Assembly (NCBI GenBank): GCA_026936335.1
Contig: JAPMXV010000024.1
Location: forward strand, 1 to 64,000
Length of the DNA: 64,000 nt
From: Mantamonas sphyraenae STR306
Taxonomy: Eukaryota; Protista; CRuMs
Direction: 5' to 3'
Position 1 is the stretch's first letter, and each line of letters begins with the position of its first letter. This document shows, in pieces, positions 1 through 64,000 of the stretch. A model generated the notes under the pieces. The model saw nothing but the letters and a program-made list of their open reading frames with translations. It was not told the DNA's origin and ran no database searches. The position numbers and the translations under genes were made by a program.

Positions 1-3000
1 GGTCACGCTCGCACCAGGCACGTACACGCTCGACCACACCCTGCAATTGGCCAACCGCTCCCTCACCATCACCTGCCCGTCGGGTATGGCCACCATCCGG
101 CCCTCCACCCTCGCCTTTTCCCTCTACAACATCTCCCTCACCATGGTCAACATTGCCATTGAGGACAGCCCGGCAGGTGTTCTCGACGGCTCCTTCGCAC
201 GCCTCGACCTCCGAGGTTGCCGCTTTGCCAACAACAAAGCCCCTCGCGGTGCCGCCATCCGTCTCAGCGACCCTCCTTCCGTCTCCTTCTCCCAGTGCAC
301 ATTCGACAACAACCAGGCCACCCAGGATGCCGGTGGCGCCCTCAACTTGCAATTCACAGGCACGCTGACCTCGTTGCCCCTTGTTGCCATGGACGCGTGT
401 ACATTCACAACCAACAGCGCAACCACACAAGGCGGCGCCATCTCCATCGGCGGCACTGCGGCCGTCCGCATGGTCGACTCGACCTTTGTTCGCAACTCCG
501 TGGTGGGCAACACACCCACCACCGGCGGCGGCGCCCTCCATCTCAACCGCTTTGTCGGCTCGCCCGTCACCCTGCAACGCGTCAACTTTACCCAAAACTG
601 GGTGCGTGTGCAGCCCGTGGACGCCAACACCCTCAACATCTACGGCGGCGCCGTGTTTGACCAGGTGTTTGCCCTGCCGGAGGATACCCACAGCCCCTTT
701 GTTGCCACCGATTGCATCTTTCAGGAAAACAGCCTCGAGCTGGTCTTTAACCAGAATGTGGCCATGCTGCGCGGCGGCGCCGTCCTGCATCTCCAGCTCA
801 ATGGCAAGGCGGCCAAACTGGTGTACAGCTACACTCGGTGCACCTTTGAAGCAAACACCATCGACGCAGGCTCCCTCCCGGGCCTTGCCTTTGGCTCCGC
901 CGGTGCCTTGGGTCTGTACAGCTCCTCCGATTTGGTGGACAGCCTGCAGCTTGTCGTCGACGGCTGTCTGTTTCGCAGCAACCGCGTGGTCGTTTCCGGT
1001 GGCATGCGTTCCTTCTTCCAGCTCTCGTCTGGCTCCCACGGCGGCGCCATTGGCATCAATTTCGAGGGCAGCAACGAGCGCAACACACACCTGCACGTGC
1101 AAAACAGCCTGTTTGATCACAACCAGGTGTCCACGGGTGTGGGCGAGAAGCAATCCGTGTTTGGCGGCGCCCTGTACGTCAGCCACAGGTGTGCACTGAC
1201 CTACAACGCCACCCACCACGTGGTGGCGTCCAACTTTACAGCCAACACAGCCTACGCCGACCAGTATGCGACCGAGGCCGGCGCAGGCGCACTCATGATC
1301 AAGTATCTCACTGCGTTTGACTCGGGCATCCAAGTCAAGTACCAAGTGGTGGACTGTGCCACACTCATCGAATCCACCTCCTTCCTCACGAACCGTGTGC
1401 GTGTGCCCAACGTCCTCAACAGCGCCCTCCAAGGCTCGGGCGGCGCCATTGCCCACTGGATAGGCATGATCCAGGTCGCACGCAACGTGTCCGTCACACT
1501 GCGTGCATGCACCATCAAAGACAACATCGTCTCACTCGTGTCCCAAGACACCACCGAGGCCCACGGCGGCGCCGTCAGCATCGAAAGCAACGCCGCCTTT
1601 ACCACCTCCCACTCCGTCTCCATCCTCGACTCGTCCTTGTCCAACAACACCTGCGCCTCTCGTTCGTTGCAAAACGCAGCCATGGCCCGTGGAGGTGCCG
1701 TGAGCGTGCGTGTGCTGGCCAAAACCGCTGCGGACAGTCGCTTTACACTCCGCGGCACCCAGTTCCACCGCAACGAGCTGTACATCGAATCCACCTTTTC
1801 CTCCTTCCAAGAGTCTGTGTTCTGCAGCGACTCGGTGTGTTTGGAGCAGAGCGAGGTGCGCTCGCGCGCCACGGATGTGGTGGCCTACGGCGGTGCGCTG
1901 AGCTGGGCCATCCACGCCAGCATTGCCAGCAACACCGTCCTCAACATCCACGAAGCTTCGTTTGTGGACAACGTGCTGCTGGCCAAGGCGCTGACGTCGC
2001 AGCTGTACACCCCAGCCAAGGCATACGGAGGCGCGGTGTCCATCCAGGCCACCACGCAGGAGAACAGCACGCTGGAGGTGGACTTGGCACATGTGCTGCT
2101 GCACCACAACGTGGTGGATGCACAGGCGTTGAGCACGACGGCCAGCTACGGCGGTGGATTGTCGTTGGTCACCACCGTGGACGAGGTGCAGATGGACGTG
2201 GACAACGTGACGGCGTGCCACAACTGGGTCAACGCCACGCACAGTGCCACGAGCAGTGCGTACGGCGGCGGCGTGTATGTGTCGCACAACGCACGAGTGA
2301 ACAACCTGGCCGCCAGCGACCTGACCATTCTGGACAACTACGCAAGTGCCACCGCGTTTGGGTCGCCTGCAATCACCCTGGGCGCAGGCATGTACCTTGC
2401 CTCGCGTGGCGCAAGTCTGTCGCAACACACCTTTGCCGACTCGCTGGTGACGGGCAACGTGGCGGCGGGCAACAGCAGCAATTCGCGCGGCGGCGGCGTC
2501 TACGTGACACGCAGCGTGGAGAGCGACAGTCACACGGTGGACCTGTTTCGCAACACCACCGTGCGGAACAACCAGGCAGCAGGCGGCGCAGGCGTCTACC
2601 ACAACGCATACCGATCGTCCGGCACTCGCTTGCACATCCACAACTGCACCCTGGACGGCAACCAGGCCAACGGCGACACGGGCGGTGGCCTGCGCGTGCA
2701 ATCGGAATCCGCTGCCGTCGGTTCCGAAGTCCATCTGGAAGGCAGCACTCTGAGTCGCAACTCGGCGGCGTCCGGGGGAGGCGTGCGTCTGGTGGGAGCC
2801 AATCTCAACGCAGACGGCTGTGTGTTTACGGGCAACACGGCCGATGCCATTGCCAGCGCCATCATGAGCAGTGCAGGCAACGTAACACTGACGCAGGTGA
2901 CGCTGGATCGTGCCACGGGCTCGGATGCAGTGGTGTGGATGGAAGAGGACGCGTTGCTGAGCATGCGCAGCAGCCGCTTTGTGGGCGGCGCCACCACAGG

Positions 3001-4641
3001 CAGCGAGCTGGTGGTGACGATTGATTGCCCCACCCCGGTGCTGGATGACATGCAGTGGGATTGTGCGGTGGGTGCGCCGCTGCGCTTGGAAAACCCAAGT
3101 GGCGATCACATCTACACCTGTCACGCGTGTGCTCAGGATTACTACGCGCTGCTGGCCAACAGCACGGTGTGTCACCGATGCCCCACGAGCTCGGGTGTGG
3201 TCTGTCTGGGCGGCAACAAGGTCCAGGCGCGCGCAGGCTACCAAATCATGCTGGATGGCAGCGACAACAGCGTCGCCGCGCTCATGTGTCCGCAGGGCAT
3301 GTGTTGCGACGCCAACACCTGTCCCTGGTACGACTCGTGCTACGTGGGCCGCGATCCGGCGGTCCCGTTTTGTGGCGGATGCCTGCCCGGACGCACAGAG
3401 GCGTTTGGCACGTCTGCGTGCATGCTCAAGTCTCAGTGTGGCGACGCACTGTCCTGGTCCATGTTCATTGGCGTCATTGTCCTGGCTGCGTTGTACATTG
3501 CCCTGCAGCTTGTCAATCCGCGCAAGCATGGCTCAGGCACCTTCAAGTCGCTGCTGTACTTCTTCCAGACCTCGGACATGCTTGTGCTGGAGACGGGCAA
3601 GTGGTCGATTGTCCACGGCACCGTGGGCCGCGTGATCAACCTGCAAGCCGACGGACTCAGCGGCGCACGAGGTGCCTGCCTGTGGGACATGACCAGTGTG
3701 GAGAAGCTGGTGTGGAATGGCTACTTGGTTGTGGTTGTGCTGTTTGCCCTCCTGTGTGTGTGCTGGCTGGTGTGGTTGGCTGTGTCGCGCAGCGAACGCA
3801 TGCGCAGTGTGTTTCGCGTGGCCTTCTGGTCCGTCTCCCTCATGGCCTACTCGTCCATCACAAAGACCACCCTGCAGCTGCTCAACTGTCGTGAAACCGT
3901 GGGTGGCAAGAGTGTCGTCTACCACGCAGGAGCCCTGGAGTGCTGGAAGGGCGGCGACGGCTCCGGGTACCAATGGCTGGCGGTGGCCTGTTGCCCTTTG
4001 TGGTGGCCTTTCCCGTCTGGCTCTGGTGGGTCTCCTACTCCTCCAAGGAGTTGTACCTCACCGGCGTCTATCGCTCGCGCTACTGGTGGTGGGAATCCAC
4101 CCTCATGTTCCGCAGGCTGGTGATCATTCTGCTGCACACATTCGTGCGCGACTCGGCATGGCCCTGGCGCGCCGTCCTCGTGTTTTTCGCCTGCTCCTTT
4201 GTCGTCATGAGCCACCACCTCAGCATGCCCTTTCGCAAGTACAAAGACAACATGGTGGAAGCCTTTCTGCTCTGGGTGTTGCTGGGTCTGGCCGGTCTCA
4301 ACGTGCTCAGCTCCTCCTACGTGCTCCTGGGCCACTCCCTGGACCCGTCCCTCGGCGACGCCACCCACCTCAACGGCATCGAAGTGTTGGAAACCGTGCT
4401 CATGGTGGCTCCCGTGCTCCTGGGTCTGTGGGGCGTCATCAAGGTCATCTGGGACAGGCGCGCAGCATGGGCAGCCAAACGCGATGAATCGCTGTTTTTC
4501 GCCACGGGTGCCCTCGTCACAGACAACTCGGGCGTGGGCCACAGCTACAAGCGCCTCGTCAATGGACACATGGAAGATGTTGTCGACTGGGAGATGGACG
4601 AAGACGAGCAGAAGAGTCTGGAAGAGTCGCTGCGCACATAG
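1..4641 (+). CDS. Large surface/adhesin-like protein: polymorphic-membrane-protein (GGA[I/L/V], FxxN) beta-helix repeats, Cys-rich region, C-terminal multi-TM domain; 5'-partial, one frameshift near 3985
   Basis: Frame is open from the window start (VTLAPGTYTLD...). Many GGAI/GGAL/GGAV and FxxN motifs; CxxC-rich segment ~3110-3440; hydrophobic helices. The TM region continues in ORF 3940..4641 (GLLPFVVAFP...YRSRYWWWESTLMFRRL...PFRKYKDNMVE). Confidence 0.75.
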
Positions 4642-4815
4642 CCAAACACAATGAAGGAGGTTACGTTGGGATATGTGGAAGGTGGAATTGAAGGGGAGAG
4701 GGGGGGGGTGGGTGACCAGATGAGAGGAGATGATGAGGCACAATCGGAACCAACACAAACCCTTTCAGGACCCCCAAAAACACACACACACACACTCGCA
4801 TCGCACGTGGCCGCC

Positions 4816-5871
4816 ATGGACGACGTCATTGCAGTGTACAACAATATCCCGCCTGTGACGCGGACATACCTGACACTGAGTGTGCTGACCACACTGGCGG
4901 TGGCGACAGAAATGGTCACGCCGCTGAACCTGTACTACAGCGGCCGCCTGATCTACGAAGAGGGACAGGTAAGGAGGCAGAAAAGGAATGGGAGTGCATT
5001 CTCAGTGTGTCATACATGTGTGCACACAGGGTTTCGTGTGACCACGTGTGCTCAGCAGCGGCCAGGGTGGCGGCGGAATGACGTCAAACACCGGTTCCAG
5101 CTCTGGCCCTCGTTTCCACCCAGGCCCCCCCTCCAACTGACGTCCCAACCCCTAACAACCACAGTACTGGCGCCTGCTGACCACATTCTTGTACTTTGGC
5201 AACATTGGCCTGGACTTTTGCTTCCACATGTTCTTCCTGTAGGTTGTTGGAGAGAGAGAGAGAGAGAAGAGAGGCCACGCCGAGGCGTTTCCGGCCTTGC
5301 GCAGCTGACACCGAGGGAGGACGGATGGGACACGGGACACAGGGTGCGCTACTGTTCCATGTTGGAAGAGGGGGCCTTCCGCAACCGGACGGCCGACTTT
5401 GTGTTTATGGTGTTGTTTGGGGTGGTGTCGATGGTCGTCGCGGCGCCGTTTGTGAATATCCTGTTCCTGGGCAGCTCGTTGACGCTGATGATGGTGTATG
5501 TGTGGGGTCGCAAGTCGGACGGCATGCCACTCAACTTTTTGGGTGTGTTCAACTTTACGGCGGCGTACCTGGCGTACGTGCTGCTTGCCTTTTCCCTTCT
5601 GCTGGGCGGCAGCGTGGCCACAGACCTGCTGGGCATTGTGGTGGGCCACGTATACTTTGCCCTCACCGAAGTGTATCCTCTGGTGTCCAACAGGCACCCT
5701 CTGGCCACGCCACGCATCCTCAAGGAGCTCATCGACGGCCGACCCGAAGACAATGTGCCCGACTTTCGCGCCCAGCAGGCAAACCTGTTTGGCCAGGCTC
5801 AAGACAGGGCCCCGCCTGCACAGGACGACAGGGGCAACGACGACCCACAGCAGCATGCACATGCAGATTGA
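4816..5871 (+). CDS. DERL2: Derlin-2/3-like ERAD membrane protein, 3 exons (4816-4968, 5165-5238, 5343-5871)
   Basis: IPPVTRTY, Q|YWRLLTTFLYFG, FHMFFL|VRYCSMLEEGAFRNRTADF, FLGSSLTLMMVYVWGR, DLLGIVVGHVYF. Two GT-AG introns restore the frame. Confidence 0.92.
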   Translation: MDDVIAVYNNIPPVTRTYLTLSVLTTLAVATEMVTPLNLYYSGRLIYEEGQVRRQKRNGSAFSVCHTCVHTGFRVTTCAQQRPGWRRNDVKHRFQLWPSFPPRPPLQLTSQPLTTTVLAPADHILVLWQHWPGLLLPHVLPVGCWREREREERPRRGVSGLAQLTPREDGWDTGHRVRYCSMLEEGAFRNRTADFVFMVLFGVVSMVVAAPFVNILFLGSSLTLMMVYVWGRKSDGMPLNFLGVFNFTAAYLAYVLLAFSLLLGGSVATDLLGIVVGHVYFALTEVYPLVSNRHPLATPRILKELIDGRPEDNVPDFRAQQANLFGQAQDRAPPAQDDRGNDDPQQHAHAD

Positions 5872-5926
5872 ACAGAATCCCCATCCTTTTCATCATGATT
5901 CCTTCGTTCGTTCCTGTTCCCGGGGC

Positions 5927-6880
5927 TCAACCCAGCAGCAGATTGGACTGTTGGACAATCTTTGCAACGTGTGCCTCTTCGTCCAACTCGTGGACGAGCT
6001 CGTAGGCGGCGGTGTACTCTTGCAGGGCGAGGGCGTGGAACTCCATCTCGGCATGGATGTGTTGCAGCAGCACGAGACGTAGCTCCTTGGCACGAGTCTC
6101 AATCAATTGCTTGTACTCTGCCACCAGCTCTTCTGTGGTTGTGTGCACCAGCTCCTTTTCCTGGTCCAGCTTCTGTTCCGCCTCTTCCTTCTTCTTTGCC
6201 GCCTTTTCCGTCAGCGTCGGCTTGGACTTGAGTTTGTTCAGTGTGCTCTGGGCGCTGTCCTCCGCCTTGAGTGCGTTGTTGCGTGCGTTGAGTTTGTTCT
6301 GTGTGTGGACGTGCGTGAGTAGGGACCGAGTGTGGTGTGGTGTCAGATCACGGGCCCTACGGCCGGTTCGTTTGCCAGAAAATCCGTTTGCCAGCGCGCG
6401 CTCAGGCGGCGCGAGCTCTCCTCAAACTCTGCTGCCTTTGTGCCCTCACCTTGAGTTCCTTGTAGTGCTTGCTGTAGTCGTTGAGGACGGAGGAGACCTG
6501 TTTGTCGTTGCGCACAAAGAGTGCGTTGCGTGCTTCCTTGATGCTGTCCATGATGTCGGCCACTCCGTTCAGGGCATCCGCGTACTCCGCCGTCTCGCCC
6601 TCGGCCACTGTGCGCAGGCTTGCTGCCATCGACGCTTCCTTGACACCCAATTCTACATGTTCACAGGTGTGGTGATGAGGACGACAGGGATGACCGGTGG
6701 TTGGGTGTGTGTCAGCATGATGCGGATCGGCGTTGTGCCGGCTGGGAATCACGCGCGCTCACCGTTCGATTTCTTGTTGACGCTTTCCACGTCGCTGCGC
6801 AGCGCGCTGACGGGCTTTTCGCTGACGTCGATGTGGCCCTTGACCAGGTCTGAGATGTTGCTGTAGCCCGAGGAGGACAT
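5927..6880 (-). CDS. FAM92/CIBAR-like BAR-domain protein, 3 exons (6880-6763, 6652-6450, 6298-5927)
   Basis: Helical coiled-coil protein after splicing two GT-AG introns. C-terminal IHAEMEFHALALQEYTAAYELVHELDEE matches the FAM92 motif (EMxFHxKALExYTxAY) as I recall it. Confidence 0.72.
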
Positions 6881-6947
6881 GTGTGCCAGCAGATGAGGGA
6901 AAGGGTTGGATCTTTGGCGCAGCCGGGGCCACCCCAACACTTGCTCG

Positions 6948-7442
6948 ATGTCGCTTCGGTTCACTCGCACGCTGTGCAAAAGCAACGCCCGGGGCGTGAT
7001 GACGGGCAAGGACGGACCCAGGGACTTTTACAAGGGCAAAGGTGGCAACACACTGGGTGTACACACCAAGAAGGGTAGGTTGTGTGTGCTGTGCATGCGA
7101 GACACGGGCCGTGCGTGTCACAGCAGCATGCCATTGGTCCATACACACGCTCACACATGCGTCGATACACAGGCGGATTCAAGGTGATGCACGAGCGGAT
7201 CCCACAGATCATTATTCCCCAGATGAACGAGGAGGTAGGTTTGGCGGACGATTTCCGACGGCACAATGCCCTCCCGGGACCCACACACAGGCTCGGCAGA
7301 CGGGAGGGAAGGGTGTGGAAGGGTCGGAGAGGGTGTTTGGCAGTGGCTGACACGAGTGTGTGCGTCGCAGCTCAAGCCGTACGTGGCCCATGACACACCC
7401 AAGGTGACGGTGGCACCACCACAGGGTCCAGAGGACATCTGA
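6948..7442 (+). CDS. MRPL41: Mitochondrial ribosomal protein mL41 (MRPL41/yeast Mrpl27 family), 3 exons
   Basis: MTGKDGPRDFYKGKGGNTLGVHTKKG|GFKV...IPQIIIPQM|LKPYV; the FYKGxG...G.HTKKG and LKPYV motifs are typical of mL41. Confidence 0.88.
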
Positions 7443-7663
7443 GCGAAGGAGTGTGGAGGAGAAGAGGCAAATTGAACAAAGAAATACACCATTGTTACAT
7501 ATGCATCCAGGGCCGCATGTTGGGTCGATGTGAGGATGGGTTGATGCGCCTTTTCGGGACAAAGGGCGGTTGCCGAGCCAAACTTGGGAGATGCACAGTT
7601 CGACGGCGGCGAGGAGCAAGGGGAGGCTTGGGAAGGAAGGAGAGAGCGGGAGGCGAGTGAGCC

Positions 7664-9847
7664 ATGCGTATGGCGAGGACCATGGGGCAGTTTGGGCAGC
7701 GGGGCAAGGTGCATGGGACGTACGAGGGCCTGGTGGGAAACAAGGGCAACGGCCAACGCTCGCTGCGCACAATGTCGGACCTTGGACGGGTGCGCTCAAA
7801 CAGTTTGGACGACGAAACGATGGTGGAAGAACCCGTGGGTGGGTTTGCACGGCGTCGGTTCAGCGACACGCCGCAAATCATGGTGTCTGTGGAGGAGGAG
7901 GCATTGCAGGAGGATGTGGCGAGCTACTGGCAGGACCGAGTGCGTGCGTCGCGTGTGACACGGCGGCATTCGAATCACAGCATGCAGGAAGAGGAAGCAC
8001 GCATGCGAGGGGTGCTCAAGGCAGCCATGGCATTCCAGGACAACCCATCGCTGCTTGGGGCCGGGTGGCAAGCAGGTCAGGGCACACACGACCCGCAGCT
8101 GGCGCCGCTGCTGCAGGAGACTCGTCTGTTCCAGGCAGAGGTGCAGCAACGGAAGCAGGCAGAGGCAAAGATTGCAGAGAAAAAGCGCAAAAAGGCACAG
8201 CGGGGCAGCAGGAAGAAGAGTCAGGTGGGACCGGTGGCAAGCAGCAGCACGTCGGCCACAGCAACGTCGTCGTCGTCGTCGGCTGACACGCTGTCACCTG
8301 CGACGCCGACGAGGCGGAACATCATCGCGGGAGGGTCGTCGGGCCAGCAGGACACTGGGGTGGTGCGTGTACATAGTGAGCTGCCGGCACGGTCGGTGCG
8401 GTCGGCGTCGCTGTCCACAAGCAAGGGAAGCAAGGGCGGCGCAGGTGGCGATCGAAAGTCCATGGTTGGTTCATCGTCCGTGGAGGAAAGCAAGAGCAGG
8501 AGCAGGACGGATGAGGAGGACGTTGGCAATCTCGTGTCTGTGGTGCCACGCATGGAGCCTGTGCATCCCCATCCGCCCATTCCGGAAGGAGAGTTGCTCA
8601 TTATGGATTCGGGCCCGTTTGCAAAAGGAGCGCGGCCCCGGCCGTTGCATGCGCCGGCGGTGAGACGAGTGATTGCCCGTGCGGCGGCTGCCAGCGACGG
8701 CGAACGGGAGAGCAATGTGAGTGTGACGCATGGCACAACGACGTTTGATTGGCATCACATGGACTCGTCGCAACATCTGCATCGGATCCTTCAGCTAAAG
8801 GACATTGGGGACAGCGAGGCGAGTTTGCCCGTGGCCTTCTCCAGCAGGACGACGACGCCTCAGGAAGGGGTGGGAGTGCGCACGGGAGGGTGGCACCCGC
8901 CGGGCATGCCGCGTGTTGATTCGGTGCTCATCAATCCACGCAACTATTGGCGTGATGTGGAGCTGGAGCAGCGGTCGTGTGGACTTGCGGTGCGGTTTGC
9001 GTCGCATGTGCCGCGTGCAGACCTTGGGTGGCAAGCGTCTGCACGGGATTTCGACGACGAAGAAGAGGAGGAGGAGGCTGGGGAAGGGTTGGTGCTTGCA
9101 CCGGGGGGAGGGGAACCTGGCATGGAGACGTGGATGCAACTGGAGAGCACACAGGCGTCGCCCGAGCGCCTGTATCGCACGCAGCCGATTGAAGACATGG
9201 CACTGGCGCGGTATCAGCACTTTGTGTCGCTTGTCCTTGTGTTGCTGCTTGTGTACGGCGTGGTGCAACTCGCAGGACGGCCGCAGCTGGATGCGGGAAG
9301 GGCATGGGTGGCGACGGCGACGCTGATGTTGCATCTGGTGGCACACACCAGTGTGTCTGTGGTGATTGGACACACGCGGATGCGTGACAACACCGTGGGC
9401 ATCGTGACATTGATTGCGGCGCTGAGTGTGCTGGACAACGTGTTGGTGTTTGTGCGCGCGTGGCACGTGACGGCGACGGCGACAAGTCTGGACTCGGTGA
9501 CACTGCAGTGCATGTTGGTGTCGCTGATGATGGTGTTTGTGGCAGAGACGCCGATCACGTGGCAGCTGCTGCACGCGATGGTGCTCACCGTGTCCCTTCT
9601 CATCCACGGTCTGTTGTGGATGAGTGGGCCCGAGGCCCTCCTGATGGCCGTCCTGGTGCAAGTGCTCGTTGTCGTGCTGGGGTTCCGTGTCGAAGTCCTC
9701 CACCGCCACTGCTTTTGGTTCTTTGAGTACCTAAAGACAGAGGGGGAGCTGCTGGTGGCACGGAAGCAGCAGATGATGGGCTCCTCGACGCCGAGTCTCC
9801 AAGGAGGCGACAGTGTGCCCCACAGCAGACCATCAAGCGCGGTGTGA
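7664..9847 (+). CDS. Uncharacterised membrane protein: long low-complexity N-terminus, ~6 C-terminal TM helices
   Basis: 727-aa ORF with coding-like codon use; hydrophobic segments ~9220-9690. Start codon uncertain. Confidence 0.7.
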   Translation: MRMARTMGQFGQRGKVHGTYEGLVGNKGNGQRSLRTMSDLGRVRSNSLDDETMVEEPVGGFARRRFSDTPQIMVSVEEEALQEDVASYWQDRVRASRVTRRHSNHSMQEEEARMRGVLKAAMAFQDNPSLLGAGWQAGQGTHDPQLAPLLQETRLFQAEVQQRKQAEAKIAEKKRKKAQRGSRKKSQVGPVASSSTSATATSSSSSADTLSPATPTRRNIIAGGSSGQQDTGVVRVHSELPARSVRSASLSTSKGSKGGAGGDRKSMVGSSSVEESKSRSRTDEEDVGNLVSVVPRMEPVHPHPPIPEGELLIMDSGPFAKGARPRPLHAPAVRRVIARAAAASDGERESNVSVTHGTTTFDWHHMDSSQHLHRILQLKDIGDSEASLPVAFSSRTTTPQEGVGVRTGGWHPPGMPRVDSVLINPRNYWRDVELEQRSCGLAVRFASHVPRADLGWQASARDFDDEEEEEEAGEGLVLAPGGGEPGMETWMQLESTQASPERLYRTQPIEDMALARYQHFVSLVLVLLLVYGVVQLAGRPQLDAGRAWVATATLMLHLVAHTSVSVVIGHTRMRDNTVGIVTLIAALSVLDNVLVFVRAWHVTATATSLDSVTLQCMLVSLMMVFVAETPITWQLLHAMVLTVSLLIHGLLWMSGPEALLMAVLVQVLVVVLGFRVEVLHRHCFWFFEYLKTEGELLVARKQQMMGSSTPSLQGGDSVPHSRPSSAV

Positions 9848-9930
9848 TGTGAGTGAGAGAGTGTGAGAGAGAGAGAGCAAGGGGTCGATGGTCGAGGCAC
9901 CAAATCAAAAGCAAAAAGAGCTTTTTCAGG

Positions 9931-11445
9931 ATGTCCACGACCGAGAGCAAGGGAGCATTGACCATGGATCTGCTGGCGCAGTTTCAGGGCTCGTTCAACA
10001 AATCGAGCAAGAACCATCTGGCACAGAACGCGGTGACGCGCACAGACGTGCTGGAGGTGGCGATGAACCGCAGCGCGAGCGGGCAGACACACGTGTTCAG
10101 CGACACGGTGTCGACGCAGAACAAGGCCAGCAACCAGCGTTCTTCCGGACGCTGCTGGCTGTTTGCGGCGCTGAATGTGATCCGCAACCGCATGATGCAG
10201 GAACACAACCTGCCGAACGACTTTGAGGTGAGGGAGGCGCGCAAAGCGGGGAACGGCCGTTTTCCGGCTGGGCGGAAACCGTGTGTGAGGGAGGGAGACG
10301 ACGCAGCTGACACGGATGCGACGTGAATTCACACACATGGACAGTTGTCGCAAACGTACCTGTTCTTCTTTGACAAGCTGGAAAAGTCCAACTACTTCCT
10401 GGAGAACGTGCTTGTGACGCTGGACGAGCCGACGAGCGGACGGCTGATCAACTGGCTGATGCAGGCGCCTGTGAACGACGGTGGGCAGATGGACATGGTG
10501 TACAACCTGGTGGAAAAGTACGGCGTGGTGCCACAGGATGTGTTCCCTGAGGCGCAGCACAGCAAGAACTCGCGAAGGATGAACTGGCTGCTGACGTACA
10601 AGCTGCGTGAGTACGCGGCGACGCTGCGCAAGGAGTCGGGAGAAGGAGCGGACGAGAGCACGCTGCGCACACGCAAGGAAGGGATGCTGGAGGAGGTGTT
10701 TCGCATGCTGTGCATCTTTCTGGGCACGCCGCCGACGTCGTTCGACTGGACGTACTACGACAAGGACAAGAAGTTCCAGAAGCATAGCAGTCTGACGCCG
10801 CTGAGCTTTGTGAAGCAGTTTGTGCAGTTTGACGCGGAGAGCAACGTGACGCTGATCAACGCGCCGACAGAGGACAAGCCGCTGAACAGCGTGTTTACGG
10901 TGCGCTACCTGAACAACGTGCAGGGCGGACGTCCAGTGACGTACTTGAACATGGACATCGATGTTCTCAAGCAGGCGACCATCGCACAGCTGAAGGATAA
11001 CCGTCCCGTGTGGTTTGGGTGCGACGTGGGCAAGTTTTTCCACCGCAATCTGGGCATGATGTCGATGGACCTGTACGACTACAGCCTGGTGTTTGACGTG
11101 GAGCTGAAGATGGACAAGGGCACGCGGTTGGACTATGGAGAGTCGCTGATGACACACGCGATGGTGTTTACGGGAGTGGATCTGGACGAGGAGGGCAAAG
11201 CGACCAAGTGGCGGGTGGAGAACAGCTGGGGCGACGACAAGGGGGACAAGGGCTACCTGGTGATGCAGGACGAGTGGTTCTCGGAGTTTGTGTACGAGGT
11301 GGTGGTGGATCGTGCGCTGGTGGAGAACGCGGAGGAGCTGCTGCAACAGGAACCGATTGTGCTGGAGCCGTGGGATCCAATGGGCAGTCTGGCGTGCGTG
11401 GGTGGTGATGGGTGCCCTGGGTGCAGCGAGGGAAGCGATGAGTGA
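9931..11445 (+). CDS. BLMH: Bleomycin hydrolase / cysteine aminopeptidase (peptidase C1B), 2 exons (9931-10227, 10345-11445)
   Basis: NQRSSGRCWLFA (catalytic Cys), SLMTHAMVFTGV (His), WRVENSWG (Asn), WDPMGSLA; GT-AG intron 10228-10344. Confidence 0.95.
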
Positions 11446-11553
11446 TGAGAGTGATGGAATGGAGAGGGTTGGAGCTGGTCGCGAGAGTGGTTGGCGGGGG
11501 GTAGGGAGGGTGCCTCGTATTGGTCGAGATGGCCTGGAAGAGCAGATCGGAAA

Positions 11554-11664
11554 GCACGGATGGCCGAGTGGTCTAAGGCGCTGTGTTCAGGCGAAGTTTG
11601 AACAATCAAATCGGAGAGTCGCAGTCATCATTCGATGGCGTGGGTTCGAATCCCACTTCGTGCA
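11554..11664 (+). tRNA. tRNA-Leu(CAG) with 27-nt intron at canonical 37/38 (11592-11618)
   Basis: Acceptor stem GCACGGA/TTCGTGC, A-box TGGCCGAGTGG, anticodon stem CTGTG/CGCAG around TT-CAG-G, long variable arm, GGTTCGAATCC T-loop, downstream oligo-T terminator. Confidence 0.95.
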
Positions 11665-11976
11665 CTATCGATCTTTTTTTTTCGTTGTTGGTGTGTGATG
11701 GTTGGTGTTGGAGGGTTGTTGGTGTTGGTGATGATGATGTGGGAGGAGGGTGGTGGTGGTGTGGTGGTTGGAGGGAAAGGGGGAGGGGGGAATTCGAGGG
11801 TGGGCAGGGGTTGACGGGAGGGAAAAAGGTGAACTGGGTGCGGTGTGTGATGGGAGAAGGGTGGGAGGGGATGCTGAAAGGAGGAGGGGGGGATGGTAGT
11901 GGATGATGGGGGGATGGTGGGGAGTGAGGACATGGTTGGTGGGTGAATGCGCATGTGGGGGCAAGTGGAAGAGAGG

Positions 11977-12653
11977 ATGTGCGAGACAAACGCGATTGCG
12001 GAGAACAATCGTGGTGTGCAGCACTACGAAGCGGGAGATTACCAGAAAGCCGTGGAGTGCTTCGATAGGGCACTGGAGATTGATGCTGGGGATAAGGTGG
12101 CTTGGAACAACAAATGTCATGCGCTGAAGGGACTGGGCAAGTACGCAGAGGCGATTGAGTGCTTCGACAAGGCGCTGGAGATTGATGCTGAGTTCAAGTG
12201 GGCTTGGAACAACAAAGCGCTTGCGCTGAACAACCTGGGCAAGTATGCAGAGGCGATTGAGTGCTGCGACAGGGCGCTGGAGATCGATGCTGGAATCAAG
12301 GAGGTTTGGAGCAACAAGGGGAGCGCCCTGTACAGTCTGGGCAGGTACAAAGAGGCCATGGAGTGCTACAACAGGGTGGCAGAGGCCCATTCTTTGTACA
12401 AGCAGGCGTGGAACAGCAAAGGAAGTGTTCTGTACAATCTGGGCAAGTACAGTAGGATGGGTCAAGCTCCAAAGCACGGTCAAAGCACGCAATGGCTTCC
12501 TCCTTCCTACCCAGTGCACTCAACGCGCAGCCCTTGTGGTGAAGCGGGTATGGATACCTGGGATCAAGCTCCAGTGCCCTGTCCACGCAACTCAGAGCCT
12601 CTTCGTACTTGTATGCAGAGGCCCAAGATGCCAAGAACGCGTGTGCAAGGTGA
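11977..12653 (+). CDS. TPR-repeat protein interrupted by an internal inversion (~12452-12611); pseudogene or spliced variant
   Basis: AWNNKxxALxxLGKYAEAIECFDKALEID repeats up to 12450. The next TPR units lie on the minus strand. The C-terminal cap (YAEAQDAKNACAR*) resumes on the plus strand at 12612. Confidence 0.75.
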
Positions 12654-12734
12654 GCAGACGAGAAGAAGAGGGATGCATGAGGGAGTGGGGTGTGCTGTGA
12701 GGTACAGCGTCGAGGGAACCATTCGAAATGAAGC

Positions 12735-13631
12735 ATGTCCACAGCAGAGAGTGCAGTGGACGATTTCAACCTTGGCGTGAAGCATCAGGAAGAAGGCAAA
12801 CATGAAAAGGCGGTCATGTGTTTCAACAGGGCGCTGCAGAAGGATGGCAGCTTCAAGGAAGCGCTTTTCGGAAAAGGGCGGGCTCTGGACAGCCTTGGCC
12901 AGCACAACGAGGCGATGTTGTGCTACGAGGGTGCGTTGGAGATTGACAGTCGATTCAAGGAGGCATGGTTCACCAAAGGATATGTGCTGGACAGCGTAGG
13001 CGAGTACGACGAGGCGATTGAGTGCTACGACAGGGCGTTGGAGGTCGACAACGAGTATGCACAGGCATTGCATGGCAAAGGGTACGCACTCTACTGCAGA
13101 GGTGACTACGAGAAGGCAGTTGAATGCTTCGACATGGCACTCAAAGTGAATGCGAACGACCCAGGCACACTGTACAATCGTGCCAGCGCGTTGGACTGCC
13201 TGGGGAAGCACGACGAGGCGATTGCGTGCTACGAGTGTGCACTGGAGTTGGATTCCGAGTTTGCAAAGGCATGGAACGGCAAGGGGTACGTGCTGGACAG
13301 CATGGGCAAGTACGCGGAGGCGATCGCTTGCTACGACAGGGCGCTGGAGATCGACCCGAGTGACGAGGGCACGTGGAGCAACAAGGGCTGTGCATTGTAC
13401 GAGTTGGGCGAGTACGTTGAGGCCATCGAGAGCTGTGATCGGGCGGTTGAGATCAACAAAGAGTTTGCCAACCCGCACACGCACAAAGGACGAGCTCTGT
13501 GTGCACTGGGCAGGCATGAGGAGGCAATGATATGTTTCAACCAAGCCATTGCCCTCCTCCCTTCGTATTCATCTGCCATCGAAGGACGGGATGCCTGTGC
13601 GAATCACGCCCAGTCTCGTTCTTCAAGCTAG
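12735..13631 (+). CDS. Intronless TPR-repeat protein (~8 TPRs), tandem paralogue of the upstream TPR gene
   Basis: 34-aa periodic AWxxKGxxLxxLGxYxEAIxCYDRALEID units. Confidence 0.92.
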   Translation: MSTAESAVDDFNLGVKHQEEGKHEKAVMCFNRALQKDGSFKEALFGKGRALDSLGQHNEAMLCYEGALEIDSRFKEAWFTKGYVLDSVGEYDEAIECYDRALEVDNEYAQALHGKGYALYCRGDYEKAVECFDMALKVNANDPGTLYNRASALDCLGKHDEAIACYECALELDSEFAKAWNGKGYVLDSMGKYAEAIACYDRALEIDPSDEGTWSNKGCALYELGEYVEAIESCDRAVEINKEFANPHTHKGRALCALGRHEEAMICFNQAIALLPSYSSAIEGRDACANHAQSRSSS

Positions 13632-14000
13632 GAAGCCACGATGGCCTACTGCCAAATGTATGCATCCGGTCTCAGTCCATCCTCCTCCACTTCTTCAATC
13701 AATCCCACCTCTGGTGACGAATCGCGACAGGACGACACAGGAGCACGGTGGGAGAACAACGAGGTCGTTTGCGCCGCCGCAACATACCAAGTGCCCCACA
13801 CACACCTCCTTCTTTCCCTACACTACCCTCGTCCACTTATATGTATGCCCACTCCCAGTGCAGCAATTCTGTCCCTGACCCACGCAATGCGCTTGCGCAC
13901 ACAAGTCAACCCTCCTGCACACATCCATTCCTGATTCCTGCGAAAGTCGATGCGTGTGCACCCGTCGCCGCAACACAACCCGTTGGGTGCAGAAGTTTCC

Positions 14001-17000
14001 ATGTCCATTCACACGGAGCACACCCATGTTGAGAGCCAGGAGCCCAACGTGCGGTTTATCCATCATGTGGTGCACGACAGCCCCGGCAAAGTGGTCAGCG
14101 TATGTCTTGTTGTCAGTTTGGTGCTCATTGCAGTGCCTTGGGTCGTGGCACCGCTCGAGTTTTCCGAGATTGGCTCTTTCTACGCCCGTAGCGATCGTGT
14201 CGCCGGTGAGTTTTTGCCCCGTTGTCGCATTTCATTGAACCCTCGTGGATGCGCATGATCCCACGCGTGCATTGTACATGTGGATCGCAGTGCGTGAGAA
14301 ACGTGCGCCGTGGGACGGTGTCGACGGTGGGACGGGCAACGGTGGGAAAGCGTGCAGCGTTTCGCCCAGGGACGCACGCACAGCGGCACAGCCCGATGCT
14401 GACACTGACACCATGGCACAGAGGAGTACGATGCGTTTCGTTCACTGGATCAATTCAAGCAGGAAGAGCAATCGGGCAACGACGTGCAAGCGCAGCAGAG
14501 CCAACCTCTAGGAGGCGTCTCCCTCATCTACATGGTGCCAGAGACAACGGAAGGCAACCGCAACATCTTTACTGCGGCACGGTTGGACAAGATCCGTGCG
14601 CTGGAGGCTAGGTTGCAGGCAGTGCAAGAGTGGACAGGGACATGTTTGCGTGCGTCGGGTTCAAACGTGTCGACGACGACGACGGCGACGGCGTGTGCGA
14701 AACCCATCTCGCCTGTGGAATCGCTGGGCTTCTACGACGCCAATGGCACGCAAGTGGACGTGCAAGCGCGTTTGCAGATGCTCGCAAGTCTGTCGGATGC
14801 GCAGCTGGACGCGCAGGGAGCGTCGTTTTTCTTTGACACGTCGTTCGGCAGCGGATCCGCGCAGTCGCTGTACACACGCAGCCAGTTTGTGTTTGGAGGC
14901 CCTTTGAAGGGGTACAAGAATGTGGTGGACCAACGCAAGGCCATCGAGCAGCGCACAAAGCTGGAACCGATCGGACGCCGCTGGCACGCCATCCTGTCGC
15001 CGTACCGCAACGACTCGACAGACAGCAAGGGTGACCCAGACCTGCAGGTTTTGTACATGGGCGACCATGTGACGGACTTGCAGATTGACCACATTGTGAC
15101 GACGGATCTGACGCTGTTTTCGCTTGCGGTGGTGCTTGTGTTGTCCATCATTGTGGTGCACACAGGCAGCCAGTTCCTGGGCATCATGAGCATCCTGCAC
15201 ATTGTGGGTTCGGCTTTGGTTGCATTGAGCTTCTATCGCATCTTCTATAGCGTGATGACGCAACAGAACCTGCTGGCATTGTTTGTGGTGCTGGGCATCG
15301 GCGCAAATGACGTGTTTGTGTACAAAGATGCGTGGATGCAGTCATACCAGGCCGGTGCACATGCCAACGCAAACATGTTGAATCGCATTGCGTGGACGTG
15401 GAACCGCAGCGTGACGGCAATGCTCACAACGTCGCTGACGAGTGCCGCTGCATTCATGAGCACCGTGTTCAACCCGATCCCGTCCATCCGTGTGCTCGGC
15501 GTATACACGGCCATGTGCATTCTGGTCAACTTTGCCCTGGTCATCACGTACTTCCCTGCCGTCGTGGTGCTGTGGTCGCGCAAGGGCTGGGACAGCCAAT
15601 GCTGCGGCAAAGAGCGCGAAGGCCCCGAGGAGCGTGCGACACGGCTCAAAAATGTGCCTGAGCACGAACTGGACAAAGAGGCGGCGTACGACATGCCCGC
15701 ACAATGCGGAGGTGCAACCCAGAGGCACACACAGAAGCGTGTGGTGCGCGAAAGCCGGCGCATCGAGCAATTCTTCCACGGCACGTACACGCCGTGGCTG
15801 TACAGGTCAAGGTGGGCAGTGGTTGCAGTGTCGCTGGCGTTGGTTGTGGCCGGCACGGTCCTTGCGTCGACAATCCAGGTGAACGACAGCGACGAGGATC
15901 CGTTTTTCCCCAGGGAGTTCTTCACGTCTGTGTTTGCGCGCATCATGTCAAAGGGGTTCCGGTTGTCGTCTCAGTCGGAGGTGGTGCAAGTGAACACGGT
16001 GTATGGCGTGGCCGGAATCGACCGCTCGGGCATCGATCCGAACGACCAAGAGTTGCTGGGCACGCCTGTGTTCCAGACTCAGGCCAAGTTTGCCCTGCAG
16101 AGCCCTGCCTCGCAGTTGGAGGTTCTCAAGACATGCACAGAGGGCGCAAAGTTGACGATGGTGCGCCAGGGCCAGGTGGAGTGTTTCATGGAGGATTTCC
16201 GCACGTTTGTGCAGGCATCCAATGGCACGTTTCCTGTGCCCGAGAACGCCTTTGTGGCCAGGCTGCAAGCGTTTCTGAACGACAACAAATGGTCCAACGT
16301 GCACGGCAAGAATGTGGACGTGAAGGACGGCCGTGTGCGATTTGCTGTGGTGCGTTTCAACACGACGATGCCGTTGCAGCCGTCGTTTTCGCGCAAGCAG
16401 CAAGAATACGCGCTGTGGTCGACATTCCAAGACGCACGCAACGCAGACGCACGCGAGACGGCCAATGCGTACCAGACGTCGAGTGTGTGGTCGAGCATGC
16501 GCACGCAGGAGGTGCTGGTGGAGAATGCACTTGTGGGTGCGCTTGTCTCGTTGGCGCTGGCCTTTGTGGTGCTCACGGTGGTGTCGTCCAACGTGATCAT
16601 TGCGGTGTTGGCCACCGTCAGCATTGCCTGTGTCCTCGTTTGCATTCTGGGCTTCATCCCGCTGGCCGGTTTCACCCTGGGTTTCATGGAGAGCATCTGC
16701 ATCACCGTCCTCGTCGGCCTCAGCGTCGACTTTGTGGTCCATTTGGCCATTGCGTACCGTGACTCGCCTCGTGTCACGCGCTACGAACGTGTGCAGGATG
16801 CCTTTACGGAGCTGGGGGTGTCCATTGTGGGCGGCGCCTTGACGACCGTGTCCACCACCACCACCCTGTTCTTCACCACGGTGGTCCTGCTGCTTCGCTT
16901 CGGTCAGATCATCCTCGTGGCCATCGCCCTGAGCTTTTTCTTTGCCAATGGCCTGTTTATGGCCCTCATGCTCATGGTCGGACCCGAAGGCGACGCCGGC

Positions 17001-17090
17001 GAGCTCAAACCCCTCTTTCGCCGATTGGTGGGCAGCAGAGGGGAGCAACACAGGCGACGAAGCAAGCATGTGCAGGAGGGAGAGGCATGA
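14001..17090 (+). CDS. Dispatched/Patched-family RND transporter with sterol-sensing domain, 2 exons (14001-14205, 14422-17090)
   Basis: Two-fold TM architecture with large luminal loops; GIGANDVFV, AMLTTSLTSAAAF and VGLSVDFVVH motifs; GT-AG intron keeps the frame. Confidence 0.88.
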
Positions 17091-17181
17091 GACGGGTTGG
17101 GGGGGGGTACAGTACAATGTGTGATGCAAGTGGGAATGGAGAACGATGACCATCCGTTGCCGCCACCAATCCATCCATCCC

Positions 17182-19122
17182 ATGCTGCACCGAGTGCGTC
17201 TGGTGGACACAGAGGACGGTGCGTCGAAAGCCAGGGTGGTGGAGGAGCAAGGGGCAGAGGTGCACGACGTGGGGCTGCACGCAGACGACCCGGAGGCATT
17301 CCAACCAGGCGTGGTGATCGGACGGACGACACTGGGAATCAAGGATGCCAAGGTGTCGCGTGAACATGCACGTTTGACACTGCACCAGGAAGAGGGGACG
17401 TCACAGAGCAGCGACACGGGCAGCAGCGGGTCGGCGAGGCTGCAAATCGCCGTGGAAGCGCTGGGAATGAACCCCATGGGCGTGTGGCGAGTGCGTACAG
17501 ACACACAGGGCCAACCCAGGTTGTCGCACGCCATGCTGTCCCGTGGTGAACGCACAGTGCTGGACACAGGCGATGTCGTGTCGCTTCTTCCGCTGCAGCA
17601 TGCCTTTCGCATCGACATCACCATGCAACCGTCGCAGGGCAGCCACAGCGACGCCTCGCTGGGGGAGGATAACCCTGAGGAGGCGGACGCAGGCGGCGCA
17701 GGCTCACGTGGCGAGAAGCGAGGGCGTGAGGAGGAGCGAGAGGAGGCGGAGGAGGAGGAGGAGGAGGAACAACACGAACGCAAGCGCAGCCGCGTGGAAT
17801 CGCAAGAATCGAGCTTGAGCTCTGGACTGGGCACGCCACTGTCACAGAGTAGCAGCCAGAGTCTGTGTGAGACCTCGCTTGCATTCCCATCCATCAGCAC
17901 GAGCGTGTTTCAGTTTCCAATCAACGATGCAGCAGCCATCCTGGTCGACGAGGTGGCACAGTTTCTGGGAAAACACGGCAACGGCAACCTGCGTCTGTAT
18001 CTGGTGGACATGAAGCACAGTGGGATGCTGAGACGTGTGGAGGAGCTGTGGGAGGCCAACGTTGGAGACAACCGCTTCCAGACTCTGGTGGCAGACATTA
18101 CACAGCTCAACACGGCCCACAGTCAACCATGCGCCACAATTGTAAACTCAACCAACTGGCGCTTCCACCCGGGCGGCTCTGGTGTGAACAAGGCGATCCA
18201 CACGGCAGCTGGGAGCGAGTTTTCACGCCGCACGCGCGAGCTGCACCATACAGCAGTCGCAGGACGGGTGTACCCTGTGCCTGTGCCTACATCCTCACCT
18301 CTGTACATTCAAGAGGGTGTGCGACGCGTGCTGCATGTGCTAGGACCGAACCTGAACACGCAGCGGCCCCAGTGTTTGGCAGACGACATCCCAACGGCCC
18401 ACCGTCTGTTGCACTCTTACTACGCGTCCATGTTGACCGAATGGTACAAAGACATTGACACGAGTGGCGCAGGAGAGGAGAAGGAGGGCACTGGAGGCAA
18501 GAGCAACTCCTTGTCCTCAAGCAGCGGTGGTGAGGAGACTCCAACCGCGAACAAAGGCAAAAGCAGCGCAGGGCCTGCGTGGAAGAGGGAGCTGCTGGCG
18601 TATGTTCTGCACCCGGAAAAGCACACGGATGTGGTTGTGCACCACGATGATCAGGTGACGGTGATCCACGACAAGTTTCCAAAGGCGCGTTTGCACATGC
18701 TGGTGATGCCGAACGAGGAGTTGGACAGCGTGGAGGACCTGGGACGCAAGCACGTGGCACTGCTGGACCACATGCTGGCAATTGGCAAGGAGCAGGGAGA
18801 CAAGTTTACCGCACGCACAGGGATCCCCGTGCGCATGGGTTTCCACGCAATCCCTAGCATGCAGCATCTGCACATGCATGTGATCTCGCAGGACTTTGCC
18901 TCGCCCTGCATGAAGACAAAGCGGCACTGGAATTCGTTCACCACAGAGTTCTTCCTTGATGCGGCCGAGGTTCGTGCTTCTCTCGAACAGGATGGAGGGA
19001 TTTCCATCCACAAGCCACACTTCCAGCCCATGGAGAAGCGGGATTTGGTCTGCCATCGCTGTGGGGAAGCGCTGAAGAACATGCCCACACTCAAACAGCA
19101 CATTGCAGAGTGCAAGGTGTGA
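17182..19122 (+). CDS. APTX: Aprataxin-like protein: FHA + macro domain + HIT + C-terminal zinc finger
   Basis: FHA: IGR...LGIKDAKVSREHA...LGMNP. Macro: IVNSTNWRFHPGGSGVNKAIHTAAG. HIT: HDKFPKARLHMLVMP, GFHAIPSMQHLHMHVISQDF, KRHWNSF. Zinc finger: CHRC...LKQHIAEC. Confidence 0.92.
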   Translation: MLHRVRLVDTEDGASKARVVEEQGAEVHDVGLHADDPEAFQPGVVIGRTTLGIKDAKVSREHARLTLHQEEGTSQSSDTGSSGSARLQIAVEALGMNPMGVWRVRTDTQGQPRLSHAMLSRGERTVLDTGDVVSLLPLQHAFRIDITMQPSQGSHSDASLGEDNPEEADAGGAGSRGEKRGREEEREEAEEEEEEEQHERKRSRVESQESSLSSGLGTPLSQSSSQSLCETSLAFPSISTSVFQFPINDAAAILVDEVAQFLGKHGNGNLRLYLVDMKHSGMLRRVEELWEANVGDNRFQTLVADITQLNTAHSQPCATIVNSTNWRFHPGGSGVNKAIHTAAGSEFSRRTRELHHTAVAGRVYPVPVPTSSPLYIQEGVRRVLHVLGPNLNTQRPQCLADDIPTAHRLLHSYYASMLTEWYKDIDTSGAGEEKEGTGGKSNSLSSSSGGEETPTANKGKSSAGPAWKRELLAYVLHPEKHTDVVVHHDDQVTVIHDKFPKARLHMLVMPNEELDSVEDLGRKHVALLDHMLAIGKEQGDKFTARTGIPVRMGFHAIPSMQHLHMHVISQDFASPCMKTKRHWNSFTTEFFLDAAEVRASLEQDGGISIHKPHFQPMEKRDLVCHRCGEALKNMPTLKQHIAECKV

Positions 19123-19206
19123 ACTCGCTGGTCGCAGACATTGCCCGTACACCACTGCGCCGCCTTTCTTATACGTTCTGCAATGGCGGCGTTTAGCAGA
19201 CACCTA

Positions 19207-19331
19207 GCACGGATGGCCGAGTGGTCTAAGGCGTTTGACTCAAGCGAAAGCTTACCTGCGAATGTGGGTACAAGTCAACAGAGTGTTCAAATATACGTAT
19301 GTATGCGTGGGTTCGAATCCCACTTCGTGCA
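19207..19331 (+). tRNA. tRNA-Leu(CAA) with 41-nt intron at canonical 37/38 (19245-19285)
   Basis: Same acceptor, D and T arms as the 11554 tRNA; anticodon stem TTTGA/TCAAA around CT-CAA-G; C32 pairs with the antepenultimate intron G; oligo-T terminator follows. Confidence 0.95.
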
Positions 19332-19558
19332 ATTTGTGTCTTTTTTTTTCTCATGCATCCAAAGCCCTATGGCCACAACGCATGCAGGTGTGTCCATGTG
19401 TCCATGTGTCCTACGCATCTGGTGGTTCAGATGCTGCAGCGCCAAGGCAAAGTTGAGGCGACGGATTCCACGCGGAGATCCGCTGAGCCCAGATCTTGCC
19501 CACAGCCATGCCAACAGAACCAATCGGGTGTTTATCATCTTTTTGTGTTTGGTGGTTT

Positions 19559-19614
19559 GTTTTGCTCTTTAGAAAAGAATGGTTGTGGCATTATTTGTTT
19601 TTGAATGCCAGGTT
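19559..19614 (-). promoter_or_regulatory. Conserved histone 3' element (H3 copy): variant stem-loop + HDE-like box
   Basis: Sense: AACC-TGGCATT-CAAAAACAAAT-AATGCCA-CAACCATTCTTTTCT-AAAGAG-CAAAAC; shared with H4, H2A and H2B. Confidence 0.85.
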
Positions 19615-19758
19615 GTTGTTTGTAGTTTGTTTGGCGAGGGTGCGGCTCCGACGTGCGTGGCTGGGTGGACGACTGCAGGGCTTTGCCCTCGTCCTTCCAC
19701 ACCATCCACCACTCCGCCGTCACCAAAATGCACACACTCGCGAGGCCAGGCCGGGCGC

Positions 19759-20175
<417 letters not shown>

Positions 20176-20470
20176 TTAGTGTTCTACGGGTTGTAGTTGT
20201 CTTGGGTCGGTTGGAGGAAAGCGCGCGCATCCGAGTATGTATCCCCACGACTGCTAATTTTGGCAGGTCGAGAGCAAACTGGGTCCCAAATTTGGTCGAC
20301 CACCGCCTGTGTTCTCACCCGCCGTCTGGGTACACATGCATGCAGGCATGTGCACACATCCACACATCCGGATACCCTGCATCATGTGCACTAACCACCC
20401 ATACCATCACTCCCATGCCCCCTCCATGTCCCCTCCGCTCACAATCCCGCCTCCCAGAATCCACACCTGA

Positions 20471-20848
<378 letters not shown>

Positions 20849-20905
20849 ACTGCTTGCCCACGTGCAGCAGCTACAGCTCTTGGTTGTTTCAACCACACAC
20901 AAAAA

Positions 20906-20962
20906 AACCTGGCATTCAAACACAAATAATGCCACACCCCATTCTTTTCTAAGGAGGAAAAC
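20906..20962 (+). promoter_or_regulatory. Conserved histone 3' element (H4 copy)
   Basis: AACC-TGGCATT-CAAACACAAAT-AATGCCA-CACCCCATTCTTTTCT-AAGGAG-GAAAAC. Confidence 0.85.
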
Positions 20963-21283
20963 AACCCACAACGAGAGTGAAAGAGAGATAAAAACAATGA
21001 TTTCAGCGAGGGGAAGGAGGAGGAGGAGACGGAGTGAGGATGCATGTCCACGTCTGCCTTGTGCATTACTTCCCTACCTCTCTTCCACGTGTTCACCGTG
21101 TCTTCCTGTGCACATCCCTGCGGCCGTGCACAATCTTTGCATCACCACCAGCCACTTCGCACACCAATCCCAACAACCACCTCGCCCCATCAACACAACA
21201 AACAAACATCCTCCTCCAACCACACACCCCCCCCCTCTCTCCCTCTCTCCAATCATCAGTTTTTATCCCTTTCACGCGTTCTT

Positions 21284-21341
21284 GTTTTTCCTCCTTAGAA
21301 AAGAGTGGGTTGTGGCATTATTTGTTTTTGAATGCCAGGTT
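21284..21341 (-). promoter_or_regulatory. Conserved histone 3' element (H2A copy)
   Basis: Sense: AACC-TGGCATT-CAAAAACAAAT-AATGCCA-CAACCCACTCTTTTCT-AAGGAG-GAAAAAC. Confidence 0.85.
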
Positions 21342-21530
21342 TTTTGCGTTGGTTTGCTGTGGTAGCATGTATGTGCCTTCCTCTGTGCCAGAACGCCAGG
21401 GACCGCCTGTAGACGCCGCTGAGCTTTGCCAGCAGATCGCCCCAGCCGCCCCGTTTGTCCTTTCAAACCACCTGCCGCTGTACACAGCTGCAGATGGCCC
21501 GCATCAGAGTCCGTTCACACCTGTGCCGAT

Positions 21531-21899
21531 TTACTCGTCCTTCTTGGTCTTGGACGGCAGGAGCACGGCGTGGATGTTGGGCAGCACACCACCCTGAGCG
21601 ATGGTCACGTCGCCCAGCAGCTTGTTCAGCTCCTCGTCGTTGCGCACAGCCAGCTGGATGTGGCGCGGCACAATACGCTTGCGCTTGTTGTCTCGCGAAG
21701 CGTTGCCAGCCAGCTCCAGGATCTCAGCCGTCAGGTACTCCAGCACAGCGGCCAGGTACACGGGGGCGCCAGCGCCGATGCGCGCGGCGAAGCGGCCGTT
21801 GCGCAGGTGGCGGTGCACACGACCGACCGGGAACTGCAGACCAGCCTTGCTGGAACGCGAGCGGCCTTGAGCCGCAGCCTTGGAAGTCTTCTTTGCCAT
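21531..21899 (-). CDS. H2A: Histone H2A
   Basis: [17 protein letters not shown]...[12 protein letters not shown]...[16 protein letters not shown]; no C-terminal SQ motif. Confidence 0.99.
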
Positions 21900-22257
21900 T
21901 ATGTAGGTTGTTGAAACGGGTAGGTTTGGGTTGGAACGTGCGGCGCCTGGCTGGTTCATCGCGTATTTGTACACCTGGAAATCTGCGTGTGCGGTGGGCT
22001 GTCCAAAACGGGAATCCCGCCATCCTCGCTTTCCTCCCGCACGCCCTTCACACGCGTTCCCACCTCCCACACACACCCATCCTACCTACAACACATCCCA
22101 TACCACCCCATGCACCCCTTCACACAGTCATCATACCCGCACACATCCCACGGTGAAGTTCCTGCACTGGCGGTGGGTGCAAGTATACTAGTACCGATGC
22201 GCGCCAAAAGCCCCACACCGCCCAACCCATCCCCAACAAGGAACACTACCCATCAAA

Positions 22258-22596
22258 ATGGCAAAGAAGGCAGGCAAGTCTGTACGAAAGAACGACGACA
22301 GCAAGCGTCGCAAGCGCCGCGTGGAGACCTACTCCTCGTACATCTACAAGGTGCTGAAGCAGGTGCACCCGGACACCGGTATCTCCAACCGCGCCATGTC
22401 CATCATGAACTCGTTCATCAACGACACCTTTGAGCGCATCGCCAACGAGGCTTCTCGTCTGGCCAAGGCCAACCGCAAGAGCACCATCTCGAGCCGAGAG
22501 ATCCAGACCGCTGTGCGTCTGCTCCTCCCGGGAGAGCTGGCCAAGCACGCCGTCAGCGAGGGCACCAAGGCCGTCACCAAGTACACCCAGGCATAA
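22258..22596 (+). CDS. H2B: Histone H2B (short N-terminal tail)
   Basis: [21 protein letters not shown]...[30 protein letters not shown]. Confidence 0.99.
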
Positions 22597-22718
22597 ACAG
22601 CTTGTTGGTGTGTGAGGACCAGTGACCTGTATTGCACGGCCACTGCGACGCACCTACCCTCGTGCAACGGAGGCGGGTGAACAACAACATCCGCCCTCGC
22701 GGCACACAAAAACCCAAA

Positions 22719-22776
22719 AACCTGGCATTCAAAACACAAATAATGCCACAACCCATTCTTTTCTAAAGAGGAAAAC
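22719..22776 (+). promoter_or_regulatory. Conserved histone 3' element (H2B copy)
   Basis: AACC-TGGCATT-CAAAACACAAAT-AATGCCA-CAACCCATTCTTTTCT-AAAGAG-GAAAAC. Confidence 0.85.
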
Positions 22777-22896
22777 ACCCCTTCTGTGTACAAACGATAA
22801 ACCGTTCCACCCCCTCTCATCACCACGCTCTCCTGCACACCAAACCCCAACCGACAATTCCCGTTCCCCATTTCCCAAACCATGCTTCCATTTCCG

Positions 22897-23223
22897 TCAC
22901 CCTTCGATCTCCACAACATCCTCATCTGCTGCAACCTCCTTGCCCTTTGCATCGTTGTCGTCCTCCTCCTTGTCAACACCCCCCACGCTCTGCGTGATGG
23001 CCATCCCCAGCGACTCCTCGCTTCCGTCCCCAAACATGCCCGAAAAGTCCAGCACCGTGATGTCGTACAGATCATCGCTTCCCTGCGTGCCTCCAAACAG
23101 CCAGATCTGGTTCCCCACCACGTTCGCAGTGTGGCCGTGGCGTCCCGGACGGTGCACCCCGCCCACAGGCAGCGAGATCCAGCGGTTGTTGGCCAGGTCG
23201 GCAAACGCCACCTTGTCCATCAT
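22897..23223 (-). CDS. Small protein with a single Kelch/galactose-oxidase blade and an acidic tail
   Basis: DLANNRW...RPGRHGHTANVVGNQIWLFGG...LYDITVLDF fits the Kelch pattern R-x-GH-x6-I-x-LFGG; coding-like codon use. Confidence 0.65.
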   Translation of the reverse strand: MMDKVAFADLANNRWISLPVGGVHRPGRHGHTANVVGNQIWLFGGTQGSDDLYDITVLDFSGMFGDGSEESLGMAITQSVGGVDKEEDDNDAKGKEVAADEDVVEIEG

Positions 23224-23296
23224 CTTCCCTCAAAACCATCCCTCTCTTCCCACACACCCCCACCCAACCAACCATAAACCCTCCCGACAACAAAAA

Positions 23297-24473
23297 ATGT
23301 CGTCCGACAACAAAAACTTTTCCCTGACCGAGCACAACGTAGTCTGCATTGACTACGCCAGCCTTGAAGAAGGCGCCGACCTGCACGAGGCCATCGAAAC
23401 CGCATACGGTCTCGAAGGCTTGGGCATCCTCGTCGTGTCCAACATCCCAGGCTTCGTCGAGGCCCGCCAAAACCTCTTGCCCCTGGCACGAACCTTTGCC
23501 AACCTGCCCGACGAGGCAAAGGCCAAGACCGAACTTCCCGAAACCAGCTATAGTTTCGGCTGGAGCCACGGCAAGGAAAAGTTCAAGGGCCGCGCGGGTA
23601 AGCGGAAGATTCTGGAGGGCAGCCGTTTGCGCAGAAAACTTCCGCACCGCCACTGACACTGCCACAGACACCATGAAGGGTTCCTACTATGCCAACCCGG
23701 AACACGATCGACCCGTCGACGATGAGGAGCTCATCAAGGCCCACCCGCACACCCTTTCACCGAACGTTTGGCCCGACGAGGATTTGCCCGAATTGGAGCC
23801 GGCCTTCAAGGAACTGGGCCAGCTCATCACTCGCGTCGGCAAAATGGTCGCCACCCACTGCGACAACTTTGTACACGACCGCACGGACAAGTACGAAGAG
23901 GGCCGCCTGCTCAGGCAGCTGCAGGAGTCGCTTGCGTGCAAGGCGCGCCTTTTGCACTATTTCCCGCAATATGAGACGGCCGAAGATGCCGACAAGCAAG
24001 AGGGCAAGGAGGACGCCCAGGACAGTGAGCCCGATTACGCCTCGTGGTGTGGCTGGCACCTGGACCATGGCAGCATCACGGGCCTCACATGTGCCATGTA
24101 CATCGACCACGACGGCAACGAGGTGGAGTGTCCCGACCCGGAGGCTGGTCTTTACATTGAGACCCGTGACGGCAGCATCACACGTGTTGTCTTCCCTCCA
24201 GACATGCTTGCCTTTCAGATTGGCGAATGTGCTCAGATCCAGTCTGGAGGCAGGCTGCGAGCCACTCCCCATTGTGTGCGTGGTGCCCAGGGACCCAAGG
24301 CCGTGGGCGTCTCCCGAAACACCCTCGCCGTGTTCATGGAACCCAACTTTGATTGGACCCTGGATCTGCCCGAGTCTGGCGAGGATCCCCAGATCAACGA
24401 CTACGAGGAGCGTGACCCGCCCATGACCTTTGGTGATTTCGACAAGATTCGCATCGCCCAATACTACTCCTGA
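23297..24473 (+). CDS. 2-oxoglutarate/Fe(II) dioxygenase (isopenicillin N synthase/DIOX-like), 2 exons (23297-23597, 23668-24473)
   Basis: GLGILVV, YSFGWSHGKE, RLLHYFP, WHLDHGS (HxD), TPHCVR (His), SRNTLAVF; GT-AG intron. Confidence 0.9.
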
Positions 24474-24539
24474 ACACACACTTCAATGCAATGGTGAATG
24501 TTGTTTTGCCCCCCACCCCCCTCAACCACCACTCTCCTC

Positions 24540-25700
24540 TCATTCTGCCTCTCCCTCGCCTTCTGCATCGTTTGCCCCCAGCATCAGTTCTGCAAACTCT
24601 TCCCACGTGTGAACCACCGTCACCTCCACATCTGGGTTCCGTGCAGCGTTGCGCAGCTCACGTTCCTCCTCGTCGTCTCCGCCGCCACCGAGAAACAGAA
24701 ACAGGTGGTCGACGTACGGGGACACCAGTTGGAGCACCTGGAAATGGTCGTCGATGAAGTGTGTGATGCCTGCCTCTTCGCATACAGGCAGCTTGTCCTC
24801 ACGGTTGGGTACAAAGTGCAGCCTCTCCTCGCCCACAATACCCGTGCGAGTCTCGAAATCGTGTGCCGCCATCCACTCCCGCGTTTTTCGTGTAATCGTC
24901 GATTTGGCCTTGCTCACAATGTGTGCTCGTCCCTCCGCAAACGGCCCTGCCGTCAGCTTGCCCAGGCTTTCAAACGCCCCGTCCACCTCGGGCGTCTCCA
25001 GGTACCCGTCGCTAAAGAATGATGTGTCTTCGCTGCCCGACTTTGCGATCAGCACGCCGCCCACGTCGACTCCCAGCACACACGAGTCGTCAGGAACAAA
25101 CGGCGCCTTCTTTTCCCGATCTGCATGGCTGATTCCGTTCCCATGGCCGCCACTCCCGCCCTCATCCTCGTGTCGGTGGTGTTCCTTGCGCTCCCTGTGT
25201 CCGCCATGCTCCCTGTGCTCCCTGTGCTCCCTGTGGCCGCCCACGTCGCGTTTGCGCTGATGTCGTCTGCCGTCGCGACGCGCCGTCCCGGCTCCTGCAC
25301 ACACGGGACACCCTGCAGCGTCCACTCCTTCGCTCTCCTGCTCCGCAAGATATCCAGACAGGCAGTATGGGTGGAACACATGCACCAGACTCTCTCCACG
25401 TGCCTCACGCACCGAAAAACACCCGTACCGGTGCGTCTCCTCGTTGTACACCGTCGCCACCATGTTGCCATCGCCCGCCTCTCCACCACCGCTCGATTCC
25501 CGCTCCTTTGATCCCAGTTTCCCGCCACACAGGCCACACAGTGCCTGCACACCGCGTCCTCCACGTCCTTCCTGCGTCACATACTCCACATCCCGTTTGC
25601 GGAACGCAAACTGCATCATCCCGTCCTTCAGCACATCCTTTTCGTTCTTTATGCACAGTTGTGTCCACACGCCACCCTCACTCGTCCCCGTGCTGCTCAT
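24540..25700 (-). CDS. RING-like zinc finger fused to a HAD-superfamily (nucleotidase-like) domain
   Basis: CGLC...HVFHPYC...CPVC, a His/Arg-rich linker, then GVDVGGVL, HIVSKA, DK and HFIDD (HAD motifs I-IV). Confidence 0.75.
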   Translation of the reverse strand: MSSTGTSEGGVWTQLCIKNEKDVLKDGMMQFAFRKRDVEYVTQEGRGGRGVQALCGLCGGKLGSKERESSGGGEAGDGNMVATVYNEETHRYGCFSVREARGESLVHVFHPYCLSGYLAEQESEGVDAAGCPVCAGAGTARRDGRRHQRKRDVGGHREHREHREHGGHRERKEHHRHEDEGGSGGHGNGISHADREKKAPFVPDDSCVLGVDVGGVLIAKSGSEDTSFFSDGYLETPEVDGAFESLGKLTAGPFAEGRAHIVSKAKSTITRKTREWMAAHDFETRTGIVGEERLHFVPNREDKLPVCEEAGITHFIDDHFQVLQLVSPYVDHLFLFLGGGGDDEEERELRNAARNPDVEVTVVHTWEEFAELMLGANDAEGEGEAE

Positions 25701-25872
25701 GCGCTGGTCCCTGTGTGGTTTGTGTGTGTCTGCCGTCGTCGACTTTTTGACAACCCCATCCACACACACACACACACACACACATCCCACTCCATCAAGA
25801 GACCAGTCCATCCTCTTTGTTCCACCTTTTGCTTTCCAATCCCTTTGAATTTTCCAATCCCTTTGCATTCCC

Positions 25873-26339
25873 TCACATCACAAACGAGAGGAATCCCAAC
25901 ATCAGCGCCACACCCCCCGCAGGCGTTGCACGTGTGTCGTCGCTGTAGTCCAAAGCCTTGGCATACAGCGGACCACAGAACAGCACCGTTCCGGTGGCCA
26001 GCAGCACTCCCGTCACGTTCGGGTTGCGTGCAAGCGGCGTCGCAAGCATGGCCAGCGCACCCATCCCGTGGTACTTGTTTGCCGTGCTAAACAGCTGCAC
26101 ACACACACACACACACGGATCCATAGTGTCAGCGTATCCGTGTCTCACACCTCAGTGTCCATCTCTCGTCCCACGTCGCTCCCCCACCCCACACGCACCT
26201 CTTGACGATATTGGAGAAGATCCCGCGAAGCATCATCCTCCGCGTCTGCCTCCTGCATCTTGAACGCATGCGCCTGGTAAGCACCCATGGCCACAGCTGT
26301 GGCTCCAGCAATTCCTCCCACGCGACGGAAAGTGGACAT
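25873..26339 (-). CDS. TMEM256: TMEM256/DUF423 small membrane protein, 2 exons (26339-26199, 26094-25873)
   Basis: GATAVAMGAYQAH...FSTANKYH...GTVLFCGPLY...TPAGG. Confidence 0.85.
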
Positions 26340-26415
26340 TGTGTGGTTTGACGATTCCAATGCCCGCCGCAACGCAACCCAACCCCCGCCCCACCTTCCC
26401 CGCTTTTTCCCAATC

Positions 26416-27000
26416 ATGTGGCGTCTCACCCTGCTCATTGCCTTTGCTCTCCTCATGCTGGTGGCTGCCAACGACGCAGATGTCAAGTTCAATGTGCAGT
26501 CGGAAGGCACTGACGGTCTGGACTGTGAGCACAAGGCGGCCAATGGCGATCGCGTGAGCGTGCACTACGCGGGACGCCTCGCACGCAACGGTCGCGAGTT
26601 TGACAACAGCCACAAACGCGGCAAACCGTTTACGTTTGTGTTGGGTGCCCGTCAGGTCATTCCCGGCTGGGACATGGGTGTCAAGGGCGCCTGCAAGGGC
26701 GAGAAACGCAAACTGACCATCCCTTCTCGGTACGGCTACGGTGCACGTGGCGCAGGACGTGCCATCCCAGGCCATGCCACCCTTGAGTTTGACGTCGAAA
26801 TCGTCGACATCCTTCCGGCCGGAGCCCCGCCTCCACCGGATACACGCACCACGGTGGAAAAGATGCGTGACAACTGGCCCTCCCTTGTTGCCGTCGCCGT
26901 CGTCATCCTTGCCCTTTCCTACTCTTTGCTGTGCACCGATTCGCCCGACGCAGCGACTCCCACCGCCACAAAGACCAAGCGCAGTGCCAAGCACAAGTAA
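26416..27000 (+). CDS. ER-type FKBP peptidyl-prolyl isomerase (signal peptide, C-terminal TM, basic tail; FKBP2/FKBP11-like)
   Basis: GDRVSVHYAGRL, FDNS, LGARQVIPGWDMG, LTIPSRYGYG, ATLEFDVE. Confidence 0.92.
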   Translation: MWRLTLLIAFALLMLVAANDADVKFNVQSEGTDGLDCEHKAANGDRVSVHYAGRLARNGREFDNSHKRGKPFTFVLGARQVIPGWDMGVKGACKGEKRKLTIPSRYGYGARGAGRAIPGHATLEFDVEIVDILPAGAPPPPDTRTTVEKMRDNWPSLVAVAVVILALSYSLLCTDSPDAATPTATKTKRSAKHK

Positions 27001-27027
27001 ATCACATCGATGACGACGTCCTTTCTT

Positions 27028-30000
27028 TCATTTCTCCAGCAGCTGCTGCATGCGCTGATGACCACGCAGAGCCACCAGTTGGCTCACTGTCGTCCACTTC
27101 CATTCCTGGGCTGCACGCAGAAACACACTTTTGAGTCCCAGAGCGCCCTCGTGGCTGTTTCCGGAGGACGACAACGACGAGCCACCCTCGCCACCCACGC
27201 GAGCACGCACCTTGGTTTCCACCTCGGCGCCGTGCACCATGAGCATGGCAAACATGTTGACACTGGTTTCGTCCTCGTCGTGTGCCTCTGCCAGGATGGA
27301 GAGTGCCGTTTGTTGCGATCCGTTGCGATGGTTGACATCCACCTTGGGATAGGTGATGAGGACGTTGAACACCGTCAGACTGCGCTCACGCACAGCCACC
27401 ATCAACGGCGTGTCGCCCTCCTTGTCCACCGCGTTCACATCCGCCTTGGCACTCAGAAGCCTCCTGGCAATCATCACCTCTGTGTTCGTCGTCGAGCCAC
27501 CCAGGCTGATCTTGCCATCTCCACCACTCCTTGACCCAGAGCTTTGTCCGGCGTCGCCATTCGACCCACTGCCACTGCCACTGCCACTGCCACTTCCGCT
27601 GCTTCCTGTGCCGTCCACAGCTGGCAACGCCAACACATGCAACGCCGTCATCCCATCTTCGTTGCGCACATTGCTGTCGTGTGACTTGTTTCGCATCTTG
27701 TGGATGATCCGTGTCAGCGCCTCCATGTTGCGCGTGATCACAGCGTGATGCAACGCAGGCTGGCTCGCCAGCTTCCGCGAATCCATCACTCCGCCGTGGC
27801 TCGCAGACACGCCCGCTTGCACCGCTGCTGCCGTTGCCGCCGATGACGACGATGACGACGACGACGACGATGAGGCGAATGACTTGGAGCCCCCGCCGCT
27901 GCCACTCGATCCCCATCCACGACGCGTGTCCACCACCACGGTTTCGTACACGTTGCGCGATTGCCGGGCCTGTCGCAGTAGATCCAAGAGCACTGTGTTC
28001 TGTGAGCGGTACGCCACCTCCACAGCATTGTCCCCGTTGCGCGCCATGCGATCGGGATCCGCCCCAGCGTCGAGCAGTGCACGCATCAACGCAGCCTGTT
28101 CGGGGCTCTCCTGCCTGCGAGCAAGCAACACAGGCACAGGCGCACCTGTGGCCCTGTCCTGAGCGTTTGGATCGGCGCCATGGTGCAACAGCCGGCGTGC
28201 AAGCACATACCGACCCTCATTCACAGCCAGGCTCAGCGGCGTCGCACGGTCATCGTTCGCCGCGTTCACATCCGCACCAGGAACACGCACCAGCACATCC
28301 AAACATGCCACCAGCGCCGTTTCGCCACCAATCACACGTGACAGCGTCGCCGTGGCCAAGCAATGCAACGGTGTGTTTCCTTGCACATCCCTGGCCACCA
28401 CCTGACCCGAGTGGATGTCCAACACACGTCGCACGGCACGCACATCGCCTCCAGCCACTTCGTGGTGCAGCAGCGTACGATGCTCCGGATCCATCAGCGC
28501 CAGCATCCGCACATTGTTGTTCCGTCGCGCCACACGCTCCACCGTCTCGCCATCCACAAACGGGTTGCGCATGCTTGCGTCCGCCCCATGTTCCAACAGC
28601 AGTGCAAACATGTCCACGTCTGCCTCCTGCTCCTTGTCCGACGCCAACACCAGCAGCGGCGTGCGGCCCTCGGCATCCGCAAGGTTCGCGTCCGCTCCAC
28701 GTTCCAGCAGCAATGCCACCATATCCACGTTGCCCGCATGCGTAGCAATCAACAGCGGTGTCTCTCCACTCGCACTTGTTGCGTTCACCTCGGCTCCGTA
28801 GTCCAGCAGCAGCCGTGCAATCGCCTGCTGGTGCTCGTCCAAAATTCGCCGCTCTTCCTTGGTCGGTTCGGCCTCTCCTTCCACCTGCTGCAACGCAAAC
28901 ATGGCGTAATGCAACGGAGTGTATCCTTGCACGTCCAACGGGTCCACTGCCAGCGCAGGCAACGAATCGTGGTGCCGTTGTGCCACGTGTTGACGCGCTC
29001 TCCCACCATTTCGCCGTTGCTGCTCCTGTCGCTTCATCTCCTCTTCCAGAATATCGATGACCGCAGCCAAGTCCCTGTCCACCGCCGCGTAGTGCAGTGC
29101 CGTCATTTCGTTCGGATCCAACAGGTCGATCAGCCGCTTGCTCCCCATTTGTTGAGCCATCATCCACGCCGCCTGCTTCTCCGCCTGCAACTCGTCGTCG
29201 CCCAGAAGAGACAAAAGACGTGACATCATGTCCACCAGTTTGTCGTCTTCTGACTGTTCGGCAAGTGCAAGCAGCACGCTGCGACCGTTCTGATCCACCA
29301 AGCGCGGGTTTGCGCCCTTGTCCACCAGCCGATGGAACAGAAGAAAGTTGTACGATCCTCCTTCTGCCGCCAGCAGCAACGGCGTCTGACCCTGGAACGA
29401 GGCCAAATCCACATTGGCACCGTACTCCAGCAGCACATTCAACACCGCCATGTACTCCTCGTCACTGTGGCTGGGTGCCACGTTGTCCATCCCACCACCA
29501 CCGCCACCCTTTCCCGGGCTGCTAGCGGGCGAATCTGTTTCGTTGCTGCTCGATGACGTCGCACTCAGGTGCGTGGCACGGCCCCCGTGAACAGCCAGCG
29601 CTTCCAGACGCATCTTTTCCTCGTTGCGAGTGAGAAACACGTGATGCAACGCGGTCATGCCGTGAAAGTCCACCTTGTCGGCCAGTTGACCCGACGACAA
29701 CAGTGCACGCAGCATGTTCACGTCCATGCGTCGCACCGCGTTGTGCAAATCCGTTTCACCGCGTGCGTACTCCTGCAACAGTGCAATCATGCGTGTGTTG
29801 TCCATGGCCAGCGCTGCATCCAGCACCGTGTCTCCCGTGTACGGATTCGTCATCTGCGGATCCGCCCCCGCTGCCAGCAGCAGCTCAAACATGCGCACGT
29901 CGTCCTCCTGTTCCCCCTCATCCTCGTTCGCCAGCAGATACAGGGGCGTTTGTCCGTCCACATCCATCGTGTTCACGTTTGCCCCGTGGTCCAGGAGCAC

Positions 30001-33000
30001 CGTGAACGTGGCCAAGTTGCCCTGCTGGATGGCCATCATCAGCGGTGTCTCTTGAAACACATTCAGCGGATCCACGCGTGCGCCATACTCCCGCAACGCC
30101 TCCACAATCTCTTGCTCTCGATCCGCCTTCACCTGGCTCGAGTATGTGCTCACATCCTCGCCAGGGTTGCGGAACCCGGCGTAGTGCATCGCAGACATCC
30201 CAATGTAGTCCTTTGCCTCCACCTGCTCGGACCGTCCTCGCTTTGCCAGCGCCTCCAGGCTTTTGTGCACCTCCTCTACACGCCGCGCAATCACAGTTCG
30301 ATGCAAACGCGTCCGTCCGTCCTCATCCCGATCCTCCGCATGCTGGTTCAACAAGCGCACCATGATCGGGTTGCGGCTGGCGTTCACCTTGCCCAGCAGT
30401 GTCTGTCCCTCCTTGTTTGCTATCGCAGGATTGCCTCCGTGCAGCAGGAGCAGCTGCAACACGCGCGCGTTCCCACGCAGCCCCTTGCTTTCCTTCCGCT
30501 TGCCTTTGCCCTTGTCCTTGCCCTTTCTTCCATGCTGCTGCTGCAGCTGCTGATCCTCGTGTTGTTGCTCCTGTTTGCTATTGCCATGCTCTGCCCTCTC
30601 CATCTCATCCTCCTCCTCTTGCTCCGCCTCTTCCTCCTCATCTCCTTCCTCGTCCTCCTCATCCTCCGCCTCGTCTTCCTCGTCGATGCCCACGTGCACA
30701 TAGTGCAACGGCGTCTGTCCGTTGCTGTCCAGCTCGTTCAGCGCAAAATATGCGCCGTCCAGCATGTCCACCAGAACCGCAATCTTGCGGTGTTCGATGG
30801 CATCCACCAACTCCTCGTAGCTGTACTTGCTTTGTCGTTCCACAGGCGACGTCGATCCTCCGTCGCCACTGTGTGATCCTTTGCGTCCTTCGCGTGACGA
30901 TTGGCCACGTGAGCGTGTCGTGCGCGATTTGGCGCGTGCAATGCTCAAATCCGTTGCGTATCGATCTGTGTTGCGCGTGATCCACTGCTTCACCGTGCTC
31001 TTCAGGTCCTTCACGTGCTCTGTGGCCGACAATTGCTCGTAGGGCACAAATGTGGAAAAGGTCAGCCCCAACGACCGTGTGGTGGGCGCATGTTCGCCCC
31101 GACGGCGAAGGTATGGACCAGCGATGCCCACCAGATCGCCATCACGTGCGCTCCAATGCGGCGCCTCGGTGCGGAAGCGAAACACGTAATAATCCAGCTT
31201 GCAGTGGTGAAACGCGTGCATGTCCTCCACCAACTGATCCATGGTCTTGCCGCCCGGATTGCTGCGTTGCTTCAGCTGCGTCGGTTTGTTCAACTCCACC
31301 AGCATGTCCGGTTGCACACGTTCACTAACCACCGTTTCCAACTGCAAGTCTGTCGGGTATTGGCCCAGCTGCCCGCGTGTGGTGAGCCAGTTCACCATCT
31401 CCGACGCAGCAAGGTCCGCCTGGTTCAGGTGCGCCTCGTTGAACAAGTGTCCCATGTCCAACAGGTGCAGCTGCTCGTAAAACAGGGTGCGTGTCTCGTC
31501 AAAGCCACTCACCGCATCGCACATCTCTTGGCTCACGTGAGCCATCAGCTCGCGTCTGCCCAGCCGAAGGATGCTCACAATGGCAAAACACTTTAGCCTG
31601 GGATCACGCAGCCGCAGCGCCTTGATCAAGTGCATGTGCACCACATGGTGATCCAAGTACCCAAACAGGTCCAGAAACATGGCGCCACGGTAGCGCACGG
31701 GCACGTAATCCTCGCTCCAGATCCAATCCCACGATCCTTCGCGCACACGCTGCATCGTCGCCATCTTGTCGTACAACGCCTCATAAATATGAAGAATTTC
31801 CGAAATGACATTGGACAACACGCTGCCATGCAGCATCTCCGATGTCAAATAGTGCAGTGCCAGCTCCAGGCACTCCAGACGCAACTTTGGCCGCGGCAAA
31901 CACAACTCCAGCAGCCGCGGGAAGAAGATGCTCGGGTGATGAGGCACCCGCTTCAGATGCTGCGTCACCAGTCGCACGTCTGCGTCATATGGACGCGTGC
32001 ATGCGCTCTCTACAATCTGCATGTACGCCTGCGCAGCGCCTTTGGTGGGGATCTTGCTCAGCAGTGCCAGCGATGCCAGCTTGCACGGTTTGCTGTACTT
32101 GCCAAACCACAGAAGCACAGAGTCAATATATACACGGTGCGGATGCTCAGCGCACGCCTCAATCAGCTGCGTCGGTGTGTCGATCCAGGCGAATCTGTGC
32201 GGAGCAACCCAGGTTAGCCGTTAGCCTCCAGCCCTTTTGCGCTCAATGCTCCTCCCTGCGTGGCATTCACACCCCTGTGGCCATTCTGCCAGCCTCCCAC
32301 AGTGGGTAACATCCACTGGCTTTCAGACACCCGCTCACACTTTCCATAAACTCACTTGCGTGCTGGCCAGGACTTGAGGGTGGCCAGGTAAAAGGCACAC
32401 AGACCTTCCTCGATACGCAGACCCTTGCCCTTGGTGGCCTTCTTGTGCAGCTTGGCAGAGCCCAGCTCGCGCTCCTGCTCGACGTCGCTCATGAGCAGTC
32501 GCATGATGCGCATCCACGAATACTTGCGCTTGTCGGACGGGAACTTGGAGAGGAAGCGACGGTACGTCAGATCGCGTTCCAGCAGCACAGCCGCAAGGGA
32601 AACCACATCGCCATCTTCCTCATCCTGAAGTGGCACCTGCCCTCCCAGACCCGTGTTGGCTGCCGCCTGAGCACGCTGCCTGTCAACCTGTGTGGTGAGG
32701 GGCAGTTCCGGCTTCTCCGGCACCCGCAGCAGCTGCTGGCTTGCTCGACGCGATCGATTGAAGCTGTTCGACTGCGTCATGCCCTTGCCAGAAGACGATG
32801 GGTTTGACGACGACGACGACGACGACGATGAAGTATCGGGCAGCCCTGCGCCGCTGATGGACCTGCTGCGGCCCACATCCGACACAGGCACCCCAAACTG
32901 GATCGTCGACACACTCGCACGCCGCTCCCCGCGGCTCATAGACACGCTGTGCCTCCGCCCACGCACCATCTGCGCAGAGAGTGTCGTTTGGGACACGCTC

Positions 33001-33032
33001 GGCGGCCGTGGTTTGGGTGATGGTGCAGACAT
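27028..33032 (-). CDS. Giant ankyrin-repeat protein (~1950 aa) with N-terminal HEAT-like/uncharacterised domain, 2 exons (33032-32356, 32194-27028)
   Basis: Many GxTPLH/TAL...LL..GA(D/N)VN units. GT-AG intron 32355-32195 (GCTAAC branch) joins ORF 32352..33188 to ORF 27028..32118 in frame. Confidence 0.85.
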
Positions 33033-33130
33033 CGGCCGGCCCGTTTGTTTTTGCCGTCGCTGCGCAGCGCACGCGCCCCCGCAGCGCCAGGCGGACCAAA
33101 AAACCCCGTCGCACACATTTTCCATCGGTG

Positions 33131-36100
33131 ATGAGCAGCAGCACAGCGCCTGCAACGGCCATTGACACGGCAGGACGCTCGCATTCACACCTCACCGCGC
33201 TGAGCAGCGAGCAGAAACGCAAGATCCTGATCTTGTCCTTTGCCCGCCGTGCGCTCACACACATGGAGGACCTCGATGAGTTTTCCAACCTGCAGGAGCT
33301 GTTTCTCGACCACAACGCCATCCGACACATCACCAAGCTGCCCGAGTCTCTCGAGGTGCTCTCCCTGCAATACAACAGGTGAGCCAATAGGCGTCCACGG
33401 ATTTTTCGAGCGCCGCCATCACTCACACACGCGGCCCGGTTCCGCCGCCACCCACATACACAGCCTTTCGGAGCTGGATACCATCGACCAAACAAACTTG
33501 AAGGATTTGCGACTGGATTGGAACCAGATCGAGACTTTGCACGCAAGTAAGTGGGCCAAAGGGGCGAGAAGCGCGCGAAATGAGGCAAACGGCTAACCCC
33601 GGCCACACCTGCACACACACGCAGATGCATTCAAGGTATGCGGTGGCTCCTTGAAGAGCCTCAGCCTGTCACATAACGAGGTGCGCAGTCTGGCAGCCAT
33701 GGCCCATTGCAGTGCCCTGGAGGCGCTGGATGTGTCGTACAACGAGCTGGACGAGATCGAAGCGGTGCCCGGCATGGAATCGCTGGTGGATTTGGATGTG
33801 TCGCACAACTCGGTGCGCATGTTGGGTCCGTCATTGGGCATGTACCCCGTGCTGGTGCAGCTCAACGCAGCCTTCAATGGTCTGCGAGAGATCGTCCTGA
33901 CACAGGAGCAGTACAGCGTGGACACACTGGTACTGAACCACAACGAACTCACCTCGGTGGCAGGCCTGGACATGTTTCCCTCGCTCACTTCGCTGGACCT
34001 GGATTACAACCGAGTGCAGACGTTTGAAGGCTGGCAAGAAGCGCTGCAGAACGTGCGCCGGCTCAGCCTGGCCGAGAACGGCCTGCAGTCGTTTGACACG
34101 GAACTGCAGGAACACGAAGAGGAGGATGCCATGGCCTCTGTGCCCGAACTCTTCTTGCTGGAGGAGATCAACGTGAGCGGCAACCAACTGGAAACCACCG
34201 TGCACTTTGGCGCCTGTGGCAACTTGCGCGCCCTCTACGCTGCCAACAACATCATCTACGACCTTCAAGGCTTGAATTCATGCCTTGCTCTGCTGCACCT
34301 TGACCTGAATGGCAACAGCGTGGCGGGAGACTCGCTTGCCGAGCCCCTGCGCCTTACTCGGTTGCACACCCTGCTCCTGTGCAACAATGCGATCGAGGAC
34401 ATGGATGCTCTTGTGCAGTTTATCCAACCTCTGGAGCATCTGAGACGGTTGGACTTGCGTGGGAATCCCGTGACGTGGTTTTACACAGACGTGGCACCCG
34501 GCTCGGCCAACACGGTGCTGGAGGACGACGACATGTTTGCAGGCATCCAAGAGTACAACGAACGCATTGGCAGGGACCAAGAAGACGATGCCTACGACGC
34601 ACGTATGCGCTACCGGATGTTGATGTTGAACAAACTGGGCCACCACCTGCAGCTGCTGGACCACATCCGTGTCAACGACGAAGAGGTGTTCATGAGCCAG
34701 GACGACACACACACAAGCTACTTTGGCCAGACGGGCAAGGGCCCATGGCCGGCAGCCGGACAGAGCACGGCAGGGATGAGCGACAACGACAACGAAATGG
34801 GTGGTGGTGGACGCTCCACCCCGGAACCCACACACGGTGACAGCGACAGCAGCAGCCACAGCGAGCACGAAGACGGACACTATGGAGGACACAGCAGTCA
34901 CAGAAGCAGCTCAGACGATGACGGTGGGGCATATATGAGCGCAGAGGAAACACAACCGCGTGCGGGTGGCAGTCGGTCCACTACGAGTGGCGGACTGGGA
35001 CTGGCACAAGCAATTCAGGGACGCAACAGCCGCATGGAGAGCGAAGATGGTCCGCCGCCAACGGTGGAGAGCAGCGACGAGTCGTCGGACGACCAAGGAT
35101 CTGGCAGCGGGGCGACAGGTCGCATCAGACGATCGCAACAGCCGCGAGGCATGTCGACGTTGCAACCAGTGGTAGAGGTATCATCGGGCGAAGAAGGGGA
35201 CTCGTCGGCACCGCCGAGCGGTGAGTCCAGCAGTGAAGAGGAGAGCGACGCGGATGCACAGGTGCACACGGGAGCGGGCGCAACCCCCGCAACAGCACAA
35301 ATGGTCCAATCGCCCGGGCCCACCGCAGGGGCAGCGCGATCGTTCTGGAAACACGTCGAGACGGGCGAGTTTGACGAGTCCAACGAAGGCAGGGCGAAGC
35401 GGCTGAGCGTGGAGTTTGAGGAAGGATTTGTGGCCAAGGAGGTGGACGGCCTGGAGCGAAAGCGTGCAGCGTCGCTCGTGGAACCGGAAGTGGAACGCAC
35501 TGGCAAGGTTTTTCAGGTCAAAACGGGTAGGACGGGCAGTGGAGATAGTGCTCCGCCGAGCGTTGTGTCCGACAGCGAGAGCGAAGCCGAGTCGATGCAC
35601 GGGACGACCACAACAACGGCAACTATGGCTTCCAGGGGAACAACTGCGGGCGCTCAAGTTGGTGCCAGCAGGGGACGTGTGCATAGCCAGGGGAGTGCAC
35701 CGCCGAGTGTTGCCTCGGATTCCGAGAGCGAAGCTGAGGCAACCGCCGCTGCTGCAAGCACACGCCGCATGGAGACTGTGAAAGAACAGGACACACGACG
35801 CCAGAGCATGGACTCGATGCCTCCCAGCGTGGCTTCTGAGAGCGAAAGCGAGGTCGAGTCTGTGGGCAGCAAGCACCGCCAGAAAGCAAACCTGTCGATG
35901 ACTACAGCAGCAGGAGCCAGAGCGCGGTTGCACAGTCAGGGCAGTGCGCCGCCAAGCATCGCATCCGAGGATTCCGAGGGCGAGGTTGAGACAACCGCCG
36001 CTGCAGCAAGCACACGTCGCATGGAGACTGTGAGAGAACAGGACACACGACGCCAGAGCATGGACTCAATGCCTCCCAGCGTGGCTTCTGAGAGCGAAAG

Positions 36101-39100
36101 CGAAGTGGGATCTGTGGGAAGCAAGGCACAGCGTAGCCGCTTGCACAGCCAGGGCAGCGCGCCGCCAAGCATCGCATCCGAGGACTCCGAGGGCGAGGGT
36201 GAGGCAACCGCCGCTGCAGCAAGCACACGCCGCATGGAGACGGTGAGAGAACAGGACACACGACGCCAGAGCATGGACTCGATGCCTCCCAGCGTGGCTT
36301 CTGAGAGCGAAAGCGAGGTCGAGTCTGTGGGCAGCAAGCACCGCCAGAAAGCAAACCTGTCGATGACTACAGCAGCAGGAGCCAGAGCGCGCTTGCACAG
36401 TCAGGGCAGTGCGCCGCCAAGCATCGCATCCGAGGATTCCGAGAGCGAGGTTGAGACAACCGCCGCTGGCGCCGCCAAGCATCGCATCCGAGGATTCCGA
36501 GAGCGAGGTTGAGACAACCGCCGCTGCAGCAAGCACGCGTCGCATGGAGACTGTGAAAGAACAGGACACACGACGCCAAAGCATGGACTCGATGCCTCCC
36601 AGCGTGGCTTCTGAGAGCGAAAGCGACGTGGGATCTGTGGGAAGCAAGGCACAGCGTAGCCGCTTGCACAGCCAGGGCAGCGCACCGCCGAGTGTCGCAT
36701 CGGAAGATTCGGAAAGCGAAGTGGATGCAAGTGCCAAAGCAGCCACAGCTCGCATGGAGACGGTGAAAGAAGAGGACACACGTCGTCAAAGCATGGACTC
36801 GATGCCTCCTAGCGTCGCCTCTGAGAGTGAAAGCGACGTGGGATCAGTTGGCAACAACAAGACACGCAACGGTGCAGGACAGCGCAGCCGCTTGCAAAGC
36901 CAGGGCAGCGCGCCTCCGAGTGTCGCGTCGGACTCGGACAGCGACAAGGAGGAGTCACAGGAACGCAACCAGCACACCGATTCGGTCAAGGAGCAAGACG
37001 CACGCAGGTTCAGCATGGACTCAAAGCCACCGAGTGTACCGTCAGACAGCGAAAGCGACGCCACAGGGCCTCGCAGCAGCGGTGGGGATTGGATGGATGC
37101 CAAGCCGCCGTCGCTGTCAGACAGCACAAAGTCCACGTCGACGTCGGGCTCGTCGGCAACCGGCATGCGCAAGAAGATGGCATTACGTGCAGGAGGTGAT
37201 TGGATGGATGCGGACATGACCCAGGCAACCGATTCGTCGACAGATTCGTCGGCGGTGGCACAGCAATCACCCGGGCCGACAGCGGGCGCAGCACGCTCCT
37301 TTTGGAAACACCGGGAGGCCGGTGAGTATGACGACGAGCCAAAAGAACGCCAACGCCTTTCGATGGAGCTTGAAGAGGGCTATGTGGCACACGAGGTGGA
37401 CGGTCTGGAACGCAAGCGTGCCGAATCGATGCAAGGTCCACAGATCCAACGCACAGGCAAAACATTCCAGGTGGCACCGCAGCAGGGGGGCTTGGAGCGG
37501 GATGAAGGCGCCACGGGAGACAAAGGCATGCACACACCGCAACGGTCGGCAGGGCAAGCCCTTGTGGATCCTTTTGCCAAGTACACCCACACTGCGTTTG
37601 ACAACATCGACGACGTGACGACGCAGAACGACTTTACAACCGACCAGACGGGCATGCGTCGCAATGGACCACGCACGGGGACCTCAACAACTGCGGACGA
37701 CCTGTTTGCAGACCCGCAAGAGGTATTGGGTGTCCAGTCGACGAAACTGTCGGCTGCTGTCGACTCGATGCTCAGCAACGCTTCTGCGGACAGAACCATG
37801 TCTTCGAGTGAGCTGACGCCGAAGCAGCAGCAGCAGCAGCAACAGAAGCAACAGCGTGGCACACGCGTGCTGGATCCCACGGCATCAGATCTGCTGGTAG
37901 CTCGACCCAAAGAGTATGCGCCCCAGAGAATGGTGCGTGGTGATCAACAGGAGGATGAGGGACCCAAGAAGCGGTCGCGTGGGATGCAAACATCGCCAGT
38001 GAGCCTGGGCAAGCTGGAAGAAGTGGGCATCCTCAGCGAAGAGGCGCAGGCACACTTGCACGCACTGATGGAGCGGGAAAACAGAAGGTTGGCACGCAAG
38101 GCCATGGCGACGGGAGGCAGCCCCAGCAGCGAGTTTAGCAGCGGCAGCGATCCGTCGCTGCCAGGGCAGACCACCAAGTACATCGGACCGCAGAAGAAGA
38201 AGGAGGGCACAGAGGACAGGAGAAAGCAGCAGCAACAGCGACAACAGACACTGTCTCCCACCAGCACGGAAAGAGAGATGCAACGTGAGCTGCAGCGCAT
38301 GCGAGAGATGAGCGCACAGGCTGCACGTGAGCTCAAGGCTGCCCAGCATCTGGCCGCTTCAGCAGCCGCCAATGCCGCTCAACAGCAGCAGTCCTCGAGT
38401 GTGGCAAACGCAGAGAATGTGAATGTGACGCAGCAACAAGGGCAGCAGACGCTGAGTTTGGGACAGCCTTTCCCGCACAAGTGGAACGACAACGAACGCA
38501 TCAGCGACGTGGTCAAGGCAGCAACGTGGAGCAACTTTTCAGGGGTGCACAGTGACAAGCGAACAATCAACGCATACTACGTGGTGCCGCCCACGGTGGT
38601 GAACATGATCCAAACGCAGGAGATGGTATTGGAGTCGGTGGCACACAAGAAGCTCACACGACAATTCCTGGAGCTGTCCCTGCTGACGGGCAACCGTCTT
38701 TCTGACGGCATTGTGCCCACCGAGCGGGAGCTGACGCGCGTGGATCAGCAGCTGCTTGAGCAGCACGCCTCGGCGTTGGGTGGCGAAGCCTTTTGGCTGC
38801 CCATGGACAAGCAGAGCATCCAGGAACGGGTCAAGGCTGACCGCAAAGCACGCGCGGAGGGTCGTCGCGGAGCAGGCGACTACGAACCTGCCCCGTTGAC
38901 CAACATGTTTGGTCTGGAGCCCAACGCACGGGTGCAGGCGCTGTACAAGCGCAGCAGCCAGCGCAGCGCGTCGATCCGAAGGAAACACCGGGAGCAGAGC
39001 GAAGCACACATGGACGCACAGCGCAGGCGCATGCAGCGGCTGCTGGATGTGGCGGAGGAGCGAGAGAAGAGGCAGCGCGCAGCACGACGCAAGCGAGCGA

Positions 39101-41577
39101 CGCTCGAGGAGCTGGAAATGCGCAAGGCACAGAAAGAGGCGGCTGTGCATGCGTTGGGTCACATGAACGCGGAGCGGCTGCTGGCGGAGCGTACACGCAG
39201 CAAAAAGGGCATGAGCAAGAAGGAGAAGAAACTGATGCGGCAGCAGCGGCGAGCGGCGAAGAAGCGTGCCGCCCTTGAGATGGAGATGCAAGCACGCGCG
39301 GTGCGGTCGCAGGTGTTGCATGCATCGCCTGTCAAGCAAGCAGAAACGGGTGTGTCAGGTCGTCGTCGAGTGAGCAGCAAGGCACACCGCGGCGGCGGAG
39401 GAGGAGGCGGTGTGAGCCGCAAGCACCACCAAGAACAGCAACCGCACACACACAAATCACACAAACAGAGCAAACAGGACACGTCCCACTTTAAACCCAC
39501 GCAGCCGGTGTCGCTGTCGCAACGGCTCAAGGAGCTGACCTCGATGCTGGAGGATGAGGGAGGCGAGCGAGGTGCAATGTCCTCGTCCTCGTCCTCGTCA
39601 TCGCGTGCCAAGCAGAGGAAGCTGGAGACGGAAAAGAGACGCAAGGCAAAGGATGACGCATCCAGGGACCGTGGCCGCGGTGAAGAGAGCGATGTGCGCA
39701 CGAGAGGAGGCGACGTACACAAGGGTGACCCCAGCAACCACCGCACCCGCGGCGTGTTGGACAGTACCCTCAACTCCAAGGGACGGAAACGATTGGAAGA
39801 GCTGCGTGCTGCGCTTGGGGACAACCGTACAACACGCAAGGCAATGGAAGAGTCCGACGACAATGACGACGACGACGACGACGATGTTGATGAGAACGAG
39901 AGCGCAGCCAGCGCCAAATCGGAGCAGCAAAAGGTGGTCCATCGCAGCGAATCGCACGATCTGGATTTGTACCAGACACGCAGCCATGGGTTGATGCACA
40001 CCAAGTCGCCACGCGGCCGAGCACGTTCGAGCTCGGAAAACGACGCTGGGTTGCATTCGATCCTGAAAAACTCGCGGCTGCACGCAATCCGCTCCAACGG
40101 GGGCCGGCGAGGCAGCAACGAGAGCGACCCTGGGGCCGAGCGACCACGCGTGTCGTTTACGGATCACGATTTTACGCGCATCATTCGCTACTCACGCCAG
40201 GAAGCCGAGGAGAAGCGTGCAGCCGCAGAGGCCAGCGAACACCTGCCCAGCCCCCGAGGAGGGTTGCACTCTGTACGCGTGCGCAGCAACAAGCGATACA
40301 CGGAGGAAGCATTTCCGGGGGGCGCCGCGTATGACAGTCCTCCCCGCAGCGTGGGCTCCGACTCAAGCCACGGCAGCAGCCACGGCAGCGTGGTTTCCAA
40401 GGGCAAAGGAGGACGCACGGAGCTTCAGTCGCTGTTTGGATCCATCATGGAAGAGGAGGAGCCCGAAGGGGGCTCGTCATCGTCTGCTGTGCCGAAGCTC
40501 AGTCTCGATGCGATCCGCGCCCACAGTGCCAAGGTGGAGGCCGAGGCTGAGGCCCAACGACGCATGGAAATGCTGGAAGAGACGATGCAGATGGTGGTCA
40601 AGTGTGCCCAAATCGAACCGACCCAACCGGTGGTGTCCACCAAGCAGGGGGCCCTCATCAAGAACCTGGACTTGGACGATCCGGAGCGACAGGCGGTGTG
40701 CAAGATTGTGGACCACCAGAACGCGTGGCAACAGCAACAGCCACAGCAGAGCCAGACGCGACAGATGCATACGTACACAGTCAATCTTGTGTGCCGTGCG
40801 TACCGCGAAAGCGACGTACACCGTCTGCAGGACGAGATCGAGGCGGACGACGAAGCCGGCCCGCTGCGCATGCTCGTGCACGCCAGTCAGGACCCTGGCG
40901 TGTTGACGCAACTCATGTACCATGGCTTTGACTACTACACCCAACAGGAGGAGGCACTGGCAGATGGAGGGCTTCCCGTCAACCAGATGCTGTTTGGCAC
41001 GGATGTGTCGTACCTGGACGCCTTTGTCGACGCCAAGGCCGGCACTGTGACAGGCAAGCAACGCATGGTGCTGTCTCTGGTGCACTTGGGCAAGTGGACT
41101 GCAACCCTGCAGCCTCGTGCTCGCGTCCTTGAGCGCTACGCTTGGTTTGCAGCAAGGCCGCAAGCACTCAAGCGCCTGTTGTCCCGTGGTGTGGAGCTCC
41201 CGGCCAGTGTGAGCGAAGGCGTCGAAGGAGAGGATGAGGATGATCAGCAGCAGCAGGTGACCGAGGCTCAGTTTAGCGAACAGGTGGAGATTGATCTGCT
41301 TGTGCGCAGCTTGTACCGTGGAGACATCCAGGCGGTTGCCTTCACCAAGGACGAAGCACTGGTGAATGCACCTCCACAAGACGAGTCGGAATCGTCGTCG
41401 TCGTCGACGATGGCCAAGGTGCGTGGTACAGATGTCGGGTACACTGGTGAGGATCGCGAATCGCCCCTGACGACAAGCACCATGCGCACCCACGAGTACG
41501 ATCCGAGTCTGGTGTTCTTTGTGCCCGACTCTACGCGTGTGGTTGCATCGTATCTGGTTGAATTGCTTGTGGTGTGA
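33131..41577 (+). CDS. Giant LRR protein: SDS22-like LRRs, Ser/Glu-rich repeats, coiled coil, degenerate PARP-like C-terminal domain; introns 33379-33463 and 33547-33624; frame broken by a 58-bp duplication
   Basis: LxxLxLxxN repeats and LRR cap (LDLRGNPV...YRMLML...LQLLDH). ORFs 33651..36512 and 36409..41577 share the same repeats and join in frame if one 58-bp copy is removed. Confidence 0.8.
35540..37110 (+). repeat. Coding tandem repeats (SQGSAPPS[IV]ASEDSE / RRQSMDSMPPSVASESESE units)
   Basis: Near-identical DNA units of roughly 240-ish bp, alternating two PPS-x-AS-acidic motifs. Confidence 0.9.
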
Positions 41578-41615
41578 AGAGGTGGGAAGGAAACGAACGA
41601 TTGATCATTCATCCT

Positions 41616-42629
41616 TTACTCGTCGTCACGACGCCAACAACAATCTTGTGATTGCTGTCGAATGTGCCATTGCTTCGCATTTCGATGGCCAGTGCTGTAC
41701 AGGTTGTTCATCTGGTCGACGTTTGGGGGAAAGGCAGAGAAGAGCAGGGTGGACATGTTCTGTGCGTTGAGGGCAATGCCACGCACACGCAACCAGTTGC
41801 TGGGGCTCCACGCGTGCTTGCGGTTGCGTGTGTTGAACTCTTCGTCTTGGTATGGGTCCGGATCATGCAGGGGACAGATGTCAAACTTGCCCGAGAAAGG
41901 ACTGACCAGCACGGTGGACGCGTCGAGCGCCGGAAAGTTGTCCGTGAACCCGCCATCCACGTAATGAGTGTGGCCACGAAAGGGCCACCTGCCATTTCCT
42001 GTATATCCCGGGATAAACGCAGACGTGACCACGGCGTCAATGAGATCCGACTTGCTGTAAAACTCGCTCACGCGCTCGTTGCGAGGACGGACGATCCCGG
42101 TGCTGGTGGACACCGGGTTGGGCACAGCAGGCATCTGCAGACTGGTCAGTGCCACATGTAGACGCCCATTGGCACGTACGTGCGCATCGTCAGGCAGCAA
42201 ACTCTTCAGCGCTTCGGCCAGCACCGCGCTTAGTTGGAACTCCACGAAACTTCGGCGAATCGACGGAAGTTTGCTCATCCACTGGTCCTGTGGGACTCCT
42301 TCCAACTGTCGATTGCGACTCTCGTGTAGCTGCTCAGCCATGTGCAGGAAGAGCCCCTTGGCTCGCCCCAGGTCCGAGTTGGAGGACATCAGCGTCGCCA
42401 CAATCGCCCCGATGCTTGCTCCCAGGAACTGCGCACCATCCAACTCCTCGGTGCTGAAGGTGTCCCTGAGAAACTGCGCCACACCCAAGTGGTACATGCC
42501 AGCAAAGCCTCCACCGCAGAACGACACACTCGGCGGCATGGCAACTCTTGCCAGCTTTCCGGGTCGGGACATGCAGAGAGTTGGGTTGGGCAAACTCACG
42601 CCAAGCCAGGAGCGTGTGGGGGAAGACAT
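41616..42629 (-). CDS. Patatin-like phospholipase/triacylglycerol lipase (PNPLA2/ATGL-like)
   Basis: SFCGGGFAGMYHLGV, GASIG nucleophile elbow, SAFIPGY, YVDGG; start codon uncertain. Confidence 0.88.
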   Translation of the reverse strand: MSSPTRSWLGVSLPNPTLCMSRPGKLARVAMPPSVSFCGGGFAGMYHLGVAQFLRDTFSTEELDGAQFLGASIGAIVATLMSSNSDLGRAKGLFLHMAEQLHESRNRQLEGVPQDQWMSKLPSIRRSFVEFQLSAVLAEALKSLLPDDAHVRANGRLHVALTSLQMPAVPNPVSTSTGIVRPRNERVSEFYSKSDLIDAVVTSAFIPGYTGNGRWPFRGHTHYVDGGFTDNFPALDASTVLVSPFSGKFDICPLHDPDPYQDEEFNTRNRKHAWSPSNWLRVRGIALNAQNMSTLLFSAFPPNVDQMNNLYSTGHRNAKQWHIRQQSQDCCWRRDDE

Positions 42630-42818
42630 CTGACAAGGATGGCACGTGAGGCAGGAGTGTGTGCGAAGTGGAGGAGGATGTGGAGGAGGAGGTTGAAACG
42701 CACAGGGAAAAGGACAATGGACAATGAACAACAATTGCCATCCATTCAATGTGATTCTGCCCATGTGTTCTCCCCACAAGGTCACACAAGGCCATGAGCA
42801 GAGTCGTGTTTTCAACGA

Positions 42819-45211
42819 TCACGAGCTGTTTCCAGCTCCGCTCTTCTCTTCCATGGCTTCCAGGATGGGGGCTTTCCTTGCGTCGTAGGCCTTGACAATC
42901 TCCTGGGTAACCTTGTTGAGCTCCTTCTGCATCTGACGATCCATGAGGGCCAGGAAGCGCTCGAGTTCGGACACCGAGAAAGCCGAGTAGTTCTTGTCCT
43001 TGTGCTTGGCTGCCTTCTTCTCTGCCTCCAGGTTGATCAAGTCCATGAATGCAGGACGGTACTCCCCATCCTTCTGTGCCTTGTCTGTCGCATTGCGCTT
43101 CGACGTCGACTCTGTGGTGAGCGGGTGCATCGCAGCATCTGTGTCAGCAAATCAACAAGTCCATCCCCCCCCCTCTCCTCATTCCCCCTTCCGCCCCCAA
43201 TTCCCCAATTGCTGTCCCCTTCTTCACACCCGATCACGTACGCTGAACCATGGTGCCACTCTCATAGTCGTCGTCGTCCTCGTCGTCCTCGTCATCCTTG
43301 GTGACCACCATGGTACCTGACATGACCATGGTACCCGAGTCATACTCGTCGTCTTCTTCATCCGAGTCGTCTCCACCGCCTCCTCCGCCACCCTTGGTGA
43401 CCACCATGGTGCCCGAGTTCATGACCATGGTGCCCGAATCAAACTCGTCCTCGTCCTCCGACGAGTCATCGTCACCTGCCTGGAACACCGTCGTGCCAAA
43501 ATTGTTCTTGGCCGTCAGATACGAGTCTCCTTCGTCGCCTTCGTCGCCCTCCTCGTCGTCCTGGTTCTCACGCGCCTCCAGGTAGTCCAACACCAGCTCG
43601 CTCAAGATGCCCGGTCCCTTGGCATTCACGATGAACGGGTGCTTCAACATCTCCGACGCCGTCGGACGCTCGTTCATGTCCTTTGTCAGACACTTGGCGA
43701 TAAAGTCGTTGAACTCGTCGCTCCAGTTGTCTGGCTTGCTCAACGTCGGCGGATCCTGCGTGGGGATCACAAAAATCGCTCGCATCGGATGCAGGTTCGA
43801 GTTGGGTGGCCGTCCCTCTGCCATTTCAATGCACGTGATACCCAACGACCAAATGTCCGCCCGCTGGTCGTACCCACTCTCACGAATCACTTCGGGCGCC
43901 TGCATCAACATTCAACAACAATTTGGGATTTTGGGTTTCGTCCTCGTCAGCAAGCCACATGGTGTGTGCACACAACGCAACAAGGGAACAAAGGAAACGG
44001 GGGGAGGGCAGGCAAGGGGAACGGGGGGGGGGCTAACGAGGGACGGTTCCTTACCATCCAGTACGGTGTGCCAATCACCGTGTTGCGCTTGGCCATCGTC
44101 TGTGTCAGCTGCCCGCTGACGCCAAAGTCCGCTGTGTTTGTGTCCCCGTGTCAGCTTCCACAGAGTCTACATGCTCACGAAACGGGTCTGTGTCCATGGT
44201 TGCGGTGTGGTGCAGTGCATGTGCGTGTTCACGTGCAACTTCTGTGGGTGCTGCGTGTGCAGAGCCGCACTCCAGTGCAGTGGGCCTCTTGGAAAATGGA
44301 AATCGGCGCGTGGAAAACCCACCGAGTTTGCAGACGCCATTGGAGTTGACTAGAACGTTGCCGGCTTTGATGTCACGATGGATTTTGTTCTGGTCATGGA
44401 TGTACTTGAGGCCTGAGGTGGGGTGGGATGCACATGGGACGTGTGTGAGCGACAGGGCGTCTCTGACCAAAAAGGGCGGCCCCCTTCTGTGTTGTGTGTT
44501 TGGCTCAGCTCCTTACCCTCCAACGTCATTTTCATGATCGACCCAATCTGGATCTCTGCCAACGTGATCTCGCATGTGGACATCATGTCCTGCACCGAGC
44601 CTCCGCCACACAGTTCCATGGCAATCTGTGGGGCGTGTGTGTCCCTCTCTGCGTCAGTGGTGCCCGCCGGAAGAAAGAGCCCTCGGGCGCGCCTCCCATT
44701 CCACCTCGTCGCCTTCCAGCCCCCGCCAACGCCCGTCTGAAGCCTCCCTCTCGCCCATTCCTTTTCCCATGTGTCTACACGCCACTGCTGCATGCCACGG
44801 CGTATGACGACATGCCTGTGTCTGCGCATGGGTGCGCTGACGGACGGAAAACGGCAAGGCGAGGCAGCCGTCCGCGAACTAAAAAGTTCGTCCTTGCGGC
44901 TCGAGGCAAGGGGGGGGGGGGATGATGGGGGGAAGAGAGTGGGTGTGTGTGTGTGTGATGTAACGTACCCAAAGGTTGTCGCCCTTGAAGTGGCACCCAA
45001 AGTATTTGACAATGTTGTCGTGGGACAGTTGCTTCATGAAGTTGATCTCTTTGATGATGTCCTCAAACTCGTCGATCTCGATGGCCACTTCCTTGATGGC
45101 CACCATCTCGTTTGTCTTTTTCACCACCGCTTTGTACACTGCTCCATACGAGCCCTCGCCGAGCTTGTCCATGATCGTGTACAGCGTCGTGGGATCCTCC
45201 TCAGAAGTCAT
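42819..45211 (-). CDS. STE20 kinase MST1/2 (Hippo) orthologue with C-terminal SARAH domain, about 6 exons
   Basis: [60 protein letters not shown]; SARAH-like [20 protein letters not shown]...[15 protein letters not shown]. Confidence 0.9.
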
Positions 45212-45342
45212 CTTCGTCACGCGTGTGTGTCTGTGTGTGGGGTCGTTTCCTTTTGGCCCGCAATCGCACCGCACTGCACCCGCACACACTCCACTTTGTG
45301 CCACTCTGTCATTCTCCCCCCACACTCTCTCTCTCACTGCCC

Positions 45343-47025
45343 ATGGATCCCATTCACCATTCAATCAGAACAGTGGGCATGCGGATGGGGGGGGAAAAGG
45401 AGGAATCAAGGGAGAAATTTCAGACAGCCAACATCCACTCTCAACACAAGTGACTCCCCCAATGCACCTCTACACTTGTGATTGAGGTGGACACTTTGGG
45501 ATGTGTGGAACGCGGCATGACTCAGCTGGGTTCGGGTGGCTGCGACGCGCCTCCCAACAATTTTTCCCTTTCCCCACTGCTGATGAGCCGATCAAACGCA
45601 CAGGTGGCGGTGGCACAGGTGCTTGGGGGATCGCCACTGTACTCGTCGTACCTTGCGTCGACGGCCACCAACGCAGACTTTGGCAAACTGAGCCAGGCGT
45701 TGCTGGCCGTGACCAACGCCACGGGCTCCACACTCGTCTCCATACGCGAAATCATCAAACACGACTTTCTCATGTGCAGCGACAAACCTTCGACAATCCT
45801 GCGCAACGAAAGCTTTGCCGTCGTCGTCATCCGCGAGTATTTGCGTATGTTTTTTCGGTGCCCGTGTCGGTGTCTCCCTCTCTCTTCTCTCGGCCGCTCC
45901 TGCGCAGTTGTCGTCGGCCCGCCACCACGCCCTCTGTGTCACTCACCCGTCCCTCTCACACCCATCCTACAGAACAAGTGGGCCTCGGCTACCTCAAGAG
46001 CGTGCTTGGTGACGTTGTCGCGCGTGCTGTGAGCAGCGACGTGTCACTGGAAATCAACCCAACGTGCGTCATTTTGTGTTTCCTCCCCCTCGACCCACCT
46101 TGGCTCTCTTCCACCACGTGTGGACAGCACAAAGCACACCATTCCCTGCGCCACTCATCCCAGATCACACTTCACCCCACTCACCATGCCATTACGTCAC
46201 CCCCCCCTCCCCGTACACACCCACAGGCGCCTGGACGGCGAAGAGGATGGGACGCTGGAGGCAAACGCAGCCAAGCTGCGGGAGGTGGCGGAGGAATTGC
46301 TGGCTCGGATCACAGACAGCGAGTCTGTGGCCCAAATGCCGCGGGAAATTCGCGCCATTGCACACATGATCAAGGAGCTGGCGATGGAACACACGGGGGA
46401 GGAGTACATGCGCCCTCTGCTGGGTGGGTTCATCATGTTGCGCTTCTTCAACCCTGCCATTACGTCGCCACACATCTATGGATTGGTGCGCACGCGTGGG
46501 GGCATGCTTCCGCGTCAGGCGCAGCGAAACATGGTGTTGGTGAGCAAGATCCTGCAGAACATCAGCAACGACATCCCGTTTGGGTCCAAGGAGGAGTATA
46601 TGACGAGTATGAATGACATGGTCATGGACGCCCAGGATTCGATGAAGGAATACCTGAACACTGTGCCTTTGGATCCACGTGTGGAGGCCGGTGAGCTGGA
46701 AAGCCCCTTTGCCGATTTGCTCGATGTCGATGGCTCCTTTGACGTCCAAGTGGCCTCCAATGTGCCCAAGGACTCCCTGGATTACCTCCACGCCTACTTT
46801 GTGCGCCAGGCCAGCAAGGTGCAGGAGGTGATCACCAGCAAAGGGGAAAAGACAGGCGACACAGATGCCACCGTGGCGGAGCTCGAACGCTTCAACGCCT
46901 TTGTACGCGACTTGGGCGACGTGCCCGAGAGTCAACAGGCAGCCGCAGCAAAGAACGGTGCCAAGCAAGCCAGTGGAGACAGCAGCAACAGCAGCAACAG
47001 CGGGGGTAACGGTGGCTCGGTGGAC

Positions 47026-47059
<34 letters not shown>

Positions 47060-48759
47060 GTGGTGCCATGGCAGCAAGCAACAGCAGCAGTAGCAGCAGT
47101 AGCAGCAGTGGTAGCAGCAGTGGTAGCAGCAGCAACAGCAGTAGCAGCAGCAGCAGCAGCAACCGAACGGCAGGAAATGCGTCTGGTGATGCAGCTGGGC
47201 GTCTGATGGGGTCTGAGAAGGGCAAGGGGACGAGCTCGTGGCGTTTGAAGAAGCCATTTGGGAACCGAGGGCGAAGCAGCAGCAGCAGCAGGGGAGCAGG
47301 GGTGGGTGATGACGAAGAGGATGAGGTGGAGGATGACAAGCCGCTGTTCAAGAACGAAGAGGCAGAGGCAGAGTACAAAGCCATCCTGGAGGCGGCAGAA
47401 ACGAGCGACCTGAGCGCCATCGAACGGATGGGATTCCTGCAACTGCGTGAGCTGGGTGGGAAGCCTGTGTTTGTGGTGGTTGGGTGCAAGTTGGAGGCGA
47501 GCACGGCCAACATGGACCATGTGTTGCAGTATCTGGTGCGTACGATGGACCCTGTGGTGCATGCGGGCGACTATTCCATGGTGCTGTGCCAGACAGAGAT
47601 GAGCAGTGCCAATCGGCCGGATATCTCGTTCATGACGTCGACGTACAGCGTGCTGAGCAGGGCGTACAAGAAGAACCTGAAGGCCTTGTATATTGTGCAC
47701 CCGGGGTTCATGACCAAGGTGATCATCAGTGCGTTCAAGCCCTTTGTCTCGCAAAAGTTCTGGAAGAAGCTGAACCGCGTGGAGAGCATCAGCGATCTCG
47801 GGAACGAACACGACGTCGACGTCGGCCGTCTGCTCTTGCCTCTGTCTGTGCTTCGCTACGACCTGGAAGCCAACGGGATTGGCGACCCATTGCCGCTGAG
47901 CAAGCCGCTGTTTGGCCAGTCGGTGTCGAGCATCATGGACAACGCACGCGGAGGCTGCGCAGTGCCGAAAATCCTGGACGATATGTTTGCGCGCGTGGAG
48001 GAGGATGGCGTCACCACCGAAGGAATCTTCCGTCTGGCAGGATCCAAAGATGAGATCAACCGCATGATTGCCTTTGTGGACAACGGATGGTACAAGAACG
48101 ACTTTCGCGACGTGCCCGACGTCAACGTGGTGGCCGGGATGATCAAAATCCTGCTGCGTACCATGCCCGAGCCTTTGCTTACGTACGAGTTGTATCCCGA
48201 GTGGTTGGCATGCTACAGCGAGAGCAGCGAACACGCACCGGGCAAGATCCGAGGTCTGGTCGCACGTCTGCCAGAGTGCAATCGCATGCTGTTGGAACGC
48301 CTGTTGCGCATGTGCAGCAAGGTGATTGCCAACAGCGAGGAGAACAAGATGAAGGGATCCAACATGGCCATTGTCATCGGTCCCAACCTGCTGCGTTCCC
48401 CAACCAGCGGGGACGGATCACCCGAGGACATGGTCCGTGGCATGAGCGACATCCCCACCATCAATGCCATTGTCACCGTGCTGATGGACCACTGGGAGGA
48501 CATGGTGGTGGGTGTGGGGGCAGCAGCAAAGGAGGGCAAAGATGCAACGAGTGCGAGTGCAAAGGGTGAAGACGATGATGAGCAAGAGCATGAAGAAGAC
48601 GCACAGCAGCCGCAGGTGGACATTGTCATCACCAGCACTGCAGAGGAGGCTGACGAAGTGCAGGGAGAAGCGGGACATGAGGGCAAAGTGCAGGAGGGAA
48701 GCAACGACGACGACGACAACAACAACAACAGCAGCAGCGAGGACACAGGTGACCAATGA
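45343..48759 (+). CDS. RasGAP + BCH(CRAL-TRIO/Sec14-like) + RhoGAP multidomain protein, about 4 exons (first exon tentative)
   Basis: RasGAP: ILRNES, GGFIMLRFFNPAITSP, VSKILQNISN. BCH: YKKNLKALYIVHP...KPFVSQKFWKK. RhoGAP: EGIFRLAGS, PEPLLTY, NKMKGSNMAIVIGPNLL. Confidence 0.88.
47027..47160 (+). repeat. Coding CAG/AGC trinucleotide tracts (polyQ, polyS)
   Basis: (CAG)n and (AGC/AGT)n runs between the RasGAP and BCH domains. Confidence 0.9.
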
Positions 48760-48770
48760 ATGGTTTGGCT

Positions 48771-49325
48771 TCATTCCACCCCTTTGTTCTCTTCCTGTAG
48801 CCATGTTTTCATCATGCCATGCACATACTCAGTGCCTTGGTTCGGGTCAGCTCCGAGTTCCACAAGGGTGAGGGCCTCGGAACGATGCATCATGAACGCC
48901 GCGTTGTTTAGCGACGTCATGCCACCACGTCCAACCGCATGCACATCGGCACCCCCCTCAGTGACCAACACTTTGATGACCTCCGACGTCTCTCCGCCCG
49001 AGAAGGCCACAACGTTTTGCAGAACCTCGGTGGAACCTTGAGCGCCTGCATCAAGGAGAAGGCGAACCACTTTGATCTCCCCACACCTTGCAGCGGCACC
49101 AAGGGGTGTTTCCCACGAACCCAAGGAAGCATACTTTGGTTCGAGGCGTGCCCCAGCGTCCACGAGGGCACGCACAGCCTCGACATTGCCGAACTGGGCG
49201 GCCAGATTCAACGCTGTCTCTCCGTTGGGTGTGGTGGTTTCGATGTCCACCTCTTCCTTCAGCAGCTGCAACAATTCCTCCACGTCGCCATCACCACAGG
49301 CTTCCAGGAAGGCTGCCGAAGTCAT
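48771..49325 (-). CDS. Small ankyrin-repeat protein
   Basis: GETALNLAAQFGNVEAVRALVDAGA, ETPLGAAARCGEIKVVRLLLDAGA. Confidence 0.85.
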   Translation of the reverse strand: MTSAAFLEACGDGDVEELLQLLKEEVDIETTTPNGETALNLAAQFGNVEAVRALVDAGARLEPKYASLGSWETPLGAAARCGEIKVVRLLLDAGAQGSTEVLQNVVAFSGGETSEVIKVLVTEGGADVHAVGRGGMTSLNNAAFMMHRSEALTLVELGADPNQGTEYVHGMMKTWLQEENKGVE

Positions 49326-49464
49326 GTGGAGCGAGGGAGAGGGGTTTGAATTTTGTTTTGGTTTGCGTCGCGCAGGTCCACCTCCACATCCATCATCACC
49401 CCGCAGATTGGAAAACGGGATGAGATGGACGTACAGCCACACCCCATCCACACAGTCCCCAAAT

Positions 49465-51249
49465 CTACTCGTTCTGTGCGGCGTCGAGAGCAGAAGCCAG
49501 AATCTCCATGGCAGAGATCACACGCTCGTCCTGGTTGGGCAGGCCGACAATCTGGAGGCCAATGGGCAAGCCGGTGGTGCCAACAAGAGTCTTTTCGGCA
49601 GCGATGTCAAACAGGTCACGCTTCTCGTGGGGCCTCTTGAGGAGTTTGGGGCTGTCGGAATCCTTGACGGTGGTGACAGGGACAACACCGGCGGGCAGGT
49701 TGGCCAGGTTGACGAGAATGGCACTGGAAATGGTGGAAATGACGTTGCTTGCGGCGCCGTGGGGAATGGCAGGCAGCGGGTTGACAGGACACAGGAGCAC
49801 ATCCAACTTTTCCATGCGCATCTTTTGCACCATCTTGTCTGCCCACTGGTCACGTCGCTGCTGCCACAGCAGGAACTGGGCCACTGTCTTGTCGCCTGTG
49901 GACGAGAGGAAGGTGGCCATTCGGGAGTAGCCAAACAGACGAAGGATTGCCACCAGCAGCGAACGCACAAACTGTGGCAGCGCTGCAGCCACACGCAGAC
50001 TGGTGTACTGTGGGATGGGTTCCTCCCCACGGATGTTGCCCAAGATCAGCTCCTTGGCCGATGACATGATGTTGAAGTACGTTTGAAACATCTCCACCAT
50101 GTCGGGCGGCTGGAATTCCACCAGCTCATGACCCTGTGCCTCCAGGGCCGCCTTTGCTTCGTCCACTGCACGTTGCACAGCTGCACTGGGTGCAAACCAT
50201 CCATCGTGAGCATAGTATCCCACACGGAGGGTGTTTTCCAACTCCTCCTCCTCCTCCTCCTGCCATGTGTCAAACAGCACCTTGCTCATAACTCGAATCA
50301 TGTCCACATTGGCACTCATGGGCCCAGGCGTCGACTTGATCGCCGAAAAGCCTGGAATCGACCCGGGGCAGCCCGTTTTGTCAATGCGTCCCGCCGTTGG
50401 CTTCAGGCCGTAGATGCCACAAAAGTGGGCTGGAGTGCGAATGGATCCACCAATGTCCGTACCAACACCCACTGGCGATGCACCGGCAGCAATCATTGCC
50501 CCCTCGCCACCGGAGGAGCCTCCAGCGGTGCGGGACATCTTCAATGGATTCTTCACCGTGCCGTACACGGGGTTGACACTCTCGATGGTGAGTGTGCCCT
50601 GGCAAAGGTTGGTGGTGCACCAAATGACGGCGCCAGCCTCCTCCAGACGATCCACAAGGCGTGCATTGGCGGTGTTGGGTTGCATGCTCTTCTTGGCAAA
50701 CCCCACGGTGCTGTCCATGTCCTCCACATGGATGCACTCCTTGATGGACACCGGCATGCCATGGAGAGGACCCACAATGGGACCCTCATCCAGCTCCCGT
50801 GCGGTGGCCAGCGCCTTGTCGAGGGCAATCTCTGCAAGGAAACCCAGCGAGGCATTCAGCGCAAGTGCACGGTCCGCATACGCCATCAGAGCCTCCACCG
50901 CAGTGACCGATCGTTCTTGCAGGGCCACGTGCAGCTCCTGGGCATCCATTGCCAGGACCTCCTGCTTGCGCTGGCGAGAGACGCCGTGCTCTTTGACGTT
51001 GTCAACAAGCACGCTGGCAGCCTTGCGTTGCTTGGCCACCATGCGATGCTTGGCCTGCAGGCGACGGCGCAGCTTCCAACGCAGGAACAGGCCAGTAACC
51101 GTGTCGACCACAAGGCGGATGGTGTTGTAGGCCAGCGGCAGGAGGGCGGCGTACGCAACGAGGATCAGGTACGCCCACAGGATCAACAGATGCCCTGTGG
51201 TGGGCACCCATGCCTTGAGAAGGGCTTCAACGGCAGCAATGGGGTTCAT
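49465..51249 (-). CDS. FAAH: Fatty acid amide hydrolase-like amidase
   Basis: N-terminal TM helix, PLHGMPVSIKE (Lys), GGSSGGEGA, GTDIGGSIR amidase signature. Confidence 0.9.
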   Translation of the reverse strand: MNPIAAVEALLKAWVPTTGHLLILWAYLILVAYAALLPLAYNTIRLVVDTVTGLFLRWKLRRRLQAKHRMVAKQRKAASVLVDNVKEHGVSRQRKQEVLAMDAQELHVALQERSVTAVEALMAYADRALALNASLGFLAEIALDKALATARELDEGPIVGPLHGMPVSIKECIHVEDMDSTVGFAKKSMQPNTANARLVDRLEEAGAVIWCTTNLCQGTLTIESVNPVYGTVKNPLKMSRTAGGSSGGEGAMIAAGASPVGVGTDIGGSIRTPAHFCGIYGLKPTAGRIDKTGCPGSIPGFSAIKSTPGPMSANVDMIRVMSKVLFDTWQEEEEEELENTLRVGYYAHDGWFAPSAAVQRAVDEAKAALEAQGHELVEFQPPDMVEMFQTYFNIMSSAKELILGNIRGEEPIPQYTSLRVAAALPQFVRSLLVAILRLFGYSRMATFLSSTGDKTVAQFLLWQQRRDQWADKMVQKMRMEKLDVLLCPVNPLPAIPHGAASNVISTISSAILVNLANLPAGVVPVTTVKDSDSPKLLKRPHEKRDLFDIAAEKTLVGTTGLPIGLQIVGLPNQDERVISAMEILASALDAAQNE

Positions 51250-51330
51250 GGGAGGGTTGGGTGCTGGATTGCGTTGGGTGAGCGAAGGCCGGCGAAATTT
51301 GGAGCAAACGAACGAAAGGCGCAGACGACC

Positions 51331-52452
51331 ATGTTTTCCCCTCGCGTCCTCCCCAAGCGGGTGTTGATCAATGAGGTGGGCCCCAGGGATGGGCTGCAGA
51401 ATGTGAAGCAGATTGTGGCGACGGAGGACAAGTTGGCGTTCATGCAGAAGCTGGTGGAGGCCGGGGTGGAGGTTTTGGAGGTGACCAGCTTCGTTTCACC
51501 AAAGTGGGTGCCCCAGATGGCAGACCACAAGGAAATCATGGCGGAGCTGACCAGTGGGCAGGCAAAGTGGACAAAGACGGGCACGCAGTACGGGGTGGTG
51601 ACAGCCAACATGCAGGGGATGGCAGCGGCTCTGGAAGCCGGAGCCACGTACACAGGCATCCCGTTTGCCGCCTCCGAGACGTTTTCCCGCAAGAACATCA
51701 ACTGCAGCATCGACGAGTCGTTCCAACGTGCACAGGAAATGATCTCGTTGGCATTGGAGAGTGGTTCGCGGGTGCGAGCGTACGTGGAAGGCGCGGGTGG
51801 AACGGGGATTGACGACACAACACCAGGAAACTGACACGCTCGCAACGCACATACACACACGCACACACATACTATCAAAACACCACTGCTACCATTTGCA
51901 CCGTTGGACAGTGGGGTGTCATGCGCGCTGGGGTGTCCGTTCGAAGGACACGTAGCAGCCGACCGTGTGGCAGACGTTGCAGCACGTGCGATCGACGCAG
52001 GCTGCTACGAAGTGACCATTGCAGACACAATTGGGTATGGGACGCCACACGAGGTGCACCGTGTGTTGAGCAAGGTGTTGGAACGGGTGCCGGTGAACAA
52101 GGTAGCGGTACACTTCCACAACACCTACGGCATGGCACTGGCCAACATTGTGGCTTCGTTGGAACATGGCATTGCCATCATTGACTCGTCTGTGGCCGGG
52201 CTTGGCGGCTGTCCCTTTGCTCCTGGTGCCAGTGGCAATGTTCCCACCGAAGAGGTGGTCTGGCTCCTTGATGGCCTTGGCATTCGACACAATCTGCACC
52301 TGGGCAAGCTTCTGGAAGCCTCTGCCTTCATCTCTTCTCTTCTGGACCAGCCTCCCAGCAGCAGTGTCGCACGCGCGCTCGGCGGCGGTAGAGCTGCAAA
52401 GAACCCGCTCTTTGTCACTCGGTATGGCGACGGCACAGAGGAAACCATGTGA
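51331..52452 (+). CDS. HMGCL: Hydroxymethylglutaryl-CoA lyase, 2 exons (intron ~51780-51911)
   Basis: EVGPRDGLQN, TSFVSPKWVPQMAD, VSCALGCPF, HFHNTYG, GLGGCPFAPGASGNV. Confidence 0.95.
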
Positions 52453-52566
52453 TTGGAGATGAGGGACGCCATCTTGGGGACAAAGGGAGAATGGGATGGA
52501 GTGGAGGGTGTGGGGAAGCCAACGTGGCGAGGTGGAAGGGGACGATCGCCGCAGCAAGCTTTTGCC

Positions 52567-55101
52567 ATGACTCCCAACGCACCTGTGCCTCAACCGCAAC
52601 AGGAGTCGAAGCGCAAAAAAGGAAGTCGCTCCGTGCCATTCACCATTGTTGTTGTGCTGTCGATTTTTTTGGGACGATTTGTCAGTCCGTACGCTGAGCC
52701 TGGCCCACGCATGACGGCGGGGAAATTGCCACAAACGTTTGTCGCTTTGCAGGACACTGAGCTCCCGTACATTCCATACGTGGAGCTTCGCGACGCACAC
52801 CCGTCGGTGGCTGTGCGAGTGACTGTGCAAAAAGAAACCCAGCAGTTATGCAGCGTGGTGTTGTCCCAAAGGTCGACAGCTGCCCCGTGCTGCCGAGAGG
52901 GTTCCCGGGTCTCGGACTACGGGAATCCGGTTGGCCCACTGACGGTCACTGTGGCGGCAGAGGGAAGTGTGGATGCTTCTGTGCGCAACACTGGTGTGCG
53001 TGTGTGGGTGTGGGACACGCTGCGTTTCATTTCGATCCCTGTGAGCAACGGATGGCCCAGATTCTGCACGTCGAGCAACTGCTCGTTGCTCTACGAGTAC
53101 ACACAGAAGAAGTACAGCGACAACCAAGAGCCATCAAGAGCATCGCCGTCGGTGTTTGTTGACCAGGTGGATGGGACGAGCAACGGGACATGTGGAGCGC
53201 AGATCAACTCGAAGGGGGGTGCAGCTCTGCCATTTGGCACCAACTGGTTGCAGGCCGGCTACTCACCTGGAGCACGGGATTCGCGTGTGTCCGGTGCATG
53301 GATTGCCTGGTTGGCTGTCGTTGCTGTGATTGTGTTGGTTGTTGTCTTTAGCATGTCCTCCACCGATTCTGCCAACATGCAGCTGATGCGACAGTCAATG
53401 CCCATCCTCTCTTCGCTCTCCTCGTTCCTCATTCTGATCTGGTTTTGGCCTCTCAACACGGACGAGCTCAGTGACCGCTCCTTCTGGATCCAAATTGCCC
53501 TTGCGGCGGCCGCATTTGTCTTTGTCGGCGGCTTTGTGGCCATGAGTGCAGGTGGCCTTCTGGTGGGTGCCAAGCCCGTGCGTCGGTTCGGTGTCCTCCT
53601 CCTCATCATCGGATTGGTGGGCAACGTGGCCGTCGTCCGCGTGTTGATGGATTTCTGGTTTCATGAAATGGCACCGCTCTATCGCATGCGAATGTGGCTC
53701 AATTTTGTCTGGTTGGTTGTCACTGCACCTGTGTTCAACGTCGCCACGCTGGTGGTGGCGTTGCGTGGCAGTCGTGTCGAGCCGATGGAGGATCAGCTGC
53801 AACGCCTGGCGTACGCGCCGTATCATTGGTGCATCCCGGCTTCCGATGTGCTTCAATGGACCATGCTGGCTGGATGGATCAACACACCCTCGTCGCGTGT
53901 GTTTCCTGTGGCCATTCTCGTGGTGGCGGTGCTGAAGGCGATGTTTCTGGTGTCGAGCCGATTTGGCGAGACGCTGCAATGCCGCCGCACCATCCTCCGG
54001 TTGTTGGGACAGCACAAAGTGACAGAAGTGAGCGGAGCCACACGCACGGCAGCGGTGGTGCTGTGTGCGCTCATCCCCATCATGACGGTGGGTGACCTGT
54101 GGTGGCTGTTGAGGTCATCCGAGTGGGGAATCATTCCCGAGGGACAGCAGATGCACCTGCACGAGGGAGCCACTGTGCCTGAAGATCGCACCTACCAACT
54201 CATGGACATGCAAGACACGGATGGCATCGTTGCCGCTCCGTCCACCCAGCGAGAGCGGGAGCAGCAGCAGTTGCAAGGTCAACCCATGCAGGGAGGACCC
54301 ATGCAGATGCAACAACCGATGCAGGGAGGATCCATGCAGATGCAACAACCCATGCAGGGAGGACCCATGCAGATGCAACAACCCATGCAAGGTCAACCCA
54401 TGCAGGGAGGACCCATGCAGATGCAACAACCCATGCAGGGAGGACCCATGCAGATGCAACAACCCATGCAGGGAGGACCCATGCAGATGCAACAACCCAT
54501 GCAGGGAGGACCCATGCAGATGCAACAACCCATGCAGGGAGGACCGCAGCCGTACGTGCCCATGACTGCCCAGCAGGTACAACTGACGCCCGAAGAACGA
54601 CGTTACCGAGCAGATGTGACCACAGTTCACAATCTGGTGCACATGTTCCACGGTGCCAAGTTTGCTCTGCTGTTGTGGACAGTGATCAGCTGGCGAGCTG
54701 GCGATCGCATGTCTGCCATCCTCCTGGCCGTCATCTACATCACTGTGGCCATTGCAAGCACTCCTTATGCACGTGTAACTGGCAAGTGGATGGCCACACC
54801 GGAGATGAACGATCCGTTCGTGCCGGGTGGGGCAATGCGTGCCAAGTGGATCGCGTACGCTCTGGTGGCAGACACGCCCCTCTACATCATTCGCACAGTG
54901 CTCCTGGTCTGCATCTACGTGCCATTGGCCATGCTTGTGTTTCTCATTTTGCTGCTACTGTCCATGGGTGGCGGCGGCGGAGGCTCCAGGATGAAGACAC
55001 CGCGTGCCGAGTTCTTTCCCCATCTGTCCCTCACCGCGGGCAAAATGGAAGAAATCATCGACGTGCGTGCGGCAAGACACTCTGTGGTGGCATCCGCATG
55101 A
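52567..55101 (+). CDS. Uncharacterised polytopic membrane protein with an internal PMQGGPMQMQQ repeat
   Basis: Long ORF with roughly 10-12 hydrophobic segments; start taken at the first plausible ATG. Confidence 0.75.
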   Translation: MTPNAPVPQPQQESKRKKGSRSVPFTIVVVLSIFLGRFVSPYAEPGPRMTAGKLPQTFVALQDTELPYIPYVELRDAHPSVAVRVTVQKETQQLCSVVLSQRSTAAPCCREGSRVSDYGNPVGPLTVTVAAEGSVDASVRNTGVRVWVWDTLRFISIPVSNGWPRFCTSSNCSLLYEYTQKKYSDNQEPSRASPSVFVDQVDGTSNGTCGAQINSKGGAALPFGTNWLQAGYSPGARDSRVSGAWIAWLAVVAVIVLVVVFSMSSTDSANMQLMRQSMPILSSLSSFLILIWFWPLNTDELSDRSFWIQIALAAAAFVFVGGFVAMSAGGLLVGAKPVRRFGVLLLIIGLVGNVAVVRVLMDFWFHEMAPLYRMRMWLNFVWLVVTAPVFNVATLVVALRGSRVEPMEDQLQRLAYAPYHWCIPASDVLQWTMLAGWINTPSSRVFPVAILVVAVLKAMFLVSSRFGETLQCRRTILRLLGQHKVTEVSGATRTAAVVLCALIPIMTVGDLWWLLRSSEWGIIPEGQQMHLHEGATVPEDRTYQLMDMQDTDGIVAAPSTQREREQQQLQGQPMQGGPMQMQQPMQGGSMQMQQPMQGGPMQMQQPMQGQPMQGGPMQMQQPMQGGPMQMQQPMQGGPMQMQQPMQGGPMQMQQPMQGGPQPYVPMTAQQVQLTPEERRYRADVTTVHNLVHMFHGAKFALLLWTVISWRAGDRMSAILLAVIYITVAIASTPYARVTGKWMATPEMNDPFVPGGAMRAKWIAYALVADTPLYIIRTVLLVCIYVPLAMLVFLILLLLSMGGGGGGSRMKTPRAEFFPHLSLTAGKMEEIIDVRAARHSVVASA
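54283..54546 (+). repeat. Coding minisatellite, 33-bp unit CCCATGCAGGGAGGACCCATGCAGATGCAACAA (~7-8 copies)
   Basis: Direct inspection; encodes PMQGGPMQMQQ. Confidence 0.95.
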
Positions 55102-55192
55102 GCAAACATGCATGCATGCATGTGTGTGTGAGGACGACTGTGCATCCAAAACAAAGACCACATTGTGCATCATTTTTTTGCAGTACAGTAGA

Positions 55193-57571
55193 ATGAGCAC
55201 ATTGGAAGCATGGAAAAGAATGTGCTCGGCCTACCGGGCTGGTGTGCTGGAAAACGACGTGGAAGCATTGCAGGCAGTGGAGAAGGAGGCAATGGAAGAT
55301 TTTGATGGGCAGGAGGACGAGGCGTTGCTGAGGCTCTTGGAGTTTTCCCTCCCTGAGGACCGTGGAGGCACTGCACACATCATGGTGGCACAGGGACATG
55401 CGCTAGAGTATCTTGTGGAGCTGCTGTCTCGGAATATGAGCTTGGCAAAGAAGGTGGCGTTGCTGCCAAACGAGAAAAACACCTTGCTTTTCCAGGTCGC
55501 TGCCCAGCACAACCGCGCACAGCTGCTGCGCGTGCTGCTGGAGCCTGCCTTGCTCCTGGTGGAAACCAAAAACAAACTGACGATGGGACACATTGCATGC
55601 CATTTTGGGTGTGTCGAGGCGCTGCAGGTGTTGGTGGAGGTTGCGGCGGAAAGCGATCAACTCGACCAATTCCTGACAACCAAGAATGCTCGAATGGAGA
55701 CGCCGCTGATGGTCGCTGTGCTGCGTGGACACGTTGAGTGTGCACACGTGTTGTGTGCAAGCAGCCCCTACGTCGTGTCGAGTGTTGAGATGGTGGCAGC
55801 CATCGACCAGGGCTCCCTGGAGCTGGTGAACCTCTTCCTCGAAACTTTGGCGTCCATGAGTGCGAGTGGATCAGTCTCTGTGGCACCTCTGTGGCTGCTA
55901 CATGCTGGAACCAATGTCACCATTCTCAAAGCCCTGATGGACGCAGTTCAACGGCGTCGCAACAGGGTGTGGGTTGACCTAGCTGGGACCGAAGGGGCCG
56001 CACGAACCCTGGATGCCCTCATCCACAGCGTACTGGCGCCTGAAGAGACATACGACGAATCAAACCTCACACGAGCGATGGTGAAAGCAGTGAGCGTTGG
56101 AAGCAGAGCAAACGTGGCTTTGTTGGAGGAGACGGTGTTGCGTGGGCTGCAGCTGGAGTTGATCAGCGCCGTGTCGGTGTTGGTCATCCTGACGGGTGTG
56201 TTGAAGGAGTGTTTCACGCGAGGCTTCGGTGACAACGTCCCAATGGAACTTGTGCAGGAGTTGTACGAGCGGCTGCAGGCAATTGCCTTTGCAGAAGACG
56301 AGGAGCCACGCAGGGAAGGGTTGCGTGAGGAATTGGGCAGAATGGTGCGCACACACAAGCTTGGAAAGGGTGGTCGGTGGTTGCATTGGATGCTGCAGGA
56401 GGATTTGTTGCCTTGCACCAAGGACATGCTGGACAACTACGCACACTTCATGCAGCAGAACTCGCCCACCGAGGAACACACACACATGCTGGCACACATC
56501 ATCGGCAAGATGGAAATCGATCGAGCGCGTGGTTCCAATCGAGATGGGGAGGAGCACTTCCTGAGTGAGACCGCAGCTCGCGATTTTCTGCTTTGGTGGC
56601 CCGGTGTCACCTGGCCTCTGTTGCGCTCCGTGCTGGGATTTGTTTCTGAAAAGCGCCAAGATGAAGCGTACACCTATGCGATTGGCGTAGCAGCAAGCGA
56701 TGCAAAGCATCTGGAAGTGCTGACTCAGCTTTTGCGTGTGCAGGTCCGTGACCAGGTTGGTCGGTTGGTCATCAGCAGACCCATCAGGGGGGGCCGCAGA
56801 ACGCCATTGTTGAACGCAGTCAAGAACGAAAACATGGAAGGGCTCAGGGTGCTTGTGGAGGCCGGTGCGGATGCCTCGGTGAGCAACGACCGCGGGTGGA
56901 CCCCGCTGATGCTGGCATGCCAAATGGGCAACGTGGAGATGGTGCGTGTGTTGTCACACGCCGAAGGATTCGATGTCAACGCACGCAATGAGAATGGGGC
57001 CACGGCAGCGTTCATTGCGGCAGGGGAGGGGCGCGACGAGGTGATCCAAGAACTGGCCATCCTGGGGGCCGATTTGGACATGCCCAAGTTCAGTTCCAGC
57101 ACACCGTTCTACGTGGCGGCAGAGGACGACCATCCGTCGACCCTGTACGTACTTGCACATTTGGGTGTGGACAAAGAGGCGGTGCGACCGAGCACGGGGG
57201 ACACGGCGGTGACTGTGGCATCGCACTACGGAAACATCGACTCTGTGGTTGCCTGCCACGATCTCGGATGCAACATGCATCAAGTGGACGCAAATGGCAA
57301 CAATGCATTTACCAACGCCCTGCTGGAACGCAGGCAAGCGTGTGCGCAGTACCTGCTGTACGTGGTCGGTGCCGATCCCAACGCCTGTGACATGGAGCAT
57401 CCCAGCATCCGCCACCACATGTACCACATGGTCACCCAACGCGAGGACATCACCGATGAGCGCTGGAGTGCTCTGCGCGAGAGCATGACTGAGGATGGCA
57501 AGACGAAGCCGTGGAGCATCGACGAGCTGCTACAACTTGACGATTGGAAGCAATTGGGTGCAGGCAGGTGA
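55193..57571 (+). CDS. Ankyrin-repeat protein (N- and C-terminal ANK clusters)
   Basis: ETPLMVAVLRGHVECA, RTPLLNAV, GWTPLMLACQMGNVEMV, GATAAFIAAGEG. Confidence 0.85.
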   Translation: MSTLEAWKRMCSAYRAGVLENDVEALQAVEKEAMEDFDGQEDEALLRLLEFSLPEDRGGTAHIMVAQGHALEYLVELLSRNMSLAKKVALLPNEKNTLLFQVAAQHNRAQLLRVLLEPALLLVETKNKLTMGHIACHFGCVEALQVLVEVAAESDQLDQFLTTKNARMETPLMVAVLRGHVECAHVLCASSPYVVSSVEMVAAIDQGSLELVNLFLETLASMSASGSVSVAPLWLLHAGTNVTILKALMDAVQRRRNRVWVDLAGTEGAARTLDALIHSVLAPEETYDESNLTRAMVKAVSVGSRANVALLEETVLRGLQLELISAVSVLVILTGVLKECFTRGFGDNVPMELVQELYERLQAIAFAEDEEPRREGLREELGRMVRTHKLGKGGRWLHWMLQEDLLPCTKDMLDNYAHFMQQNSPTEEHTHMLAHIIGKMEIDRARGSNRDGEEHFLSETAARDFLLWWPGVTWPLLRSVLGFVSEKRQDEAYTYAIGVAASDAKHLEVLTQLLRVQVRDQVGRLVISRPIRGGRRTPLLNAVKNENMEGLRVLVEAGADASVSNDRGWTPLMLACQMGNVEMVRVLSHAEGFDVNARNENGATAAFIAAGEGRDEVIQELAILGADLDMPKFSSSTPFYVAAEDDHPSTLYVLAHLGVDKEAVRPSTGDTAVTVASHYGNIDSVVACHDLGCNMHQVDANGNNAFTNALLERRQACAQYLLYVVGADPNACDMEHPSIRHHMYHMVTQREDITDERWSALRESMTEDGKTKPWSIDELLQLDDWKQLGAGR

Positions 57572-57745
57572 GGAGGAGGAGGAGGAGGAGGAGGAAGTTG
57601 GGAGGGTTGATTGTGGGTGCGTGGGGGGTGCAGGTTCTCTCAGGTGGCAGCCCTGCTCCATCAACGCACGCATCAACCCAATCGACTTGACATCCATTCC
57701 ATCCATCATGAGACACATCCCACGGGGGGGGGGGCAGAAACAAAA

Positions 57746-58246
57746 TCACTCCCACGAGTGCATGGTGACCTTGAACACAAGGTCTGCGTTGGGTGGGATG
57801 CTTGCACCTGCGCCGTTCTCCCCATAGCCCTTTTCCGAGTTGATGACGATGTACGCCGTCTCACCCTTCTTCATGGTCACCATGCTTTCGTCCCAGCCTG
57901 CAATGAGTCGCTTCACGCCGATGGCCGACGAAAAGGTGCGTCCGCGCTCCACGCTGGAGTCGAACTTGGAGCCGTCGGCCAGCAACCAACCCGTGTAGTC
58001 CACAGTGACGGTGTCGCCGCTGGACGGTGTGTCCTCACCCTCGCCCTCGGTGACAATGATCTTTTCCCAGGCCTCGGGCGGGTTGGCAATCAGCTTCTGC
58101 ATTTTGCCGCAAACGGCCTTGTGGCCTGCCTTCCAGTCGTTCAGTTGGCACTCACGGCAGCAGTACAGCGACACCTTGCACTTGGAGCATCGGTTGACGC
58201 CCTTGTTGTCGCCGCATGCATCACAGGGGATTCCGGAGGAGCTCAT
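57746..58246 (-). CDS. MYND zinc finger fused to an FKBP-type PPIase
   Basis: CDAC...RCSKCKVSLYCCRECQLNDWKAGHKAVC, then GDTVTVDYTGWL...FDSS...LIAGWDE...GYG...IPPNADLVF. Confidence 0.9.
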   Translation of the reverse strand: MSSSGIPCDACGDNKGVNRCSKCKVSLYCCRECQLNDWKAGHKAVCGKMQKLIANPPEAWEKIIVTEGEGEDTPSSGDTVTVDYTGWLLADGSKFDSSVERGRTFSSAIGVKRLIAGWDESMVTMKKGETAYIVINSEKGYGENGAGASIPPNADLVFKVTMHSWE

Positions 58247-58326
58247 GTTGGTGTGTTGTGTGTTGGTGGCTTCGCTTTTCAATGGGTGCCGTCGCGCTCG
58301 GCCCGGAACGCAAACCCCAGAAGCCT

Positions 58327-59896
58327 ATGTCCCAGTACCTCAACGCCAAATTGCCCAAACTGGACGACATTGGACCCAGTGAGGGCATTGAGATCAAGTC
58401 GCCTCACGATGGGTATCCGGACACGTTCACGGAGGAGCAAAAGGAGGTGCGTGTGCGATTGTTGGCTTTTTTTGTTTGTGTGTGTGGGTCACTCGTGTGT
58501 CCCCCGCTGCAGGGAAATTGCATGTGACAGCCGTGGTACAGCCGTCCAGTGCGCATTGCGTAGATCGCCGCTTGGGTTCTCAGTGTGCAGTGTGGGGGGG
58601 CAGTGTGTGAGGTGCCGGCGCGAACAAGAGGGGAGGGAATGTCGCGCACACCCATGCTTTGCTGCAGCCGACACATGGCATGGCATGGCACACCTGACCG
58701 CACTCTGCAAAACCCCCTCACCCCCCATTGATTTCCCCCGTCTTCCCCCACCACACACGCACGCACAGCTGTTTACCAAGTTCAAGGAGGAACACAAAGA
58801 TATCCTGACGGAGAGGAACAACGACTGGGAGCTGAGCAGGTGGTTGCGTGCAAAGAACTGGAACTACGAGGTGGCGTCGGAATGGCTCAAGGCGGACGCA
58901 GAGTTTGTGAAGGAGCACCAAGTGGACAAGATTTTCGAGAGGGAGTTTCCGGAGCTGTTGGTGAAGTACTTCCCGTCTGGCTTTCAAGGATTTGCCATTT
59001 CGGCGCGCGGCGACTACGTTTTGCTCATGCACGAGCGGCTGGGTCAGATTGACACCAAGGGCTTGCTGAAGTACTGCTCTCATGACGAGTTGGTCAACTA
59101 CCACATCTATCTGCAGGAGTGTGCGGTGGCATACAAGGCCCAGCGCTGCGCAGAGCTGGGCTACCCGCCGGAAATGGGTTGGACCATTCGCACGGTGTTG
59201 GTGCAGGACCTCCACGGCCTGGGCTTTTCCCACTTGTACACCCCGGCGTTGAATGTCCTGCAGGAGTTTCTGTTCATCGATGACCACCACTATCCGGACA
59301 CACTGGGGGTGTTGGTGATCACACGCAACCCCAGCATCTTCAATGTCATCTGGTCCATCATCAAGGCATGGCTGGACGAGGGAACCATCGAAAAGTTTGC
59401 CATCATGGGCAACAAGTACGAAAGCAAGCTGGAGGAGCTGTACGGGGGTGAGGTGTCACGTCTGCCTACCTATCTGGGTGGCGAATGGGAATCCACGGCC
59501 TCGCAGGGTGGCTTTGTCGAGGACGACACAGAGGGGTTGGAACAGGTGACCGTGGGCAGTGGCAAGGTGCACGAGGTGGAACTGCACGTGGAGAACGAGT
59601 GCCTCCTGGAGTGGCAATTCACCACCGAATCCTACGACATCGCCTTTGGCATCGTCATGCGCGACGGCGACGAAGAGGTCGAAATCGTCGGAATGGACAA
59701 ACACGACAGCTACCGTGAGGCAGTGCGTGGCTCCGTCATGGCCGACACCCCGGGCAAGTACGTGGCCCAGTTTTCCAATCACCACAGCTATTTCCGCTCC
59801 AAAACAGTCACCTACCGCCTCAAGACCTCGGACATCGACAAGGGTGACTTTGCAGAGCACAGCGAGGATTCAGAGAATGTGCAGGTGGAGGCATAG
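58327..59896 (+). CDS. SEC14-like lipid-binding protein with C-terminal GOLD domain, 2 exons (58327-58446, 58769-59896)
   Basis: LSRWLRAKNWN (CRAL-TRIO N), DLHGLG, HYPDTL, IWSIIKAWLDEGTIEK; GOLD LEWQFTTESYDIAFG...FSNHHSYFRSK. Confidence 0.92.
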
Positions 59897-59956
59897 GGAG
59901 AGAGAGCGACGAGCACCACAACAAGGATGTGTTCTTTCTTTTTTTTGAATCCATCC

Positions 59957-61396
59957 TCAGTCGCCCAGGTCCCAACGAGCAATCACCACAATGTGGATGT
60001 CGTTGTTGCCGTCAATGAGGACATTTGGGTTCTGGGTGGCAAACATGGCGTCCTCGTCCATGGCATACGGGTCCATGACCACGCGCGGCTGAATCTTGTT
60101 TGATGACGGGACGTTCATCAACACGACGTCCTTGAGCTTGGCCGCGATCGTGAGCTTCTCAAGGTACATGTTTCGTGCCGCCTCAATCACTTCGTTGACA
60201 TGTGCGCCTGCTTCCAGCACTCTGGGTTCTCCATTTTGCAACAGGGGACGGAGGACGATGCGGGCAGCGGCGAGATCCACTTCGGCCTGCTCCTCCGTTT
60301 CCACCGCCTCCTTTGCTTCGACCTCTGTGGCCAGGATCTCCGCTTCTGCCTCGCTGCCTTCGCTGACGATGTGGTCGACCACGTGGGCCACCGGATGTGC
60401 GTCGCGCACGTTGTCTTGGGCACCCGTGTCATCGTTGTCGTCGTTGTCGGTCCCGGCCTCTGGAGCAGTAAAGGTGGCATTCCAGGTGTCATCTGTGGAA
60501 TCGCTGGCAAAGGACATGTTGCAGGACAACGAAGCACACACACCCTCCCATTGCATGGTGACTGTCTGTCCTTGTTCCACGTGACCCGAGGCAAAACACA
60601 CCGCACCGGGGTGTTGATACTGCGGGTCGTTTGCACGCACAATGCCCTCTCCTCCCTCCACAACGTTGTCCTTGCTTGCCTCCTTCCATTCCAACCTAGC
60701 TCCAGGCAGTGTGCAACGGACGACATACAACGCCTCTGTCTTGTCTGCGTGGCGTTCGTCGCGGCTGATGACAAGATGCTCCCACAACGATCCATCCACA
60801 CGCAGTTCGTTGTCCACCTGCACCTCCAACACATCGCCTGGTTGGATCCCTTCCAGCACGTCGTTCCCACGATAGGTGGTTTCCGAGGCGGCGTGGAACA
60901 GGGCCAGTTCGTTCAGGTTCGGGCGTTGTTGTCCCGTTGCCACCGGCAAACTCGCAAGCACGTGACGTGCTCGTTGCTGCGCATGTGCCATCGTCACCTT
61001 GTGCTCTGTGCCATCTTGCGTCACCACAGTCACCGTCACGTCGTCTGGCTGCATGGGCAGGCGGACAAACAAACAACGCGATTCTGAGAGGGCGACTTCG
61101 TCGACCCTTTTTCCCATGTCGTCTGCGTCGAGCCTGGGGGGCGACTTTGCCGGGGAGTCGGATGCAGAGGACGACGACGACGACGAGAACGGTGGCACCA
61201 CACACGCCACCACGTTGGCCAGAGTGTCAACCACCCGGTGTTTGTATGCGAGCTGGACGTCAATGAGAAACTCAGCCACGGTTGTCTCTGCCGTCGGATA
61301 CGCGACAAAGCGGCAGGTGTGTGGCCACGAATGGACCCACACAACGACACCGTCGTCATGTGGTTGTTCCTCTTGTGCTTGTTGCTGGGATGACAT
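59957..61396 (-). CDS. Uncharacterised protein, possibly with several ubiquitin-like (beta-grasp) domains
   Basis: Only the part from MSSQQQAQ looks coding; VTVTVVTQDGTEHKVTM...LALFH...GIQPGDVLEV resembles a Ubl pattern. Confidence 0.6.
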   Translation of the reverse strand: MSSQQQAQEEQPHDDGVVVWVHSWPHTCRFVAYPTAETTVAEFLIDVQLAYKHRVVDTLANVVACVVPPFSSSSSSSASDSPAKSPPRLDADDMGKRVDEVALSESRCLFVRLPMQPDDVTVTVVTQDGTEHKVTMAHAQQRARHVLASLPVATGQQRPNLNELALFHAASETTYRGNDVLEGIQPGDVLEVQVDNELRVDGSLWEHLVISRDERHADKTEALYVVRCTLPGARLEWKEASKDNVVEGGEGIVRANDPQYQHPGAVCFASGHVEQGQTVTMQWEGVCASLSCNMSFASDSTDDTWNATFTAPEAGTDNDDNDDTGAQDNVRDAHPVAHVVDHIVSEGSEAEAEILATEVEAKEAVETEEQAEVDLAAARIVLRPLLQNGEPRVLEAGAHVNEVIEAARNMYLEKLTIAAKLKDVVLMNVPSSNKIQPRVVMDPYAMDEDAMFATQNPNVLIDGNNDIHIVVIARWDLGD

Positions 61397-61483
61397 CTTT
61401 TTGCGTTTGCTTGGCCAGCAGCGCGTTCCTGACAACGCAAACCCACACCATTCGCTCACCTGTGCTTGCATTAACAACCCCCG

Positions 61484-64000
61484 ATGGAACCGCCGCGGGA
61501 CGACGCACCAAGCGAAGCAGAGTGCAGTGGGTATGCATTGGGCATGCTTGAGGCGCACGTGCGCGAGGACGGCGTGCAGCGCAAGGGGGCAGAGGCGTGT
61601 GATCACCTGCTTGCCACGGCGTGGTCCAACGCGTACCTGACTCAGGAATCGGCGCTGGCCGCCGACGTGCAGGCACAGGCATTCCCTCCGGCCGTGCGTC
61701 GATGCATCGACACATATGGCAAGCCGACAGCAGGTGGATTGGTGCCCGAATTGCATCGTGCCTGGCTTGCGTGCCACTCGGTGTTGCTTCTGTGGGATTA
61801 CCACACCGGGAGCGACCTGGTCGTGTACGACGAACTTCAGGACGACATTCGCACCCTGGCTCTGGCTGTGCCCGACCCCACCTGCAACGTGTTTGAGGCC
61901 TTTGTCACCCACCTTGTGTTGTTGGTCACTGCCAACGACCTGGTCATCCTCGGCCTGGAAGCCACCCGGGACATCGACTCTTTCTCCGTGCAGCTCTTCC
62001 CCACAGGCCTCTCCGTGGCCCTCCATCCCATGCGTGTGCAACACATCCTCGGCACCCCTTCCGGTCGTGTCTTTGTCACCGCCGGCAAATCCGCCCCGTA
62101 CCGTCTGTACGAGCTCGTGTACAACCCGCAGGAAAGCTGGTTCTCCAAGCGTTGCGAGCTCCAAGACGTGACCCCATCCACCGTACGCAACAGCAGTGGA
62201 GGCAAGAATGGAGGCGGCGGCGGCAGCAGCAGTGGCACAGGTGGAAGCGGAAGCAGCTTCGGTTTGGCACCCCTGGCCGAGTACGTCGGGTATTTCGGAA
62301 ACGCGGCGTGCCCGTCGTTTGGCGCGCTCGCCCACGATCCGGCCAACAATTTGCTGTACGCAGTGACAGAGGCATGCCATGTGCAAGTGTTTGATCTGGG
62401 CGAATCGGGCTACGAGTGGACACATCTGGAAGACAGCGGGGTGGCACTCGATTTGAACAGCATCGAGGAGGCGTGTGCGGATCAGTTTGCACAGGCAGGC
62501 GATCGTAAGGATCCGTCCGTGGTGGCGCTGCACGTGCACAGCAGCAGTGAGAGCGCAGGGGTACGCACACAGGGCACTGCATACGATGTGGTGGCCATCA
62601 CACGTGACGGCTGGCGGTTGTATTTGACGCTGGAGACGGAGGAAGGGCGACCCTTTCTTGTGTTTACGCACATGCGACTGCCGCCACAGCGTGTGGGCTT
62701 CTCCCTCGACGCTGCCAGTGTCTGTGTCCACGAGCAGCACTTTGTATATTCCAATGCGTCGGCGTTGCACTTTCACCTCGTCAGCCCGCTGGCCGCGGGG
62801 CATGGCGGAGCCGACGGCGCCTTGGGCAGGCTTCACGAAGCTCACACCCTGGTCGGCAACCAAGTCAACCAGCCGGGACAGAGTGGCAACAACAGCAACA
62901 GCAACAACAACAACAACAGCAACAGCAGCAAGGGCAAGGGCAACACAAGTGGTAATGGCAACGGTGGTGGTATGACGCTGTCGTTGCCGACGCTGTACGG
63001 CATGGCGCCGTGGCCTGCGGAAGATGCGCTGTTTCAGGGCAGAGTTGCACGCACGTCGCCTTTGCTGACCCAACACCTGTTGCCAGCCAAGGCCTTTACG
63101 GTGCTTACCTCGCATGCACTTGTCACCGTGCGTGTGTTGCCTCCCATGGACCAGTTGCGACGCCTGCTGGACCGTGACTCCCCCTCACGCATTGCCATCT
63201 CTGCCTTTTTCACAACCTACGGCCCCACAGAGGCCCTGGCGATGTGTTTGCTCCTTGCCAGTGAGTGTGACGACTTGGCAATGGCATCGTCGTCGTCGTC
63301 GTCGTCGTCCTCCGCCTCGTCGGTGTCACGTGTGGCATCGCATGCCGCCGAGTTGTTGACGTCGATGAACAATACGCCGGCGTTGGTGGTGGGTACGGGT
63401 GGACGTGTGCTCGCATGTCCCGACAAGCCCGGATTTGTGGCACCGCACGAAACACGCCTGCAGATCGATTATGGCACGGAGGAGCAGCGGGTGCAGTTTA
63501 GCCACGCACACAACGCGTTGTATCTGGCCACCGCACGTCTGGTCTCCTTTGTGTGGGACCAGGGTGTGTTGAGCGGGGTTGCTGCAGCTGGAACAGAGAC
63601 GTTGACCTCTTCCTCCTCCTCCTCTGCACTCGGCCTCGTGCGGGCCACACTGAGCAAGAGTGAGGCAGAGAGTGTGTTGCGACGTGTGGAGACCCTGGTG
63701 CACTTTCTGCCACGCAGCATGCCGCAGGTTCAGGGCACCCCTGTGCAACGACTGCATGCCTTTCTGCGTCGCACGCCCCTTCACCACGTGCAAACCATGG
63801 AACTGCGCTCCTTGCTCCATCTGCGTGCTCTCCTCCGTCGTCTGGCCGAGTGTCTGCACCTGCTTGCTGCCGTTGCTGAGTACGCACCTGCCAACCTCTC
63901 TCGTCGCGCCGTGCGCCATCCCACCACCCTGGCAGCCCTTGTGGCAGGGACAAGCGTGGGTGCACAGTCTCTCTCTGCTTCGTCGTCGTCCAGGGCATCC
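61484..64000 (+). CDS. NUP155: Nucleoporin Nup155/Nup170-like (3'-partial; missing from the ORF track, apparently because it runs off the window)
   Basis: Hand translation of the N-terminal part from ATG 61484: GLVPELHRAWLACHSVLLLWDY, VFEAFVTHLVLLVTANDLVILGL, GTPSGRVFV, LYELVYNPQESWFSKRC, matching Nup155 N-terminal propeller motifs. Confidence 0.85.
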   Translation, partial: MEPPRDDAPSEAECSGYALGMLEAHVREDGVQRKGAEACDHLLATAWSNAYLTQESALAADVQAQAFPPAVRRCIDTYGKPTAGGLVPELHRAWLACHSVLLLWDYHTGSDLVVYDELQDDIRTLALAVPDPTCNVFEAFVTHLVLLVTANDLVILGLEATRDIDSFSVQLFPTGLSVALHPMRVQHILGTPSGRVFVTAGKSAPYRLYELVYNPQESWFSKRCELQDVTPSTVRNSSGGKNGGGGGSSSGTGGSGSSFGLAPLAEYVGYFGNAACPSFGALAHDPANNLLYAVTEACHVQVFDLGESGYEWTHLEDSGVALDLNSIEEACADQFAQAGDRKDPSVVALHVHSSSESAGVRTQGTAYDVVAITRDGWRLYLTLETEEGRPFLVFTHMRLPPQRVGFSLDAASVCVHEQHFVYSNASALHFHLVSPLAAGHGGADGALGRLHEAHTLVGNQVNQPGQSGNNSNSNNNNNSNSSKGKGNTSGNGNGGGMTLSLPTLYGMAPWPAEDALFQGRVARTSPLLTQHLLPAKAFTVLTSHALVTVRVLPPMDQLRRLLDRDSPSRIAISAFFTTYGPTEALAMCLLLASECDDLAMASSSSSSSSSASSVSRVASHAAELLTSMNNTPALVVGTGGRVLACPDKPGFVAPHETRLQIDYGTEEQRVQFSHAHNALYLATARLVSFVWDQGVLSGVAAAGTETLTSSSSSSALGLVRATLSKSEAESVLRRVETLVHFLPRSMPQVQGTPVQRLHAFLRRTPLHHVQTMELRSLLHLRALLRRLAECLHLLAAVAEYAPANLSRRAVRHPTTLAALVAGTSVGAQSLSASSSSRAS

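What the first reader, a model, noticed from the sequence alone, without database searches (positions are those of the whole stretch)
22749..22776. Fixed-spacing HDE-like box (TTCT-AARGAG) predicts a U7-like guide RNA in a protist
Seen: in all four copies AAAGAG/AAGGAG starts 15-16 nt after the stem (H3 15; H4, H2A, H2B 16), preceded by invariant TCTTTTCT. The only change in the box is A/G, which a U in a partner RNA would tolerate. Established: the metazoan histone downstream element has an AAAGAG core about 15 nt past the stem-loop and pairs with U7 snRNA; from memory, vertebrate U7 contains CUCUUUUAGAA, nearly the complement of TTCTAAAGAG. U7-dependent processing is generally regarded as animal-specific. 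Inference: a small RNA containing CUCUUUAGAAAAGA may exist. Alternative: YTCTTTTCTAARGAG folds into a second small hairpin resembling the core of the canonical stem-loop (CTCTTTTC-AGAG) with a 3-nt insert, giving a tandem-hairpin signal.
Basis: partly seen in the sequence, partly recalled or inferred. Interest (0 to 1): 0.8.

Follow-up and report, generated by a model that had tools for sequence, protein, structure and literature searches.

The report
Histone 3' box beside divergent stem-loop
Every core histone gene of this protist carries the same 21-base box a fixed 15-17 bases behind an unusual stem-loop, and the genome encodes SLBP and an Lsm11 orthologue, so an animal-type U7 cutting machine probably exists here, but the guide RNA predicted to pair with the box was not found.

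Summary
TCTTTTCTAARGAG occurs four times in the window and 15 times in the 25-Mb genome, plus one copy with a single change. All 16 lie behind H3, H4, H2A or H2B, 15-17 nt after a 7-bp stem (TGGCATT/AATGCCA) with a 10-12-nt loop. The reversed control pattern has no hits.

- For it: the genome encodes a canonical SLBP that keeps the arginine reading G at stem position 2. That fits the first stem-loop and not the box hairpin.
- For it: the genome also encodes a clear Lsm11 orthologue. A profile built on it hits human LSm11 at E=4e-34, N-terminal motif included, against 1e-13 for SmD2.
- For it: the box hairpin is weak (-2.8 kcal/mol, z -0.3).
- Against it: the Rfam U7 model and seven complementarity patterns (one of them tied to a small-RNA promoter element) found no complementary small RNA outside histone loci. 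No Lsm10 was seen, and read mapping failed.

A third conserved module, GATAAA 23-32 nt further downstream in all 16 copies, allows a rival layout.

My best reading, at about 0.4, is that the box is the docking element for a U7-type snRNP. An October 2026 preprint already reports LSM10/11 widely outside animals. An earlier scan note covers the same element.

The parts
22723..22748 (+). H2B stem-loop 1: TGGCATT / 12-nt loop CAAAACACAAAT / AATGCCA. It is the likely SLBP site, with a GGC...GCC base like the canonical histone stem-loop.
   Evidence: (-6.4 kcal/mol, z -2.7).
22749..22755 (+). H2B 3' flank CAACCCA. It resembles the animal ACCCA flank and is the likely cleavage region.
   Evidence: Sequence. 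The resemblance rests on established knowledge and the cleavage site is not mapped.
22756..22776 (+). H2B box TTCTTTTCTAAAGAGGAAAAC, the finding itself. AAAGAG is at 22765-22770, 16 nt after the stem.
22796..22801 (+). H2B downstream GATAAA module, 25 nt after AAAGAG.
20910..20934 (+). H4 stem-loop 1 with an 11-nt loop.
20942..20962 (+). H4 box TTCTTTTCTAAGGAGGAAAAC.
20987..20992 (+). H4 downstream GATAAA.
21313..21337 (-). H2A stem-loop 1 with an 11-nt loop.
21285..21305 (-). H2A box CTCTTTTCTAAGGAGGAAAAA, with C instead of T at the first position.
21262..21267 (-). H2A downstream GATAAA.
19586..19610 (-). H3 stem-loop 1 with an 11-nt loop.
19559..19579 (-). H3 box TTCTTTTCTAAAGAGCAAAAC. This copy has GAGC, whereas the other H3 copies have GAGG.
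19531..19536 (-). H3 downstream GATAAA.

Best explanation
The box is the downstream half of a histone-specific, roughly 57-nt bipartite signal for pre-mRNA 3'-end processing.

The upstream half is a divergent SLBP-type stem-loop. It has a 6-7-bp stem starting GGC, an enlarged 10-12-nt A-rich loop and a 3' flank AC(A)ACC(C)CA.

The box YUCUUUUCUAARGAGGAAAAC lies where the animal histone downstream element lies. It most likely docks a U7-type snRNP containing Lsm11, probably by pairing its purine run AARGAGGAAAA with a small RNA that is still unidentified. That would place the cut in the CCCA region between stem-loop and box.

Shown here: the element, its restriction to histone genes, its spacing, SLBP and Lsm11. 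Inferred: that SLBP binds stem-loop 1, that a U7-like RNA exists, that it pairs with the box, and where cleavage occurs.
For: - All 16 copies are behind core histone genes, with 0 hits for the reversed control.
- AARGAG starts 15-17 nt after the stem. In animals the HDE is purine-rich and lies about 15 nt downstream of the cleavage site (PMC5435866).
- SLBP is present at 96.9 bits. Its RNA-binding domain aligns with solved SLBPs and keeps the Arg181-equivalent. That arginine makes the only base-specific contacts, to G at stem position 2 (PMC10388802). Stem-loop 1 (GGCAUU) has that G and the box hairpin does not.
- Lsm11 orthologue: the best PDB hit is human LSm11 at E=1e-11, against 6e-3 for SmD2. 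A profile with nine homologues hits LSm11 at E=4e-34, including the N-terminal LDxxSPxFDxxxAL motif, against 1e-13 for SmD2. The nearest Atlas clusters carry LSM11_N. A separate SmD2 gene exists.
- Stem-loop 1 folds in all four genes (z -2.7). The box hairpin is weak, is not predicted for H4, and changes register between the other three genes.
Against: - No small RNA gene complementary to the box was found.
  - The best Rfam U7 hit scores 15.8 bits and lies in coding sequence.
  - The exact 14-mer and the wobble-tolerant 21-mer with up to 3 mismatches hit nothing above control outside histone loci.
  - CCTCYTTAGAA has one non-histone hit, with no Sm site.
  - Of 68 fetched TTTTCCTCYTT sites, none is U7-like.
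  - The anti-core plus Sm-site patterns, and the promoter plus anti-core plus Sm pattern, gave no candidate.
- No Lsm10 candidate was seen.
- A 21-nt invariant block is unlike the variable animal HDE.
- The pyrimidine half of the box has no animal counterpart.
- A further conserved GATAAA module downstream permits another layout.
- There are no transcript data.
Confidence: 0.4

Rival explanations
1. The box belongs to the mature mRNA. Stem-loop 1 and the box, as a weak second hairpin or a protein-binding site, together form a composite 3' terminus. Cleavage occurs after GAGGAAAAC. The GATAAA block 23-32 nt further on is then the true downstream element, either a U7 site or another cleavage-factor site.
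For: - GATAAA is present at a constrained distance in all 16 copies, while the hexamer is rare elsewhere: 8 in the 64-kb window on both strands, 4 of them at the histone genes.
- Its variable purine-rich flanks resemble animal HDEs more than the invariant box does.
- YUCUUU/AARGAG can pair. The H2A U-to-C change turns a U-G pair into C-G, and the A/G change keeps U-A or U-G.
- Invariance of all 21 nt suits a structured or protein-bound RNA.
Against: - The hairpin is only -2.8 kcal/mol with z -0.3. It is not predicted for H4 and changes register between the other three genes.
- One H2B copy carries a disrupting U-to-G change.
- The hairpin lacks the G at stem position 2 that SLBP needs (PMC10388802).
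Confidence: 0.25
2. Histone mRNAs here are made by ordinary cleavage and polyadenylation. The stem-loop is an SLBP-bound regulatory element in the 3' UTR. The box supplies a U-rich or purine-rich auxiliary element of a poly(A) site, and GATAAA may act as a signal for a downstream site. Lsm11 would then serve another or a vestigial role.
For: - A 2026 preprint describes lineages that combine SLBP and stem-loops with polyadenylation features (10.64898/2026.10.14.759114).
- The layout of A-rich loop, CA and U-rich tract resembles a poly(A) site (sequence).
- No U7 RNA was found.
- A relative's H2B, 92% identical, appears in a transcriptome-derived protein set.
Against: - AATAAA and ATTAAA are absent from the whole 64-kb window, and GATAAA is not a general gene-end motif.
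- The element occurs only at core histone genes.
- Lsm11 is known only as a U7 snRNP subunit (PMC5435866), and the conserved N-terminal motif is retained.
Confidence: 0.17
3. The conserved modules act at the DNA level or on the opposite strand. Read antisense, the flank runs CCAAT-like, then TTTATC, then about 25 nt, then the perfect complement of the box, then a hairpin, then (in three of the four gene types) a T-run. Each histone gene could therefore encode its own short antisense RNA or a terminator.
For: - The order and spacing of GATTG(G), GATAAA, the box and the stem-loop are shared by the gene types (H2B lacks GATTG); a run of five or more A, an antisense T-run, precedes the stem in H4, H2A and H2B only.
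- No trans-encoded complement was found.
Against: - Any sequence is complementary to its own antisense strand.
- The motifs are short and degenerate. H2B lacks the CCAAT-like part and H3 lacks the T-run.
- No transcript evidence exists.
- The only Sm-like sequence would sit inside a hairpin loop.
Confidence: 0.05

Closest known systems
Animal histone downstream element (HDE) paired with U7 snRNA
   Same: - Purine core AAAGAG/AAGGAG.
- Position a fixed short distance 3' of a histone stem-loop.
- Restricted to core histone genes.
- The genome has SLBP and Lsm11.
   Different: - It is invariant over about 21 nt, whereas animal HDEs are variable.
- It has a pyrimidine half (YUCUUUUCU).
- The partner stem-loop has a 10-12-nt loop.
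- No U7 RNA with a UCUUU box plus an RUUUNUCYNG Sm site (PMC5054213) was found.
- Cleavage is unmapped.
Canonical histone 3' stem-loop (Rfam RF00032) bound by SLBP
   Same: - Stem-loop 1 keeps the GGC...GCC stem base, an A-rich 5' flank and an ACCCA-like 3' flank.
- SLBP keeps the Arg181-equivalent.
   Different: - The loop is 10-12 nt instead of 4.
- No RF00032 hit at E<=10 lies on these elements: none in window 15000-30000 and none genome-wide.
- The box hairpin has a 3-5-nt loop and no G at stem position 2.
Non-animal histone 3'-end systems surveyed in 10.64898/2026.10.14.759114 (Zhao, Bond, Ni Leathlobhair 2026)
   Same: SLBP, stem-loops and LSM10/LSM11/FLASH homologues are reported widely outside animals, and a U7-like RNA is predicted in Rozella.
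   Different: - That survey scanned only for 6-bp/4-nt stem-loops and counted an HDE as 'AAA' or 'AAGA'.
- It states that other loop lengths would be missed.
- Its text does not mention Mantamonas or CRuMs.

Membership tests
U7-dependent histone processing signal (stem-loop + HDE) | Purine-rich element a short fixed distance downstream of the stem-loop or cleavage site. | tested here: met
   AARGAGGAAAA starts 15-17 nt after the stem in all 16 copies. The animal HDE lies about 15 nt past the cleavage site (PMC5435866).
U7-dependent histone processing signal (stem-loop + HDE) | A U7 snRNA with a 5' region complementary to the HDE, a deviant Sm site (RUUUNUCYNG) and a 3' hairpin. | tested here: inconclusive
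   None was found by RF00066 (15.8 bits, in coding sequence) or by seven pattern searches. Sensitivity was limited. Complementarity shorter than about 8-11 contiguous nt, or pairing only with the pyrimidine half, would be missed. 37 rows, 99 of the 3-mismatch rows, and 26 of the 94 non-histone TTTTCCTCYTT sites (9 unlisted, 17 listed but not fetched) were not inspected.
U7-dependent histone processing signal (stem-loop + HDE) | The U7-specific protein Lsm11, with its N-terminal FLASH-binding region. | tested here: met
   The protein is L035:949-1707(+), 253 aa. Alone it hits human LSm11 at E=1e-11. In a profile it hits at E=4e-34 over the N-terminal motif plus the Sm fold, against 1e-13 for SmD2. 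The nearest Atlas clusters carry LSM11_N. Binding to FLASH itself was not tested.
U7-dependent histone processing signal (stem-loop + HDE) | The U7-specific protein Lsm10. | tested here: inconclusive
   The 21 LSM-domain hits are accounted for by SmB/D1/D2/D3/E/F/G, Lsm1-8, NAA38, ataxin-2 and Lsm11, assigned by eye from conserved motifs. No spare SmD1-like gene remains. A gene split by introns or highly divergent could be missed.
U7-dependent histone processing signal (stem-loop + HDE) | FLASH. | not tested
U7-dependent histone processing signal (stem-loop + HDE) | Endonucleolytic cleavage between stem-loop and HDE, giving non-polyadenylated mRNA. | not testable with these tools
Canonical histone stem-loop RF00032 / SLBP site | 6-bp stem, 4-nt U-rich loop, G at stem position 2. 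| tested here: not met
   No RF00032 hit at E<=10 lies on these elements. Stem-loop 1 has the G but a 10-12-nt loop. The box hairpin has U at position 2 and a 3-5-nt loop.
Canonical histone stem-loop RF00032 / SLBP site | Cognate SLBP with a conserved RNA-binding domain. | tested here: met
   PF15247 scores 96.9 and 94.2 bits. The protein aligns to Drosophila and human SLBP structures with the Arg181-equivalent kept.

The most novel reading that the evidence does not exclude
Mantamonas, a deep-branching CRuMs protist, uses a genuine U7-type RNA-guided cleavage system. Its guide RNA is too divergent for the Rfam model, and its target is this invariant 21-nt box next to an expanded-loop stem-loop. 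That would place RNA-guided histone 3'-end processing at or near the root of the Amorphea+CRuMs lineage, with a defined target/guide pair outside animals. A wilder variant is that the guide is transcribed antisense from the histone 3' flanks themselves, which would hint at how U7 arose.
Probability: 0.3. Interest if true: 0.85.

Novelty: new variant of a known kind. Interest (0 to 1): 0.6.

Why it matters
It has been an open question since the 1990s-2000s whether U7-guided histone mRNA processing is an animal invention or an ancestral eukaryotic mechanism. A 2008 survey called U7 'virtually certain' to be restricted to metazoa (PMC5054213). A 2026 preprint finds the proteins widely but no defined RNA target or guide.

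This case supplies a small-genome protist with SLBP and Lsm11. All 16 core histone genes share one invariant candidate target beside a non-canonical stem-loop. That gives a concrete sequence to test by 3'-end mapping and by sequencing RNAs bound to Lsm11 or Sm proteins. It also shows that surveys restricted to 6-bp/4-nt stem-loops miss real elements.

Tried and rejected
U7 RNA searches:
- The Rfam U7 model on the whole genome gave one hit of 15.8 bits inside coding sequence.
- No Rfam histone stem-loop hit lies on the elements. The best genome hit, 22.5 bits, is in coding sequence.
- Complement searches:
  - The 14-mer hit histone loci only.
  - The wobble-tolerant 21-mer with up to 3 mismatches gave 199 hits against 168 for the control. 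The excess is the histone copies, and 11 non-histone loci among the 0-2-mismatch hits showed nothing U7-like.
  - CTCYTT..TTTNTCYNG gave 137 hits against 145 for the control. The C34 pair is a duplicated flank without a hairpin.
  - CCTCYTTAGAA gave one non-histone site, on C60, with no Sm site.
  - TTTTCCTCYTT has 94 non-histone sites. 68 were inspected and none is U7-like.
  - CCTCYTT N0-16 ATTTNT gave 63 hits against 21 for the control. 20 regions (covering 23 of the hits) were fetched. The C59/C46 pair lies in a long segmental duplication of over 600 nt.

Promoter route:
- The motif GGTCGCAAGT came from an earlier scan note. I confirmed it 67-68 nt upstream of 5S (five copies), tRNA-Sec, SRP RNA, a tRNA and U1 by Rfam, and upstream of U3, U6 and a U4atac-like gene by eye.
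- None of the 37 exact sites precedes a U7-like RNA.
- The combined promoter core, anti-core and Sm pattern gave 3 chance-like hits.

Other searches:
- The metagenome scan for the box returned 19 bacterial chance matches.
- The exact H4 look-up found nothing.
- The word-indexed homologue search with Lsm11 found nothing.
- The N-terminal 50 aa of Lsm11 alone did not hit PDB LSm11. Only the profile did.
- Pfam listed only the LSM domain for Lsm11.

Read mapping:
The H3 protein was therefore not used as a query.

Full report
**What is there.** The window holds a histone quartet.
- H3 lies at 19759-20169 on the minus strand.
- H4 lies at 20537-20848 on the plus strand.
- H2A ends at 21531 on the minus strand.
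- H2B lies at 22258-22596 on the plus strand.

Each gene is followed by the same element. It runs: an A-rich run, CC, TGGCATT, a 10-12-nt A-rich loop, AATGCCA, C(A)ACC(C)CA, YTCTTTTCTAARGAG, (G/C)AAAA(C/A/G).

The 14-mer TCTTTTCTAARGAG occurs 4 times in the window, against 0.01 expected. It occurs 15 times in the 25.06-Mb genome, against 0 for the reversed control. A 16th copy, an H2B on C55, has TCTGTTCT. All copies lie behind core histone genes in clusters on C14, C24, C41, C55 and C65.

AARGAG starts 15 nt (H3) or 16 nt (H4, H2A, H2B) after the 7-bp stem in the window, and 15-17 nt genome-wide.

**Organism.** I did not verify this independently. The 25-Mb size fits my recollection of the published genome size, which I did not check. 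The closest H2B in the protein collection, at 92% identity, is a EukProt transcriptome entry.

**Machinery.**
- *SLBP.* A six-frame Pfam scan of the genome finds one strong SLBP RNA-binding domain at 96.9 bits. The 236-aa protein aligns with solved Drosophila and human SLBP domains and keeps the Arg181-equivalent (KCSKRMFDG against KYSRRAFDG). According to PMC10388802, summarising the crystal structure, Arg181 contacting G7 (stem position 2) is the only base-specific SLBP-RNA contact, and G7 is required for binding. Stem-loop 1 begins GGC. The proposed second hairpin begins YUC. This argues that stem-loop 1 is the SLBP site.
- *Sm and Lsm proteins.* The LSM-domain scan gave 21 hits. By eye, from conserved motifs, these are SmB, D1, D2, D3, E, F, G, Lsm1-8, NAA38, ataxin-2 and one extra protein.
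- *Lsm11.* The extra protein is 253 aa (L035:949-1707).
  - Its best PDB hits are human LSm11 at E=1e-11, against 6e-3 for SmD2.
  - An exhaustive HMMER search found 565 relatives, the top ones in Amoebozoa, green algae and a fern. One is named LSM11.
  - A profile of ten members hits human LSm11 at E=4e-34, from the N-terminal LDxxSPxFDxxxAL motif through the Sm fold, against 1e-13 for SmD2.
  - The nearest Atlas clusters carry the Pfam family LSM11_N.
  - From established knowledge, Lsm11 is a U7-snRNP-specific subunit whose N-terminal region binds FLASH (PMC5435866).
- *Not found or not tested.* No Lsm10 candidate was seen, and FLASH was not tested.

**Structure.** Stem-loop 1 is predicted in all four genes at -6.4 kcal/mol, z -2.7. 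The box hairpin is marginal at -2.8 kcal/mol, z -0.3. It is not predicted for H4 and changes register between the other three genes. The few variants do not discriminate between intramolecular pairing and pairing with a trans RNA. These variants are A/G in the core, U/C at the first box position in H2A, GAGC in one H3 copy and U-to-G in one H2B copy. The stem-loop is not canonical. No RF00032 hit at E<=10 lies on these elements, either in window 15000-30000 or genome-wide.

**The predicted guide RNA.** I searched the whole genome as follows.
- The Rfam U7 model gave 15.8 bits, in coding sequence.
- The exact complement hit histone loci only.
- A wobble-tolerant 21-mer with up to 3 mismatches showed no excess beyond the histone copies.
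- The animal-type layout UCUUU plus RUUUNUCYNG (PMC5054213) gave counts equal to the control.
- Two 11-mer windows over the purine core were searched.
- The anti-core plus a generic Sm site was searched.
- A promoter-anchored pattern was searched.

It proved real. Rfam places it 67-68 nt upstream of 5S, tRNA-Sec, SRP RNA, a tRNA and U1. By eye it is also upstream of U3, U6 and a U4atac-like gene. None of the 37 exact sites precedes a U7-like RNA.

No candidate survived. These searches would miss several things:
- a guide with fewer than about 8-11 contiguous complementary bases;
- a guide pairing only with the pyrimidine half of the box;
- a guide with an unusual Sm site;
- anything in the rows the tools did not list or that I could not fetch.

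**A third module.** GATAAA lies 23-32 nt after AARGAG in all 16 copies and is followed by GATTG(G) in H3, H2A and the H2A variant, a looser GATT in H4, and nothing comparable in H2B. The hexamer occurs only 8 times in the window on both strands, 4 of them at the histone genes. AATAAA and ATTAAA are absent from the whole 64 kb. This module allows a rival layout in which the box is retained in the mature RNA and GATAAA is the downstream element.

**Transcripts.** The cleavage site is therefore unknown.

**Comparison and novelty.** In layout the element works like the animal stem-loop plus HDE signal. It fails membership of the canonical stem-loop family, and its U7 partner is unproven. A preprint of October 2026 (10.64898/2026.10.14.759114) already reports LSM10, LSM11 and FLASH widely outside animals and a U7-like RNA in Rozella. 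Its method (6-bp/4-nt stem-loops, HDE counted as 'AAA' or 'AAGA') would miss this element, and its text does not mention Mantamonas. The same scan also noted the 57-nt element on this window (s1-579923).

**Verdict.** I class it as a new variant of a known kind, with interest 0.6.

Noticed in passing
window 19531-19536(-), 20987-20992(+), 21262-21267(-), 22796-22801(+); all 16 histone loci: GATAAA lies 23-32 nt after the box in every core histone gene. It is followed by GATTG(G) in H3, H2A and the H2A variant, GATT in H4, and nothing comparable in H2B. Read on the opposite strand this is CCAAT-like plus TTTATC, about 25 nt before the box complement. Its function is unknown.
   Followed up: partly
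whole window: The canonical poly(A) hexamers AATAAA and ATTAAA are absent from both strands of the 64-kb window, where about 9 of each are expected from composition. This organism's poly(A) signal must be something else.
   Followed up: partly
L119-L123, L125, L126, L140-L142, L145, L124 (genome C5, C23, C25, C60, C62, C69, C6): GGTCGCAAGT sits 67-68 nt upstream of 5S rRNA (five copies), tRNA-Sec, SRP RNA, one tRNA and U1 (all Rfam-confirmed). By eye it is also upstream of U3, U6 and a U4atac-like gene. This looks like one promoter element shared by Pol II-type and Pol III-type small RNA genes.
   Followed up: yes
L146 = G000:C70:278500-279800: Four tandem units of about 300 nt each start with the GGTCGCAAGT promoter element. 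Three of the four share a core (CACATGTCCACACGTCTGAG...GCGTGGCGAC); the first unit differs. None has an Rfam match. They may be an unclassified small-RNA gene array.
   Followed up: no
L115 (G000:C1:199701-199971) and L147 (G000:C20:75189-75459): Two further promoter-element-driven transcripts of about 100-115 nt end in T-runs. Neither has an Rfam hit at E<=0.01.
   Followed up: no
L006 (+) = G000:C41 cluster: The H2A of the C41 cluster has a different C-terminus (...SQSQVF), which looks H2A.X-like. It carries the same 3' element with a 10-nt loop.
   Followed up: no
L113 / L114 (G000:C59:147600-148800 and C46:161600-162800): A near-identical segmental duplication of over 600 nt, with indels, includes a 17-20-bp perfect palindromic hairpin.
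   Followed up: partly
window 19207-19331 (+): Rfam calls a tRNA spanning 125 nt (49.5 bits), presumably containing an intron. ARAGORN finds no tRNA in the window. It lacks the GGTCGCAAGT element at -67.
   Followed up: partly
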